This document shows positions 1 to 64,000 of a stretch of 64,000 nt of DNA, piece after piece. Source of the DNA: a bacterium (GTDB lineage: Bacteria > Patescibacteriota > Minisyncoccia > Phycocordibacterales > GCA-002787175); the NCBI GenBank assembly GCA_030699905.1, contig JAUYKQ010000027.1, positions 1,293-65,292 on the forward strand, in the 5' to 3' direction. A model generated the notes under the pieces. That model worked only from the letters and a program-made list of their open reading frames with translations. It was not told the DNA's origin and searched no databases. How positions within the stretch are numbered: the stretch's first letter is position 1; each line of letters starts with the position of its first letter. A program made the translations under genes and the position numbers.

Positions 1-112
1 CCGTAAACATCACAGACCCGTATCTCAAAGCCGACGCGTTTATCGTAATCGCCAGAGAGATTAACACTCGGTTAAAGCGGTAACGGTAAAAACAAAAAGT
101 TTTACATTTACA

Positions 113-143
113 CAACCCCGGAGTTTTGCACTCGGGGTTTTTT
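113..143 (+). terminator. Rho-independent terminator of an upstream gene truncated by the window edge
   Basis: AACCCCGGAG...CTCGGGGTT hairpin followed by a T run. Confidence 0.6.
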
Positions 144-217
144 GTTGCATTTAGGAAAAAAGGAGTACCGCCTCTTGGGCGGGGAGGGCTTTTTTCTCCC
201 TTTCGTAAAGGGTTAGG

Positions 218-350
218 GAATTTTCAATTTTCAATCAAATCCCGAAATTTTCAATGCATCAAATTCGTAAGCAGTGTTCGCCCCTCCTTGCTTTCTTGTT
301 TAAAAATTGATTCATTGAAAATTGATTGAAAATTGCAAAATTGAAAATTC
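218..350. repeat. Heptamer-built fold-back element, family D copy 1
   Basis: (TTTTCAA)n left arm, (TTGAAAA)n right arm; closely similar to 17228-17385. Confidence 0.85.
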
Positions 351-356
351 TCTTTT

Positions 357-417
357 TCCTAAATCCTAAATCCTAAATCCTAAATCCTAAATCCTAAATC
401 CTAAATCCTAAATCCTA
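357..417. repeat. Tandem heptamer (TCCTAAA) x8 plus partial unit
   Basis: Perfect 7-bp tandem array read directly. Confidence 0.95.
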
Positions 418-421
418 TCCA

Positions 422-1177
422 TTAATGTGATACGCTCACCAAGTAGCCGATAACTATAAGTCCCAAGATAAAAGCAAAAACCACGCGGTAAAGCTCTTTG
501 TGTCCGGCTCTGTGATGTATTTCCGGAATGATGTCGGATGCGGCAATATAGGTGAAAATTCCTGAAGCCGCTGCCAATAGAAAAGCCAAACGGTTTTCAA
601 AAAATCCGGCTGCGTAGAATCCGATAAACACCCCGACCACAGTCAAAAGTGAAGACAAGATGTTCACCATTATTATATTCAGTTTCTTCCACCCTTGGTC
701 TAAAAGTATTGAGAAGTCGCCGATTTCTTGCGGAATTTCGTGGGCGGCAATGGCGATAGCAGTAGTGAGGCCAAGAGCCGGATTTGCGACATAGGCGAGA
801 GCGATAACAATACCGTCAAGAAAATTATGCAAAGAGTCCCCTGTGATTATAAGGAGAGGCAACGACTCGGTGTGTTCGCCGTGTTCGCCCGCTTCTCCTT
901 CGGTGTGGTAGTGAAAGTATCTCATAAGTACTCTTTCAATGATGAAAAACGCGGTAAATCCCACGAGAAAAGCCAAAAATATCGCATGCGGTTCTTCCAC
1001 CATTTCGACGGCTTCCGGTAAAATGTCCAGAAAAGCAACTCCGATAAAAGCTCCCGCCGAAAAAGACAAAAGAGGAGTTATGACTTTGGCCGCGTAGTTT
1101 GATTTCCATATAAGAAGAAGCCCTCCGACAAGAGAGAAAAGTCCTGCAATAAGAGCATAGAGAGTAAGTTGAAGCAT
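422..1177 (-). CDS. ZIP family zinc transporter (ZupT-like)
   Basis: HNFLDG and HEIPQEIGDF ZIP motifs, His-rich loop, multiple TM helices. Confidence 0.92.
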   Translation of the reverse strand: MLQLTLYALIAGLFSLVGGLLLIWKSNYAAKVITPLLSFSAGAFIGVAFLDILPEAVEMVEEPHAIFLAFLVGFTAFFIIERVLMRYFHYHTEGEAGEHGEHTESLPLLIITGDSLHNFLDGIVIALAYVANPALGLTTAIAIAAHEIPQEIGDFSILLDQGWKKLNIIMVNILSSLLTVVGVFIGFYAAGFFENRLAFLLAAASGIFTYIAASDIIPEIHHRAGHKELYRVVFAFILGLIVIGYLVSVSH

Positions 1178-1228
1178 TTTATGATGTTAATAAATTAATA
1201 AATTGACAAAGGCCGAACAATACGAAAT

Positions 1229-1663
1229 CTAATAGCCAAGATAAGCGCAATTTTTACACAAGCCAAAAAATTCAAGCAAATGGTTTTTGACTTTGAATTT
1301 TTTGTCCCGTAAAATCTTTCTTTCCACTTTTTCCAAATCTTCGTCCAAAATAACGTCTTCCACTTTTTCGCACACGGTGCACACCGCGTGATGGTGGTGG
1401 GGAAGTCCCGCTATTTCGTATCTTTTCTTTCCGTCTCCGAATTCAATTTCTGAAATCACTTCTTCTTTCTTTAAAAAATCCAATTCTCGGTAAATCGTTG
1501 TTTTGTTGAATTTTCGCACGGTTTTTGCCGCCTCACTCAAAATAGCGCCAGCCGAAAAGGGCTTCCTGTTTTCAGCCAAAAAACCGACTATAAACGACCT
1601 GTTTTTGGTAACCTTATGTCCACGCTCTTTAAGCGAGCGTAGTATGTTTTCCGAAAATGTCAT
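1229..1663 (-). CDS. Fur family regulator, probably Zur (start moved to ATG 1663)
   Basis: TIYREL helix, HHHHAVCTVC and CKNC motifs; next to ZIP transporter; ORF extension to 1819 runs through a repeat element. Confidence 0.9.
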   Translation of the reverse strand: MTFSENILRSLKERGHKVTKNRSFIVGFLAENRKPFSAGAILSEAAKTVRKFNKTTIYRELDFLKKEEVISEIEFGDGKKRYEIAGLPHHHHAVCTVCEKVEDVILDEDLEKVERKILRDKKFKVKNHLLEFFGLCKNCAYLGY

Positions 1664-1679
1664 ATTTGCTGTTATGGTA

Positions 1680-1821
1680 CTGTGCATTACGAAATGTCTT
1701 TTTCGGCGAGGTCTTCGTGGCGCACGGAGATTTTTTACTAAAAATCTCCTCTCTCCGGCTAGAGCCGCGCCTCCGAAGGCGCCTCTCAAACCTCGCCTCA
1801 ACACCATTTCGTAATTCAAGG
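1680..1821. mobile_element. MITE-like fold-back element, family A copy 1 (142 bp)
   Basis: Ends CTGTGCATTACGAAATG / CATTTCGTAATTCAAGG; near-identical to 19864-20005 and 59936-60077. Confidence 0.85.
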
Positions 1822-1907
1822 TATAGTAGCAATTTAATAATGTATCCGTTTGAAAAAAACCTAAGGCATAGCGCGTGTCAAAAGTTTCTCTGGCAACGGA
1901 CTACTAT

Positions 1908-1936
1908 ATAATATGCAACTGGGTTGCGTTTGTCAA
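1908..1936 (-). promoter_or_regulatory. Sigma70 promoter of the zur-zip operon with palindromic operator in the spacer
   Basis: TTGACA-17-TATTAT on minus strand; spacer holds GCAAC-CCA-GTTGC. Confidence 0.75.
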
Positions 1937-1937
1937 A

Positions 1938-2229
1938 TAAAAAAGCGGCTCTGCTTTGTAAAAGCAGAGCCGTACGCCATCCCGAGATGGCGTACAGTCC
2001 ACAAGAGCGCCCGAACCGTACCAGTTGGTGGCAGTGGACTGTAGAACAAACGCTGGGAGCATCCGTGGCTCAACTCAACGGAGCGCGGTTTAGGCCGGGC
2101 GAAGTCGGCCTTCGGCGCGACGTAGTCACTTCGGCTTGTGACGAAGTCGGCCTTTTCCTCGCGGACATTTCCCTCCAGACAATAGGGGAAAGGTTGAGGA
2201 GCGACAATCAGATGCTCCCAGCTAAAACT
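1938..2229 (-). ncRNA. Candidate structured non-coding RNA (family unassigned; 6S-like is one possibility)
   Basis: Own TTGACA-17-TATCAT promoter (2264-2236), 12-bp closing stem GCTGGGAGCATC/GATGCTCCCAGC, further hairpins, terminator at 1938-1972. Confidence 0.6.
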
Positions 2230-2390
2230 TGCAAGATGATACACTTTTACAATTTTTTTGTCAACTTTTTGTATTCGTCCACCACTAACAAGGGAAGCCG
2301 GGGAATAGGTAAATCACAAAAAGACGCCTGACCTTAAATATAAAATATCGTCCATTATCCTACTGTTTATTATTCATTCCCATTATATCC

Positions 2391-2927
2391 CTACGGACAA
2401 CTGCCGCCGAATGTCATGATGCCGTTCGTACCGTTACCGTAGTGAAATGGTTGACCGTTGCACGCAATTACACCATCAGTGTTTTGTATGGGGTTAGATG
2501 TATCTTCTAAACGATACAATATCATATACCACTGTTGATTTGTCTGTCCCGGAGCGCGATAGCCACCTGAATAATACGAATAGGTGTAATTACCGTTGTA
2601 CGCATGGCCGGGAGATATGCTATTGCTGTTAACCGGATCCACAGGCATCATTGGAAGATACGGCTCCAGTGCCGTGCCGAGGACGCCCGTCTCCCATGTG
2701 GTTTGGTGACTGCTGACCCAGGAGGTATAAGGATAATATCCGCGGTCGTCATAATACAATTCCAACGCTTTTTGAATTTCTCGAATTTCAGTTATCCTCC
2801 TCGTATCCCTCGCCCTCTTTCGCGCGCCGTCTAAACTCGAAAAAACCACTGACGACAGCAGGCCTATGATGGCTATCACCACTAAAAGTTCTATCAGAGT
2901 GAATCCTCGCTTGCTTCGCAAGTTCAC
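2391..2927 (-). CDS. Type IV pilin / GspG-like protein; leader interrupted by a 58-bp insert (original start probably 2979)
   Basis: RG|[17 protein letters not shown]-methylation motif, ARDTRR, YYDDRGYYP, DP motif. Confidence 0.88.
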   Translation of the reverse strand: MNLRSKRGFTLIELLVVIAIIGLLSSVVFSSLDGARKRARDTRRITEIREIQKALELYYDDRGYYPYTSWVSSHQTTWETGVLGTALEPYLPMMPVDPVNSNSISPGHAYNGNYTYSYYSGGYRAPGQTNQQWYMILYRLEDTSNPIQNTDGVIACNGQPFHYGNGTNGIMTFGGSCP

Positions 2928-2971
2928 ACCTGTTTTGGAAAAAACAGGTGTGGGGGGTAAACCCTTTTTTA

Positions 2972-3187
2972 TTATTCATATAAAAATTCAGCACCTATGT
3001 CTGCCTCTATGATTTGACCATTATCATAATCTGACCATACCCTATGAGAAAGATAATCGTTTATGAAAAAGACCACTAAAATCAAAAGAGTGAGGCCGAG
3101 AAAGATATCCGACGCGTTGTAGTAAATGACAATCTTGGCATCTTTCCTGCTGTCATGCATATGTCTTTTGTGGATGAATTTAAACAT
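2972..3187 (-). CDS. Small single-TM hypothetical protein (start moved to 3187)
   Basis: Hydrophobic segment IFLGLTLLILVVFFI; upstream ORF extension is repeat family B. Confidence 0.5.
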   Translation of the reverse strand: MFKFIHKRHMHDSRKDAKIVIYYNASDIFLGLTLLILVVFFINDYLSHRVWSDYDNGQIIEADIGAEFLYE

Positions 3188-3196
3188 GTTTATATT

Positions 3197-3357
3197 CTTT
3201 GAATTACGAAACTCCAAATCCGCGTCTTTCTTTTCAATTTCGGCTACGGCTTTGCAAAAATTATTCAACAGATACTCTGTATATGCCTCATAATTTTTGC
3301 TTCGCCTCGCCCGAAATTGAAAAGAAATCCATCGGAAGCGAGTTTCGTAACTCAAAG
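3197..3357. mobile_element. MITE-like fold-back element, family B copy 1 (161 bp)
   Basis: Ends CTTTGAATTACGAAACTC / GAGTTTCGTAACTCAAAG; three differences seen versus 31531-31691. Confidence 0.85.
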
Positions 3358-3402
3358 TTATTATACGATAGTTTGTAATGGACACAACCGCTCCAATACT
3401 CG

Positions 3403-5358
3403 CTAATATAGAGGGTTGGCAAAGAGTTCCTCCAGCTCTTTTATATTGATAAATTCTTGAGGGGCTTTTATGTCAAGAGGTTGATTTATGTCAAAAAAAG
3501 AGTAGCGGGAGTCCAAAAAATATTGTTTGTTTTTAAGGCGGGCCGAATCGGAAATCGGAATCATTCGTGTCTGGTATCTGACTTGCGCGGGGAATCCGTC
3601 CTTGGTAAACCAGATGGCAAATTCGTTGTTTTCCTGCATGTGGTTGAAAAATGATTCAAACAATTCGCTCTCCAGAATCGCCGTAACTTTGGGGTCAGGT
3701 TCCCAATCTGCCTCCGCCCCTTCTTGGCCGTAAAGTTTTGGTGAAATCTCTTTTACTACGCGAGTGTAGACGGGTAGTATTTTTTCCCTATCCATTCCCA
3801 AAACGTATTTGTAAGCCGTCTTGCCACCAACTTTTTCTTTTTTGGCATTTCCTTTGACAAAGAAAAGTCCTTCGTCATTTACTATTTTCATGACCTCGGT
3901 GAAAGCAATCGCCATGTTATCGGGAGATGCTTCTTCCTCTTCTCCTTGTTCATACGCTCCAAAGTCGGATAATGGAAGAAAAGTATTTTCAACGTCGTCT
4001 TTTGAAATTTTAACCCATTTGCCTTTTATGAGACCCGGGTCAAAATAGGCGGAGATAAAGGGTAAACTTGGGAATTTATTTATGCGAACGTATAAAATTT
4101 CGTCAACTAACCGAAGGTCAAAATCAATCATGTAAGAAGAGTCACCGAATCCGGCGTCAACACCCACGTTGAATTCAGTGTTTGGTTTTATGTCCGACTG
4201 ATTTTCCGCCTGTTTTTCAAAATTGACGGCGCCGGAAAGAGCTCCCTCTAAAGAAAGTTCGCTTGGCATGGACAAAAACAGACGGTCTCTTGACTGAAGA
4301 AAGTCCACAACAGGGGGTGCCGGGGGAGAGCCGGTAAACTGATAGAAATAGAAATACGGTTGATTCTCGTCAAAAGTTAGGGTTTTCCCGGAAATTTGAG
4401 CGGACTTGGGTCCTGTGTTTGCGCTTATGCTGTAGGGAAGGCGTTTCTCAATTTCCCAAATGGCTTCGTCCGTTTCAAATTCAACGGAAAGTGTGTACCC
4501 CTGCCTGTCGCTGTCCACTATATATACGAAAGAATCGTCAATAAGGTTCTTGTTTTCGAAAAAAACATCTTTATTATTTTTATTGTAGCTTAATGTTTGC
4601 GAGTCGTTAAAGTATTCATCCAATGTTTTAGGATATCTGTTTTTGTTGTCGCCGGGATAAAAGCGCAGGTTATTCAAGGCCTCCAAAACATCCATTCTCT
4701 GCCTGTCTCTTTCAAACATCGGTCGTCTCGCTTCAACTTCCGAGTCATCGTAAGTGAAGGGACGAGCATTTGGTTCTCTATCCATTGAATAAAAAGAAAC
4801 GGCCAGCTCATAGCGGGCTGTATCCATATCGGCAAATTTGGCTATGCCTTTAGTCAGTATTTCCGAGCTGTTTTTGTATGGCGCTCCGCCAAAAAACCAC
4901 AGATTGTTTACATAGGCGTAAGCCGCTCCTCCCGTGAGCATCACTATCGCGGCTATGATAATGCTCATCATAACCCCGTGTTTTCTTGGCGAGGCGGGAG
5001 CAGAAGATGAAAGAACTTCACTTTTTGGCGAAATTTCAGAATCGGCATTTTGGAATGCGGAAGTTTCTTGGGTAGGGGGCAGCCACGGGTTTAGGGCGGG
5101 TTTGACTTTTTCTTTTGAGCCGTGATAGGAGTTTTGATATGATCCGTTCGGATAGTCGTTTAAAGATTTGTAACTGCTTTCCCGCGCTTTTATTTCCGGA
5201 GGAGGCATGGGGGACGTATGCGACGTATCCTGAAAGGCCTCGTTTATATCCGAATCGCTCCACGCCTGTTTTTTGAGCTCGTCTCTGATTTGGCTGTCAC
5301 TCATTCCATAATCGCGCGCTTCAATAATATATTTACGGACTTGCGAATCTGTTGCCAT
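3403..5358 (-). CDS. Large membrane-anchored hypothetical protein
   Basis: 651-aa ORF; small N-terminal domain, low-complexity linker, one TM helix, large beta-rich external region. Confidence 0.8.
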   Translation of the reverse strand: MATDSQVRKYIIEARDYGMSDSQIRDELKKQAWSDSDINEAFQDTSHTSPMPPPEIKARESSYKSLNDYPNGSYQNSYHGSKEKVKPALNPWLPPTQETSAFQNADSEISPKSEVLSSSAPASPRKHGVMMSIIIAAIVMLTGGAAYAYVNNLWFFGGAPYKNSSEILTKGIAKFADMDTARYELAVSFYSMDREPNARPFTYDDSEVEARRPMFERDRQRMDVLEALNNLRFYPGDNKNRYPKTLDEYFNDSQTLSYNKNNKDVFFENKNLIDDSFVYIVDSDRQGYTLSVEFETDEAIWEIEKRLPYSISANTGPKSAQISGKTLTFDENQPYFYFYQFTGSPPAPPVVDFLQSRDRLFLSMPSELSLEGALSGAVNFEKQAENQSDIKPNTEFNVGVDAGFGDSSYMIDFDLRLVDEILYVRINKFPSLPFISAYFDPGLIKGKWVKISKDDVENTFLPLSDFGAYEQGEEEEASPDNMAIAFTEVMKIVNDEGLFFVKGNAKKEKVGGKTAYKYVLGMDREKILPVYTRVVKEISPKLYGQEGAEADWEPDPKVTAILESELFESFFNHMQENNEFAIWFTKDGFPAQVRYQTRMIPISDSARLKNKQYFLDSRYSFFDINQPLDIKAPQEFINIKELEELFANPLY

Positions 5359-5546
5359 ATCTTACAATATTAACATTTATAAAACAAAAAAACTTAAACT
5401 TATCCACAAGCGCCGGAAGCACCGGCTGTTAAACATAGATGGAGTGCCAAAAAATTTTGCGTTGTTGGCATCAGCCGTTGGCAGAATCATCTTTTTTTGC
5501 TATATTTTTAGAGTTCAATTTAAAATACCCTGAATCATTTTTGAGC

Positions 5547-5618
5547 TCCGCGGTAGCTCAGCGGTAGAGCGATCGCCTGTTAAGCGATTGGTCGTAGGTT
5601 CGAATCCTACCCGCGGAG
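5547..5618 (+). tRNA. tRNA-Asn (GTT)
   Basis: Full cloverleaf, anticodon loop CT-GTT-AA, GGTTCGAATCC T-arm; CCA not encoded. Confidence 0.96.
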
Positions 5619-5647
5619 CTTAGAAATGATTCTTTAGTCAGTAGTCC

Positions 5648-5676
5648 TTGACATAAAACTTCTCAAATGTTATCCT
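5648..5676 (+). promoter_or_regulatory. Sigma70 promoter of the DEAD-box helicase gene
   Basis: TTGACA-17-TATCCT with TG extension; about 175-nt leader with hairpins follows. Confidence 0.65.
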
Positions 5677-5856
5677 TGACTCAAGCTTTTGATACTCGTG
5701 TGGGGCTCGGAGGCCACAGAAGAATAAACGCACTCGTTTACAACATTCTGATTTTATTACCTGCACAGCCCTGAAACAGCATTGCTTGTTTCAATAAATA
5801 ATATAAAGGGACTCCGGAAGAAATATATTCGGCCGGAGTCCCAAAGTACGATATAG

Positions 5857-7122
5857 ATGCAAACACAAACTAACCGACTTGGTAAAAGCGGCGGTTTTGG
5901 CCGTCGCAGACCTTCTTTTTCACGTTCCGGTACTGGTTACCGAGAGCGCAATCATTCTCAACCTTCCGGTCGAGGATTTTCAAGTAATGAGCGTAGCAGA
6001 GGCCGTTTTCGCAAAATGCCGACATTCAATCCTTCTCAATTTATAAATACCAATCCTGCCGATTTTACGGCGGAAGTGTACGAACCCAAACACCTTTTTT
6101 CAACTTTTGGCCTTTCCGCAAAACTTGTAGACGCTATCAGCGCGCTCGGCATGAAGTGGCCGTCTCCAATTCAGGACCAGATTATTCCACATATTCTTGA
6201 AGGTCGCGATGTTATCGGGCTTGCTGAAACCGGAACGGGGAAGACCGCCGCGTTTCTTATTCCGCTCATTGAAAAAACCCTAAAGGCGTACGGCAGACAG
6301 ACCCTCATCCTTACCCCTACACGCGAACTTGCCATTCAGGTTCGCGATGAACTGCAAAAACTTTCAAGCGGAAGCGGTATTTATTCCGTCATCTGCGTCG
6401 GAGGCACAAATATTCGTCCCCAGATTCAGGCATTGCGAAGAAAAAGTCATTTTGTCGTGGGGACGCCGGGACGCGTTCTTGACCTTATAAAACGAGGGGA
6501 TTTCAAACCCCAGTATGTTAGCGCGGTTGTGCTTGACGAAGCTGACAGAATGTTAGACATGGGATTTATCAATGATATGAGAAAAATATTGAGTAGCGCC
6601 CCTAAAGAGCGGGAAACTTTGCTTTTCTCGGCGACCATGTCAGACGCTACAAAACAAATCGTCAAAGAGTTTCTCCGCGAACCGGTTCTTGTGTCGGTAA
6701 AAAAGAGGGACGTAACCGGCAGTATCAAACAAGATGTCGTGCGTTGCAAAGAAGGCGAGAAATTTGAGATTTTGACCTCGCTTCTCGGTAAGCCCGACTT
6801 TACTCGCGTCCTCATTTTCGGAGCTATGAAGCATGGTGTTGAGAAATTGGCAAAACAGCTTTTGGCAAGCGGTATAAAGGCGGAGTCAATCCACGGAAAC
6901 AAAAATCATAGTCAGAGACAGCGGTCTTTGAAGTCCTTTAAAAACGGCGACAGCCGAGTGCTCGTCGCGACCGATGTTGCCGCGCGCGGTATCCATGTAG
7001 ATGACGTTTCTCACGTTATAAACTACGACTTACCCAATACTTTTGAAGATTATGTCCACAGAATCGGGAGAACAGGCAGAGTAGACAAAAGGGGAGTGGC
7101 TCTTACGTTCGTAAGTGTGTAA
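5857..7122 (+). CDS. DEAD-box RNA helicase
   Basis: Q motif, AETGTGKT, PTRELA, DEAD, SAT, HRIGRTGR. Confidence 0.96.
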   Translation: MQTQTNRLGKSGGFGRRRPSFSRSGTGYRERNHSQPSGRGFSSNERSRGRFRKMPTFNPSQFINTNPADFTAEVYEPKHLFSTFGLSAKLVDAISALGMKWPSPIQDQIIPHILEGRDVIGLAETGTGKTAAFLIPLIEKTLKAYGRQTLILTPTRELAIQVRDELQKLSSGSGIYSVICVGGTNIRPQIQALRRKSHFVVGTPGRVLDLIKRGDFKPQYVSAVVLDEADRMLDMGFINDMRKILSSAPKERETLLFSATMSDATKQIVKEFLREPVLVSVKKRDVTGSIKQDVVRCKEGEKFEILTSLLGKPDFTRVLIFGAMKHGVEKLAKQLLASGIKAESIHGNKNHSQRQRSLKSFKNGDSRVLVATDVAARGIHVDDVSHVINYDLPNTFEDYVHRIGRTGRVDKRGVALTFVSV

Positions 7123-7144
7123 ATATACAAAATACTAAACTACC

Positions 7145-7939
7145 CTACCGCCTTGAGGTGGCAGGGTAGTTTAGTTTGCTTCTGTAGATAATTGAAACGA
7201 GAGCGAAACTTAAAATAAGGAGCAGAGACCACGAGCCGATTTTGTGAAATGTGACAATATGCCAATATTCAGTTTGATTCGGGTATAGCCAAACGCGGGT
7301 AAAGGTGCCGATATTTTCGGCAATCCATACAAACAGGGAGGTCAGAAATACGGTCAAGAGAAAAGGCATACGGCGCGTCTTTTGGTAAACTTGGAAATGG
7401 ACTTCTGTTTTAAAAAAGAGGACGAATGCATACGTAAGCAAAAAGTATCTTATGTCGTAAAAAAAATGATGAGTGAAAAAGTTTAAATATATAAGCGAAG
7501 CAAGAATCCATAAGTGGTAATACGGAGGGAAATTCTCGTATGAAAGCTTCAAAAAAATGAAAGCCCGTGAAATATAGCTACCGACTGCCGAATATAGAAA
7601 ACCGGAAAACAATGGCACGGTTTTAATGGCGAAAACCGCGCTTCCTACGGCCGGGTAAAACCATGAACCGACGGATGGATGCGTTTTAAACAATTCCATT
7701 CCGGTCGCCAGTAGGTGGAAAATGATTATGACGGAAAATTCTTTCAGCCGTTCAAAACGAAACGCAAGGGCGCACATCTGAAAGCCGATTGCCATAAGGA
7801 AGATGAAATCGTATCGGCTCACAAACGGCACGGCAACAATTTCAGTCAAAAGAAATACGAAAAGCAGAAACGCGCCGAAATAGCTCGCGCGCAAATTGGC
7901 TATGAAAAAATACCTAAACTCAGCGAAAAAGTTTTTCAT
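7145..7939 (-). CDS. DUF817-like membrane protein
   Basis: RYDF, MELFKT, GSWFYP, VPLFSGFLYSAVGSY, WIAENIGTF motifs. Confidence 0.8.
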   Translation of the reverse strand: MKNFFAEFRYFFIANLRASYFGAFLLFVFLLTEIVAVPFVSRYDFIFLMAIGFQMCALAFRFERLKEFSVIIIFHLLATGMELFKTHPSVGSWFYPAVGSAVFAIKTVPLFSGFLYSAVGSYISRAFIFLKLSYENFPPYYHLWILASLIYLNFFTHHFFYDIRYFLLTYAFVLFFKTEVHFQVYQKTRRMPFLLTVFLTSLFVWIAENIGTFTRVWLYPNQTEYWHIVTFHKIGSWSLLLILSFALVSIIYRSKLNYPATSRR

Positions 7940-7962
7940 ATCTGCGGATATACTATCATAAA

Positions 7963-7984
7963 CTTTGAGTTACGAAACTCAAAG
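7963..7984. repeat. Minimal 22-bp form of the shared element end
   Basis: CTTTGAGTTACGAAACTCAAAG; inverted, slightly diverged copy at 9110-9131. Confidence 0.65.
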
Positions 7985-8159
7985 TTTCTTAATCTCCTAA
8001 CTTCTTAATCTCTTAATCTCTTAATTTTCTCACATACACAATTATGGACGACCGCCTTTAATTGTGTATGTCGTGATGGGTGAGTAAAAGACGGGCAGAT
8101 ACACTTACCTTGAATTGCGAAATGCGGCAGAAATCGGAATTTATGCTATAATAGCGGAA

Positions 8160-9083
8160 ATGAAAGGCGTTTTCCGTAAAATGTTTACGGTGCAAAATAT
8201 CTCGCTTTTTCTGTGTGCCTTGGTTTTTGCTTCGGCCTCGCTATTTTGGGGAGAGCATAAGAGGGTGGGATTGGCAAAAGAGCTGGCCGAAAAATCAGAA
8301 AATGAAAGGCAAGAGTTCGCTTCCTCCACTGAAAAGCTCATGACGCAAGTTATTGAACTTGAAGGAGAAATCACGGCCACCCGTCAGGACAATTCCATTT
8401 TGGCAAATCTTTTGCGAGCCGAACAAACGCAGACAGGCATGTTTAAAGAACAAATAGACAGAATAGCCGGCACTGTCGGTTCTTTGGACAAGTTAAGCAA
8501 TCTTGACCCCGAGCTTCTTCATAAGTATTCAAAAGTATATTTTCTGAACGAACATTACGAGCCGGAAGGGCTTTACGCAATCCCGCCGGAGTTTGCGTTT
8601 GACGAGAAGCAGATGCAAATCCATGTCAAGGTTTGGCCGTATTTGGAAGGGCTTTTGAACTCGGCCAAGCAAGACGGTTTGAATCTTTCGGTTATCTCCG
8701 CCTTTCGCTCTTTTGATACCCAGTCATCTTTGAAATCATTTTACAAAGTGGTTTATGGGGCGGGGACAGCCAATCAGTTTAGCGCCGACCAAGGGTATTC
8801 CGAACATCAGCTCGGTACGGCTGTTGATTTCACTAACCTTCAAATGGGGGCCAGTTTTTCCGGCTTTGAAAATTCGTCTGAATATGAGTGGCTAAAGCAA
8901 AATGCCTACAAATACGGTTTCGCGCTTTCTTATCCGGAAAATAATTCATATTACAAATTTGAGCCATGGCACTGGAGGTTTGTGGGCGTTGATTTGGCTC
9001 ATAGATTAAAAAGGGAAAATAAAAACTTTTACGAACTTGAGCAACGCGAAATAGACAGATTTCTTTTGGTGATTTTTGATTAG
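8160..9083 (+). CDS. M15 family D-Ala-D-Ala carboxypeptidase (VanY/LdcB-like) with coiled coil
   Basis: SAFRS, SEHQLGTAVD, EPWHWRFVG motifs; N-terminal TM. Confidence 0.9.
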   Translation: MKGVFRKMFTVQNISLFLCALVFASASLFWGEHKRVGLAKELAEKSENERQEFASSTEKLMTQVIELEGEITATRQDNSILANLLRAEQTQTGMFKEQIDRIAGTVGSLDKLSNLDPELLHKYSKVYFLNEHYEPEGLYAIPPEFAFDEKQMQIHVKVWPYLEGLLNSAKQDGLNLSVISAFRSFDTQSSLKSFYKVVYGAGTANQFSADQGYSEHQLGTAVDFTNLQMGASFSGFENSSEYEWLKQNAYKYGFALSYPENNSYYKFEPWHWRFVGVDLAHRLKRENKNFYELEQREIDRFLLVIFD

Positions 9084-9145
9084 CTGCTTTGGGGATTTGC
9101 GCTAAAAGATTTTGAGTTTCGTAATTAAAAGCACAGAACAATCAA

Positions 9146-9550
9146 ATGAAAAGATTTTTCGTAACAATACTTATTTTGTTTTTCGCCGGCGTATCGGTCT
9201 TCGGTGTTTATAATGTCGGGGAGAGGGGCTGGCAAAACGTGGGTTGTATTAACGCTTTGCTAAAAGGGGAAAAATGCCCACAGGGTAACGTTTCGGAATT
9301 TCTAAATTTTCACTTCGGCGCTTCAAAGATATTTTCAACGGCTGTTTTTACAGCCGGTGTTTTGGTTTTGGCGATTTTCCTTTTATTGGCTTTTGCGGTG
9401 GATCGTTTTTTAAAAAACACTTCAGGCAAGCTTTTGGCGGTTTTTATCTTTGTCAGAAAACGCTTTCAAGAGCCGTTCATAAAATCAGAATACAGAGACA
9501 AGTTTACTTACTGGCTATCTCTTCTTGAGAACAGCCCCTCTTCTCTCTGA
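9146..9550 (+). CDS. Hypothetical membrane protein with a Cys pair
   Basis: Two hydrophobic segments, C-x8-C. Confidence 0.6.
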   Translation: MKRFFVTILILFFAGVSVFGVYNVGERGWQNVGCINALLKGEKCPQGNVSEFLNFHFGASKIFSTAVFTAGVLVLAIFLLLAFAVDRFLKNTSGKLLAVFIFVRKRFQEPFIKSEYRDKFTYWLSLLENSPSSL

Positions 9551-9659
9551 AGCGCGAATCTGCAAGCACTTTTTGTCTGCTTCTTTTTCGCGCAAAAACC
9601 CTCAAAGGGGTTTTTCCTTATCAATCAACTTCCGTCAGTTGTAACTATTAACTTAAAAA

Positions 9660-10445
9660 ATGATTATTAAAAAAAATTGGATTCTCGTCGGTTTGGCGGT
9701 TTTGATTTTGGGCGCCGTCATGTTGTTGCGGTTTGGAAACCTCGGCGCGAGTTTGGTGGGGAATTTAAGCAGTCAAGGAAATTGGCTTTTGCCGGTTGTC
9801 GGCGTTGCCGCTCTTATTGACAGCGTAAACCCGTGCGCTTTCGGTATTTTGGTTTTAACCATCGCCTTTCTGTTCTCAATCGGCAAAGGCAGGGCGGGAA
9901 TAATGAAAATCGGGGCTACTTACATTGCCGGCCTTTTCACTGTTTACGTTCTTATCGGACTGGGCATTTTGCAAGCTCTTTACTTTTTCAACACTCCGCA
10001 TTTTATGGCTAAAGTGGGGGCAGTTATTCTCATTGCTCTTGGAGTGGTGAATCTCATAAACGAGTATTATCCGGCCTTTCCGTTAAAATTCCGAATTCCG
10101 CGTTTCATCCACGGTAAAGTTGCCGAACTTGTAAATCGCGCCTCTTTACCCACGGCTTTTCTTTTGGGAGCTTTGGTCGGACTGTTTGAGTTCCCATGCA
10201 CGGGCGGGCCTTATCTTATGGTTCTGGGACTGCTTCATGACCAAGGGACATATTTGACAGGAATTGGGTATCTTTTGTTATACAATTTAATTTTCGTCCT
10301 GCCCCTTGTCGTTATCCTGCTCATTGCCTCGGACAAGACCCTTGCCCAAAAAGTGGAAAAGTGGAAAAAATCTGAAACGGGCAATATGAAGTTCTTGGGA
10401 GGGATTGCCATGATTATTCTGGGTTTGATTATCTTTATTCTTTAA
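9660..10445 (+). CDS. CcdA/DsbD-type transmembrane electron transporter
   Basis: DSVNPCAF and EFPCTGGPY conserved Cys motifs, multi-TM. Confidence 0.85.
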   Translation: MIIKKNWILVGLAVLILGAVMLLRFGNLGASLVGNLSSQGNWLLPVVGVAALIDSVNPCAFGILVLTIAFLFSIGKGRAGIMKIGATYIAGLFTVYVLIGLGILQALYFFNTPHFMAKVGAVILIALGVVNLINEYYPAFPLKFRIPRFIHGKVAELVNRASLPTAFLLGALVGLFEFPCTGGPYLMVLGLLHDQGTYLTGIGYLLLYNLIFVLPLVVILLIASDKTLAQKVEKWKKSETGNMKFLGGIAMIILGLIIFIL

Positions 10446-10454
10446 CAAAAAATT

Positions 10455-10976
10455 ATGTTTACAAAAGAAAAATTTCAAGAAATTACTCGTAAAATTCAAA
10501 AGATGAAAGCCGAAGGCGCGGTTGACCTTTCAACGGAAGAGGACTTGAGCATTGCCGTTATGAACCTCATAAGTTTGGAAGAACATTTTTTCTTTACCGG
10601 CGTGAAGACCAAAAAAACAGAATATTTTGATTTTTTAGACGAGGTGCGGAAAATCAGGACGGAACTTCTGGCCAAAATGATGGATAAAAACGAAGGAGAG
10701 ACATGGTGCATATCCAAGCATCTGCTCGCGACCACTATGCGTATTATTGAAGTCGGCACAAAGCTTTACTCGGACGGCAAACGCGCGGAAGCGGAAGAAA
10801 TGTTTGAGCGAGCCCACAACACGTATTCCATGTTTTGGGCGCTTCGGCTCAAGCTCATTGACACTGCCGGATTCAAAAAAGCGGCGGCAGAAGAAAAACC
10901 GTGGACTTACCAAGATATCGTGAGCAAGCTCGTTGACTGCTGTGATGAAAAACAACCAAAAAATAAATTATCATGA
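10455..10976 (+). CDS. Helical hypothetical protein in redox operon
   Basis: Operonic ORF; LEEH, WCISKH and C-terminal DCC motifs. Confidence 0.7.
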   Translation: MFTKEKFQEITRKIQKMKAEGAVDLSTEEDLSIAVMNLISLEEHFFFTGVKTKKTEYFDFLDEVRKIRTELLAKMMDKNEGETWCISKHLLATTMRIIEVGTKLYSDGKRAEAEEMFERAHNTYSMFWALRLKLIDTAGFKKAAAEEKPWTYQDIVSKLVDCCDEKQPKNKLS

Positions 10977-11335
10977 ACAACAAATACTTTGTTTTGGCAT
11001 GCGCTGTCGCTTTCGTAGGAGTAACATTTTACTTTGGTTCCGGCACTACCGGTAGAGAGGCGATAGAAGACCTGCTTCCTTTTGCCCAATGTCTGGCGGA
11101 AAAGGAGGTAACCATGTATGGGGCAGCGTGGTGCGCGCATTGCCAAAACGAGAAAAAAAGATTCGGCGATTCATTTGACGCGGTTCCCTATGTGGAGTGT
11201 CCCGATAATCCGCAAGTTTGTCTGGACAAGGAAATAGAGGGTTATCCGACTTGGATTTTGCCGGACGGCAGGAAGCTCTTGGGAGAGCAAGGTCTTGAAA
11301 AACTGGCGAAAGAAAGCGGTTGTCCGTTGCCGTAA
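10973..11335 (+). CDS. Exported thioredoxin-like protein
   Basis: YGAAWCAHC active site, YVEC, GYPTW cis-Pro motif. Confidence 0.85.
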   Translation: MNNKYFVLACAVAFVGVTFYFGSGTTGREAIEDLLPFAQCLAEKEVTMYGAAWCAHCQNEKKRFGDSFDAVPYVECPDNPQVCLDKEIEGYPTWILPDGRKLLGEQGLEKLAKESGCPLP

Positions 11336-11394
11336 GTGGAAAGTGGAAAGTCGGGCATTTGAATTTGTTCTACCGTATCTGTTATTATTATGGA

Positions 11395-11616
11395 ATGAGA
11401 ATATTTGTATCAGCCAAACCGAAATCCAAAAACGAAAAAGTTGAGAAAACAGACGATAGCCACTTTACCGTGTGGGTCAAAGAGCCGCCGGAAGGAGGAA
11501 AAGCCAATAGAGCAGTAGCCAAAGCCCTTGGCGGTTTTTTGGGGGTGGGTGTGTCAGGGTTGGCTTTGGTATCAGGCCATGGTGGCAGACAAAAGGTCTT
11601 TGAATTGCTAAAATGA
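11395..11616 (+). CDS. DUF167/YggU family protein
   Basis: KPKSK, PPEGGKAN, LVSGH..RQK motifs. Confidence 0.85.
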   Translation: MRIFVSAKPKSKNEKVEKTDDSHFTVWVKEPPEGGKANRAVAKALGGFLGVGVSGLALVSGHGGRQKVFELLK

Positions 11617-11673
11617 AAAAAGAGTTTTACTGTTATTTCAGACGCTTCCGTCTTTGGCGTATTGTGGTAAAAT

Positions 11674-12078
11674 ATGAGCATGGAACCTAAAGTAAATTTA
11701 AAGATTACAAATATCAATCTTTCTTCCGAGGACAGAGGATATTTTTTCAAACGACTGTCCGCTCTCTCAAAGGTTTTGGATTTCGGCGATCCGACTTTGA
11801 TAATAGACGCGGAGCTTGGGAAAACGACCAACCGTCACCAAAAAGGCGATATATTTTTTTCGGAGATAAATGTAAATTTCGCTCACAATAAATTCCGGTC
11901 ACGAGTGGAAAAAGACGACTTGAAATCGGCTATAGACGAAAGCAAAGAGGAGATACTAAACGAACTTAGTCGCAACAAATCCAAAAATATTTCACTCTTG
12001 CGTCGCGGTGGTCAGCGACTGAAAGCTCTTGTAAAGGGACTGTATGGCAGAAGGTGGAAGCCATGGAAAAGAAAGTGA
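11674..12078 (+). CDS. Ribosome hibernation factor HPF/RaiA family
   Basis: ELGKTT..HQKGDIF and DLKSAID patterns. Confidence 0.8.
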   Translation: MSMEPKVNLKITNINLSSEDRGYFFKRLSALSKVLDFGDPTLIIDAELGKTTNRHQKGDIFFSEINVNFAHNKFRSRVEKDDLKSAIDESKEEILNELSRNKSKNISLLRRGGQRLKALVKGLYGRRWKPWKRK

Positions 12079-12104
12079 TAAAAACGGCCAAAGCAAATAA
12101 AGAA

Positions 12105-12797
12105 ATGAATAAAAACGCAATAATTCTCGTCCTAATACTTGTCGCCGCGCTGGCTGTTATTTGGGGCGCTTCGTATTTTTTCAGAACTTCGGAAAAAAAT
12201 GACAGCCACCTTCCGACCGGAGGAATACGCGCGTCCAAACTTTATTCCGGAGCCACTTTAAAAACCAACAAAGGAGACATTACCATTGAGTTTCTGTCAA
12301 GAAACGCGCCCAAGACGGTTTCAAATTTCATAAAACTGGCTGAGTCGGGATTCTATGATGGCGTTAAATTTCACCGCGTTGACCCTGGATTTATGATACA
12401 GGGAGGAGACCCGTTAACCAAAGACGAAAGTAAAAAAGACAGATGGGGAACAGGCGACCCCGGATATAAATTCAACGACGAAATAAACTGGCAGTCGCTT
12501 GGCATTCCGGTTAACGATCAGGCACTTCTTCGGGGAGGGTACTCTTCGGTTCCTGGAATAGAGTCCGTGCGACTTACGCGTGGAATTATGGCAATGGCCA
12601 ACTCCGGCCCCAACACAAACGGAAGCCAATTTTTCATAATAACCGCCTCCGAGACGCCGTGGTTAAACGGCAAGCATACCGGTTTTGCAAGGGTAACCAA
12701 TGGCATGGAAGTGGTGGACGCGATAAGTAAAGTTGGCCGAGATGTAAGAGAAGCCCCGATAGAGCCGGTTGTCATTGAAAAAGTGACTTTGCATTAA
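12105..12797 (+). CDS. Cyclophilin-type peptidyl-prolyl isomerase with N-terminal TM
   Basis: FHRV..FMIQGGDP, MANSGPNTNGSQFFI, WLNGKHT. Confidence 0.95.
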   Translation: MNKNAIILVLILVAALAVIWGASYFFRTSEKNDSHLPTGGIRASKLYSGATLKTNKGDITIEFLSRNAPKTVSNFIKLAESGFYDGVKFHRVDPGFMIQGGDPLTKDESKKDRWGTGDPGYKFNDEINWQSLGIPVNDQALLRGGYSSVPGIESVRLTRGIMAMANSGPNTNGSQFFIITASETPWLNGKHTGFARVTNGMEVVDAISKVGRDVREAPIEPVVIEKVTLH

Positions 12798-12852
12798 AAT
12801 ACTTTGAATTCTTGAATTATTGTGAATTACGAAAAACGACAAGCCCCTGCCG

Positions 12853-13707
12853 TCAGATGCTCCGGTTTAAATTTGTCATAAAGTCCTGAAAGTTGGTTTC
12901 TTTTTTTCCTTCCGGTACGACACGAAGGATTTTCAAAGTGTTATCCAGCCACTTGGCCGAAGTGATTTTAACTCTTATTCTTTTGTCGCTTTTCATTACA
13001 AAAAAGAACGCGGGCGCGGAACCTGCGTGTGCTTGAATTTTAAGGAAATTTTTGCGTGAGTCGGCGTTTAAGTCAATTTCCGCGTTTTCTTTTTCAAGTT
13101 TCTTTGTGTAAGTGGCTCTCAAGTCATCTTGAGGAGACGGTTTCAAATGGCCGTTTAAATAATCTGGCAAAATTTCAACAAGCAGTTTCGCTCCTTCTTT
13201 AGCCAGTTCCGCTTCCAATTCAGGCGCCGCCGGCCACTCTTTGACGGTGTGCTTTTTTTCCGCTAAAATCGGTCCGGTATCAACCCCCTGTTCCATGAGC
13301 ATGATCGTCACTCCGGTATTTTTATCATCATTCAAAATAGCGCCGGAAACCGGTGAGGGACCTCTGTATTTTGGCAAAAGAGAGGGGTGAATGTTTAAGG
13401 CGCCGTATTTCGGGATTTCTAAAAGTTTTTCTCTTAAAATTTTCCCGAACGAAGCCACAATAAACAATTGACAGCCGGAAGATGACAAATGATTTTCCAA
13501 AGAGGCGTCCATCTTGTTCGGTTGGATGTATGAAATGCCGTTCTTCTCGGCCCAAACTTTCACCGGTGGCGGTGAAAGTTTCAGATGTCTGCCTTTGGGC
13601 CTATCTGGCGCTGTAACTATAATTACGGGCAGAAGGCCCGCTGTTTTCAGCTCTTCAAGCGCGGTTGTGGAAAAGTTGTCGGTACCGAAAAAAACAAAGG
13701 AAATCAT
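12853..13707 (-). CDS. fmt: Methionyl-tRNA formyltransferase
   Basis: FFGT, NIHPSLLPKYRGPSP, DTGPIL; next to def. Confidence 0.95.
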   Translation of the reverse strand: MISFVFFGTDNFSTTALEELKTAGLLPVIIVTAPDRPKGRHLKLSPPPVKVWAEKNGISYIQPNKMDASLENHLSSSGCQLFIVASFGKILREKLLEIPKYGALNIHPSLLPKYRGPSPVSGAILNDDKNTGVTIMLMEQGVDTGPILAEKKHTVKEWPAAPELEAELAKEGAKLLVEILPDYLNGHLKPSPQDDLRATYTKKLEKENAEIDLNADSRKNFLKIQAHAGSAPAFFFVMKSDKRIRVKITSAKWLDNTLKILRVVPEGKKETNFQDFMTNLNRSI

Positions 13708-13785
13708 ATTCGCAATAAATATTCGTTATGTTTTATAAGGAGAAACAGGAGGTTTTCGGGCTAAGGATTGGATATGGCATAAACG

Positions 13786-14343
13786 TCAATATGTTTTTAA
13801 ATTTCTTTCAGGAGGCATTTCTCTAATGTCCGTGGCGCTGTCAATGAAAAGTTTTCCTTCCAAATGGTCCATTTCGTGCTGAAATATTTCAGCCACAAGT
13901 CCGGACGCTCCTCGCGTAAATTTTTTGCCGTCTTCGTCGTATGCTTCTACTGTGGTTTTTTTTGAGCGTTTTATTCTGCCGTATGCCCAACGTACGGAAA
14001 GACATCCCTCTTCCATAAAATGGGTTTCTTTGGAAATTTTGACAATACGCGGATTTATGAAAACCAAGTTTCCGGTTTTTACTGTTTTGGATTTTCGCAG
14101 TTCTTCTCTTCTTTGATGTATATCTTCGGACAGGTCAAAGGCCTTTTCAGAAATTATAAAAATGCGAAGCGATACCCCTATTTGCGGAGCGGCAAGTCCC
14201 ACCCCGTCCTCCTCGGCATCCAAAACTTCTTTCATCTTTTTTATCGTTTCCTTGATGCGCGGTTTTGTTATATCCGAAACGGGTATTTCTTTCGCCACTT
14301 GCCTTAATACCGGATTATCTCTGTCCACGATTTTAACGGCCAT
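13786..14343 (-). CDS. def: Peptide deformylase
   Basis: GVGLAAPQIG, EGCLS, QHEMDHL. Confidence 0.96.
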   Translation of the reverse strand: MAVKIVDRDNPVLRQVAKEIPVSDITKPRIKETIKKMKEVLDAEEDGVGLAAPQIGVSLRIFIISEKAFDLSEDIHQRREELRKSKTVKTGNLVFINPRIVKISKETHFMEEGCLSVRWAYGRIKRSKKTTVEAYDEDGKKFTRGASGLVAEIFQHEMDHLEGKLFIDSATDIREMPPERNLKTY

Positions 14344-14436
14344 AAAGTAATTATACCTCAAAATTCAGACGTTTAAAAGTTCCTTGATTATTGACTTCAA
14401 CTGTTTTTTAGGGTAGTGTTTTTTTAGGAGAACATT

Positions 14437-15183
14437 ATGATGAAAGATAGAAAAATTGTACAAAGAAATGAACAGCAAAACGGCCATCGCGTGAATGTGA
14501 ATAAAAACGGACGAGCAAAGCAGAAAATTATAGTTGCCGAACCTTTTTTAATTACCGCTCTATGTCTGGCAAAATTGGTGGAGGACGAGTTTGGGTACGA
14601 GACGGTAGTGCTGACAAATTCATCTGAAATAATTCACGCGGTTAGGGAGTCAAGTCCGAAACTTTTGATCACCGAGTTCATGTTCATGTTTGGGGAAAAA
14701 GGGGGTATAGGAATGGCGGCATTACTCGGTACGCTAAAGGCGGAATTTCCAAAACTTCCTTCCCTTGTCCTGTCTTCCGCGCCGGAGAGAATCTTCGCTT
14801 TGCGATGTTTAGAGTGGGGCGCCAAAGGTTATCTCCACAAGAGCGTTTCCAAGGAAACGCTCTTTGAGGGAATAGGAGCCGTTCTTGCCGGCAATAGTTT
14901 TGTGAGTAAAACTGTTAACACCCTTTTGCTCCAAAGCATTGGAGCGGGCTCTAAAGATAATCTGGTTGCAAAATTGTCTCCCAGAGAGGCAGAAGTTCTG
15001 GCTTCTGTCAGTCAATGTCTCAGTCCGGCTCAAATCGCGGAGAGTTTGTCTCTGTCGGTGAAAACCGTGGAGTGCTACTTGGGGAATATTAAAATGAAGC
15101 TCGGCTTTAAAAATGCCGGAGAACTAAGAAAGTTCGCTGGGTTCTTTGTGAATTCGGGGCAAAATTCTGGGCAAGTCGACTGA
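14437..15183 (+). CDS. NarL/LuxR-type response regulator with atypical receiver
   Basis: REC-like domain (GAKGYLHK) plus LSPREAEVL...IAESLSLSVKTVE HTH. Confidence 0.85.
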   Translation: MMKDRKIVQRNEQQNGHRVNVNKNGRAKQKIIVAEPFLITALCLAKLVEDEFGYETVVLTNSSEIIHAVRESSPKLLITEFMFMFGEKGGIGMAALLGTLKAEFPKLPSLVLSSAPERIFALRCLEWGAKGYLHKSVSKETLFEGIGAVLAGNSFVSKTVNTLLLQSIGAGSKDNLVAKLSPREAEVLASVSQCLSPAQIAESLSLSVKTVECYLGNIKMKLGFKNAGELRKFAGFFVNSGQNSGQVD

Positions 15184-15204
15184 CAACTATAGAGTTAAAA
15201 TCTC

Positions 15205-15232
15205 AAAACACCTCGCCTGACGGGGTGTTTTT
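15205..15232. terminator. Bidirectional terminator between regulator and priA
   Basis: AAAACACCTCG...CGGGGTGTTTTT. Confidence 0.65.
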
Positions 15233-17158
15233 TCATAAAAGCGTTTCGGGGTCTACGTTTATGGAAAATGCCGGCGGTAGAGAAAGCAGTTTCCGTGAAA
15301 GTTCTTCGTCAATCCAGTTCTTTTTCGGTATTTTTACAAGCGCGTGCATTGTGTATGCTTTGGCTTCTTCGCCCTGATTCCATGCCGGAAAAGACACGGC
15401 ATCCCATTTGTTCAAAAGTTTTTCCGCTTCTTTTATTTGCGAAACAACCGCGTCTTTTTTTCCGGAAAGCGATATTTTGATAAGCGTGGAAAAAGGAGGA
15501 TAACCGAATTCTTCTCTTTCTTTTATCTCCTCTTTATAAAAGTCAAGAAGGTTACCGGAAAGACCCTGTTCCAAAACCGGTTGAATTCCCATGCGTGTCT
15601 GCAAAATAAATTTTTTGGTTGGAATCTCTCGCACTCTCAAAAGCAAATGCAGGACTCTTTCGTTGGTGCGGAAATCAGGCAGAGAAAAGAGAGAATCAAA
15701 AGAAGCTATGGCGGCGTTAGCGAGCGAATGTGAACGCAGATAAGGCAAAGCTTTCTCGGTGCCCAAAAGCACGCTTCCGGGTGAGGATGTGAAGTTTTTA
15801 AGTATCTCCTGTGACTTTTTAACTGTGTTAGCCGTGTCGCTGTCAAACCGAAAAACTTTTATTTCAGGAATCTGTTCATTTATTTCTTCGGCTACTCTTT
15901 CTATGCCAACTCCGAGTGGCACCAGTTTCCAAGAGCCACAGTATCCGCATTTTTCCGCAGTTCCTCTTTTTTCTCCGCATTTGTGGCAAATGAAAACACT
16001 TCTTCCTCCCGCTGATTGTTTGTGAAGCACTAAAGGCGTTTGGCACGAAAGGCAGGTAACAAGAGTGCCGCAGTCGCCACAGGAAGTAGTGGAAGAATGT
16101 CCTCGTCTGGAAGTGAATATGAAAGTGTTTTCGCTTTCGTCCTTGCCTTTTCGGATTAATTCAACGAGGTCTTCGCTTAGGACTCTAAATTCTTTGTTTT
16201 TTTCCTTTTGCAAGCTTCTCATGTCCACGACCTGTTGTGCTGAAGTGGTCAGGAAACGAAATTTGAGAGGGGCTATTTCAGGCAGTTCGTGGTCCCTGTA
16301 TCTGGCTATCGTTTCTGTTCTCAATATCGTATCGCCCAAAACCAGCCGTTTATTTCCGGTTTTGCACAAAAGTTCGGCAAAGGTTCTAATGTCTATAAAC
16401 GGCCTTGTCTGCATTTTAAAACTTCGCGAACTTTCTTTCTCAACTATCACGGTGCTTATGTCTCGGCGAGGCAGGCACAAAAAAGCGCCGGTCCCTATTA
16501 TAAGGGAAGAATGTGGCTCCTCTAAGGACGCTCTCCATGCTGATTTAAGCTCTTTTGCCGATAAGTCGCTATGTAAAATGAAAGTATATTTTTCTATGCC
16601 TCGTGGAATATGATCCGCCACTTCTTTGACGTCTTCTATGGTGGGAAGACATAAAAATACAGAGGCGTCTTTGGCAAACTCTTCTCTTATTAAACTTTTG
16701 TAATGGGCGTATCTTTCTTCTCGTTCGCTTTGCAAGACGAATATTTCGTGAGCTCTTTCCGAAGCGACGGACTTCAAGGTTTCAGTTTCCTTCCTTAGCG
16801 GTTTCTCGTTTTTTTTGAGGGAAATTTCTTCAAAAAAAACTTTTGGAAGTATCGCGGACAAAACAGAGCCGGTCGTGGCGACAAAATATTCGGCGGCTTT
16901 TTGGGCGGTTTCCAAAAAGTTTTTGTCCATTATGTTGTCTTTGATTTTTCTCTCCACTTTTTTCATTTTGAAAGAACTGTCTTTTATGGACTGTTTTGCT
17001 TCCGCCACGCTTTCCGTTTCAAAGACCATGGCCGGCGCCATTTTGCCTCTTATAGGCACCTCAACAAGAGTTCCAGGCGTCAAATTTAAAGAGCTCCAGT
17101 AAGAGAGCTTTTCTTTTCCTATGCCGGAAGCTATTGGAATAACGTGGACGAGATTCAT
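15233..17158 (-). CDS. priA: Primosomal protein N'
   Basis: RRG..CGDC...CLSC...CHKC...CGYC zinc motifs, PDFRTNER, YPPF; Walker A degenerate. Confidence 0.92.
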   Translation of the reverse strand: MNLVHVIPIASGIGKEKLSYWSSLNLTPGTLVEVPIRGKMAPAMVFETESVAEAKQSIKDSSFKMKKVERKIKDNIMDKNFLETAQKAAEYFVATTGSVLSAILPKVFFEEISLKKNEKPLRKETETLKSVASERAHEIFVLQSEREERYAHYKSLIREEFAKDASVFLCLPTIEDVKEVADHIPRGIEKYTFILHSDLSAKELKSAWRASLEEPHSSLIIGTGAFLCLPRRDISTVIVEKESSRSFKMQTRPFIDIRTFAELLCKTGNKRLVLGDTILRTETIARYRDHELPEIAPLKFRFLTTSAQQVVDMRSLQKEKNKEFRVLSEDLVELIRKGKDESENTFIFTSRRGHSSTTSCGDCGTLVTCLSCQTPLVLHKQSAGGRSVFICHKCGEKRGTAEKCGYCGSWKLVPLGVGIERVAEEINEQIPEIKVFRFDSDTANTVKKSQEILKNFTSSPGSVLLGTEKALPYLRSHSLANAAIASFDSLFSLPDFRTNERVLHLLLRVREIPTKKFILQTRMGIQPVLEQGLSGNLLDFYKEEIKEREEFGYPPFSTLIKISLSGKKDAVVSQIKEAEKLLNKWDAVSFPAWNQGEEAKAYTMHALVKIPKKNWIDEELSRKLLSLPPAFSINVDPETLL

Positions 17159-17227
17159 TGTTTTGACATATTTTAATTAGGAACTACGCGTTTGGTCTGA
17201 ATTGTATTCTCCCTTTTGTAAAGGGGG

Positions 17228-17385
17228 AGAGAATTTTCAATTTTGCAATTTTCAATTTTCAATCAAATCCCGAAATTTTCAATGCATCAAATTCGTAGTC
17301 AATGTTCGTCCCGCTTTGCTTGTTTCTTTGTTTGAAAATTGATTCATTGAAAATTGATTGAAAATTGCAAAATTGAAAATTCTCT
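17228..17385. repeat. Heptamer-built fold-back element, family D copy 2
   Basis: About 29-bp terminal inverted repeat AGAGAATTTTCAATTTTGCAATTTTCAAT; matches 218-350. Confidence 0.85.
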
Positions 17386-17497
17386 TATCAATGTCCTCGT
17401 GTGACGCAGGGGCGGTGTATTCATACGATATAATCCCATAAATTTGGTAAAATTTCAATTTTTGAAAAAGCTCCGATATAGCGTACAATGTGCCTAC

Positions 17498-18787
17498 ATG
17501 GATAAAAACAACGGAAGTTTTAAGATTATCGGCGCCACCGAGCCGTCTCTGGAGGGGGAAATCTCCATTTCCGGAGCGAAAAACGCCGCTATCAAAGTGA
17601 TGGCGGCGACGCTTCTTTTTGAAGACAAGGTGCGTCTCGCGAATATCCCGCTTATTGAGGACTTGTTTACCATTTCGGAAATTATGAAGGCGATCGGGGT
17701 TTCAGTTTCTTTTCCAAAGGAACACGAGGCGGAACTTTTTTGCGGTGATATATCAAGTGAAATACCGAAAGAATTGGCAGAAAAGACCCGTTCATCAATG
17801 GTTGTTACGGCGCCACTTCTCGCGCGTACCGGCAGAGTCGTCTTTGGAAATCCGGGTGGGTGCGATTTGGGAGAAAGGCCGATTGACCTTTGGATAGAAG
17901 GGTACATGAAAATGGGAGCTACGGTTTCAGAGGAGAACGGGCTTTTCAAAGTGGAGGCAAAAGGCGGAAAACTTCGCGGAGCCGAGATTTTTTTCAGAGT
18001 TCAAAGCCACACGGTAACCGAAAGTTTTATAATGGCGGCTGTTTTGGCCGAGGGAAAAACAGTTTTGAAAAACTGCGCTTTGGAGCCGGAAATAAAATCG
18101 CTGTCTGATTTTCTAAATTCCTGCGGGGCAAAAATTACCGGCGCCGGAACGCACACAATCGTCATAGAAGGAGGAGGTCTTTTGAATGCGCGAGGAGCCA
18201 CATATGAGACATTGCCGGATCGTTTGGAAGCAGGCAGTTTTCTCGTTTTGGGCGCTCTTGCCGCCAAAAAACTTTTGATTTCAAAGTGTATTCCGGAGCA
18301 TTTGGAAATCGTCATTGAAATTTTAAGAAGAGTGGGAGCGGACATTGAAACTTCCGCGGACGGTATTGTCGTGCGAGGGGGCAGACCTTTATCCGCCGTG
18401 CCTATACGGACGCACGAATATCCCGGTCTGGCCACGGACTTGCAGGCGCCTATGGCGGTTCTTCTTACGCAGGCAAAAGGACAGTCGTCTGTTTTAGAGA
18501 CGATTTACGAGAGACGGCTTGAATACGTGCCGGAACTTCAGAAAATGGGGGCCAGAATAACTTTGCAAGATTCCCACAGAGCCATTATAGAGGGACCTTC
18601 AAAACTTTCAGGCAGTGAAGTTTCCGCCATTGACATAAGGGCGGGAATGGCGCTTGTAATAGCCGGAGCGATTGCGGATGGCCAGACGACGGTACATAAT
18701 TGCTACATGATAGATAGAGGGTACGAGAGATTGGAAGAAAAACTTAAGGGAATCGGGTTGGATATAAGGAGGAATTCGTCTTTATAA
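17498..18787 (+). CDS. murA: UDP-N-acetylglucosamine enolpyruvyl transferase
   Basis: GAKNAA, PGGCDLGERPID, YPGLATDLQ, DIRAG, IDRGYE. Confidence 0.96.
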   Translation: MDKNNGSFKIIGATEPSLEGEISISGAKNAAIKVMAATLLFEDKVRLANIPLIEDLFTISEIMKAIGVSVSFPKEHEAELFCGDISSEIPKELAEKTRSSMVVTAPLLARTGRVVFGNPGGCDLGERPIDLWIEGYMKMGATVSEENGLFKVEAKGGKLRGAEIFFRVQSHTVTESFIMAAVLAEGKTVLKNCALEPEIKSLSDFLNSCGAKITGAGTHTIVIEGGGLLNARGATYETLPDRLEAGSFLVLGALAAKKLLISKCIPEHLEIVIEILRRVGADIETSADGIVVRGGRPLSAVPIRTHEYPGLATDLQAPMAVLLTQAKGQSSVLETIYERRLEYVPELQKMGARITLQDSHRAIIEGPSKLSGSEVSAIDIRAGMALVIAGAIADGQTTVHNCYMIDRGYERLEEKLKGIGLDIRRNSSL

Positions 18788-18842
18788 ATTCACATAATTT
18801 CTAATCCGACGCCCTTTGCGATCGGGGTTAGAAATTTTAGAA

Positions 18843-19856
18843 ATGTCTTTCTTTTCCACAAAACTGGGCATTGACTTGGGTACCGCGAACACTTTGGTGT
18901 TTGTCCCCGGCAAAGGGGTTGTTTTAAACGAGCCGTCCGTTGTCGCTGTTTCCGAGCAGGATAACAAAATACTGGCTGTCGGCCTTGAAGCCAAAAACAT
19001 GATAGGCAAAACACCCGAGAGTATTATCGCTTATCGTCCCATGAAGGACGGCGTTATTGCCGACTACAGAGTAACGGAAGCGATGCTCCGATATTTTATA
19101 GACAAGGCGCTCGGCAAGTGGAACTTCTGGAAGCCGGAGGTCTTGGTATCGGTGCCCGCGGGAGTAACATCCACCGAAAGGCGGGCTGTTGTTGAAGCGA
19201 CCGTTAAAGCGGGGGCCAGGGCGGCATATGTGGTCAAAGAGCCGATTTTGGGAGCCATAGGCGCCGGTATACCCATACAAGAGGCCATGGGGCATATGAT
19301 AGTGGATATTGGAGGGGGAACGACAGACGTAGCCGTTATTTCTCTTGGGGGAATCGTTTCTTCAACGTCTGTGAAATGCGCCGGAAACAGGATTGATACC
19401 GCCATTGCCGACTATATCAAAAAGACATTCAATCTCGGTATCGGGGACAAAATGTCCGAAGACATAAAGATAAAAGTCGGTTCGGCAGTCCCTCTTGAAG
19501 AGGAGCTCACGATGACCATAAAGGGCCGAGATTTTATCACCGGATTGCCTCGTACGACGGAAATAAAGACAAATGAAATAGTCAAAGCTATCGGCAAAGA
19601 GCTTCGTGAAATGATAAAAGCCATTAAAGACGTGTTGCAGGAGACACCGCCGGAATTGGCGGCGGATATCATAGACAGGGGAATAATAATGACAGGGGGC
19701 TCTTCACAGCTTCGTAATTTACCGGAGCTTGTTTATAGGCGTACGGGAGTGAAAGCGGCTTTAGCAAAGGACCCTCTTTACTGCGTAGTAAAGGGAACGG
19801 GCATAGCGCTGGAACATCTGGACACTTATAAAAAGAGCATTATTGCGAAGAGGTGA
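18843..19856 (+). CDS. mreB: Rod shape-determining actin MreB/Mbl, paralog 1
   Basis: GIDLGTANT, DIGGGTTD, TPPELAADI. Confidence 0.95.
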   Translation: MSFFSTKLGIDLGTANTLVFVPGKGVVLNEPSVVAVSEQDNKILAVGLEAKNMIGKTPESIIAYRPMKDGVIADYRVTEAMLRYFIDKALGKWNFWKPEVLVSVPAGVTSTERRAVVEATVKAGARAAYVVKEPILGAIGAGIPIQEAMGHMIVDIGGGTTDVAVISLGGIVSSTSVKCAGNRIDTAIADYIKKTFNLGIGDKMSEDIKIKVGSAVPLEEELTMTIKGRDFITGLPRTTEIKTNEIVKAIGKELREMIKAIKDVLQETPPELAADIIDRGIIMTGGSSQLRNLPELVYRRTGVKAALAKDPLYCVVKGTGIALEHLDTYKKSIIAKR

Positions 19857-19863
19857 GACAAAA

Positions 19864-20005
19864 CTGTGAATTACGAAATGTCTTTCTCGGCGAGGTCTTC
19901 GCGGCGCACGAAGATTTTTTGCTAAAAATCTTCTCTCTCCAGCGCCGGCCGCGCTTCCGAAGGCGCCACTCAAACCTCGCCTCAACACCATTTCGTAATC
20001 CACAG
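19864..20005. mobile_element. MITE-like fold-back element, family A copy 2 (142 bp)
   Basis: Same ends and interior as 1680-1821. Confidence 0.85.
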
Positions 20006-20038
20006 TATTTTTCGCAATTTAGGATAATTTTGAAAACA

Positions 20039-20068
20039 AAAAACGCTCTCCGGAAGGAGAGCGTTTTT
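20039..20068. terminator. Bidirectional terminator between mreB and pilin
   Basis: AAAAACGCTCTCC GGAA GGAGAGCGTTTTT. Confidence 0.75.
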
Positions 20069-20088
20069 ACGTTCGAAAAGAATGCTCA

Positions 20089-20463
20089 TTAGCAACCGGC
20101 GAAAGCTACAGCTGTGTCTGTAACCGTACCGCTGGTGCAAGCCCCTGCTGAACCTGATGAAGCAGGCGAGAAAGTTACAGAAAAACTAGCCGGACATGAA
20201 CCGGGAGCCGTGGAAGGGGCACCTCCATCACGAGCTGAGCCAACATCAATAGCGGCATCTATGGCGGCTTGAGTAATAGCGCCTGAAAGTCCCTCGCAAG
20301 CTACCAAAAGCGCTCCTTGCGTTGCTCTTACTTCTGACTGAAAAGCCGCTGACCTGGCCTTAGTCCTGGCGCTTCCCAACGATGTAAGAACCACGGAGGA
20401 AAGAATACCGATTATAGCGATAACAACTAAAAGCTCAATAAGTGTAAAACCTTTTTTATACAT
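20089..20463 (-). CDS. Type IV pilin
   Basis: KKG|[16 protein letters not shown]; four Cys in C-terminal domain. Confidence 0.92.
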
Positions 20464-20677
20464 AATTAATTTTCAAATTATATCCATACTGCAAGACAAC
20501 CTGCCTTGCTTTAAGGACATTATTATTTTCGACCTTTTTACTATTAAAATTGATTGTTACATCAATAAAACCGATGTCCTTAATTATATACACCTATCGC
20601 AAGCATGCAATGTGGATATCTTTTTGGGGTCTTTGGCCAAATATTCGTTTAAATGCCGGCTGTGGTAGAATGTCTTT

Positions 20678-21385
20678 ATGGAATTAAGAGAAATCGCGAA
20701 AAATATAAAGGATTTGCACCATTGCTATTGTTTGGAAGGCAAAAGGGACTTTGTATTGAATTCTCTTTTTGATTTTTTTGAAAAGGACTTGAATCTCAAA
20801 AGACAGGGCAATCCTGACTTTTGGATAGGGGAGTTTGATATTCTCGGTATTGACGATGTGCGTACTGTTATAGAGGCGCAAAGGCAAAAACCCGTTATGG
20901 AAGAGTGCCGGATGTTTGTAATAGCCGCTTATGAAATAACCAAGGAAGCGCAGAACGCTCTTTTAAAGGTTTTGGAAGAGCCCTCTTCTTTTACAAAATT
21001 TTTCATAATAGTGGATTCAGCCCAAGGGCTTTTGCCGACAGTCAGGTCGCGAGCTTATATCCTGTCTTTTCTTCCTCAAGACGGTATTTACGAAAATGGC
21101 TTCCGTGACAAAGCCCGAGATTTTCTTTCCTTTATCCCTGCCAAGAGGATAAAGTTTGTCAAAAAGCTTTCTGAAGATATTTCTGACGGAAAAGAGGCCA
21201 AAATCCAAGCGACACGCTTTTTGAACGCCTTGGAGTTATGCGTCAGAAACAGCAAAGATTTGTCCGAAAAAGAAAAGTTTGAAGTTTTAAGACACGTTGC
21301 TTTCGCGGAAAAATATTCACAGGACAGGGGAGCGGTGTTAAAGCAGATTCTGGAACACGTAGCCGTGTCTTTGCCCGTATTTTAG
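20678..21385 (+). CDS. holB: DNA polymerase III delta-prime-like clamp loader subunit
   Basis: NPDF, IDDVR, EAQNALLKVLEEP, LLPTVRSR. Confidence 0.88.
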   Translation: MELREIAKNIKDLHHCYCLEGKRDFVLNSLFDFFEKDLNLKRQGNPDFWIGEFDILGIDDVRTVIEAQRQKPVMEECRMFVIAAYEITKEAQNALLKVLEEPSSFTKFFIIVDSAQGLLPTVRSRAYILSFLPQDGIYENGFRDKARDFLSFIPAKRIKFVKKLSEDISDGKEAKIQATRFLNALELCVRNSKDLSEKEKFEVLRHVAFAEKYSQDRGAVLKQILEHVAVSLPVF

Positions 21386-21603
21386 GGGTTTGATTGCAAA
21401 TTGAAAATTTTCTTACCTATTCTTACGTGACGGAGGATTTATGAAAACGGACAATCTACAAGAGTAAGAGTGTGAGCGATTACTGACCTTTCATTACATT
21501 ATACGGTTTTCTGTCCTGTGTGTTATAGTAATAAAACTGTTAAATAATCGGAGTTGAGTAGGGCGTGGGTATCTTTTTCCAAATAAAGATAATTTTTAAA
21601 AAT

Positions 21604-22155
21604 ATGGCATACAATTTTACGAATTTAGCGAACGAAATATCCAGAATATCGGACTGGCTCTCCCGCGAATACGACGGCATAAGAACTTCTCGAGCCACGC
21701 CTGCCGTTTTGGACGGCGTGTCCGTGGACGCGTATGGTTCAAAAATGCCGTTAAAACAGGTGGCGAGTATTTCCTCGCAGGACTCTAAGACCCTTTATGT
21801 GAGCGCCTATGACCCATCTTTGATAAAGGGCATTGAAAAGGCAATATCGGTGGCCAATTTAGGCCTTTCCGTGGGAGCGGACGAAAAAGGCGTCAGAGTG
21901 TCTTTTCCGGAGTTGACCGCGGAACGAAGAGAGACACTTATCAAGTTGGCCAAGGAAAAACTGGAAGACGCCCGTATTTCGGTACGCAAAGCAAGAGATG
22001 ATGTTTGGGGTAACATTCAGGAAAAGGAAAAAGGTGGAGAAATGGCAGAAGACGAAAAGTTCAAGCTAAAAGTTGAGTTGCAAAGACGCGTTGACGAAAT
22101 AAACAAAAAACTGGCGGAAATGGCGGAGAAAAAAGAGAAAGAGATTTCGAGTTAG
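21604..22155 (+). CDS. frr: Ribosome recycling factor
   Basis: IRTSRATP, PELTAERR, ARISVR. Confidence 0.95.
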   Translation: MAYNFTNLANEISRISDWLSREYDGIRTSRATPAVLDGVSVDAYGSKMPLKQVASISSQDSKTLYVSAYDPSLIKGIEKAISVANLGLSVGADEKGVRVSFPELTAERRETLIKLAKEKLEDARISVRKARDDVWGNIQEKEKGGEMAEDEKFKLKVELQRRVDEINKKLAEMAEKKEKEISS

Positions 22156-22287
22156 GAAACTCAAAATCTCTTTCTCTTTGAAATTTGTGGAAACTAGCGC
22201 TTCGCGCGAAATTTGTTGATATTTTACGAGTATCTTTAATATCTATAAGTTTCCATGAATTTCAACTGATTTCTGCAACAGAGCATC

Positions 22288-23379
22288 ATGACTATAATTA
22301 TTTTCATCGTTATATTGGCGCTTTTGATCCTCGTGCACGAGCTCGGGCATTTTCTTGTCGCCAAAAAGTCGGGAATAAGAGTGGATGAATTCGGACTCGG
22401 TTTTCCTCCGAAAGCCGTTTCTATAAAAAAGGGAGAGACGGAATATTCTTTAAACTGGATACCTTTTGGCGGTTTTGTAAAAATTTTTGGTGAAAATCCG
22501 GATGAAGAATCAATAGAGGGTCCCGACAAAGAAAGAAGTTTTGTCCACAAAAACCGAGCTATTCAATCGGCTGTTTTGGTGGCCGGTGTCACTTTTAACA
22601 TGATTTTTGCCTGGTTCCTTATATCTTTGGGCTTTTTTGTCGGAATGCCGGCTTCCTCGGAAATTTATCCTGACGTCACCAATCCTAAGACGATGATAGT
22701 AGCCGTGCGTCCCGACTCGCCGGCCGACCGCGCGGGACTTCGCACCGGTGATGTTTTAGAACGACTTTTTTCCGATTCGGGTAGCGAACTTACAAAGCCG
22801 ACCGTTTCAGAGGCCTATGAATTCTTAAATCAAGAGGCGGATAGTAAAGTAGAGGTCTCTTATAGCGGTCCTCATGGCAGGGTGGGGAAGGTGGAGCTTA
22901 TGGCTGAAGAAGGGATAGCTGACGGGCGCAAGGTCGTGGGTATAACCATGGACAGTATCGGCATTTTGAAAATCGGTTTTTTCGGTTCTTTTTGGGAGGG
23001 AATGAAAACTACCGTAATGCTCACCCGAGCTATTGCCGTGGCGCTTTGGGGATTTGTGTCTGACGCTTTTACCGGCCAAGCCGATTTTTCACAGGTTACG
23101 GGGCCGGTTGGAATAGTCGGGCTTGTGGGCGAAGCGAGTGACTTGGGCTTTTCGTACCTTCTTTCCTTTACCGCCATAATTTCAATACATTTGGCGGTAA
23201 TAAACTTGGCTCCTTTTCCGGCGCTTGACGGCGGACGTTTGCTTTTTGTGGCCATTGAAGCAATCAGACGAAAAGCCATTTCTCCCAAAATCGCGAATAC
23301 CCTAAACGCAATCGGCTTCTCTCTTCTTATTCTCCTTATGCTCGTCGTAACATTTAAAGACATAATGAAGTTGTTTTAG
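22288..23379 (+). CDS. rseP: RseP-like site-2 intramembrane metalloprotease with PDZ domain
   Basis: HELGH, NLAPFPALDGG. Confidence 0.94.
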   Translation: MTIIIFIVILALLILVHELGHFLVAKKSGIRVDEFGLGFPPKAVSIKKGETEYSLNWIPFGGFVKIFGENPDEESIEGPDKERSFVHKNRAIQSAVLVAGVTFNMIFAWFLISLGFFVGMPASSEIYPDVTNPKTMIVAVRPDSPADRAGLRTGDVLERLFSDSGSELTKPTVSEAYEFLNQEADSKVEVSYSGPHGRVGKVELMAEEGIADGRKVVGITMDSIGILKIGFFGSFWEGMKTTVMLTRAIAVALWGFVSDAFTGQADFSQVTGPVGIVGLVGEASDLGFSYLLSFTAIISIHLAVINLAPFPALDGGRLLFVAIEAIRRKAISPKIANTLNAIGFSLLILLMLVVTFKDIMKLF

Positions 23380-23570
23380 GTTTTTTTAATTCCACCAGTT
23401 TCAGCATTGGGTTCAGTGTTGGGCGTCCGTTTCAGCTGTGAGCCATACATACTACGACTTTGAAAAGAAATGAGTGAGGAGAAAAAAGAAAACCGCGGGC
23501 GTGAAGCTCGCGGTTTTTTGAAAAGAACTGTTTCCGCCGTAACTTTCGGCGGAATGGTTATCTCGTAGCT

Positions 23571-25175
23571 CTACTTTTCTACGAGATATGTGGCGGTGAC
23601 GAAAGCCACTTTGCCCTGCAGAGGGCTGTTCGCAAGGTATCGCCCTGCTATTGCCCCGACTTCCTCACGAAAGCGGACATGGTCCGCTGTTTTAGGGTTT
23701 TGGTCGAGGTAGTTTTTCCTCACCAACACCCACGCCGCCTCTGCAATGTGGGCGCCGATGAGGACAACTTCGCCCTCAAATACGTCGTTTGCCCGAAGGG
23801 GCCGGAGCGCAACTTTTATTTGGATGTTGAATTTGTTTCCAAATAACGTTCTTCCTCCCCGTTCGTAAGGGCACTCGTACGTTATGGCCTTCGCAAGGTT
23901 CGTACTTAAGTAAGAGGGGTTGATTGCAACCCCTCTTACGGCCTCGCTGGTTATTCGTAATGCTCCCAACCTTTCCAACTTTTTCAAGTTGTCGTCTTGA
24001 GGGATGTCACTTACTGCTGTATGCGGTATGGACGCCGTCTGCTTTTTCATCTCCTGACCCCATTTGACGACGAATGCGTCAATTGTGAGGTTAATTTCGG
24101 CTAACCTTGCGTTCACCCTATCGTCCTGATCCCTGAGCTTTTCACCAACCTCCCCTATGATATCTTCCTTTAATAAGCTAAGGGCGTTTGGGGTGACGGC
24201 CGGCCGGTTTTCCATATCAGAAATCCGACTAGATAACTTGGCTATTTCACCCGAAAGCTGATTGCTTGAGGCAACCAGCTTTTCCTCGGTTTGGATCATG
24301 AGGCGGTCCTGGAATGTTTTCAGCTCTTCCGACCATTCTTTGACATTTTCGTTATGCAGGCGGGATATGGTGTTAACCATTGCCGACTCTACTTTGTCCA
24401 CGAACCCTTCCACCCGATTAGTGGCGCCGTCGCTTACCACGGTGAAGCCATGCAAGCTGTTGCTGATGGCCGTTTGCATTTCCGCGTGAGTTACGGCGTT
24501 TGACCTTATGAGACCGAGTGTCTCATTCAGGGTGTTTAGGGTCTGCCCGATCTCGCTTACCTTGCCCACCACTCCCGGGCTTTCTGTTCCGGGTCGTCCG
24601 AAGACGACATTGGACATGTCCGACATCCTGTTTCGCACCGGAGTTGACACGACGGTGATGACGACGCCGATGAAGACGGCGATGAGCGCCAGGAGTAGCA
24701 ACACCTTTCCAATAAGTTTTGCTTTCTCTTGCCATGACGACTGCTCGCCCCCGAACACCCTGTGCAACTTAGGCGAGGTCGGCTTAGGCAAGGTCTGTGG
24801 TCTTGCCGGTGTGTCTTCTTGTTGGCCTTTTGGAGGAGCCGGTTTTCCACTTTCAACATCTACGACCCAATTTCGGGGAGCCGCCGCAGGACCTCCTTCG
24901 CCTCCACTTTTCGGTGGTGGTGAGGACGTCTCAGTTTTCACACTTTCTCCCGACGGGGGAGAAGTTTGCGCGGGACTCGGAGTCGGAGCCGGCTTCTGCG
25001 GTTGTTTAGCTCCTTCTTTGGGAGTTACCACCGGAGTCGGCTTTTGCGGAGGAGGTTCCTCTTTCTTCGGAGTCGGAGCCGTAGTCGGTTTGGGGCTACC
25101 TCCTTTAGGATTCGCCGGTTTATTGGACGGTTTTTGGCCGCCTTGGCTTAAGTTAATCTCAATCTTGTCTGCCAT
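23571..25175 (-). CDS. Hypothetical protein: Pro-rich N-terminus, one TM, coiled coil
   Basis: 534-aa ORF; terminator hairpins at about 23490-23555. Confidence 0.75.
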   Translation of the reverse strand: MADKIEINLSQGGQKPSNKPANPKGGSPKPTTAPTPKKEEPPPQKPTPVVTPKEGAKQPQKPAPTPSPAQTSPPSGESVKTETSSPPPKSGGEGGPAAAPRNWVVDVESGKPAPPKGQQEDTPARPQTLPKPTSPKLHRVFGGEQSSWQEKAKLIGKVLLLLALIAVFIGVVITVVSTPVRNRMSDMSNVVFGRPGTESPGVVGKVSEIGQTLNTLNETLGLIRSNAVTHAEMQTAISNSLHGFTVVSDGATNRVEGFVDKVESAMVNTISRLHNENVKEWSEELKTFQDRLMIQTEEKLVASSNQLSGEIAKLSSRISDMENRPAVTPNALSLLKEDIIGEVGEKLRDQDDRVNARLAEINLTIDAFVVKWGQEMKKQTASIPHTAVSDIPQDDNLKKLERLGALRITSEAVRGVAINPSYLSTNLAKAITYECPYERGGRTLFGNKFNIQIKVALRPLRANDVFEGEVVLIGAHIAEAAWVLVRKNYLDQNPKTADHVRFREEVGAIAGRYLANSPLQGKVAFVTATYLVEK

Positions 25176-25420
25176 ATTATTCTGCTTTCAAAAAACTGTC
25201 GTTGCCTGTCTGTTTTTTCAACCGGAAGTATCCGGTCAGGACGTCACTCAACATCCCTTTACTTTCGTCATCATAGCACTGAAAAAGACACCTGTCAATA
25301 TTAAAAGACGTTACAAATACGACACAATTTTATCTCCGCCAAGCCGTTTTTTTGTAGAGATACATCCGGTGGATTTGGTCAAGTGTTACGAAATCCGCGA
25401 CTTTAGTGTATGATAAAGCC

Positions 25421-26674
25421 ATGAAGCAGTCACAACTTTTTACCAAGACGAGAAAGGAGGCCCCAGCCGATGAAGTGGCAAAAAACGCCTCTCTTTTAAT
25501 TCGCGCCGGCTTTATTCACAAGGAAATGGCGGGAGTGTATTCCTATCTTCCTTTGGGGCTTCGTGTCTTAAATAAAATCGCTCTAATTATAAGGGAAGAA
25601 ATGAACGCCCTTGGCGGTCAGGAAGTTCAGTTATCTTCTCTGCAAAACAAAGACGTCTGGCAAAAAACAGGGCGATGGGACGAAGAAAAAGTTACAAATT
25701 GGTTTAAGACGGAAATAACGGGAGGCAAAGAAACACGACTTGGTTTTACTCATGAAGAGCCACTTACGGCCATAATGGCGGGACAGATATCTTCTTACAA
25801 GGACCTGCCAAAATATGTTTATCAAATCCAAACCAAATTTAGAAACGAAGAAAGAGCAAAAAGCGGAATGTTGCGTGGAAGAGAGTTTTTGATGAAGGAT
25901 TTATATTCTTTCTCAAAAGACCAAAAGGAGCACGACCAATTCTATGAAAAAGTGGCAAAGGCCTACGAAAAAATCTTTCAAAGAGTTGGCATCGGGGCTC
26001 AAACCCACAAAACCTTCGCTTCAGGCGGAGTATTCAGCGAATTTTCTCACGAATTTCAGACCGTCACGGAGGCGGGCGAAGACACCATTTTCATTTGTGA
26101 AAAAGACGGCACGGCGGTAAACAGAGAAGTTTTTACGGACGAGGTGTTGTCCAAAATGGGTAAAAATAAAAGCGATTTTCAAGAATTCAAGGCCATAGAA
26201 GTCGGAAACATTTTTTCTCTCGGTACGCGTTTTTCCGAACCGCTCGGTCTTTTCTTTAAAGACGATAAGGGGGAGGACAGACCTGTCATCATGGGCTCTT
26301 ATGGAATGGGTCTGGGACGGCTTATGGGTACGGTGGCGGAAATACTTTCTGACGAGAAGGGGCTTCTGTGGCCGAAAGAAATATCTCCTTTTTCAGTTCA
26401 TCTTATTTCAATAGGAGCCGAAGAGAACCCGGAAGTCAAGAAACAGGCAGACAAGATTTACGAGAAACTTGAGGAAAAATCGGTAGAGGTTTTGTATGAT
26501 GATAGGGAGGCGCGCGCGGGAGAGAAATTTGCCGACAGCGACCTCATGGGGATACCGACGAGGGTGGTTTTGAGCGAAAAAAACATCAAAGAAGGCAGGG
26601 TGGAGGTGAAAGGGCGAACAGAAAAAACTCCCAAATACATGACTGAAGATGAGCTGTTTGGTAGCCGGTTTTAA
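25421..26674 (+). CDS. proS: Proline--tRNA ligase (short form, no INS editing domain)
   Basis: THEE, FRNEERAKSGMLRGREF, IEVGNIF, MGSYG. Confidence 0.95.
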   Translation: MKQSQLFTKTRKEAPADEVAKNASLLIRAGFIHKEMAGVYSYLPLGLRVLNKIALIIREEMNALGGQEVQLSSLQNKDVWQKTGRWDEEKVTNWFKTEITGGKETRLGFTHEEPLTAIMAGQISSYKDLPKYVYQIQTKFRNEERAKSGMLRGREFLMKDLYSFSKDQKEHDQFYEKVAKAYEKIFQRVGIGAQTHKTFASGGVFSEFSHEFQTVTEAGEDTIFICEKDGTAVNREVFTDEVLSKMGKNKSDFQEFKAIEVGNIFSLGTRFSEPLGLFFKDDKGEDRPVIMGSYGMGLGRLMGTVAEILSDEKGLLWPKEISPFSVHLISIGAEENPEVKKQADKIYEKLEEKSVEVLYDDREARAGEKFADSDLMGIPTRVVLSEKNIKEGRVEVKGRTEKTPKYMTEDELFGSRF

Positions 26675-26795
26675 GCAGGAGAAAAGAGCGCAGAGCAAAG
26701 CGACCGTCTCCGCGACGCGAGGGGATTGTCGTTTCTCTTAATTCACGGGAGATACCGCTTTTATTTTACAATCCTCAAGTGACAGATAACGATAC

Positions 26796-27860
26796 ATGTT
26801 TGAACAATTCAAATCATATTTTAATAAATACGCTTCCAACGATATCGGTATAGACCTTGGTACCGCCAATACTTTGGTTTATGTCCGAGGACAGGGCATT
26901 GTCGTAAACGAACCATCGGTTGTTGCCGTTAATCAGAAGACCGGCCAAGTGGTGGCTGTTGGTTCGCAAGCCAAAGACATGCTCGGGCGAACGCCCGGAC
27001 ACATCGTTGCCATAAAACCTCTTGTCGGAGGGGTGATTTCCGATTTTGAAGTTACGGAAGAAATGATAGCGTACCTTTTAAAAAGAGTGGAAGGCGACTC
27101 GCGCAGGATCTTGGGGCCGAGGGTGGTCATCGGTGTTCCTTCGGGTGTCACTAACGTGGAGTCCCGAGCAGTCAGAGACGCTACCAAAAACAACGGCGCT
27201 CGCGAAGTATATGTGGTGGAAGAGCCGATGGCGGCGGCCATAGGAATACGACTGCCTGTTATGGATCCCGTCGGCAGTATGATAGTTGACATAGGAGGAG
27301 GGACGACAGACGTGGCGGTTATTTCTCTTGCTGGGGTCGTGCGTTCAAAAAGTTTGAAAATAGCTGGCGACAAGTTGAACGAGGATATCATCTCCTATAT
27401 ACGAGGCGAGTTTAAAATTCTAATCGGCGAAAAGACGGCGGAGAACGTTAAAATAGCCATTGGCTCCGTGTTGCCTCAAGAGGCGCCGATGGAAGCGGTC
27501 ATAAAAGGTCGCGACCTTATCACCGGCTTGCCGAGAGAAGTCATAATTACCGACTCGGATATCAGAGAAGCCATTTGCGGTTCGGTGGATATTTTGGTGG
27601 AAGCGGTGAAAGAGGTCTTGGAAACAACTCCTCCTGAAATAGTATCGGATATAATGCATAGGGGAGCATATCTTGTCGGAGGCGGGGCTTTGCTTCGCGG
27701 TGTTGATGTTTTGTTTGCCGACTCAACAAAAGTACCTTTCCATATCGCGGACGACCCTCTGTCGGCTGTTGGTCGCGGGGCGGGCATAATCCTTGAGGAC
27801 TTGAGCAAATATGAAGAGGTGCTCATAAAAAGCGAAGATGAACTACCTCCTAAAAACTAA
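26796..27860 (+). CDS. mreB: Rod shape-determining actin MreB, paralog 2
   Basis: GIDLGTANT, DIGGGTTD; upstream of mreC. Confidence 0.95.
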   Translation: MFEQFKSYFNKYASNDIGIDLGTANTLVYVRGQGIVVNEPSVVAVNQKTGQVVAVGSQAKDMLGRTPGHIVAIKPLVGGVISDFEVTEEMIAYLLKRVEGDSRRILGPRVVIGVPSGVTNVESRAVRDATKNNGAREVYVVEEPMAAAIGIRLPVMDPVGSMIVDIGGGTTDVAVISLAGVVRSKSLKIAGDKLNEDIISYIRGEFKILIGEKTAENVKIAIGSVLPQEAPMEAVIKGRDLITGLPREVIITDSDIREAICGSVDILVEAVKEVLETTPPEIVSDIMHRGAYLVGGGALLRGVDVLFADSTKVPFHIADDPLSAVGRGAGIILEDLSKYEEVLIKSEDELPPKN

Positions 27861-28638
27861 CAAAAACACGAGGCGAAGGTTTTTTCCTATTTTAGTCGTT
27901 TTGTTATTTCTGACAGTTGTATTTACTCTCAATTTTCTGGCGCCTCGTTTTTTGGGAGGACGTTTTCACTTTGTGGCCTTTCCGTTTTGGAAAGCCGGGC
28001 AAACGGTCAGCGGGTGGTTTGTGAACAGTTCGGTCTTGTTTAAGGAAAAATCGGAACTGCTGAAAGAGTTGGAAAATCTGCGAGAAAAAGAGTCAGACAA
28101 GGAAAACCTGCTTCTGCTTTTGGAGGTATACAGAAAAGAAAATGAAGAATTGAGAGGTATTTCTGAAGTTAGAGTTGATGAAAAAGTCATTTTAGCTTCT
28201 GTTCTTTCCGCTCCGCCCATATCTCCTTACGACACTTTGATTTTGGGCGCCGGCTTAAAAAGCGGTGTTTCAGAAGGAATGATTGTCACTATGAACCGTG
28301 CCGTCATCGGTAGAGTGGTTTCGGCGAATGACCATACTTCTACCGCTTTGCTTTTTTCCGCGCCGGACGAAAGAACCGAAGTAGTGGTGGGAGAAAGTAA
28401 AATACAAGCGGCGGCGGTGGGTGTAGGTGGCGGAAACATGACCATAACTTTGCCTAAGGGCGTGAAAATTGCCGAAGGCGACGTCGTCATGCTTTCCGGT
28501 AATTTTTCCCCTCGGCTTGTGGGAGTGGTGGAGGCGCTGTCTTCAAGCGATGCGGACTCTTTTCAAACGGCGCTTTTGAGGGTCCCTGTCAACTTTGCCG
28601 AAGCAAGGTTTGTTGAAATAACCGATATGTTGCCTTGA
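27838..28638 (+). CDS. mreC: Rod shape-determining protein MreC
   Basis: TM, coiled coil (ENEELR), beta domain; position after mreB. Confidence 0.88.
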   Translation: MNYLLKTNKNTRRRFFPILVVLLFLTVVFTLNFLAPRFLGGRFHFVAFPFWKAGQTVSGWFVNSSVLFKEKSELLKELENLREKESDKENLLLLLEVYRKENEELRGISEVRVDEKVILASVLSAPPISPYDTLILGAGLKSGVSEGMIVTMNRAVIGRVVSANDHTSTALLFSAPDERTEVVVGESKIQAAAVGVGGGNMTITLPKGVKIAEGDVVMLSGNFSPRLVGVVEALSSSDADSFQTALLRVPVNFAEARFVEITDMLP

Positions 28639-28640
28639 TA

Positions 28641-28782
28641 CTTTGAATTACGAAATACAGCAGGCGTCCCCCACGAGGAAAGTCACAAAAAAGTGACCGC
28701 TCCAAGGGCGCTTGCCCGGTCCTAGTCACTTTTTTGTGACTTTCCTCGTGGGGGGGGAAGGCGGGTGTTTCTTAATCCACAG
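28641..28782. mobile_element. MITE-like fold-back element, family C copy 1 (outer ends flipped)
   Basis: Shared terminal repeat; arms ACGAGGAAAGTCACAAAAAAGTGAC around loop CGCTCCAAGGGCGCTTG. Confidence 0.85.
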
Positions 28783-28799
28783 TCAATGTATTAACGCCC

Positions 28800-29063
28800 A
28801 TGAAAAAACGAGTTACTGCCGACATAATTTTTTTCTTTTTTATTCTTTTCGCGCCTTGGTGGGCGAGCGTCATATTTGGGCTGGTTTGTCTTTTTATCTT
28901 TGAACGCTATTACGAAATTTTGGTTGCCGGACTCGCCCTTGATGTTTTGTACGGGGTCGGCGCTTCAAAAAACGGCGGTTTTCCTGTAATATTTACGGTA
29001 TCGGCATCTTTCGCGTTTGTCGCGTCTCTTTATCTCAAGGAGAGAATCAAGTTTTACAAATGA
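28800..29063 (+). CDS. Small membrane protein at the mreD position
   Basis: 87-aa hydrophobic ORF between mreC and mrdA. Confidence 0.65.
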   Translation: MKKRVTADIIFFFFILFAPWWASVIFGLVCLFIFERYYEILVAGLALDVLYGVGASKNGGFPVIFTVSASFAFVASLYLKERIKFYK

Positions 29064-29069
29064 AATTCA

Positions 29070-30776
29070 ATGATTTTTTTTAGACGAAAAAATAAAATTT
29101 CAGGCAAAACAGAAATATTTCCTGACGAAATATTTTTGGACTCCAGCAACATTCCAAAATTTGACAAACATCAGTTTGAAGGAAGGATAGAAAAGCCGAT
29201 TTCTAAAAAAGTCATCGCCATTTCCGGCGTGGTTTTTGTGGCGGTGGCTGTCATATTTTTAGGTAAAATCTGGATGCTTCAGGTGGGACAGGGACGCGCC
29301 TATGCTTTGCGGGCGGAAGAAAACCGCCTCCGCCACACGATAGTTTTTAGCGAGAGGGGAGTGATTTTTGACAGAAAAGGGACAGTCGTGGCTTACAACG
29401 AGCCGCCGCTTCCCGGAAACGAATTTTCATATAGAAAATATACTGACTTGCCGGGGTTGGCGCATGTTTTGGGGTATGTGAAATATCCGTCCAAAGACAG
29501 CGCCGGTTTTTACTACAAAGAGGATTTTGATGGGGTGGCCGGGGTGGAAAAAATGTTTGACGATGCTCTGTCGGGGACTAACGGATTGAGGATTATAGAG
29601 ACAAATGCTTTAGGCGCCGTGGCTTCCGAAAGTGTAATTTCCTCCGCCAAAGACGGTGAAAATATTCATCTGTCTATTGACGCGGGACTTCAAACCGCTT
29701 TGCATTCATACATGCGCGACTTGACCAGAGACGGAGGATATGCGGGAGGAGCGGCTGTTGTTTTGAACGTGAAAACTGGTGAAATACTGGCCATGACGAA
29801 CGTGCCTGAATTTGACTCCACGGTTCTTGCCGACGGAAAGGATGCCGAAAAAATAAAATCATTCGTGGAGGACCCCAACATGCCTTTTTTGAATCGGGTG
29901 GCGCAGGGCCTTTATACTCCGGGTTCCATAGTAAAACCGTTTGTTGCTTTAGCCGCCTTGTCCGAAGGCGTAATTGATCCGCGCAAAAATATCTTGAGCA
30001 CCGGTTCCATATCCATAGCTAACCCCTATGACAAAACTCAGGTGAGTGTTTTTAAGGATTGGAAAGCCCATGGCTACGTGGACATGAGGGAAGCGTTAGC
30101 TGTGTCGTCAAACGTTTATTTTTACGCCATAAGCGGAGGATACGAAGACCAAAAAGGAGTAGGTATTGATAAAATTTCCGAATACGTCAGAAAGTTCGGT
30201 TTTGGTGAACCTGTGGAAAAAAATCACTGGCTTTTTGGTAAAGAGGGGGTTGTGCCGACTCCGGAGTGGAAAAAGTCCGTTTTTGGAGGCGACGAGTGGC
30301 GTTTGGGGGATACTTACAACACTTCTATCGGCCAGTACGGTTTTCAGGCGACACCACTGCAAATAGCGAGGGCTATCGCGGCTATTGCAAACGAAGGCAC
30401 GCTGGTTTATCCGACTTTCACTAAAAATACTTACGAAACCCAAGACGCGATCGGAAAAAAAATAGAAATCAAAAGCGACTATTTTGACATAGTTAAGGAG
30501 GGGATGAGAGATGCCGTGGTGGCCGACTATGGTACTGCCCGTTCTTTGAATTTTCCGTTTGTATCGGTGGCCGCCAAAACAGGAACGGCCGAAGTCGGCA
30601 CTACAAAGAAGAGTGTGCATTCTTGGGTGGCGGGTTTTTTCCCTTACGAGGAACCTCAATACTCTTTTGTTGTCGTTATGGAAAGAGGCCCCAGCGAAAA
30701 CATATTACCGGCAAGTCGCGTTATGCGCGGAATGTTTGAGTGGATGGGAATATATAGGCAAGAGTACCTAAAATAA
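29070..30776 (+). CDS. mrdA: Penicillin-binding protein 2
   Basis: RGVIFDR, PGSIVK (SxxK), SSN, KTGTAE. Confidence 0.92.
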   Translation: MIFFRRKNKISGKTEIFPDEIFLDSSNIPKFDKHQFEGRIEKPISKKVIAISGVVFVAVAVIFLGKIWMLQVGQGRAYALRAEENRLRHTIVFSERGVIFDRKGTVVAYNEPPLPGNEFSYRKYTDLPGLAHVLGYVKYPSKDSAGFYYKEDFDGVAGVEKMFDDALSGTNGLRIIETNALGAVASESVISSAKDGENIHLSIDAGLQTALHSYMRDLTRDGGYAGGAAVVLNVKTGEILAMTNVPEFDSTVLADGKDAEKIKSFVEDPNMPFLNRVAQGLYTPGSIVKPFVALAALSEGVIDPRKNILSTGSISIANPYDKTQVSVFKDWKAHGYVDMREALAVSSNVYFYAISGGYEDQKGVGIDKISEYVRKFGFGEPVEKNHWLFGKEGVVPTPEWKKSVFGGDEWRLGDTYNTSIGQYGFQATPLQIARAIAAIANEGTLVYPTFTKNTYETQDAIGKKIEIKSDYFDIVKEGMRDAVVADYGTARSLNFPFVSVAAKTGTAEVGTTKKSVHSWVAGFFPYEEPQYSFVVVMERGPSENILPASRVMRGMFEWMGIYRQEYLK

Positions 30777-30886
30777 TCATCTCTCCCTAATTCTTAATTC
30801 ATAATTCATAAATCCTAAATCCTATTTCGTGGAGTATCTTTTCCTCCACTATCGTGTTATACTTCTGTGGTAAGATTTATAATAAA

Positions 30887-31027
30887 CTGTGAATTACAAA
30901 ACACCTGCTTCCCCCCCTCGGAAAGCTCCCAAAAAAGTGACCGCTCCAAGGGCGCTTGTCCGGTCCCAGTCACTTTTTTGTGACTTTCCTCGTGGGGGGG
31001 GAGCATGCCGTTTTTTGTAATTCAAGA
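30887..31027. mobile_element. MITE-like fold-back element, family C copy 2
   Basis: Same ends and loop as other C copies. Confidence 0.85.
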
Positions 31028-31047
31028 ATAATAAAATAAAAAAACTT

Positions 31048-31509
31048 ATGTCCGACAAAACAGAATACCTTACGCAAGAAAAATATAAAGAGTTGCAAGC
31101 CGAGCTTTTAAATTTGAAAACCGAACGCAGAAGAGAGGTCGCCGAACAGTTGGAGTACGCGAAATCATTGGGGGACTTGGCTGAAAATGCCGAGTATCAC
31201 GAAGCCAGAACCGAGCAGGCAAATGTTGAAGACAGGATAAACCGCCTTGAAGCTATGATGAAGGCGGCGGTTATCGTAAGCAAAGACACTCATGACGTCG
31301 TTGAAATCGGTTCAACGGTGACTTTGGATCGGGGTGGCAAACAGGTTACGTACACCATTGTCGGTTCCGAAGAGGCCAATGTTGAAAGCGGTAAATTGTC
31401 TATACGCTCTCCGATAGGCGAGGCCATGATTGGCAAAAGAAAAGGAGATTTTTTTGAGTGTAAAACCCCGGGAGGCAAGGCCAAGTGTAAAATATTGGAA
31501 GTAAAGTAA
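31048..31509 (+). CDS. greA: Transcription elongation factor GreA
   Basis: GDLAENAEYH, SPIGEA. Confidence 0.96.
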   Translation: MSDKTEYLTQEKYKELQAELLNLKTERRREVAEQLEYAKSLGDLAENAEYHEARTEQANVEDRINRLEAMMKAAVIVSKDTHDVVEIGSTVTLDRGGKQVTYTIVGSEEANVESGKLSIRSPIGEAMIGKRKGDFFECKTPGGKAKCKILEVK

Positions 31510-31530
31510 AAATCAGCGACAGATAGTTCT

Positions 31531-31691
31531 CTTTGAATTACGAAACTCCAATTCCGCGTCTTTCTTTTCAATTTCGGCTACGGCTTTGCAAAAATTATTC
31601 AACAGATACTCTGTATACGCCTCATAATTTTTGCTTCGCCTCGCTCGAAATTGAAAAGAAATCCATCGGAAGCGAGTTTCGTAACTCAAAG
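31531..31691. mobile_element. MITE-like fold-back element, family B copy 2 (161 bp)
   Basis: Near-identical to 3197-3357. Confidence 0.85.
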
Positions 31692-31748
31692 TTCTTAGCT
31701 TCGGACAGGCAAAAGACAAATTCGTCTTCTGCTTGACGATATTTTTAA

Positions 31749-33212
31749 ATGTCGTTAGAAGAAATACGTTCAATCCGGCTTCTAAAATTAGAAAAGCTTA
31801 AACAGGCGGGAGTTAACCCCTATCCTGTTTCGGCTTGTCCGGACGTGACGCTTGAAGAAGCGGTGGACAATTTCGCAAAACTCGCAAAAAAGAAGAGAGT
31901 GACATTGGCTGGCCGTATTATCGCAAAACGTGGACAAGGGGCCATACTTTTTGTTGATATTTTTGATGGCACGGGTAAATTCCAGGCGGTTTTCAAGAAA
32001 GACGAAATGGAAGAATCGGTCTTCGGACTTTTTGAAGAAACCACTGATAATGGCGATTTTATTGAGGTCTCAGGTTCGTTTTTTACGACAAAAAGAAAAG
32101 AAAAGTCGCTTTTGGCAAAGGATTGGAAAATGCTTTGCAAGACGCTAAGGCCCCTTCCCGAGAAATGGCACGGACTGACTGATACCGAAGAACGTTTCCG
32201 CAAAAGGTACTTGGACATTTTGATGAATGAGGAGGTCAGAAAACGTTTTGTTTTGCGTTCTCGCATCGTTTCAGAACTTAGGAAAGTTTTGGACAAAGAG
32301 AACTTTCTGGAAGTTGAGACATCCATGCTTCAGCCACTTGCCGGAGGCGCGAATGCCGAGCCATTTAAGACGAGGCATAACGCTTTAGATATGGATTTGT
32401 ATTTGCGAATAGCGCCGGAGATTGACCTGAAAAAACTTTTGATAGGAGGATATCGCAAGGTCTATGAAATCGGCCGAAGTTTTAGGAATGAAGGAATAGA
32501 CGTTACTCACAATCCCGAATTTACAACTGTTGAGTGGTACGAAGCATATAGCGACGCGAAAAGGCAAAGAGAATTTTTGGAAAAAGTCCTGAAAACGGTG
32601 GTCAAAGGAGTTGTCGGGAAAAACAAGATTGAATTTGACGCGAAAGAAATTGATTTTTCCGGAAAATTTGCCGTTGTTTCGTATTTTGAACTGCTTCAAC
32701 GTTACGCTTTAATTCCGGAACCCGCGAAGGCGAGCATGGATGATTTAAAACTCAAGGCGACGCAATTGGGAATAAAACCCGAAAAAGGCGATACTGTTGA
32801 AAAACTCATGGACAGCATTTATAAAAAGACAGCCAGACCGAAACTGGTACAGCCGACTTTTGTTGTTGATTATCCGGCCAATTACATTCCATTGGCCAAA
32901 AAGAAAGAAGGCAGTGATACGTTAGTTGATGCGTTTCAGCTTGTAATAGGTGGATTTGAAGTTACCAAAGCATTTTCTGAACTGAATGATCCGGTAGACC
33001 AAAGAGAACGTTTTGCATTACAAGAAAAAAACAAGAAAGAGGGAGACGCCGAAGCTCAAGAGGCGGACGAAGCGTTTCTGGAGGCCTTGGAATACGGAAT
33101 GCCGCCTGCCGGTGGGGTGGGACTTTCAATTGACAGAATGGCTATGCTTCTTGGTAACGTAAAAAACATTCGTGAAGTGGTTTTCTTTCCAACCATGCGT
33201 CCTAAAACATAG
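31749..33212 (+). CDS. lysS: Lysine--tRNA ligase, class II
   Basis: YLRIAPE, FRNEGID..HNPEF, YGMPPAGG. Confidence 0.96.
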   Translation: MSLEEIRSIRLLKLEKLKQAGVNPYPVSACPDVTLEEAVDNFAKLAKKKRVTLAGRIIAKRGQGAILFVDIFDGTGKFQAVFKKDEMEESVFGLFEETTDNGDFIEVSGSFFTTKRKEKSLLAKDWKMLCKTLRPLPEKWHGLTDTEERFRKRYLDILMNEEVRKRFVLRSRIVSELRKVLDKENFLEVETSMLQPLAGGANAEPFKTRHNALDMDLYLRIAPEIDLKKLLIGGYRKVYEIGRSFRNEGIDVTHNPEFTTVEWYEAYSDAKRQREFLEKVLKTVVKGVVGKNKIEFDAKEIDFSGKFAVVSYFELLQRYALIPEPAKASMDDLKLKATQLGIKPEKGDTVEKLMDSIYKKTARPKLVQPTFVVDYPANYIPLAKKKEGSDTLVDAFQLVIGGFEVTKAFSELNDPVDQRERFALQEKNKKEGDAEAQEADEAFLEALEYGMPPAGGVGLSIDRMAMLLGNVKNIREVVFFPTMRPKT

Positions 33213-33349
33213 GAGATAAGGTTCACAAAGATTCACATTTCACGTCGTTTTTTCGACGGCTGTGAGCGACTACTTTAGGTTGCCTGTACAAGTTTTGAAT
33301 ATTATCGTAGTATACCTCGCAGAAAGAAAACCGAGTACAGAGGTGTATT

Positions 33350-33709
33350 ATGAACATGACGAAAAAAGTTTCGGAATTGAAAGAGATGCTATCAAGGCCC
33401 TTGGCAGAATGGTTATCCAAACCCGCGATGGATCGACTTCTAGACGCCGGAATCCGCAATTTTGCTGACTTGTACTGCTTTGAGGCAGTGCACAATAGCG
33501 GTCTCTTTTTCCGACACTTGGGTAGCAGGCCCGGACAAGGGCTTGCCAAGATCAACGGTATTGGAAAAAAGACGACAGATGAGATACTGGCTCTGATTGA
33601 GGAGAAGAAATTGCCGAGTTTAGATTCGGCTCATAAGGTGGCGGTACTTTTATACTGCCAAGAAATCAAGGGACGATTCTACAAGGGACGATTCTATTCA
33701 GGTCGTTGA
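33350..33709 (+). CDS. Small helix-hairpin-helix protein resembling RNA polymerase alpha-CTD
   Basis: LLDAGIRNFADL...LAKINGIGKKTTDEI; followed by terminator 33729-33757. Confidence 0.6.
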   Translation: MNMTKKVSELKEMLSRPLAEWLSKPAMDRLLDAGIRNFADLYCFEAVHNSGLFFRHLGSRPGQGLAKINGIGKKTTDEILALIEEKKLPSLDSAHKVAVLLYCQEIKGRFYKGRFYSGR

Positions 33710-33772
33710 AACGACCATGACCCGCGTAAACCCGCCACTCTCGTGGCGGGTTTTTTTCTGTTTGGTTTATAT

Positions 33773-33918
33773 CTGTGAATTACGAAACACTTGCTTACCC
33801 CCCCACGAGGGAAAGCTCCCAAAAAAGTGACCGCTCCAAGGGCGCTTGCCCAGTCTTAGTCACTTTTTTGTGACTTTCCTCGTGTGGGGGGCCACCTGCC
33901 GTATTTCGTAACTCAAAG
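33773..33918. mobile_element. MITE-like fold-back element, family C copy 3
   Basis: Same ends and loop as other C copies. Confidence 0.85.
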
Positions 33919-33950
33919 TATCCAAGCTCGGTTCTTCACCGTAATTTCAC

Positions 33951-34020
33951 TGTGGATAACTATATTAGCAAAGTGGGATAGAGTGTTATAAGATGTTATA
34001 TAAGTGGTATGAAGTGGTAA
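33951..34020 (+). promoter_or_regulatory. dcw promoter region: DnaA box plus about 10-bp periodic MraZ-type boxes
   Basis: TGTGGATAA at 33951; AAGTGG/GAGTGT/AAGTGG/AAGTGG repeats 33971-34020. Confidence 0.7.
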
Positions 34021-34288
34021 ATTTATATTTTCACTTTTATCGCTACATTTATGGACAGGAAAGTTTATAAAGTTAAATACGGCAGAGGAAAAGAGTACTT
34101 GATAGTGCTCAATTTGCCTCAAAAGGTAAGGGTACAGGTCAAGAACAGCAAAAAGAAAGAGTGTAAAGTGGATGCCTGATAGCACCTTAATGCTCCCGAG
34201 AGTTTTCGGAAGCATTGCGGTACGCGAAACAGAAACCACAGTCGACCATTCTTTACTTTTTTAGTCGCCTAAAAAATTTACGACTTTC

Positions 34289-34723
34289 ATGTTAATTGGC
34301 GAATACACGCACACCATAGACGAAAAGAGCCGTGTCTCTCTTCCTTCCAAATTTAGAAAAGAACTCGGCAAAAATGTCGTGGTCACTCGTGGTCTTGACA
34401 ACTGTTTGTTTCTGTATTCACCAAAAGCATGGGCGGTTATTTCAAAAAAGTTGGGTCAGTTGCCTTTTGGACAGTCCGACAGTCGCGGGTTTAATAGGTT
34501 TATGTTTGCCGGAGCGGTAGAGGTGGATGTGGACCAGCTTGGCAGGATTCTCATACCGGATTTTTTAAAAAGTTTTGCCGGCTTGTCTGAAAAGGTGATT
34601 TTCGCGGGGCTTTACGACAGGGTTGAAATATGGAACGAAAAACACTGGGGCGAATATAAGAAAAAAATTGAAGATCAGGGCGACCAGTTGGCGGAAAAGC
34701 TTGGCGAAATAGGGGCTGTGTGA
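34289..34723 (+). CDS. mraZ: Division/cell-wall cluster regulator MraZ
   Basis: IDEKSRVSLP and VDQLGRILIP repeats. Confidence 0.96.
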   Translation: MLIGEYTHTIDEKSRVSLPSKFRKELGKNVVVTRGLDNCLFLYSPKAWAVISKKLGQLPFGQSDSRGFNRFMFAGAVEVDVDQLGRILIPDFLKSFAGLSEKVIFAGLYDRVEIWNEKHWGEYKKKIEDQGDQLAEKLGEIGAV

Positions 34724-34760
34724 TTTTTATACCACTTCCAATTGAGCGAAAATTGAAATT

Positions 34761-35660
34761 ATGGTCCAACACGTTCCAGTTCTTTTAAAACAGATTACCG
34801 ACATTCTTGCCGTTAAAGGGGGCGAAATTTTTCTTGACTGCACATTGGGTGGCGGGGGACACTCGGCTTCCATATGTCAGGCGACTCATGGAGAAGCCCG
34901 AATAATCGGCCTGGACATTGACGAGGATGCCGAAAAAAGAGTTGAAAATACGCTGAAAAAAGAAGGATGCCGTTTCCAGTTTTTCAATCAGAACTTCAAG
35001 GACTTAGACAATGCTCTCGCAAAGGCCGGCGTCTCTCATGTTCACGCGATTCTTTACGATTTGGGTTGGAGCTCGTTTCAGACCGAAATTTCAGGAAGAG
35101 GATTTTCTTTTAAAAAAGACGAGCCGCTTCTTATGACCTTTTCCAAAAATCCTAAAGCAGATGATTTGACCGCGCAAAAGATATTAAACAGCTGGGAGGA
35201 GGAGAACATAGAGCTCATTTTGAAAGTTTACGGAGAAGAGCGATTTGCGAGGCGCATCGCAAGACGTATCACGGAAAGAAGACAGACAAAAGAGATACTC
35301 ACAACCTTTGAACTTGTGGAAATCGTCAAAAGCGCCATTCCGGCATCGGCAAAAAGAAAAGGAGGCATCCATCCGGCGACAAAGACCTTTCAGGCCCTGC
35401 GTATCGCGGTAAACGATGAGATGAGCGCTCTAAAAAAAGGGTTGCAAAACGGATTTGAAGCGCTGAATTCAGAGGGGAAAATGGCCGTAATATCATTCCA
35501 TAGTTTGGAAGACAGAATAGTTAAAAGGACTTTCAGTCAATGGGCGAAAGAAGAAAAGGGAAAAATCATTACCAAAAAACCTCTCACGGCGGACGAAGCG
35601 GAGACAGAAAATAATCCAAGATCAAGAAGCGCCAAGTTGAGAGTTTTTCAAAAGTATTAA
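34761..35660 (+). CDS. rsmH: 16S rRNA m4C1402 methyltransferase
   Basis: HVPVLL, DCTLGGGGHS, FQALRIAVN, SFHSLEDR. Confidence 0.96.
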   Translation: MVQHVPVLLKQITDILAVKGGEIFLDCTLGGGGHSASICQATHGEARIIGLDIDEDAEKRVENTLKKEGCRFQFFNQNFKDLDNALAKAGVSHVHAILYDLGWSSFQTEISGRGFSFKKDEPLLMTFSKNPKADDLTAQKILNSWEEENIELILKVYGEERFARRIARRITERRQTKEILTTFELVEIVKSAIPASAKRKGGIHPATKTFQALRIAVNDEMSALKKGLQNGFEALNSEGKMAVISFHSLEDRIVKRTFSQWAKEEKGKIITKKPLTADEAETENNPRSRSAKLRVFQKY

Positions 35661-35666
35661 AGAAAA

Positions 35667-35999
35667 ATGACAAAAGTTATCAATAAAACTTTATACGAGT
35701 TAAAAGAAGCCAGAATTTTTTGGATTGCTTTGGCTTGTCTTGGACTTTCGCTCGCGTTTTACGCCTATTTCATATCAATGACCGTATTCAACATAGTGGA
35801 AAGAAAAAGCGCCAAAGTGGCAATTTCCGAACTTAATTCAGAATTGGCTTTTCTTGAGACCGAATATATGGAACTGAATAGTTCTTTGACCATGTCTCTT
35901 GTTTTAGAACAGGGTTTTCGAGAAGTCAATGACGTGAAATACGCTTCAAGGGGGGCCTCCAGAGAGGCGCTGTCCTTTGAAAACGCGGCGGGGCAATAG
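35667..35999 (+). CDS. FtsL-like division protein
   Basis: TM plus short coiled coil between rsmH and ftsI. Confidence 0.65.
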   Translation: MTKVINKTLYELKEARIFWIALACLGLSLAFYAYFISMTVFNIVERKSAKVAISELNSELAFLETEYMELNSSLTMSLVLEQGFREVNDVKYASRGASREALSFENAAGQ

Positions 36000-36071
36000 C
36001 TCGCTTGGCTTATCTCTTGTATACTTTAATCAAGTCCTCATAACTTGATTCGCTTTGGATTGCAAACTTCA

Positions 36072-37775
36072 ATGAAAAATTTTCCATTCCGGCTTATTCT
36101 CATTAAAACGGCGGTGGTGGCGGGAGCGTTGATTTTAATGACAAAACTGTACACGGTACAAATCGTCCGTGGAGACGATTTCAGTGAAAGAGCCGCTCGG
36201 CAATATGTTCAGGAAGGTACAAGTTCGTTTGACCGTGGCAATATATATTTCAAAAACAAAGACGGAACGCTTATGGGCGCGGCGGTTTTGAAACAGGGCT
36301 TTACTCTTTCCATAAATCCGTCTATTTTGTCTTCACCTGAGAGCACATATGAAAAACTTTCAGAGATAGTGCCTATTGAAAAGGATTCTTTTATGGCCAA
36401 GGCCGGCAAAAAAGGCGACCCGCACGAGGAAATCCTAAAACAAATTGATAAAAAAACGGCGGATAAAATCCGGGCGCTCCAAATCACCGGCGTGTTTTTG
36501 ACCTCGGCAAAATGGCGGTACTACCCGGGAAACGCAAGTGGCGCTCATGTTTTGGGTTTCGTTGGTTTTCAAGGCAATGAACTGACGGGTCGATACGGCC
36601 TTGAAAGCTACTATGAAGGGGTACTGGAGAGAACCGATGAAAAGCTTTATGTAAACTTTTTCGCCGAAGTTTTTTCAAGCATAGGGAGGATTGTAAGCGG
36701 AGATTCAAAGCGAAGCGGAGACGTTTTAACCGGCATTGAACCGTCCGTGCAAGCGTTTTTGGAGGAGAACCTTCTTTCCATAAGTGAAAAGTGGGAAAGT
36801 AAACTGGTGGGAGGAATTGTCATAGAACCGACGACGGGCCAAATAGTTGCGATGTCAACATTGCCGACATTTAATCCGAATGACTTTAGAAACGCGGATC
36901 CCTCTACTTTTTTAAATCCGTTCGTAAGCAGTGTTTACGAGCTTGGTTCGGTTATTAAACCTTTGACCGTGGCCGCGGGCATTGATTCGGGCAGTATAAC
37001 CTCCAATACAAAATATTTTGATGCCGGTTTTGTTACGGTAAACGGACTTAAAATTTCAAATTATGACGGCAAAGGAAGGGGAGAAGTTGACATTCAAACC
37101 GCTTTAAGTCAGTCGCTAAACACCGGCATGGCTCATGTTGTCTTGAAAATGGGCAGGGAAAATTTCGCCAAATACATGACTTCTTTGGAGCTCGGCGAAG
37201 AGACGGGAGTGGACTTGCCCGGAGAGGTTCGAGGTTTGGTCAAAAACTTGGAAAGCCCGAGAAACATAGAACATGTTACCGCCTCTTTCGGACAAGGTAT
37301 CGCTCTCACTCCCATTGCCGCCGTCAGGGCGCTCACTTCTCTCGCAAACGGAGGGGTTTTGCCGAATTTGCATGTGGCAAGTAGCATTGACTATGACTTG
37401 GGTTTTGAGAAAAATTTGACTTTTGGAGAAGGAAAAAGGGTCTTCAAAAAAGAAACGGCAGATGAAGTGACGAGAATGCTCGTGAGTGGCGTTGATGATA
37501 CTCTCTCCGATGGCAAGTATAAGATGGAACATTATAGCATTGCCGCCAAAACCGGTACGGCTCAAATTGCGAAAACGGACGATAGAGGATATTATGATGA
37601 CAGGTTCCTTCATTCTTTTTTCGGCTATTTTCCCGCCTATGAACCTAAATTTCTGATATTTCTTTTTACCGTGGAACCAAAAGGAGTGGACTTTTCTTCT
37701 CAAACATTGGCGGAACCTTTTATGAATACGGCAAAGTTTTTGATAAATTATTATGAAATCCCGCCGGATAGATGA
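36072..37775 (+). CDS. ftsI: Division PBP (PBP3/FtsI)
   Basis: RGNIY, GSVIK, SLN, KTGTAQ; dcw position. Confidence 0.9.
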   Translation: MKNFPFRLILIKTAVVAGALILMTKLYTVQIVRGDDFSERAARQYVQEGTSSFDRGNIYFKNKDGTLMGAAVLKQGFTLSINPSILSSPESTYEKLSEIVPIEKDSFMAKAGKKGDPHEEILKQIDKKTADKIRALQITGVFLTSAKWRYYPGNASGAHVLGFVGFQGNELTGRYGLESYYEGVLERTDEKLYVNFFAEVFSSIGRIVSGDSKRSGDVLTGIEPSVQAFLEENLLSISEKWESKLVGGIVIEPTTGQIVAMSTLPTFNPNDFRNADPSTFLNPFVSSVYELGSVIKPLTVAAGIDSGSITSNTKYFDAGFVTVNGLKISNYDGKGRGEVDIQTALSQSLNTGMAHVVLKMGRENFAKYMTSLELGEETGVDLPGEVRGLVKNLESPRNIEHVTASFGQGIALTPIAAVRALTSLANGGVLPNLHVASSIDYDLGFEKNLTFGEGKRVFKKETADEVTRMLVSGVDDTLSDGKYKMEHYSIAAKTGTAQIAKTDDRGYYDDRFLHSFFGYFPAYEPKFLIFLFTVEPKGVDFSSQTLAEPFMNTAKFLINYYEIPPDR

Positions 37776-37828
37776 GAAACATGGAACACGAAACAAGTTA
37801 GCAAAAGTCAGAAAAGCGTACTTTTATC

Positions 37829-39151
37829 ATGAAATTTTTTTTAAAACAAATCGTAATCACTCTTCTTACTTGGGAAGCTCGCGTTGTACTGAAGAAGTAC
37901 AAGCCGTCCATAATCGCCGTTACCGGTACGGTGGGAAAAACCAGTACCAAGGACATGATATATACGATTTTTTCAAAATATTTATATACCAGAAAAAGTG
38001 AAAAAAGTTTTAACGGCGATATAGGAGTGCCTCTTACCATTCTTGGCCTGCCGAACGGCTGGAACAACCCTTTTGTTTGGCTTCTCAATATACTGAGGGG
38101 CCTCCGTCTCATTTTTCCGGTACGTTTGTCGCTTAAGGCCACAAGGTATCCCCAGTGGCTTATTTTGGAAATAGGCGCTGACAGGCCCGGAGATATCAGA
38201 CGTCTGGCCAAGTGGATAAAGCCGGATGTTACGGTTGTTACAAAGCTAAGCAAAGTGCCTGTGCATATAGAATTTTTCAAGTCGGTGGCGGAAGTAAACA
38301 AAGAGAAGTCCAATATTGTAAAGTCCCTAAAGAACGGCGGTTCTCTGATTTTAAACGGGGACGACGAAGACGTACGTCAGTTTTCGGAAATCAGAAGAGA
38401 AATAAAACCGTTATTTTTTGGATTTGATAATTTTTCCAATATAAAAGCAAGCAACTACGCCATTGAGTATGAAGATAAAAATGGCTTGCGTCTTCCGTGG
38501 GGTATTTCTTTTAAATTAAATTTCAGCAACAATTGCTTGCCGGTAAAATTAAACGGCGTCTTGGGGAAGAGCGTCTGTTTTGCCGCTCTCTCCGGTTTTG
38601 CCACCGCAATAGTCGCCGATATTCCACCTCTCTCTGCCCTTGAAGCGATGGCTGATTATAAGACGCCTCCCGGCAGAATGCGTCTCGTTGAAGGCGTAAA
38701 AGATTCGCTCATTATAGATGACACGTATAATTCTTCGCCCGCGGCTGTAGAGGGAGCTTTGGGGACATTGCGTGACATTGAAGGTTACGGCAAAAAAATC
38801 GCCGTTTTGGGAGATATGTTAGAGCTTGGCAGGCATAGTCCGGAGGCGCATCGAGAGATCGGAAAGTTGGTCGCGTGTTCTGCTCATGTTTTGATAACAG
38901 TTGGTGTCAGGGCTCGAGAGATAGCGCAAGTGGCCATGGAAAACGGAATGTCGGAGAAATCAATTTTCCAATTTGAAGACGCGGACAAAGCCGGCAAACA
39001 TTTGGAGCTACTGTTGCAAAAAGGAGATATTGCTCTTGTGAAAGGTTCACAATCAGTACGGATGGAAAGGACGGTAAAAGAGGTTATGGCAAGGCCGGAA
39101 GACGCGGCGAAAATTCTGTGCAGACAGGAGAGGCAGTGGATGTTGAGATAA
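37829..39151 (+). CDS. murF: UDP-MurNAc-tripeptide--D-Ala-D-Ala ligase
   Basis: TGTVGKTSTK, DDTYNSSP, LGDMLELG, KGSQ. Confidence 0.93.
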   Translation: MKFFLKQIVITLLTWEARVVLKKYKPSIIAVTGTVGKTSTKDMIYTIFSKYLYTRKSEKSFNGDIGVPLTILGLPNGWNNPFVWLLNILRGLRLIFPVRLSLKATRYPQWLILEIGADRPGDIRRLAKWIKPDVTVVTKLSKVPVHIEFFKSVAEVNKEKSNIVKSLKNGGSLILNGDDEDVRQFSEIRREIKPLFFGFDNFSNIKASNYAIEYEDKNGLRLPWGISFKLNFSNNCLPVKLNGVLGKSVCFAALSGFATAIVADIPPLSALEAMADYKTPPGRMRLVEGVKDSLIIDDTYNSSPAAVEGALGTLRDIEGYGKKIAVLGDMLELGRHSPEAHREIGKLVACSAHVLITVGVRAREIAQVAMENGMSEKSIFQFEDADKAGKHLELLLQKGDIALVKGSQSVRMERTVKEVMARPEDAAKILCRQERQWMLR

Positions 39152-39317
39152 TAAAGAATTCGGACGTGAATAACTACTCATCGGGATTGAAGCTTACAGC
39201 TTCAGTACAGGTTTCCCATTTGCTCACGATAAGAATCGCGCGCAAATATGGGAGAACCTCTTCAAATCCCGAACGCAAAGCAAGCAGTTGCTTTGCTTGA
39301 GTTCAAAATTAGAATTT

Positions 39318-39392
39318 TGACCTCATCGGGATTTGAACCCGAGTTCCAGCGTTGAGAACGCCGTGTCCTAGACCAGGCTAGACGATGAGGCC
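39318..39392 (-). tRNA. tRNA-Glu (CTC)
   Basis: Cloverleaf on minus strand GGCCTCA...TGAGGTCA, anticodon loop TT-CTC-AA. Confidence 0.93.
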
Positions 39393-39443
39393 GTGTGACA
39401 GAGAAATCATACCATTTCGGACACGATTTTCAACTTTTTAATC

Positions 39444-39638
39444 AATCCGCAGAATTCCCCGACGGCTTTCCGCGGGGATGAATGCGGAGTGAGTGGGAAG
39501 GGGGTCGGGGAAACGGGAGTTTCCCCGTGGAGGAGAGCAGTGAGTCTGCGAGCGTTGAGAACCGAGAGGTTCTCAAAATAAATTCCGCTCGCCTAATACC
39601 CCGTCCGTTTGCCGCGGGGATATGGACGAGCGGGATTT
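39444..39638. repeat. Double REP-like hairpin element
   Basis: Two related CCCCG...CGCGGGGAT hairpins with an internal hairpin pair. Confidence 0.55.
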
Positions 39639-40027
39639 ATTTTATTGGAATGCTTTTTGATAACAACTATTTCAGGCAGGGGACGGGGTCCGCTATTTAT
39701 TAGAGCGGATTTTAATTTCAACTGGTCGTAACCTAATGCCACGACATCCGGCTTGAATTTCTTAATAGCGCTCCAACTGCCTAAACTTGTATCGCCGGAG
39801 ACGATTTCCGCTTCCGGAAACCTTTTTTCAACCGCCAGCATTCTCTCCGGAAGAGGCGAGCGGGGGACTTTGTTTTTCAAAGAAACCACACTGCTGTCTT
39901 GAGCTACACTAACAATCAACTTGCTTCCAAGTTTTTGGGCTTCGCGTAGGAAAAAAACATGGCCTTCATGCAGACCGTCAAACGTGCCGAAAACCAAAAC
40001 CGCTTTTTTTAATTTACCACTTGCCAT
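39593..40027 (-). CDS. Cytidylyltransferase-family nucleotidyltransferase (RibL/FAD synthase-like)
   Basis: FGTFDGLHEGH (HxGH), PDVVALGYDQ. Confidence 0.85.
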   Translation of the reverse strand: MASGKLKKAVLVFGTFDGLHEGHVFFLREAQKLGSKLIVSVAQDSSVVSLKNKVPRSPLPERMLAVEKRFPEAEIVSGDTSLGSWSAIKKFKPDVVALGYDQLKLKSALINSGPRPLPEIVVIKKHSNKINPARPYPRGKRTGY

Positions 40028-40056
40028 AGACGGTTTTAGTATATAACATTTTCAAA

Positions 40057-40578
40057 ATGAGGAAAGTTTTGAACGGAAGTTTTTACAACAGACCGGTTTT
40101 GACGGTAGCCGAAGAACTTTTAGGAAAATATTTGGTCAGACAAAGCGCCGGTAAACGCCTCGCTTTCCTTATAACCGAAGTGGAAGGGTACGACGGAGAA
40201 AAAGACCTTGCCTGTCACGCGAGGAGAGGCAAGACAAAAAGAACGGCCGTGATGTATGGCGAAGCGGGACATTGGTATGTTTATCTTTGTTACGGAATGT
40301 ATTGGATGTTAAACATCGTCACCGGACCGGTCGGCTATCCGGCGGCGGTTTTAATACGAGGAGTTTCGAGCCATGGCGGGCCGGGAAAACTAACCAGAGA
40401 ATTGAAAATTGGAAAAAGCTTTAACTCAAAAAAGGCAGCGCCGGAAAAGGGGCTTTGGATAGAAGACAGGGGAGTTCGCGTAATGCCGGAAAAAATTTTG
40501 AAAACCGCGAGGGTAGGCATTTCTTATGCCGGACCCCTATGGTCAAAGAAAAAATGGAGGTTTGTATTGAAAATGTAA
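40057..40578 (+). CDS. mpg: 3-methyladenine DNA glycosylase (AAG type)
   Basis: ITEVEGY, YVYLCYGMY, AVLIRG, GPGKL, RVGI. Confidence 0.93.
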   Translation: MRKVLNGSFYNRPVLTVAEELLGKYLVRQSAGKRLAFLITEVEGYDGEKDLACHARRGKTKRTAVMYGEAGHWYVYLCYGMYWMLNIVTGPVGYPAAVLIRGVSSHGGPGKLTRELKIGKSFNSKKAAPEKGLWIEDRGVRVMPEKILKTARVGISYAGPLWSKKKWRFVLKM

Positions 40579-40685
40579 AACTAACACCGTGATGGCGAAT
40601 TGTTGCAGATTATGAAGATAAGAGTTTGAAAAGAAAACGCCCCCCGATTATGCTCTTGTGCATTATGGGGGGCTAAGGGGCCGTT

Positions 40686-40880
40686 TTAGGGGTCAGTGGA
40701 AATGTGACACAGGACTTCGTCGTTCTCTGTGTCCGCATCAAAGTTCCTTCTCCGGCGTTTCTTCGGCCGAAATCTCCCGAAAGTTACGCCAGAAGTTGAA
40801 GTGGAACTATAATGACTCATCAATGCCTGCGTTTTCTGGCTGGTTGGTAACATGTCCACTCGTAGTCCGGCCGTTCTCAC
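40686..40880 (-). CDS. Possible small basic protein
   Basis: AAAGGA upstream of GTG; hairpin terminator at about 40637-40672; no recognisable motif. Confidence 0.3.
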   Translation of the reverse strand: MRTAGLRVDMLPTSQKTQALMSHYSSTSTSGVTFGRFRPKKRRRRNFDADTENDEVLCHISTDP

Positions 40881-41082
40881 TGCTTTTTCCTTTCGTTGTT
40901 GAGTTTTTACCGAAGTCCCACTTGGAGGGTATTCGGTGCGGTACGTATTTTGATGTCGCTCGGAAATCTCCGTGCAACCTCAAACCGGGAGGGAAAAATT
41001 TCCAAGGCATACTGTAGATAAAATAACATGAACGCATTAAAAAGCAAATATGGACATCACTCTATGTTTTCCTTAAAATATT

Positions 41083-41538
41083 TTATTCAAACAAAGATTC
41101 AACGACTTCTTTTACGTCCTTGCCGTCCGCCACGCTTTTTGTTTCTTTTATCACCGCCCCCACGAGAATCCCTGATTTTGATTTATCCGTCACGCCAAGT
41201 TCCGTCTTTTTTGTCTCCGCGATTTTTCGGATTTCCTCCTTGCTCATTTTGGTCGGTAAAAATGTTTCCAAAATTCCAAGCTCGGCCCGTTCTTCATCCG
41301 CCAAATCTTTTCGGCCACCTTTCTCATACTGTTCAATGGAATCTTGGCGTTGCTTCACCGCCCGTTTGATAACGGCCATGGCCTCCTCGTCGGCGAGTTC
41401 TTCTTGCGGTTTTCTGCCTTTGGCCACCAGTTCGTTCATAAAAGCCGTAGCAAGTCCGCGAAGAACAGAAAGTCGCACCGGCTCTTTGGCTCGCATGGCG
41501 GAAGCGATTTGAAATTTTATATCAACATGTAAAGACAT
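41083..41538 (-). CDS. GatB/YqeY domain protein
   Basis: AMRAKE, KQRQDSIEQY..GGR.DLA. Confidence 0.92.
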   Translation of the reverse strand: MSLHVDIKFQIASAMRAKEPVRLSVLRGLATAFMNELVAKGRKPQEELADEEAMAVIKRAVKQRQDSIEQYEKGGRKDLADEERAELGILETFLPTKMSKEEIRKIAETKKTELGVTDKSKSGILVGAVIKETKSVADGKDVKEVVESLFE

Positions 41539-41675
41539 AAATTAATTATAGCACTGATACAAGAAACGCGAAAATACGACTTCTCGTGTGTTTACTTGAG
41601 GTTTGAGTTACTGGTATAATTCAGTTGCGAGTTCCATTATCCGCCCGTTTTAAACTACGAATAGAACCATAATCT

Positions 41676-42392
41676 ATGAAATCAGTATTTCTTTCTAACT
41701 TTTTTGAAAAGCGTAAAACCGTGGAGACGCTTATAGATGAAAGCAGAGTTGATGCCGGTTATTACTTATTCCTCTTTTTTTCAACTTTTATAGTGGCCTT
41801 GGGACTTATTTTCGGCAATGCCGTTATAATAATGGCTGGAATGCTTATCGCTCCCATTTTATCGCCTATTTTGTCTTTGGGAATGGGAATAGCCACCACA
41901 AGCAGACGCGCCATAGTACGTTCTGTCATTATTCTTATAAGAACCGCCGTTCTTATAACAGGAATATCTTTTGTCGTGGCATTTCTTACCGGCCAACGAG
42001 GAATAACGGATGAAATGATATTAGCTTCCAGTCCCGACATTTGGCTGTTCCTCGTGGCTTTTTTTTCAGGAATAGTGGCGGCATATTCTTGGATAAAACA
42101 GAACACTTCCGTGACTCTGCCTTCAATAGCATTGTCCATTTCCATCATCGTGCCTCTTTCGGCAGTCGGCATAGTTTTGGGGTCTTTGCCAATGTTGCAT
42201 GAAGTTCTATTCGGTGCCACTGTTCTTTTCGCTATCAACCTTTTATGGGTGGTCGTTGCGAGCACTATTGTTTTTGTTCTTTTCGGTTTTTCTAATCTTC
42301 AACAATGGCAGGAAAAGAAAATAGAGGACGAAAAGAATATTTTGGCTGAAATAAAGAAAGATAAGGAAGAGGCAAAAAATGCAATAACATGA
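41676..42392 (+). CDS. DUF389-like membrane protein
   Basis: GMLIAPILSPI motif, multi-TM. Confidence 0.8.
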   Translation: MKSVFLSNFFEKRKTVETLIDESRVDAGYYLFLFFSTFIVALGLIFGNAVIIMAGMLIAPILSPILSLGMGIATTSRRAIVRSVIILIRTAVLITGISFVVAFLTGQRGITDEMILASSPDIWLFLVAFFSGIVAAYSWIKQNTSVTLPSIALSISIIVPLSAVGIVLGSLPMLHEVLFGATVLFAINLLWVVVASTIVFVLFGFSNLQQWQEKKIEDEKNILAEIKKDKEEAKNAIT

Positions 42393-43486
42393 CAACCACC
42401 GCTACAATAACGAGCATACTCGTCATAATCCTCGCCGTAAACATTTTAGCGGTGGTTTTGTTGTGGAGAAAAAAAGGTGGGCCTAGCGGTGATGACAAAG
42501 CTTTTTCGCTGATGCTTGCCCAGCTAAACGAGATATCGCGCGTAGTGGACCATAAAATGGGAGAGACGAACCGTTTTGTAAACGAATCAATGCGAACTCA
42601 GTTTTCCGAATCCAAACGGCTGATAAACGAGATAAATGAACAAGTCGGCCGCAACCTTTTAGACGTTACCAAGGGGCTTACGAAATTGGACGAGACAAAC
42701 AAACAAGTCGTCTCTTTCGCTGACCAGCTGCAGTCCCTTCAAGATATTTTGAAAAATCCAAAACAGCGCGGGATTTTGGGCGAATATTATCTTGAGACGC
42801 TTCTTAAAAACACTTTGCCTCCTGGCAGTTTTGAAATGCAGTACCACTTGACGGCAGAAACCATAGTTGACGCGGCCGTTTTCGTGAAGGACAAAATAAT
42901 TCCAGTGGATTCAAAGTTTTCTCTTGAAAATTACAACCGACTTACGGAGGCGAGGGACCCATCGGAAAAGGAACGCCTTGAAAAACTTTTTGTCCAAGAT
43001 TTAAAGTTGAGAATACAAGAAACCGCCAAGTATATACAGCCGGAAAACCGCACTACCGACTTCGCTTTTATGTTCATACCCCATGAGGCCATTTACTATG
43101 ATTTGCTGGTCAATAAAGTGGGGTCCGTAAAAGGCGAAGAAGACGAAAATTTGATACAACGGGCGGCGGGAAAATATAAAGTCATAATAGTGTCGCCAAC
43201 GTCATTTCTGGCCTATCTGCAGACGGTTCTTCAGGGTTTGCGCGCCCTGCAGATAGAGGAGACGGCTAAAGACATTGTCAAAAGAGTGGGGGAGCTCGGC
43301 AAACATTTGAAAAGTTTTGAGGATTATCACGGTAAAATGGGCAATGCTTTGACGACTGTCGTGAACCACTACAATTCATCCGGCAAAGAATTTAAGAAAA
43401 TAGACAAAGATGTTTTGCGTATTACCGGAGAAGCGGTGGGCATAGAGACCCTGACTATAGAGAAGCCGGATAGGGAAGACAGTTGA
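42389..43486 (+). CDS. rmuC: DNA recombination protein RmuC
   Basis: KQRGILGE, VDSKF, TDFAFMFIPHE, VSPT. Confidence 0.92.
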   Translation: MTTTATITSILVIILAVNILAVVLLWRKKGGPSGDDKAFSLMLAQLNEISRVVDHKMGETNRFVNESMRTQFSESKRLINEINEQVGRNLLDVTKGLTKLDETNKQVVSFADQLQSLQDILKNPKQRGILGEYYLETLLKNTLPPGSFEMQYHLTAETIVDAAVFVKDKIIPVDSKFSLENYNRLTEARDPSEKERLEKLFVQDLKLRIQETAKYIQPENRTTDFAFMFIPHEAIYYDLLVNKVGSVKGEEDENLIQRAAGKYKVIIVSPTSFLAYLQTVLQGLRALQIEETAKDIVKRVGELGKHLKSFEDYHGKMGNALTTVVNHYNSSGKEFKKIDKDVLRITGEAVGIETLTIEKPDREDS

Positions 43487-43929
43487 CTCAATTTTTCTTT
43501 TGATATATTATTACAGAGGTTCATGAGGATTGTAATCCTCTTGATGAAGCGAGAGTGACAGTGCATCGGCCACCCCTCCCTCTTGTCGGGTGCTTGCGGG
43601 GGGAGGGGCGGTTTTTAAAGACAATTTCTTATTTTCAGCAAATCCTAGGCAGGGGGTTTGCTGTTTGGGGTCCCGAGTCGTAATGGTTTACGGCTCGGGA
43701 TTTTTTTAAACCTCAAACCTCTCGTTTTGGGCGCTTGTTTAATTTCCTGGAGGTGGTACTCTTATAAAAGATAGGGTCTTGCGGTACTGAAAAGCACCCA
43801 AGGAGGCATTCCGAGTCCTGGGAGCCGCAATTCTCTGTTCACTTCTGGGCCCCGTTCGCTTGCGAACGGGGCTCTTTTCTTGCATTTTTTTCTTGCATTT
43901 TATTAAAAACTATGTAGAATAAAGCAACT

Positions 43930-44250
43930 ATGTCAGAGTTCGCCGTAATAAAAACAGGGGGCAAACAGTACCAGGTTTCCGTGGGAGACGTTATTGTTAT
44001 TGAAAAAATCAAAGGCGACTATAAAGAGGGCGATTCTATTACCTTTGACAAAGTCCTTTTGGTGGAAAGTGGCAATGCCACGACTGTCGGCACACCGTAC
44101 ATTCCCGAGGCCAAGGTCACGGCAGTCATAAAAGAAATAGGACGTTCTCCTAAAATTACCGTAGTTAAATACAAAGCCAAGAGCCGTTACTACAAAAAAC
44201 GCGGTCATCGCCAGCCGTTTTTCAAAGTTAAAATTGAGGGATTAAAGTAG
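43930..44250 (+). CDS. rplU: 50S ribosomal protein bL21
   Basis: FAVIKTGGKQY, GHRQP. Confidence 0.97.
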   Translation: MSEFAVIKTGGKQYQVSVGDVIVIEKIKGDYKEGDSITFDKVLLVESGNATTVGTPYIPEAKVTAVIKEIGRSPKITVVKYKAKSRYYKKRGHRQPFFKVKIEGLK

Positions 44251-44278
44251 AGGTTTTGGCGAACAATGTTTCGCTTTA

Positions 44279-44890
44279 CTACTCTCTGTTCTTCAGTGCG
44301 TTCTCCAATGTTTTAGAATCGGCATATTCAAGTTCAGCGCCGGAAGAAAGACCCCTGCCAGGCAGGGTTATTTTTATGCCTGCCTGTTCTGCCATGCTCC
44401 TTATTCTTTCTTTTACGTATTCCGCCGTGTGCTCTCCTTCGGGATTTAAGTTAAATGCCAGAACGACCTCTTTAAGGGTACTGCTTTGCCGACTCATCCT
44501 ATTTATAAGTTCAGATATTCTTATTTTTCTTTCGGGCTCTTTTTCAAGAATAGCCAAAGTGTTGCCCAATACAAAGTAAAAGCCCTTAAAAACGCGCGAT
44601 TTTTCAACGGTTTCCATGTCCACGTCTTTTGCAAGGACCATAAGAGAGCTTTTGTCTCTGGAGTCGTCTCTGCAGACCGGGCAAATTCCTTCATTTCCGT
44701 CACTTAAATAAAAGCCAAAACACTCTCCGCATTGTCGCGATTCTTTTCTCAATGATTCCACCGCGCTTGCAAATTCCGAAATCTCCTCGGTATTTTTAGA
44801 CAAAAGATGATACACAAAACGGCGCGCCTGCCTCGGTCCGATGCCCGGGAAAGATTTAAAAATATCGGTTAGTTTATCTATGGAAGACAT
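44279..44890 (-). CDS. recR: Recombination mediator RecR
   Basis: PGIGPRQARR, C4 zinc finger, TOPRIM, ELEYAD. Confidence 0.95.
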   Translation of the reverse strand: MSSIDKLTDIFKSFPGIGPRQARRFVYHLLSKNTEEISEFASAVESLRKESRQCGECFGFYLSDGNEGICPVCRDDSRDKSSLMVLAKDVDMETVEKSRVFKGFYFVLGNTLAILEKEPERKIRISELINRMSRQSSTLKEVVLAFNLNPEGEHTAEYVKERIRSMAEQAGIKITLPGRGLSSGAELEYADSKTLENALKNRE

Positions 44891-44964
44891 TAACAATTTG
44901 TATAATAAATTTCACTTTGCTCCGCTTAAAACGTCTTTATATTCGGGCAGGTTCAGAGACCGTT

Positions 44965-46359
44965 TCAAAACTCGTCAGACGCTCCCGCCGCGAAATCGTC
45001 AAACTTTCCGCTCTTATCCATGGACAAAAAAGTGGCCTTGTCAGAATCAAAATAAAGGTCCACTTTTCCTGTCGGGCCGTTTCTGTGTTTTTCTATGAGA
45101 ATTTCTGCTGTATTTTGCCTTCCGCCTCCTTCTTCGTCTTTTTCACGATGAATAAACATGACAACGTCCGCGTCTTGTTCAATACTGCCGGAGCTTCGCA
45201 GGTCAGATAGGCGCGGTTTGCCACCGCGCTGTTCAATGGCGCGGGAAAGCTGGGACAGGGCGAGAACTGGCACGTCAAGTTCGCGAGCCAAATGTTTTAG
45301 GGAACGGGAAATCTCGGTTATCTGCTGAACTTCAGAGTCCGTGTTTTTTGTTTGAGTGGGGGCCATGAGCTGAAGGTAGTCAACGATAATAAGGCCTAAA
45401 CCCTTTTCTCTTTTTAGCCGCCTCGCCACGGAACGCATTTTTAGAATGTTGTTGGCCGGCTGGTCGTCTATGTAAATGGGTGCTTTTGAAAGAGCGTCCA
45501 AAGAATCGCGAATCTTGTCAAATTCCGACTCCTGGGTAAGCCGTCCCGTGCGCAGTTTCCACGCGTCCACTCGCGATTGTGCCGCGAGCATTCTATCCAC
45601 AAGCTGTTGCGCGCTCATTTCCAGTGAGAAAATGCCTACAGGTACGCCGTGGTTGGTGGCGGCCAAACGCGCTATGTCAAGGGCAAAAGAGGTCTTTCCC
45701 ATTGATGGTCGCGCGGCCAATATTATGAGGTCTGATTTCTGAAGCCCTGAAAGTTTCTCGTCCATTTCTTTGAAACCGGTGGGAATTCCGCGGAGTTCGT
45801 CTTTTGACTTGTGCAAACGGTCCAAACGTTCCCATGCGTCCGCAAGTGTTTCTGAAATGGCCAAAAACTTGTGAGCGCCTCCCATGTTTGTAACTTCGTA
45901 AATTTTCTTTTCGGCTTTGTCCACCAGTTCCTCCAAATCACCCGCTTCGTCGTAGCCAAGATGAGAAATGTATTCTGACGCCTCTATAAGAGAACGCATC
46001 ATGTGCTTTTTCTGCACAAGTTCGGCGTAATATTTTATATTGGCGGCAGATGGCACCGTGTTGACGAGTTCCGTAAGATAAGTCGCTCCACCGATTCTTT
46101 CCAGATTTTTGAGTTCTTCCAAGCGTGTGGTTACGGACAGGAGGTCTATCGGAGTTCCTTTGGCGAAAAGTTCAAACATTACTCGCCAGACAACACGATG
46201 TCTTTCAGAATAAAACACTGCTTCACCGACGAAGTCGGTGATGTCATGCATCGTTTCCGGGCGCAACATCACAGAGCCAAGAAGAGCCATTTCAGCTTCA
46301 ATGCTTTGAGGAGGGATGCGAAGTTTGTTTGTTACATTTCGGGCTGTTTGTAATGTCAT
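44965..46359 (-). CDS. dnaB: Replicative DNA helicase
   Basis: AARPSMGKT, DYLQL, LSQLSR, SGSIEQDAD; no intein. Confidence 0.97.
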   Translation of the reverse strand: MTLQTARNVTNKLRIPPQSIEAEMALLGSVMLRPETMHDITDFVGEAVFYSERHRVVWRVMFELFAKGTPIDLLSVTTRLEELKNLERIGGATYLTELVNTVPSAANIKYYAELVQKKHMMRSLIEASEYISHLGYDEAGDLEELVDKAEKKIYEVTNMGGAHKFLAISETLADAWERLDRLHKSKDELRGIPTGFKEMDEKLSGLQKSDLIILAARPSMGKTSFALDIARLAATNHGVPVGIFSLEMSAQQLVDRMLAAQSRVDAWKLRTGRLTQESEFDKIRDSLDALSKAPIYIDDQPANNILKMRSVARRLKREKGLGLIIVDYLQLMAPTQTKNTDSEVQQITEISRSLKHLARELDVPVLALSQLSRAIEQRGGKPRLSDLRSSGSIEQDADVVMFIHREKDEEGGGRQNTAEILIEKHRNGPTGKVDLYFDSDKATFLSMDKSGKFDDFAAGASDEF

Positions 46360-46529
46360 TGGTGTATTTTAGCATAGTGGCAAAAAAAGCCGCCACTTCC
46401 CAAACCTGCATATCATGGGGGAAAAATGGGGATAATTAAATGGGGGCAAAAGCGCCTGACCCGTCGCTCTGACCCACTCAGCGTCCTTTTGCGTTGTGGG
46501 TTCTAAGCTCTTGGTTTATACTAACGGGA

Positions 46530-47204
46530 ATGCAAGCACTGATACTTGCCGCCGGCAGGGGAGTAAGGATGGGAAGTTTAACCGAAGATACTCCGAAGCC
46601 GATGCTTAAGGTTTTAGGCAAAAACTTGATAGAACATAAATTGGAAATTCTGCCCGCCTCTATACAAGAGGTGGTTATTGTTGTCGGATACAAAGACCAT
46701 GTGATACGAGATTATTTTGGCGAAAAGTGGCGACACCTGCCGATTAAATACGTTTACCAAAAGGAACTTCTTGGTACGGGACACGGCGTTCATATGGCCA
46801 AGGACGCAATAGCTGGAAATTTCATGGTTTTGATGGGCGATGATATGTATCATCGCGAATTTTTGGATAACTTATCCAAAGAGAAATGGGCTATAAGCGC
46901 AAGACGTATTGAAAAACCAAAACTCGGAGCAAAAATAGTAACTGACCGAAAAGGCACTCTTACCGATATTCAAGAGGCGCAAAATCTCGTGCCCGGAGAG
47001 TGGGAAAATATCGGGGCTTATGTGCTTGGAAAGGAATTTTTTGATGCGCCACTTGTGCCGAAAGCGGTGGACTCTGCCGAATACGGACTGCCTCAGACGC
47101 TTCTACATCTGGTTTCCAAGTACCCGATAAAAATAGTTGAAGCCGAAAACTGGACACAGATCACATCGCCGGAAGATCTTCAAATCGCGGCCACCGTGTT
47201 TTAA
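46530..47204 (+). CDS. Sugar-phosphate nucleotidyltransferase
   Basis: ILAAGRGVRM..LT...PKPML, LGTG, GDD. Confidence 0.88.
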   Translation: MQALILAAGRGVRMGSLTEDTPKPMLKVLGKNLIEHKLEILPASIQEVVIVVGYKDHVIRDYFGEKWRHLPIKYVYQKELLGTGHGVHMAKDAIAGNFMVLMGDDMYHREFLDNLSKEKWAISARRIEKPKLGAKIVTDRKGTLTDIQEAQNLVPGEWENIGAYVLGKEFFDAPLVPKAVDSAEYGLPQTLLHLVSKYPIKIVEAENWTQITSPEDLQIAATVF

Positions 47205-47277
47205 ATCGTGAAAAAAACGCCTAATACTGGCGAGTATTAGGCGTTTAACGCTATAAAAAGCTACGTCGGTCTGTGAA

Positions 47278-48681
47278 TTAAGCAACTTTGCGAATTAATG
47301 GGCCGGAGTCGGTGTCCATTACGGTGTAGCCGGCATTTTCTATTTCGTCGCGGATTTCATCCGCTTTCTTGAAATTTTTGTCTTGGCGGGCCTCTTCTCT
47401 TTTTGCCGACAAATCCCATATTTCCGCGGGAATATTTTTTTGCTCTTTTGCAAACTCTTTCGCCTGCGCTTCAAGGTCCAAACCGAGGATTTTGTCGAAC
47501 TGAATTACCGCTTTCTCAAAAGAGCTAAAAGACAAAGGATTTCGCAGTTCGGTCCAGATAAAAGAAAGAGCTCTTGGCGTATTAAGGTCGTCATACATCG
47601 CATTTTCAATATTTATTCCGAACGGGCTGTCAATTTTTTCTTTTTTGTCTGAAGACGTGAGCTCGTCCACTTTCCAAAGCAACTTGAAATAGGCGGTTTG
47701 AGCAGCTTCAAGCGCCTCCCACGAAAATGTGAGAGGCGAGCGATAATGGGCAGTGAGAAACCAGTAACGAAGCGAAAGGGGATGAATGCCTCGGGCCTTA
47801 ACGTCTTTAAGAGTTATAAATTTACCGCTGGATTTAGCCATTTTCCCTTCAGCCATGACAAGATGCTCATTGTGCACCCATACATTTGCGAGCGGTTTTT
47901 CAAAGACCGCCTCGGACTGGGCAATTTCTCCGTTGTGGTGAGTGCCGATATGGTCTACTCCGCCCGTGTGTATATCAAACGGTTGCCCCAAATATTTCTC
48001 GCTCATGGCCGAACATTCAATGTGCCAACCCGGAGTACCCCTGCCGAATTCTTCAAATTCCCAGCCGATGTCATTGAATTTCCACAATGCAAAATCGGCT
48101 TGATGCCTTTTTTCCGGATTTGACTCCACTCTCGCGCCACTTTTTAACTTGGATATTTCTATGTTTCCCAGCTTGCCATAGTTTGGAAATTTTGAAATGT
48201 CATAATAAAGTCCGTCTGATGTTTTGTACACAAAACCTTTTTCATCCAATTTGTGGATAAGAGTTTGCATTTCTTTTATATGGGCGCTTGCTCGCGGCAG
48301 CTCTTTGGGTGTGAGTATATTGAGGTCTTTTAAATCCGCGAAAAAAAGGTCAGTGTATTTGTCGGCAAGTTTGGCCATGTTTGAAATGGTAACTTCCATG
48401 CCTTCGCGTTTGAGGCCTTTTGTCATTTTATCTTCGCCTTCGTCTCCGTCACTCGCAAGATGGCCGATGTCGGTAATGTTCATCACATGATTGACTTTAT
48501 AACCGCTGTACTCCAAAGCGCGCCTCAAAGTGTCTACGAAAACGTAGGCGCGCAAGTTTCCTATGTGGGCGCAGTCATAAACAGTCGGCCCGCACGAATA
48601 AAGGCCGACTGTTTTGCCGGTTCTGTCAATCGGATGAAATTCCTCTTTTTTTCGAGTGAGAGTGTTGTAAAGTTTAATCAT
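47278..48681 (-). CDS. cysS: Cysteine--tRNA ligase
   Basis: CGPTVY, HIGN, PGWHIECS, KMAKS. Confidence 0.97.
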   Translation of the reverse strand: MIKLYNTLTRKKEEFHPIDRTGKTVGLYSCGPTVYDCAHIGNLRAYVFVDTLRRALEYSGYKVNHVMNITDIGHLASDGDEGEDKMTKGLKREGMEVTISNMAKLADKYTDLFFADLKDLNILTPKELPRASAHIKEMQTLIHKLDEKGFVYKTSDGLYYDISKFPNYGKLGNIEISKLKSGARVESNPEKRHQADFALWKFNDIGWEFEEFGRGTPGWHIECSAMSEKYLGQPFDIHTGGVDHIGTHHNGEIAQSEAVFEKPLANVWVHNEHLVMAEGKMAKSSGKFITLKDVKARGIHPLSLRYWFLTAHYRSPLTFSWEALEAAQTAYFKLLWKVDELTSSDKKEKIDSPFGINIENAMYDDLNTPRALSFIWTELRNPLSFSSFEKAVIQFDKILGLDLEAQAKEFAKEQKNIPAEIWDLSAKREEARQDKNFKKADEIRDEIENAGYTVMDTDSGPLIRKVA

Positions 48682-48694
48682 GGAACACGAAATA

Positions 48695-48820
48695 TGTAAC
48701 TTGTAACGCCATAATATACAACGTGTAACTTGTAACGTGTAACGCCGGAAAAGAAATACTCTGACGCTACACGTTACACGCTATACGTTATACGCTACAT
48801 GTTACATGTTTCGCGTTACA
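48695..48820. repeat. Inverted heptamer arrays (TGTAACG)n ... (CGTTACA)n
   Basis: Degenerate 7-bp units in opposite orientation around a short spacer. Confidence 0.8.
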
Positions 48821-48823
48821 TGT

Positions 48824-49741
48824 CTATAGCCACTTTTTGTGTTTAAAAAACCAAAAGAAAATCACCGTTAAAATCGCCATTAGTCCCACGACAATCCAAA
48901 AATCCTGCGGATGGCCGACTATCGGAAGATTATCCGTATTCATACCGAAAACTCCGGCTATAAGGGAAAGAGGGAAAGTTATAAAAGCCATTATGGTAAG
49001 GACTTTCATTATCTCGTTCTGTTTTGTGGAAAGAAGAGAATTATTGGTCTGTCGTAGCTCTCCCAAAAAAGATCGGTTTGTTTCAATGGCCGCCTCTATA
49101 CGGTAGTACTCACCTAAAATTTTGCTCAGATAGTAAGTGAACTCCTCTCCGAAAAATCTGCGTCCGGCTATTTCAAAAGAATTCAAGACCTCTTTGTGGT
49201 TGCTGGTGGCTTGGGTAAAGCTCAAAAGCTCTCGGCTGACGTCAGAGAGCGCCCTGACCATATCTTTTTCTTGGCCGTCAAATATTTTCTCCTGAATGAC
49301 CTGCAGGGAGTCCTTTATTCCCTCCAGTTCATTCAAAAGGGACTGGTAGGCCTCGCCAATCATGTAGAAAAAAATAAATCCAGCGTGTTCTCCAGCGTTC
49401 GGTCTGTCTAAAATAGAGTTGACCTCAAAGATTTTTGAAAACTTATGCAGGGCTTCTATTTCGTCGTATCGGACCGTGATTATAAAGTCCTTGCCGATAA
49501 CGAAATCAACTTCTTTGGTTATGCCTATGTTACCTCTTTTGCTATGGAGGGTGGGGAAGTGCAAAATCAGGTAAATATAATCGGAATACAAGTCCACTCG
49601 GGGTTTAAGAGTGGGGGTGAGAAATTCTTGACCGACTATCGGGTGTATTCCGTACTCTTCAACAATCCAGCGTACTTCTTCGTCCGATGGCGATTCAAGA
49701 TCAATCCATGTGAGACGGTTATGAGTGTGAGTTGTAAGCAT
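48824..49741 (-). CDS. corA: CorA family Mg/Co transporter (start moved to 49741)
   Basis: WIDL, NEIMKVLT, GMN motif, two C-terminal TMs. Confidence 0.92.
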   Translation of the reverse strand: MLTTHTHNRLTWIDLESPSDEEVRWIVEEYGIHPIVGQEFLTPTLKPRVDLYSDYIYLILHFPTLHSKRGNIGITKEVDFVIGKDFIITVRYDEIEALHKFSKIFEVNSILDRPNAGEHAGFIFFYMIGEAYQSLLNELEGIKDSLQVIQEKIFDGQEKDMVRALSDVSRELLSFTQATSNHKEVLNSFEIAGRRFFGEEFTYYLSKILGEYYRIEAAIETNRSFLGELRQTNNSLLSTKQNEIMKVLTIMAFITFPLSLIAGVFGMNTDNLPIVGHPQDFWIVVGLMAILTVIFFWFFKHKKWL

Positions 49742-49774
49742 CGGCGTGGCTTTGTGTCGGCGATGGTTTTTAAA

Positions 49775-49914
49775 CTGTGAATTACGAAACGCCTGCCCCC
49801 CACGAGGGAAAGCTCCCAAAAAAGTGACCGCTCCAAGGGCGCTTGCCTAGGGCTCAGTCACTTTTTTGTGACTTTCCTCGTGGGGGGGCGACTGCCGTAT
49901 TTTGTAATTCAAGA
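49775..49914. mobile_element. MITE-like fold-back element, family C copy 4
   Basis: Same ends and loop as other C copies. Confidence 0.85.
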
Positions 49915-50079
49915 TTTTTAAACCTTTGTCGCTCGAACTTTACTTGACTTAAATTATAACTCACGGACGGCAATTCACAACTCATAACTCGGTAACCGAT
50001 TACATTCTTTTTTTTCTTTCCACAAATCCGACGACAACAATTGCGCAATTATTTTAATTTTGAGATAATGAGTGGAACT

Positions 50080-51300
50080 ATGCAAAAAGAAAGAAGTAAA
50101 AATATCGGCACCGTAGTGGGCGTGGTTATTCTTATCGCCGTTTCTTTCGGTGTGGGAGTGAATGTAGGAAACAATCAGGTTAGTTCCGTGGCTACTTCTA
50201 ATATTTTGAATGTGGACAACGGCAAGCCGGATGAGGTTGACTTCTCGCCTTTTTGGAAAGCGTGGAATATTTTGAACGAAAAATACGTTACTACCGCCAC
50301 AAGCACTTCGGACCAGCAAAAGATATGGGGAGCCATAGAAGGTTTGGCCGCTTCTTTGGGCGACCCTTACACCTCCTTTTTTCCTCCTGTTGAGAAAAAG
50401 CAATTTGATGAGGAGATAAGCGGTAACTTTGAAGGGGTCGGCATGGAGGTTGATTTGCGCGATGGAGTTCTCACGGTGGTCGCGCCTCTTAAGGGTACGC
50501 CCGCTTACAGGGCGGGAATAGAACCGGAAGACCAGATAATCAAAATTGACGACAAGCCGACTCTCGGACTTTCTGTGGAAGACGCGGTAAAAGCTATCCG
50601 CGGGCCCAAGGGCAGTACAGTAACGCTGACTATTTTCCGGCTAAAAAACGGCGAAGAACCGATAAAAGTGGAAATTGTCCGAGATGTCATAGACATTCCG
50701 TCATTGGAAACCGAAACAAAGGACGGCGTCTTTATAATCCGGCTTTACAACTTCTCCGCTCCTTCGCAGAACGATTTCAGAGAAGCTCTTCGTGAGTTTG
50801 TGGAGGCGCAAACTCCGTATCTTGTTTTGGACTTGCGTGGCAATCCCGGCGGGTACTTGGGTTCGTCCATTGACATGGCTTCTTGGTTTTTGCCTCAAGG
50901 TAAAGTCATAGTAACGGAGGATTTCGGCCAAAACAGCGAACCGCGAGTTTACAGAAGTTTGGGACGAAACGCTTTTAACAAAAATTTAAGAATGGTGATT
51001 CTCGTAAACGGAGGTACCGCCTCGGCTTCGGAAATTCTTGCCGGAGCTCTGTCGGAACACAAAATGGCTGTGCTTGTCGGCACTCAAACTTTTGGAAAAG
51101 GTTCCGTACAGGAGCTTGTTCCCGTGACGGAGGATACGGCGCTCAAAGTAACGATAGCCCGATGGCTCACGCCTAACGGACTGTCTCTTTCGGAGGGGGG
51201 GATTACTCCGGACGTGGTTGTTGAAATGACAAGAGAGGACATTGAAGCGGGCTTGGATCCGCAGTTGGACAAGGCGTTAGAGTTGGTAAAAAATATGTAG
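50080..51300 (+). CDS. S41 carboxy-terminal processing protease (CtpA-like)
   Basis: DPYT, PDZ, LDLRGNPGG, ASASEI, TFGKGSVQ. Confidence 0.94.
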   Translation: MQKERSKNIGTVVGVVILIAVSFGVGVNVGNNQVSSVATSNILNVDNGKPDEVDFSPFWKAWNILNEKYVTTATSTSDQQKIWGAIEGLAASLGDPYTSFFPPVEKKQFDEEISGNFEGVGMEVDLRDGVLTVVAPLKGTPAYRAGIEPEDQIIKIDDKPTLGLSVEDAVKAIRGPKGSTVTLTIFRLKNGEEPIKVEIVRDVIDIPSLETETKDGVFIIRLYNFSAPSQNDFREALREFVEAQTPYLVLDLRGNPGGYLGSSIDMASWFLPQGKVIVTEDFGQNSEPRVYRSLGRNAFNKNLRMVILVNGGTASASEILAGALSEHKMAVLVGTQTFGKGSVQELVPVTEDTALKVTIARWLTPNGLSLSEGGITPDVVVEMTREDIEAGLDPQLDKALELVKNM

Positions 51301-51370
51301 GTCGGGAGGAACCGGCTATGATTTACGATTTATGATTCAGGATTTAGGAGAAAAGAAAATAACCAGAAGG

Positions 51371-51426
51371 GGGACAGATGGGCACCATCACTCCCGATGT
51401 CGGGAGTGATGGTGCCCATCTGTCCC
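51371..51426. repeat. Perfect 27-bp-arm palindrome
   Basis: GGGACAGATGGGCACCATCACTCCCGA-TG-reverse complement. Confidence 0.9.
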
Positions 51427-51486
51427 GAGAACGTTGTATTTAAGCGCGGTTTGTGATAGCTTAATAAGACCTAACAGAAAAACTTT

Positions 51487-51933
51487 ATGAAAGTGGTTTT
51501 GCTTAAAGACGTGCCAAAAATAGGCCGAAAATACGAGGTCAAAAATGTAGCGGATGGCTACGCTTTAAACATGCTGATTCCGAAAGGTTTGGCCGAGACG
51601 GCAACGGAGAAAGCCGTTTTACGAGCTGAAGCGGAAGCCAAAAAACTGGTGGCGGAAAGAAAACTTCAGACAACTCTTTTGGAGAAAAATCTGGAAAGCA
51701 TTAAAGACAAAATCCTGTCGGTTTCGGCAAAGGCGAACGAGCAAGGACACCTTTTCGCTTCAATACATAAAGAAGAAATAGCCAAGAGAATTGAAGAAGA
51801 GACGCGGATTGCCGTTTTGCCGGAATTTATATTTTTTGATAAGCCCATTAAAGAAATCGGAGAACACAAAGTTACCGTCAAAGTGGGAGAAAGAGAAGCG
51901 AAGATAAAAGTCACAGTTTCAGCCAAAGAATGA
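51487..51933 (+). CDS. rplI: 50S ribosomal protein bL9
   Basis: [29 protein letters not shown]. Confidence 0.96.
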
Positions 51934-51968
51934 TAATAGCTGTAAGGTAGAAAAAATCGTATGATGTT

Positions 51969-52017
51969 AAAAACGGCGGTTATCAAAGGACTAAGTCCTT
52001 TGATAACCGCCGTTTTT
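51969..52017. terminator. Long perfect palindrome, probable bidirectional terminator
   Basis: AAAAACGGCGGTTATCAAAGGACT-A-reverse complement between convergent genes. Confidence 0.75.
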
Positions 52018-52020
52018 CTG

Positions 52021-52461
52021 TCAAAGTCCGGGGCAATTTTCTGCCGGTCGGTATCCGGCATCTTTTGCCTGTTTATCGTTTTCAAACCAAATTTTGTTTT
52101 CCTCTTTTATACGTTTGGCTCCGGAGCACCAAGGCAGATGATAAACGGAACCATTTTTAGAACCGACGAGCGCTCCGCCAATCTGGGGCTCCGGAACTCT
52201 CTGTTTTTCGTCCTCGCCTGAGGCCCTTTCCGCGAAAGCCGGAGCCGCCGCTTGAGACATTAACATATCGTCATACTCTATTTTAATAGGTGCGTAATTT
52301 TCCTTGCTTATTGAAAGGCGTCCGAGTCCGAATGAGCCAAAAGCCACTAAAATAATTATGATAGGGAATAGCGTCTCTTTGGAGATGGCAACATTTCTGG
52401 CCGTGGAGGTCGCCCTTAAAGAAGTCGCCTTGCATTTTTGAAATAAATCATGTATATTCAT
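52021..52461 (-). CDS. Membrane protein with Ada-like metal-binding domain
   Basis: GSKNGSVYHLPWC...AGYRPAENC. Confidence 0.8.
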   Translation of the reverse strand: MNIHDLFQKCKATSLRATSTARNVAISKETLFPIIIILVAFGSFGLGRLSISKENYAPIKIEYDDMLMSQAAAPAFAERASGEDEKQRVPEPQIGGALVGSKNGSVYHLPWCSGAKRIKEENKIWFENDKQAKDAGYRPAENCPGL

Positions 52462-52490
52462 GAGGTCATTATAACTAAAGATATTGAGCT

Positions 52491-52763
52491 ATGGCAACAA
52501 AAAAGGCGGGCGGTACAGCTAAAAACCTGACTGATTCACAACCAAAGTATCTTGGCGTCAAACTTTATGCCGGACAAAAAGCGGGTATTGGTTCCGTTAT
52601 TGTTCGTCAAAGAGGCACGCGGTACTTGCCCGGTAAAAACGTAGGTCTGGGAAAAGACCATACTCTTTTCGCTCTCAAGGAAGGCAAGGTCTCTTACACC
52701 AACAGGAGAAAAATCAGGTGGAACGGCGACAAACTGACCAAAAAACAAGTTCACGTTACGTAA
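52491..52763 (+). CDS. rpmA: 50S ribosomal protein bL27
   Basis: [25 protein letters not shown]. Confidence 0.97.
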
Positions 52764-52950
52764 GAACCTATCTCCAATCTCAGCGCTAAATATGGGGCCA
52801 TAAATAAGAGCTCATCCGCTAAAACGGCGCAATTTCGGCTAAAAAACTTCGCTTCGTCCTCTACATATCATGATATGCCTCGGACTCCAGCTTGTTTTTT
52901 ATCTCGAAATTGCGCCGTTTTACTCGGATGTGAGATTGGAGATAGGTTCT
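52763..52950. mobile_element. MITE-like fold-back element, family E (188 bp)
   Basis: Perfect 20-bp terminal inverted repeat AGAACCTATCTCCAATCTCA; nested internal inverted repeats. Confidence 0.8.
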
Positions 52951-52955
52951 AAAAT

Positions 52956-54278
52956 TCACGGCTGGTTTTTCAGCCGATTCAATTCTTCTCTTACGACCAC
53001 TCTGTCATCCCACGGAAGTGTTTTTCCGTTTATTGTTATTGTTTGCTCCGCTCCTTTTCCGGTTACTATGACGACGTCGCCACCCGTCGCGAGAGATAGG
53101 GCTTTGCGGATGCCTAGACGTCTGTCCAGTACAACATACAAGGTCTCTTCTCTTTTGGCTCCGGCGCTCTCTGCCGATTTGGCAATATCTTCCGCTATTT
53201 CTCTCGGGTCGTCCTCGTAGGCGTCAACGTTGCTTACGATAATAAAGTCGGCCCTCTCCGCCGCCACGCGACCCATGACGGGACGTTTGCCCTTATAACG
53301 GCCACCGCCCTCCGCGCCTAAAACCACAATGACTTTGTGGCTACCCGAGAGCAGTTTAGCGGTGAGAAGAGCGGCCTCCATTGAACGCCCCTCGTGAGCG
53401 TAGTCAACTATGGCCGTGAATGGCTCTTTTTGCACGACTTCCATTCGGCCGGGAATTGTGGCCAATTCTTTAAAACCGTTTGCTATTTTTTCGTCCGATA
53501 CGCCAAGGAAACGACCGATAGCTACGGCCGGCAGGGCGTTGTACACGTTAAAAACGCCCGGAAGACGCAAATCAAAGTTACTGCCATCTACTTTGAAAGA
53601 CACTGAAAATCCTTCGGCTTTAATGTTCTCGGCCAAGACCGACGCCCCTTCTTTTAGTCCGAAAGTTATTTTTTTGTCGGCTTTAAAAGACAAAAAATAA
53701 TTTTTTTCATCATCATCGCTGTTGACCATAATGACCTTGTCCACTTTTCTGCCGTCTATGATTTTGTGTCTGTGTTTATGGAGAGAACTAAAAATCTTTC
53801 CTTTTGCTTGTTTGTACATTTCAAAACTGCCTCCATGAGAGGGAAGATGCTCCGGAGACAAGTTTGTAAAAACCAAAAAATCATAGTTTATTCCTTTATG
53901 ACGGAACTGTTTTATGCCCTCGGAAGTGGTTTCCACAACCGCCACTTTGCAACGCTCGCTTACCATTTGCCTCAAGTATTTTTGTATTTCGCTACGGCCA
54001 AGCATGGTCATGTGATAGTCGTTTCTCAACTCCTTTTCACCGATGCGTATGTTGGCCGTTGTTAAAATTCCGGTTTTTATTCCTCCGTTTTGCAAAGCGC
54101 TCCATATGAAATTGGCTGTGCTTGTTTTACCCTTTGTTCCCGTAATGCCGATAACTATGAGTTTTTCCGACGGAAAACCGTAAAAAGCCGCTCCGCAGAC
54201 GGCCACGATGAAATGACAAACGCTTCCGTATGTCCGTCGCAGTCCAACAGGAATTATTTTTCTAAAAAAACTTCTCAT
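52956..54278 (-). CDS. murE: UDP-MurNAc-dipeptide--diamino acid ligase (variant specificity loop)
   Basis: GITGTKGKTS, ETTSEG, FTNLSPEHL, PGRM, VDYAH; DNPR motif absent. Confidence 0.9.
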   Translation of the reverse strand: MRSFFRKIIPVGLRRTYGSVCHFIVAVCGAAFYGFPSEKLIVIGITGTKGKTSTANFIWSALQNGGIKTGILTTANIRIGEKELRNDYHMTMLGRSEIQKYLRQMVSERCKVAVVETTSEGIKQFRHKGINYDFLVFTNLSPEHLPSHGGSFEMYKQAKGKIFSSLHKHRHKIIDGRKVDKVIMVNSDDDEKNYFLSFKADKKITFGLKEGASVLAENIKAEGFSVSFKVDGSNFDLRLPGVFNVYNALPAVAIGRFLGVSDEKIANGFKELATIPGRMEVVQKEPFTAIVDYAHEGRSMEAALLTAKLLSGSHKVIVVLGAEGGGRYKGKRPVMGRVAAERADFIIVSNVDAYEDDPREIAEDIAKSAESAGAKREETLYVVLDRRLGIRKALSLATGGDVVIVTGKGAEQTITINGKTLPWDDRVVVREELNRLKNQP

Positions 54279-54988
54279 TGTTTGATTTTAGCGCCGGCGG
54301 CTTCTATGGTTTTTTCTGCCAAAACAGACAGAGAGTCCAAGTATCTGCCGGCAGTTTGAGTTTGAAAGTCGCCTTTAAAGTATGATAATTCAGTGCAAGC
54401 AAATATGAGTACCTCCGCTCCTTTTTCGTAGAGTTCTTTTGTCACGATTTCAAATTTTTTCTTATCAGCTCTTCCTTCTTTTTTGATGCCCTCGTATATA
54501 AGGTTCATGAGGATTTCTTGATTTTTATCCGACGGCAAAATCACTTCCATGTCTTCCTCTTCGCAATATTTCTCGTATACCCGTCCCTCTCTTGTGCCTG
54601 TGGTTGCCAAAACTCCTATTTTTTTTGCCCCAAAAAGTTTTTTTGCGCTCCTGACACTCTCAAGAGGCATATTTATGATTGGCGCGGAGATTTCTTCTTG
54701 GATAAGGTCGTAGAAAAAGTGCGTAGTATTGCAAGGAATAACAATAACCTCTGCCCCCATTTTTTCAAGGGCCTTGGCGTCTTCTTTGACAAGGGAGAGA
54801 AACGGTTCGTATTTTTTGTTCAGTATCACATCTGTACGGTCGGGCAGGGAAGCGTGGTTATAGATTATCATGTCTATATGTTCCTGGTCTTTGGACGCTT
54901 CTGTCCTCTCCAGTATTTCTTTGAAAAAATACTCCGTGGCAAGAGGCCCCATACCGCCCAAAACTCCTACTTTTTTTCGTTCCTTCAT
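54275..54988 (-). CDS. Aspartate racemase (RacD-like)
   Basis: GVLGGMGPLAT, PDRT, IPCNTTH, ACTELS two-Cys racemase motifs. Confidence 0.92.
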   Translation of the reverse strand: MKERKKVGVLGGMGPLATEYFFKEILERTEASKDQEHIDMIIYNHASLPDRTDVILNKKYEPFLSLVKEDAKALEKMGAEVIVIPCNTTHFFYDLIQEEISAPIINMPLESVRSAKKLFGAKKIGVLATTGTREGRVYEKYCEEEDMEVILPSDKNQEILMNLIYEGIKKEGRADKKKFEIVTKELYEKGAEVLIFACTELSYFKGDFQTQTAGRYLDSLSVLAEKTIEAAGAKIKQ

Positions 54989-54992
54989 AAGA

Positions 54993-56201
54993 TTAAAAAT
55001 ATTTATAATACTTCCAAAAGTGACTTAAATATGACCGTACAAGATAAAGTGTCCGCCTAAAAGAGTAGTCCCCTTTGTAAAAAAGCGGATTGATAATTTG
55101 GCCTTTGGCGGAAAGTTCTTTCATTTTTTGGCGGAGCGCCAGGTCTCTAACGTGTTTGTAAGCTACCCGAAAAGGTATGACCAGCCAGAGTTTCTCGCGC
55201 GCTTTGTCGGTAAAGTCCGGAATTTTCCCGAAAATATATTCGCCCGCCACGTACTCGGCGATGTTATGCCCGCCGGCGGTTACGTAGTAGTTGCTACGGC
55301 CCTGTCTGACGTTAAGTTCAAAAATCTTAAACTTGCCGTCTCTTTCGTCGTATTTGATGTCCATATTGGAAAAACCGACAAAATGCATGTCCTCCAAAAA
55401 GCGACGAATTTTCTCTTCAAGTTCAGAGTCATTTTCATTTATAATGACTGCGTGGTTTCCAAGACCCTTTGGCGTGTGCTCCTCAAGCAGGACGTGGCCG
55501 AGGGCAGAGAGCCGGACTTTACCGTTTTTATCGCTATAGCAAGTCAGAACCCGCATTTTGGAGTCATCGCCGGGAATAAATTCCTGTATTATTAAGGAGT
55601 CATCATAGCCGGCCAAGTATATTTCCGTCAAAACCTTTTCAAGTTCCGACCGGTCGTTTAATTTATAAACTTTTTTCTGTCCGTCAAAATGGTGTTTCCA
55701 ATAGTTCACTCCGTTTGAGGGCTTTACGATAACAGGGAAGGGGAAGGGGAGGTTAAAAGAAAGACCGTCACTTTTTTTATGTACCAAAGTCGCTGGATGC
55801 GGAAGATTGTATTGGTCGCAGAGTTTGTAAAACGTCTCCTTTTTCATGAGCTTGGCCATCATCTCCTCGTCTATATAAGGGGCTATGATGTTGTCTCTCA
55901 ATCCCTTCTTATGTTTGCCGATAAGTTCCACATAAGAGTCGCCACAAGCCAAAAGAATGATTTTCTTTTCGGGGTGTTTTGAGGCGAAAGAGTTTATTAT
56001 GGTTAAAAAAAGCTTTTCGTTGTCAATTTCCGGCTCCATGTAAAAATCCGCTATTTTGCTGAAATGGCTGGGGCCTGAAGATGCCTTCCCTAAAACGGCT
56101 GATTTTACGCCATAGGCCTCGTGAAAAGCTCTGGCCACGCTGTATGTGTTTATGTCGCTTCCCAAGAGTGCCGGTATAAAGTTTTGACTCCTGAATTCCA
56201 T
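54993..56201 (-). CDS. ATP-grasp D-aspartate ligase (Asl/YxbA-like)
   Basis: LLGSDINTYSVARAFHEAYG, QEFIPGDD, VLLEEH, ELNVRQGRSNYY. Confidence 0.85.
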   Translation of the reverse strand: MEFRSQNFIPALLGSDINTYSVARAFHEAYGVKSAVLGKASSGPSHFSKIADFYMEPEIDNEKLFLTIINSFASKHPEKKIILLACGDSYVELIGKHKKGLRDNIIAPYIDEEMMAKLMKKETFYKLCDQYNLPHPATLVHKKSDGLSFNLPFPFPVIVKPSNGVNYWKHHFDGQKKVYKLNDRSELEKVLTEIYLAGYDDSLIIQEFIPGDDSKMRVLTCYSDKNGKVRLSALGHVLLEEHTPKGLGNHAVIINENDSELEEKIRRFLEDMHFVGFSNMDIKYDERDGKFKIFELNVRQGRSNYYVTAGGHNIAEYVAGEYIFGKIPDFTDKAREKLWLVIPFRVAYKHVRDLALRQKMKELSAKGQIINPLFYKGDYSFRRTLYLVRSYLSHFWKYYKYF

Positions 56202-56284
56202 AGTCAAATATTAGCATATTTTACCGCAGTTAGAGCAACTTATATGGACAGAGTGCTTCTAAAAGGTTAATATTAGTGCCGAAA

Positions 56285-56355
56285 CGGGGTGTAGTATAGT
56301 GGTAGTATTCACGATTCGGGTTCGTGAGACGGGAGTTCGACTCTCCCCACCCCGA
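56285..56355 (+). tRNA. tRNA-Pro (CGG)
   Basis: CGGGGTG/CACCCCG acceptor stem, anticodon loop TT-CGG-GT, GTTCGACT T-loop. Confidence 0.93.
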
Positions 56356-56431
56356 AATTTTAGGATTAGCATGAGAGAAGAGGTGTTGACTTTTCCACAG
56401 CAAGAAATTTCGAAAACAGTATAATTCTGTT

Positions 56432-57376
56432 ATGAATAATGAAACACAAATAAATCAGGGAGGTCAGATAAATGAGCAGGTTTCGGGTACGAGCGTCCTG
56501 CCTTCCGGAAGCGCTCTCATGTCGGAGACGTGGGGATTGTACCGCTCCAAGCTTGCGACTCTTATAGGGGTGGCGATAGTGCCTGCTCTCGTCATGTTTT
56601 TATTCGTGAATTTTCTTAACATGGCCCCGGAACAAGGCGGTCAAGGTGGCGCAATGTTAGCTGGCTGGTTCAGTTTTTTTATTTTGGCCGTCCTGGTTCA
56701 GATAATAGTTTACGCTTGGGGACAGATTGCCATTATAGAAGCGGTTTCAGAAACGGGGGAAATTACAGTCGCGGAAAGTTTTGGCAGAGCCAAGAGAAAA
56801 ATCGGCTCCTATATCTGGCTCATCATTTTGAGTTCCTTTTTTGTTATGGGAGGTTCGCTTTTGTTCATCATACCGGGCATGATTTTCGGAATTTGGTTTG
56901 TTTTTGGGGTTTACATTATCGTCTGTGAAAATGAAAAGGGATTCAGAGCTCTTTTGAAGTCAAGAGAATATATGCGCAGTAGAACCTTTAAAGTGCTTTG
57001 GCGGCTTTTCGTGGTTGGGTTTGCCGCCCTTATAGGAAGCGTTGTTTTAAATGTCGCTTTCATGCCGTTTGGCAAGGAAATGGGCGCGTCAATAGCCAGA
57101 TTACTGTTTGCCGTAGTCGTTTCTCCGTTTGTGGCAGCTTACATGTATCTTCTGTTTATCCGCCTCAGAGAAGCCAGAGGCGCTTTTGTTTTTGAACCGG
57201 AAACTAAAACCAAAGTTGCTTATATCGGCACGGCCCTTCTGGGCTTTATACTTATGCCGGCTGTACTCCTCGGTATTCTGTTTTTCAAATTTGACGAAAT
57301 AAAAGCAACGATAACTCCGATGAATGCGTATGAGGAAATGAGTGAGGACGAGGGGGTTATTGAACTTAAACCATGA
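56432..57376 (+). CDS. Multi-pass hypothetical membrane protein
   Basis: LLFIIPG...ALLKSREY pattern, about seven TMs. Confidence 0.75.
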   Translation: MNNETQINQGGQINEQVSGTSVLPSGSALMSETWGLYRSKLATLIGVAIVPALVMFLFVNFLNMAPEQGGQGGAMLAGWFSFFILAVLVQIIVYAWGQIAIIEAVSETGEITVAESFGRAKRKIGSYIWLIILSSFFVMGGSLLFIIPGMIFGIWFVFGVYIIVCENEKGFRALLKSREYMRSRTFKVLWRLFVVGFAALIGSVVLNVAFMPFGKEMGASIARLLFAVVVSPFVAAYMYLLFIRLREARGAFVFEPETKTKVAYIGTALLGFILMPAVLLGILFFKFDEIKATITPMNAYEEMSEDEGVIELKP

Positions 57377-57969
57377 TAGTTGTTGACGTAGAAACGACCG
57401 GAACAGACCCACACGTTCACGGTATTGTATCCGTTGGGGCCGTGGATTTGGCAAGTCCGGAAAGGAGGTTTTACGATGAGTGTCGCGTCTTTGAAGGCGC
57501 CCATGTGATGGAAGAAGCTCTCGGTATAAACGGTTTTACGGAAAAAGAAATACACGATCCGAGCAAAAAAACCGAAGAACAAGTTTTGAGGTCTTTTATT
57601 CCTTGGGCCATGGATACCGATGACCACACCTTGGCGGGACACAATCCTATTTTTGATATTTCCATGCTTCAAACGGCCGCCAAACGATACGGACTTGATT
57701 GGCCTTTTCCGCACAGGAGTATAGACAGTCATTCTGTTTGTTTTGCTCACATGATATGGAAAGGGAAGAAACCGCCGACAGAAAAGGGCAGGACAGCTCT
57801 TAACCTTGATTCCGTCTTAAAATATGTCGGTTTACCGCCTGAACCAAGGCCACACAACGGCCTGCAAGGAGCTTTACGGGCGGCGGAAGCGCTGTCGCGA
57901 CTTCTTTACGGCAAGGGTCTTTTGCCGGAGTTTGAAAAATGCCCCATTTGGGGAGATTTGCCCTCTTGA
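57373..57969 (+). CDS. DEDDh 3'-5' exonuclease
   Basis: VDVETTG, GHNPIFD, HNGLQGA. Confidence 0.9.
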   Translation: MIVVDVETTGTDPHVHGIVSVGAVDLASPERRFYDECRVFEGAHVMEEALGINGFTEKEIHDPSKKTEEQVLRSFIPWAMDTDDHTLAGHNPIFDISMLQTAAKRYGLDWPFPHRSIDSHSVCFAHMIWKGKKPPTEKGRTALNLDSVLKYVGLPPEPRPHNGLQGALRAAEALSRLLYGKGLLPEFEKCPIWGDLPS

Positions 57970-58013
57970 TTTGGCAAAGCGTTGATTTTGTTGTTCAATT
58001 TAAATGAGTTGTC

Positions 58014-58053
58014 TCGCCTAAAAAACGGCTCTGCAGAGCCGTTTTTTAGGCGA
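58014..58053. terminator. Perfect 40-bp palindrome, probable terminator
   Basis: TCGCCTAAAAAACGGCTCTG|CAGAGCCGTTTTTTAGGCGA. Confidence 0.65.
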
Positions 58054-58185
58054 TTGATAATCCTGCTTTTCTCTTTTTAGTATTGACAATGAAAACGTTT
58101 TATGCTAATATATAAAGACAGTCAGACGAAAGTCTGATTTTAAATTTTATCTCTGGACCTTTACGGAAAGGTGAACGGAGAGATT

Positions 58186-58665
58186 ATGATAGAACTTACA
58201 ATTTCATCAATGCTTATGCTTTCGGCCTTCTATGGGGGCGCGGGAGCGACCGAAGTATCTTCGGCTAAAAGCACAATTCCAGTTCAAGTTAACATTAACC
58301 AAATCAGTGAAAGGGAAGGGGAGGTAGACGAAAATAAAATATATCCTCTTACTCTTGAACAGTACGTCAGAGAGTATTTTGAGGAAGAACCCATTCTTGC
58401 CGAAATAGCCAAGTGCGAATCAACATTCAGGCACTTTGGAAAAAATGGGAAAGTTATTCGCGGTATCCAAAACAGGGAAGACGTTGGTCTCATGCAGATT
58501 AACGAATACTTCCATGGCGATAGCGCAAAGAAGAACGGCTTTGACATCTATTCTCTTGAGGGGAACATGTCCTATGCCAAATGGCTTTACGAAAGGCAGG
58601 GAAGCGTCCCTTGGGTGCACTCTTCCAAGTGCTGGAAGAAAAGCGAACATTTCGCCAAGAAATAA
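58186..58665 (+). CDS. Secreted lysozyme-like / lytic transglycosylase (SLT) protein
   Basis: IAKCES catalytic Glu, GLMQIN, PW motif; promoter TTGACA-17-TAATAT at 58083-58111. Confidence 0.82.
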   Translation: MIELTISSMLMLSAFYGGAGATEVSSAKSTIPVQVNINQISEREGEVDENKIYPLTLEQYVREYFEEEPILAEIAKCESTFRHFGKNGKVIRGIQNREDVGLMQINEYFHGDSAKKNGFDIYSLEGNMSYAKWLYERQGSVPWVHSSKCWKKSEHFAKK

Positions 58666-58910
58666 TAGCAGAAAAAACACTCGGATTTTGTCCGAGTGTT
58701 TTTTCTTATCCGCTCAAATCCCCTGCTATCGCTGTAAAGAGAGGGGAGTGGCAGTAGTCCCCCTTAAGAGGAGCGCCTTGCCCCGTTAGAAATTAGAAAG
58801 AGGTTTCTAACGGGGCGGCCTCTCCGGCCGACCCTCCAGAGGGGAGAGAGATAGGGGGTGTGGATAACTTTTTTTGAAGTTCTTTTAAAGATGCTAAAAT
58901 TAATAATCAT

Positions 58911-58938
58911 GGTTCGCATAATTTAAGTTAATCGTACC
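58911..58938. other. dif-like Xer recombination site
   Basis: GGTTCGCATAA-TTTAAG-TTAATCGTACC, 11-6-11 layout, 33 bp before the Xer gene. Confidence 0.65.
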
Positions 58939-58971
58939 ATGCCGTTAAAATTAAGCCCATAATTTATTGTC

Positions 58972-59922
58972 ATGGATAAAAGCAAAAAACCCCTTCCCTC
59001 TCACCTGCAAGATTTTTTGGATTGGATAGACGTGGAAAAGGGACTTTCTCCAAAGTCGCAAGAAAACTATTCCCGCTTCCTCAAGCGCTTCTTTGATTGG
59101 CTTAAAATTAAAAAACTTGAAGAGCTTAAGCCCCACGAGCTGACTCGCGAGCATGTTTTTGATTACCGTTTGTTTCTGTCGAGATCCACTCGTTCGGCTC
59201 GGACAAACGAACCTCTTAAGAAAAGCACCCAGAACTACTACTTGATAGCCCTGCGGATGTTTTTAAGCTTCTTTGCCCATAGGAACTTCCTGTCACTGCC
59301 TGTTGAGAAGGTTCCATTGGCCAGGGACAAAAGCGAGCGCCACGTGCGTTTTATGGAGCTTGAACAGCTTGAAAAACTTTTTGAGGCGCCTGATATCACT
59401 ACACCTCAAGGCATTCGCGACAGGAGCATTTTAGAGACATTTTTTTCCACCGGACTTCGTATTTCGGAATTAGTGGCTTTAAACGCCGACCAAATAAAAA
59501 TTGGTAAAGGCGGCAGGGAGGTCTTTGAACTTAGTATACAAGGCAAGGGAGGCCGGATACGAACCGTCTATTTTTCTTTGCGCGCCCTTTTGTGGCTTGA
59601 AAAATACATGGAGGTTAGGAGTGACACCCACCCTGCCCTTTTTGTGGCTTTTGGAAAAAATGGTAAAAAAATCAGCCGTTTGACTTCCCGCTCCATAGAA
59701 AAATCGTTTAAGCATTACATAATAAAAGCCGGATTGCCTCTTATAATGACACCGCATGCCATGCGACACAGTTTTGGCACCAACCTTCTTAAAAACGGAG
59801 TCGATTTACGCGTTATTCAAGAATTTTTAGGACATAAAAACATAGCGGCCACTCAAATGTACGCTCATGTGACAAGTAAACAGTTAAAGGACATCCATAA
59901 GAATCTTCACGGGAAGAAATAA
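58972..59922 (+). CDS. XerC/XerD-family tyrosine recombinase
   Basis: TGLRISEL, GKGG, HAMRHSF, LGH, TQMY catalytic residues. Confidence 0.94.
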   Translation: MDKSKKPLPSHLQDFLDWIDVEKGLSPKSQENYSRFLKRFFDWLKIKKLEELKPHELTREHVFDYRLFLSRSTRSARTNEPLKKSTQNYYLIALRMFLSFFAHRNFLSLPVEKVPLARDKSERHVRFMELEQLEKLFEAPDITTPQGIRDRSILETFFSTGLRISELVALNADQIKIGKGGREVFELSIQGKGGRIRTVYFSLRALLWLEKYMEVRSDTHPALFVAFGKNGKKISRLTSRSIEKSFKHYIIKAGLPLIMTPHAMRHSFGTNLLKNGVDLRVIQEFLGHKNIAATQMYAHVTSKQLKDIHKNLHGKK

Positions 59923-59935
59923 AAGAGGTATTAAA

Positions 59936-60077
59936 CCTTGAATTACGAAATGTCTTTTTCGGCGAGGTCTTCGTACGCCACGAAGATTTTTTACTAAAAA
60001 TCTCCTCTCTCCGGCGCCAGCCGCGCCTCCGAAGGCGCCTCTCAAACCTCGCCTCAACACCATTTCGTAATTCACGG
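59936..60077. mobile_element. MITE-like fold-back element, family A copy 3 (142 bp)
   Basis: Same ends and interior as 1680-1821. Confidence 0.85.
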
Positions 60078-60170
60078 TATTAAACGCAAGTTCGCGCTTA
60101 CCGAAATAACGGGGATGAGTGAAGGTTTACGGGCTTTGCGAAGCCCGTCGTGACCAAAAACTCCCCTCTC

Positions 60171-60461
60171 TCATCTGAACCACTGTTTTATCTTATCTAT
60201 TATCGGCAAAACAATATCCTGCCACAAAATTCCCACTATAAAATCATTCCATAGCCAAAGGGCCCCTAAAACAATATAGTCGCTCCAGATGAGCTTTAAA
60301 AAATCCCACGTATGCCAAAAAGCAGATTTTATTTTCGGAGAACTTACAAGTTCTTTTAGGTCAAAACCGGAATAAGCAAGGATGAATAATATTATGACAA
60401 GAAGGACGATCCATCGTATGAACCCCCCTCTCCTGTTTTGAGCAAAATTTTTCTTTTTCAT
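60171..60461 (-). CDS. Small membrane protein with pilin-like leader
   Basis: Basic leader RRGG|FIRWIVLLVII, Trp-rich amphipathic tail. Confidence 0.65.
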   Translation of the reverse strand: MKKKNFAQNRRGGFIRWIVLLVIILFILAYSGFDLKELVSSPKIKSAFWHTWDFLKLIWSDYIVLGALWLWNDFIVGILWQDIVLPIIDKIKQWFR

Positions 60462-60521
60462 AAGGTTGCTTTTAAATTATCCCTCTATCTATTCTACCCC
60501 GTTTTTATGTTTACGAGTATC

Positions 60522-61232
60522 TTACGCCGGAGGTTTGTTTTTTGAGACCAGCTTTATTATCCATTGCAATACTGTAGTTAAAAAGTCCTCACCAGCTTGC
60601 GGTTCGTCAAACCACCAGTCCGGTTTTGAAACCGCGATAAGTTCGTTGGAAAAAGCCGTCATGAATTTATGTTTGCTCACTATGGTTGCTTTTTTCGGTG
60701 GCAAGCCCGGGTCGTGAAATTCAAAACTGTCCGCCGTCTGATCGTATATTAGAACGTAATGGCTGTAAAAATCGGGCGTTCCATATAAAGTACCATGGTT
60801 AACTTGGGCGATGATGAAATTGTTCTTGGCCAACTCTGCCACTCTGCTTTCGCTTAAAGTTTCTTTCCTGACTTCGCCACCGGCGTTTAGGAATTTTCTT
60901 GCAAGATCTCTCTCTTTTTCAAAATTGGCCGACGCGTGGGCCTTTTGACTTTCAAAACGATTGTTGTCCCAGAACTGTCGCAGATACTCTGTTCCTTTTT
61001 CAGAAAATTCCTGATAATCAAATCCCTCGTTTATTAATTGGGCACCACCTGTTTTTTCAGCCAAAAATTTCGCTCCTGCAATAGTCCATGTCCAAAGGTT
61101 GTGTTCGTAACTTGTTTCCATGTCAACCGTTTGACTGTCAATAACCGTGCTGGTTTTTGTATCATGCGCCATCCGGACACAGCATTGCAGGCAGTGGTTG
61201 TTGTCTGAATTTTCGTAAAATTTCGGTTCCAT
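60522..61232 (-). CDS. Papain-fold (C39-like) peptidase domain protein
   Basis: HCLQCC, SHYVLI, FHDPG Cys-His-Asp arrangement. Confidence 0.65.
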   Translation of the reverse strand: MEPKFYENSDNNHCLQCCVRMAHDTKTSTVIDSQTVDMETSYEHNLWTWTIAGAKFLAEKTGGAQLINEGFDYQEFSEKGTEYLRQFWDNNRFESQKAHASANFEKERDLARKFLNAGGEVRKETLSESRVAELAKNNFIIAQVNHGTLYGTPDFYSHYVLIYDQTADSFEFHDPGLPPKKATIVSKHKFMTAFSNELIAVSKPDWWFDEPQAGEDFLTTVLQWIIKLVSKNKPPA

Positions 61233-61249
61233 GGTTTATGCCCTGAGGA

Positions 61250-62656
61250 TTATAGAAATTCAATGGGGTTCATGTATGCTCGCAAATCGGCGACCGGTAT
61301 GGTGGCGGGACTGCACGCTGTGGTTTTGCGTCCGGGTATGTCCGCGAGTTTCATAATTTTAACACCTTCAGTGGCAAAAACAGTCCAGTGCAAATGGGGT
61401 CCGGTGGAATGTCCGGCCCCCGGAGTCCCCGGCATACCTCCCGATAGGCCTATTGTCTCGCCGGTTTTGACTTTATCTCCCGCTTTAACGCTTCGTATTG
61501 ACATATGACCAAAAACGCTGGATAAACCATTTCCGTGGTCAAGCAGAACCCAACCGCCGTATGATTTGCAACCGGTAAAAATGTCCGTGTTACCTGTGCC
61601 TCTTACCGTTCCGGATAAAGGCGCCGAAATTTCCGTGCCGGTTGACGCTCTAAAATCCATGCCGTTATGTCCCCTGCCACCGTAAGCGCCGGATTTGGCA
61701 AAAGGCGTGTTACCGAAGTATTGCGTGACGCAGTTTATAAACCTTGATCCTTCCGGCTCCAAACATGAGGCCGTTGTCGCGTTTGATAGCGGAAATTCAA
61801 ATATTTTTGTGCCCACTTTCGGCAAATTGGACGCGTCAATTTCAAAATGCAGTTGCGACTCTAATTCAAAAAGTTCTTTTTCAAACGCTTCTTTTTCGGC
61901 TTTTCTGCGCTCCACTTCTTTCTTGTACTCGGCTTCTTGGTTTTTTGTTTCTTGGAGCAGACGATCTTGGGCCTTTTTATTGGCTTCCGTGACTTCTTTT
62001 TGGCCGATTATTTTTTCCTTGAAACCCGTGAGCTGTTCTTTCTGCTCAGCAGTTTCGGAACTTTTTTGGCTCAACTGGTCGCGCAGATCGCGAAGCTCCG
62101 TCATTTTGACTCTAACGTCTGCCTGCAGACGGCTTACGGAGGCGCTTTGGTCAAATACTTCGGAAACCGACTGACCTGTTAAGACATAATCAAGCATTGT
62201 CATTTGATCGTTTTCGTCCAGTATTCTTATTGTCTGGGCCAAACCACCTTCACTCGTTTCTATTTTTTTCGTGACGGTTGATATCTCGTTTGAAAGATGC
62301 TCTATTGTCAAAGACGCCGCCTGTATTCTGTTTTCCGTAATGGCTATTTCGGAAAGCAGTTTTTTTCTTTCGGTATTTAGTCGGCTTATCGCCGTCTGAA
62401 GCGTCTTGGCCTCTTCTCCAGTTTTGGCTATCTGGCTTTCATATTTGACGATTTCTTTTTCCAGTTCTGAAATTTTTTGATTTCTTTCTTGTATCCCCTC
62501 TTGAAGTTTTTCAATCGTGGAGTTCTGGGCATAAACTCTATTAATGTCGGCCGGTAAAGCGAAAAGCAAAGAAAAAAACAAAACTATAGCCGAAGCCGAC
62601 AAAAAAACGACCATCCAAACATTTTTTTTCTTGTTTATTTTCGTGTTTCTATGCAT
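61250..62656 (-). CDS. M23 family peptidoglycan endopeptidase with long coiled coil
   Basis: HNGMDF, GHMS, STGPHLH zinc motifs. Confidence 0.92.
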   Translation of the reverse strand: MHRNTKINKKKNVWMVVFLSASAIVLFFSLLFALPADINRVYAQNSTIEKLQEGIQERNQKISELEKEIVKYESQIAKTGEEAKTLQTAISRLNTERKKLLSEIAITENRIQAASLTIEHLSNEISTVTKKIETSEGGLAQTIRILDENDQMTMLDYVLTGQSVSEVFDQSASVSRLQADVRVKMTELRDLRDQLSQKSSETAEQKEQLTGFKEKIIGQKEVTEANKKAQDRLLQETKNQEAEYKKEVERRKAEKEAFEKELFELESQLHFEIDASNLPKVGTKIFEFPLSNATTASCLEPEGSRFINCVTQYFGNTPFAKSGAYGGRGHNGMDFRASTGTEISAPLSGTVRGTGNTDIFTGCKSYGGWVLLDHGNGLSSVFGHMSIRSVKAGDKVKTGETIGLSGGMPGTPGAGHSTGPHLHWTVFATEGVKIMKLADIPGRKTTACSPATIPVADLRAYMNPIEFL

Positions 62657-62660
62657 AAAT

Positions 62661-63998
62661 TCATTTTAGCATTTGAATCGCCGTGCTCAACCTTTCCAAT
62701 GTTTCTTTCTTTCCAAGAATGTCGGCGAGAGTAAACGGGTCCGGCGACTTTTCTCTGCCTGAAAGCGCGTAACGAAATGGCCAAAGCACCTCCCCTCTTC
62801 CCTCTTGTTCGGCATATTTCCAAATCGCCTCTTTTATTTTTTCGGCGCTAAAATTTTCTTCCGGCAAAACACTGACTTTCTCGCTTATTTTTATGATGTG
62901 TTTTATTGTCGTCTCTTTTGAAGTGTCTTTCCACGACAGTTTTTTCGGTTCATACGAAGGTAACTCAAAATAATATTGAAAATCGCCTTCGCGGTTCATT
63001 CTTCCTATGTCGCTCATTTTGGAAATTCTTTCCAGAACAGTCGGCGCTATTCTCTTTACTCTGTCGGGGCATTTTTCGGAGCTTGGGATTTCTTTTTTTA
63101 TTTCCGCGATTATAAGATCGTAAATGTCAGGTATTTTTTTCAGGTATTCTTTGTTTAGCCAGTCCAATTTTTCTCTGTTAAACACGGCTCCTCCTTTTTG
63201 GACGTTCTCAAGAGAGAATTCTTGCGTGAGCTCCTCTGCCGTAAATATTTCCTTTTCGGTCTTCGGGTTCCACCCGAGCAAAGCCAAAAAGTTCATAAGG
63301 GCCTCTGCCAAGTACCCCTCTTCCCTGTAATACGTAACCGAAACAGATTGGCCGTGTTTGCGTTTGGAAAGTTTGCTTTTATCAGGCGCCAAAATGAGTG
63401 GCAAATGAGCGTAAATGGGGCGAGGCGCTTCTATGGCTTCTTGGATCAGTATTTGCCTTGGTGTGTTTGAAAGATGGTCTTCTCCGCGTATTACGTGCGA
63501 TATTTTTTGTTCAAAGTCGTCAACAACAACCGCCAAATGATACAGCGGTTCATCTTTTGATTTGGCAATAACAAAGTCCTTAAGCTCCGCGGTATCAAAA
63601 GTCACCTCTCCCCTTATGATGTCGGAAAAAGTCACTTTCTTACCCGGATTTCTGAAACGAATAACCTCTACTTCCCCACTGCCTTCTTTGGCCGGTTCTT
63701 TTGAAATATAGGCCATGTCATCCGCCAAAAGTTTTTCAAGATACTTTTTGTAAATTTCCGTCCGATCCGACTGGCGGCAAAAATCTTTCCAAGCGAGGCC
63801 GAACCAATTCAACCCGTCCAAAATATTGTCCTCATATTCTTTTTTGGATCGTGCCTTGTCAGTGTCTTCAAGCCGAAGGACCATCTCCCCACCGTTTTGA
63901 CGAGCAAAAAGGTAGTTGAAAAGAGCGGTTCTGGCTCCGCCAACGTGCAGAGTTCCCGTGGGAGAAGGCGCGAAACGAGTTATGACTTTTCGACTCAT
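62661..63998 (-). CDS. gltX: Glutamate--tRNA ligase
   Basis: RFAPSPTG..HVGG, IRGEDH, KLSKR. Confidence 0.97.
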   Translation of the reverse strand: MSRKVITRFAPSPTGTLHVGGARTALFNYLFARQNGGEMVLRLEDTDKARSKKEYEDNILDGLNWFGLAWKDFCRQSDRTEIYKKYLEKLLADDMAYISKEPAKEGSGEVEVIRFRNPGKKVTFSDIIRGEVTFDTAELKDFVIAKSKDEPLYHLAVVVDDFEQKISHVIRGEDHLSNTPRQILIQEAIEAPRPIYAHLPLILAPDKSKLSKRKHGQSVSVTYYREEGYLAEALMNFLALLGWNPKTEKEIFTAEELTQEFSLENVQKGGAVFNREKLDWLNKEYLKKIPDIYDLIIAEIKKEIPSSEKCPDRVKRIAPTVLERISKMSDIGRMNREGDFQYYFELPSYEPKKLSWKDTSKETTIKHIIKISEKVSVLPEENFSAEKIKEAIWKYAEQEGRGEVLWPFRYALSGREKSPDPFTLADILGKKETLERLSTAIQMLK

Positions 63999-64000
63999 AA

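Follow-up and report, generated by a model that had tools for sequence, protein, structure and literature searches.

A putative D-aspartate ligase and a putative aspartate racemase coupled to a Patescibacteria-type murE: a possible exchange of cross-bridge enzymes in a 0.82-Mb genome

Introduction

In Lactococcus lactis, AslA is an ATP-grasp enzyme that joins D-aspartate to the L-lysine of the stem peptide, and racD is found in the same operon, according to two reviews (PMC4155827, PMC13631041). Together with Aslfm of Enterococcus faecium, AslA and RacD form the system to which the locus studied here can best be compared; the bridge is L-Lys-D-Asx, and the likeness lies in an ATP-grasp ligase placed in an operon with a two-cysteine aspartate racemase (PMC4155827). 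In a literature search that covered few subscription journals, neither a D-aspartate ligase nor an aspartate racemase turned out to have been reported from Patescibacteria (CPR), although supplementary gene tables could list such enzymes. Judged by titles and the first lines of abstracts, none of the articles listed deals with the wall chemistry of Patescibacteria, and the passages of PMC11809585 that were consulted are silent on this point.

The genome considered here is a Patescibacteria assembly of 816 kb in 31 contigs, 98.9% complete. The window, that is, the whole stretch of 64,000 nucleotides that was analysed, is a part of contig C25.

Organization of the operon and its genomic site

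Three intact open reading frames follow one another on the minus strand in the order ligase, racemase, murE (Table 1). Four base pairs (TCTT) separate the stop codon of the ligase from the start codon of the racemase, and the racemase and murE genes share a 4-bp overlap (ATGA). The tight coupling described in the initial annotation, coordinates and junctions included, was thus found again. A TTG codon located two codons upstream of the ligase ATG offers an alternative start, giving 404 residues. A scan of the locus for promoters and terminators yielded nothing decisive.

Table 1. Features of the operon and of its borders (positions in the window)
Feature	Coordinates	Strand	Remarks
ATP-grasp ligase, AslA/Aslfm-like (predicted D-aspartate ligase)	54993..56201	-	402 aa from ATG
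Two-Cys racemase, aspartate racemase subfamily, RacD-like	54275..54988	-	237 aa; Cys86 and Cys198
MurE, Patescibacteria subfamily "type B"	52956..54278	-	440 aa; without N-terminal Mur_ligase domain
MurE specificity loop SNVDAYEDDP	53205..53234	-	residues 349-358; subfamily consensus NVDPY
tRNA-Pro(CGG)	56285..56355	+	divergent from operon; delimits the inserted block on one side
Intergenic repeat	52763..52950	.	20-nt perfect inverted arms 52763-52782 and 52931-52950; separates rpmA from the end of murE; delimits the block on the other side

The block is located between rpmA and the tRNA-Pro gene. In the relative G031, rpmA directly precedes an exonuclease gene that here lies beyond the tRNA, and in G001, from the same genus, tRNA-Pro(CGG) has none of the operon genes beside it. 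The block is therefore an insertion or a translocation at this site. At the intergenic repeat, contigs of the public sequencing run X1 break with loose ends, as for a dispersed repeat. The possibility of an assembly chimera or a contamination was rejected. Indeed, a single X1 contig covers positions 52872-56339 with zero differences (the assembly may itself derive from X1), with a depth of 21.5 as compared to 18 and 23.4 in the flanking contigs, and the murE-racemase junction is also spanned by a contig from a second run of the same groundwater study. Moreover, the GC content of the operon matches that of the genome and its codon use is typical (37th-70th percentile of 459 genome ORFs).

The ligase and the racemase

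The ligase has neither Pfam matches nor PDB sequence matches, and comparison with NCBIfam gave only carbamoyl-phosphate-synthase-like matches under the cut-offs. A predicted model of the protein (pLDDT 87) retrieved ATP-grasp enzymes as fold matches, all of them distant (11-17% identity). The motifs VIVKPS, IIQEFIPG, and FELNVRQGR, which we take to be ATP-grasp motifs, were located in the sequence. As modelled, the protein has the ATP-grasp fold and carries the motifs of carboxylate-amine ligases. For comparison, a Latilactobacillus curvatus ligase served as a stand-in for the characterised enzymes of E. faecium and L. lactis. Its gene follows that of a racemase and is annotated only as 'carboxylate--amine ligase'; from this linkage and the two reviews, we infer that it is AslA. 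The two proteins are 35% identical over their full length (413 columns, E 1e-100), and identity is 38% with proteins from L. fermentum and L. crispatus, of which the latter adjoins asnB. Non-wall ATP-grasp homologues were also considered. These are only 24-29% identical to the ligase, and the one that was fetched adjoins a glycosyltransferase and sits on a very long branch. A grouping of the ligase with such enzymes, which would have spoken against the assignment made in the initial annotation, was therefore not borne out, and the view of an AslA/Aslfm-like enzyme, a putative D-aspartate ligase, is supported.

The racemase matches PF01177 and scores well above the cut-off of the aspartate racemase family TIGR00035 (195 bits versus 93). 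Its best PDB match is the aspartate racemase 1jfl (E 5e-45), and the two cysteines are found in the motifs PCNT (Cys86) and ACTE (Cys198), all of which agrees with the RacD-like, two-cysteine racemase initially proposed.

Two types of MurE

The MurE protein encoded in the window is recognised by TIGR01085 (312 bits, cut-off 257) and its top fold matches are MurE enzymes; in Pfam, it matches PF08245 and PF02875 only. As first noted, it reads SNVDAYEDDP at the place of the D-N-P-R motif, with VDAY where enzymes of the M. tuberculosis and E. coli type have D-N-P-R in the alignment, and the DAP-binding arginine is missing. The missing motif, pointed out in the initial annotation, is nevertheless not evidence special to the operon, because DNPR occurs in none of the 29 MurE sequences of relatives that were aligned (the loci listed, out of 39 matching relatives), all of which end the motif in Tyr rather than Arg. 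This absence is thus the norm in the order and VDAY cannot be used as the mark of a special operon. NVDPY is the loop motif in 116 of the 119 closest homologues of the window MurE.

The MurE proteins of the relatives form two clades, type A, with the motifs DYAHT, EDPY, and GKGTD, and type B, with DYAHE, usually NVDPY, and GKGAE. The window MurE falls in the type B group of Patescibacteria (SH-aLRT 96-97). It shares as much as 62% identity with proteins from Patescibacteria, and its closest homologues having a taxon name are from Patescibacteria or Parcubacteria. These relationships assign the window MurE to a Patescibacteria origin. Type B, defined by similarity to the window MurE with E at most 1e-112, is found in 5 of 41 order-level and in 15 of 301 class-level genomes. 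The search for a second murE, as suggested beforehand, was successful: a type A gene, whose product is 38% identical to the window MurE, is located behind ruvA on contig C29 (C29:8108-9379). The ruvA site is the ancestral murE site, and the operon copy is neither the sole nor the ancestral murE of this genome. Hence, the idea that the module was joined to the organism's own murE is right as concerns the origin of MurE but has to accommodate this second copy.

What can be expected of the specificity of these enzymes? According to a study of Staphylococcus aureus MurE (PMC3829189), this enzyme has no motif Arg, Asp406 and Glu460 bind the amine of the lysine, and the P408A mutant stays active. 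The same study indicates that specificity is not set by the motif on its own and that the motif Arg binds the DAP carboxyl. In the window MurE, the Glu is kept (GKGAE, residue 411), the motif Arg is absent, and a Pro-to-Ala change identical to P408A is observed. Type B enzymes have Val at the amine-binding place (Asp406/Asp413), and the loop Asp of the window MurE sits one place on. Since neither MurE of this genome has the motif Arg, and in view of the lysine pocket of the S. aureus enzyme, addition of DAP by either copy is unlikely. The third residue provided by the window MurE would likely be a diamino acid with a free amine, L-lysine or L-ornithine.

The slot upstream of type B murE

A FemAB gene is located directly upstream of murE, with a gap of -22 to +170 bp, in 15 of the 18 other complete type B loci, a count that overstates independence because a single family contributes eight of the class-level genomes with type B. 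In 5 of these fem-type B loci, the 4-bp overlap with murE is the same as here. FemAB was found within 1.5 kb in none of the 25 type A loci examined. The three type B loci lacking an upstream Fem are those of G647, where Fem is elsewhere in the genome, of G013, which has neither a Fem nor a ligase match, and of G439, a ligase carrier. In the operon studied here, the racemase and the ligase fill the upstream slot. Within the same genus, G002 has a fem-murE pair and G001 has type A only.

No FemAB match was found in the genome that carries the operon, where the best that a local profile picked up was a 103-aa ORF at E 0.002, and none in G439, G715 and the three distant ligase carriers tested. G439 and G715, the two ligase carriers with Patescibacteria titles, both have a type B MurE. 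In G439, it is the sole MurE found and it occupies the ruvA site; in G715, a contig end truncates the gene, and the adjacency count does not include this locus. Because relatives hold Fem in the slot filled here by the predicted D-aspartate genes, the cell likely swapped one kind of cross-bridge for another. FemAB being present in 196 of 301 class genomes, bridged walls are nothing exceptional within the class, contrary to what the initial annotation had assumed; only the D-aspartate version is rare. In the order, on the other hand, Fem is scarce (5 of 41 genomes).

A proposed mechanism

We propose, with a probability of about 0.6, that the ligase and the racemase replaced a tRNA-dependent Fem transferase in a two-part cassette composed of a branching enzyme and a type B MurE. 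As deduced from sequence comparisons, the racemase would make D-aspartate, the type B MurE would introduce a diamino acid with a free side-chain amine (likely L-lysine or L-ornithine) as the third residue of the stem, and this amine would then receive D-aspartate through the ATP-grasp ligase. The predicted product is likely a Lys/Orn-D-Asp bridge. This bridge would probably be unamidated, because the check for asnH recommended at the outset found no operon-type AsnH in the genome. An asparagine-synthase homologue encoded on contig C27, among glycosyltransferase-like genes, is likely not AsnH: it scores 306 bits against the enzyme of L028, one of two Patescibacteria loci (L028 and L029) with an asnH-ligase-racemase cassette, whereas the L028 and L029 enzymes score 654-658 bits against an operon-linked clostridial one. 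Finally, since no MurD was found, the UDP-MurNAc-dipeptide required by MurE would be supplied by an Mpl-like ligase, also encoded on C27.

Wall pathway and alternative explanations

Genes for murA, murF and PBP-like proteins, named from their recognisable sequences and all three supported by homology, are in the window, and mraY, murG, and ddl are elsewhere in the genome. Searches of the genome gave no match for MurD, for alanine racemase (Alr), or for a second Asp/Glu racemase that might stand for a separate MurI, and murB contains an in-frame TAA as read in the assembly. A complete de novo set (MurC, MurD, MurI, Alr) was not recovered from this 98.9% complete genome. MurD is missing from every one of the three genomes in this genus and, overall, from 18 of the 41 relatives. 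The sole MurC-family protein (C27:19900-21459) passes neither the MurC model (274 bits, cut-off 335) nor the Mpl model (221 bits, cut-off 389). Its best PDB match is 3hn7, and it has an insert aligned to the Mpl-specific segment AFFDKRSK. The 3hn7 structure is that of Mpl, an enzyme with weak activity on L-Ala-D-Glu (PMC3060825). Strong matches to the C27 protein were found in 8 of the 18 MurD-less genomes and in none of the 23 MurD-positive ones. This confinement to MurD-less genomes, taken together with the weak activity of Mpl on L-Ala-D-Glu, makes a salvage entry into the wall pathway through this ligase plausible. One may go further, albeit tentatively, and imagine that the genus dropped both MurC and MurD and relies on salvage and re-tailoring to build its wall. 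An Mpl-type ligase would load ready-made L-Ala-D-Glu on UDP-MurNAc, and one or the other MurE would choose the residue at the third position. The bridge would be set by an exchangeable cassette, namely Fem in a sister species and the D-aspartate ligase with the racemase here. Such a complete scenario is still rather doubtful.

The gaps in the pathway can be read otherwise. The module might not serve the cell's own wall, being either a remnant in a lineage that is losing wall synthesis or a device acting on ready-made host precursors. This would fit not only the missing MurD and Alr and the murB stop, but also two departures of the window MurE from near-invariant sites of its subfamily (Y328 for D, A353 for P) and the case of G324 and G298, where ligase and racemase are kept and the searches matched no Mur ligase. 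However, all three frames are intact and coupled, murA, murF, mraY, murG, ddl, and PBP genes are present, and the distribution of the Mpl-like ligase in the MurD-less relatives points to a bypass rather than to decay. We consider this explanation unlikely.

The other alternative concerns the chemistry itself. The racemase would make D-glutamate or another acidic D-amino acid (cysteate), and the ligase would add that compound or make a peptide feeding the Mpl-like ligase. Indeed, this racemase is the sole PF01177 protein found in a genome where MurD is missing, and it also exceeds the cut-off of the cysteate racemase CuyB (200 bits versus 190). Yet its score with the glutamate racemase model is only 42 bits, far under the cut-off of 147, and three MurD-less relatives (G001, G002, G029) have no PF01177 match at all, which argues that the lineage needs no such gene for D-glutamate. 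In addition, G439 has MurD and a second racemase, and nevertheless carries the same ligase-racemase pair with asnH. On the side of the ligase, the top fold match is an L-amino acid (dipeptide) ligase, but it is as distant as the other fold matches. Altogether, a different chemistry appears quite improbable, and the D-aspartate branching proposed above is preferred.

Origin of the ligase and the racemase

Of 546 genome loci with a related ligase, the best 80 were considered, and the closest ligases in this set are those of two other Patescibacteria (59-60% identity). By their titles, these 80 loci comprise 69 from Bacillota, Firmicutes, or Clostridia, 8 from Coriobacteriia, 1 unclassified, and 2 of Patescibacteria type. 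The closest ligases outside Patescibacteria are clostridial (up to 55-57% identity, versus 35-38% for lactic acid bacteria). The ligase was found in 1 of 41 order-level relatives and in 1 of 301 class genomes, each time the genome under study only. At the level of the phylum, 14 of 401 genomes gave matches, of which 5 are full length (the present one and four of one distant family) and 9 weak and partial. In a tree that has no reliable root, the ligase falls in a weak group of 15 rows with L028 and L029 (support 80), on a long branch, and this placement does not fix the donor. The racemase also groups with those of L028 and L029 (support 89). Considering the taxonomic distribution and a codon use that has ameliorated, the ligase and the racemase would have entered this Patescibacteria group from Bacillota long ago. 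The initial proposal of a module acquired from Firmicutes is thereby retained as a likely Bacillota import, with the qualification that the nearest relatives are clostridial and not from lactic acid bacteria.

That Clostridia supplied all three genes as a single block, with no Fem swap, is very improbable: even if ligase-racemase-murE is the commonest gene order (42 of the best 80 of 546 loci, nearly all Bacillota), the 440-residue window MurE has the above-mentioned identity to Patescibacteria proteins, an AU test rejects a tree that unites it with the MurEs of clostridial operons (p-AU 5.8e-14, 31 rows), and the ligase-adjacent MurEs among the 160 other loci listed score at most 187 bits, versus 427-537 for type B. 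A Patescibacteria-type MurE was found beside the ligase in none of these 160 loci, which include the best 80 of 529 metagenome contigs. Transfer of a clostridial block followed by replacement of murE in place would lead to the same end state.

Comparison with known systems

The enzymes described here are of known kinds. What appears to be new is the replacement in the Fem slot, the association of the ligase with type B MurE in three out of three carriers (the present genome, G439, and G715), and the setting, with two MurE proteins and no MurD. The locus provides a three-enzyme set open to assay without culturing the organism. It suggests that two unrelated bridge-forming chemistries were exchanged naturally at the same position in the genome. 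Such an exchange also speaks for a type B MurE that provides a residue with a free amine. It also poses a testable question, that of the stem-peptide route in a MurD-less lineage. If salvage and an exchangeable cassette were both real, the exchange of a two-part cassette would take Patescibacteria from one wall chemotype to another, and the present organism could make two types of stem.

The FemAB-type B MurE cassette of Patescibacteria shares with the operon the MurE subfamily and the upstream slot. In the operon, however, a predicted ATP-dependent D-amino acid ligase and a racemase stand in place of a tRNA-dependent L-amino acid or glycine transferase. The asnH-ligase-racemase cassettes of L028 and L029 contain the nearest relatives of both enzymes, in genomes that also encode a type B MurE and gave no match to Fem, but they differ by the additional AsnH-like gene and by a murE located elsewhere; G439, moreover, has MurD and Alr. 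Clostridial operons (Lachnospiraceae, Anaerovoracaceae, Oscillospiraceae) have the same gene order, a ligase with 47-56% identity to the present one, an operon MurE without DNPR, and sometimes a second murE nearby. Their operon MurE nevertheless forms a separate clade of 500-aa proteins with an EDPG/EDAG motif, and their second MurE has DNPR, whereas both MurEs of the present genome are devoid of the Arg. As compared to AslA/RacD and Aslfm, finally, the predicted system belongs to a 0.82-Mb Patescibacteria genome where neither MurD nor an operon-type asnH was found, and its ligase and racemase are coupled to a short MurE.

Mur ligases and associated genes

The Mpl-like ligase, the single MurC/Mpl-family protein of the genome carrying the window (G000), is encoded in a gene cluster on contig C27 (table). 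There it adjoins an arginyltransferase-like gene, as is also the case in the Patescibacteria G011 and G020. It may be speculated that a tRNA-dependent transferase of this kind could supply a dipeptide, thereby bypassing MurC and MurD. The ATP-grasp fusion protein of the cluster has 671 aa, and its ATP-grasp part finds matches in only 4 of the 41 order-level genomes, all four of them MurD-less. The in-frame TAA of the G000 murB may denote a pseudogene, readthrough or an assembly error.

Two members of one distant Patescibacteria family, G324 (loci L021, L239) and G298 (L023, L240), retain the D-aspartate ligase and aspartate racemase homologues together with murA, murB, murG, mraY and ddl; Mur ligases were searched in both genomes (97-98% complete) and no match was obtained in either. 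In the relatives G133 and G255, by contrast, a long MurE is present, and it carries EDPR.

Coordinates of the features discussed
Feature	Location	Description
Nested inverted repeats	window 52763-52950	arms: 20-nt perfect; 27-nt at 85%
Gene cluster	G000 C27:18527-26310 (= L189:6528-14311)	ATP-grasp fusion protein, mraY, arginyltransferase-like gene, Mpl-like ligase, PLP enzyme
murB	G000 C13:5089-6264 (L241)	split by in-frame TAA
Operon MurE	L077:8135-10513	fused to amino acid kinase domain (PF00696), about 790 aa; Oscillospiraceae-type

Surroundings of the operon and comparison with clostridial-type loci

Beside the operon, the inverted repeats appear to be a dispersed element, and public contigs branch at this interval. 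Around the asnH-ligase-racemase cassette of L029, a record titled Saccharibacteria, the gene order agrees with that of the Patescibacteria locus L028 and of G000 contig C4; this title may therefore be wrong.

In the Lachnospiraceae-type loci L030, L039, L045 and L053, two murE genes lie close together, the operon copy having EDPG and the second copy DNPR. The kinase fusion of the L077 MurE hints at ornithine supply.
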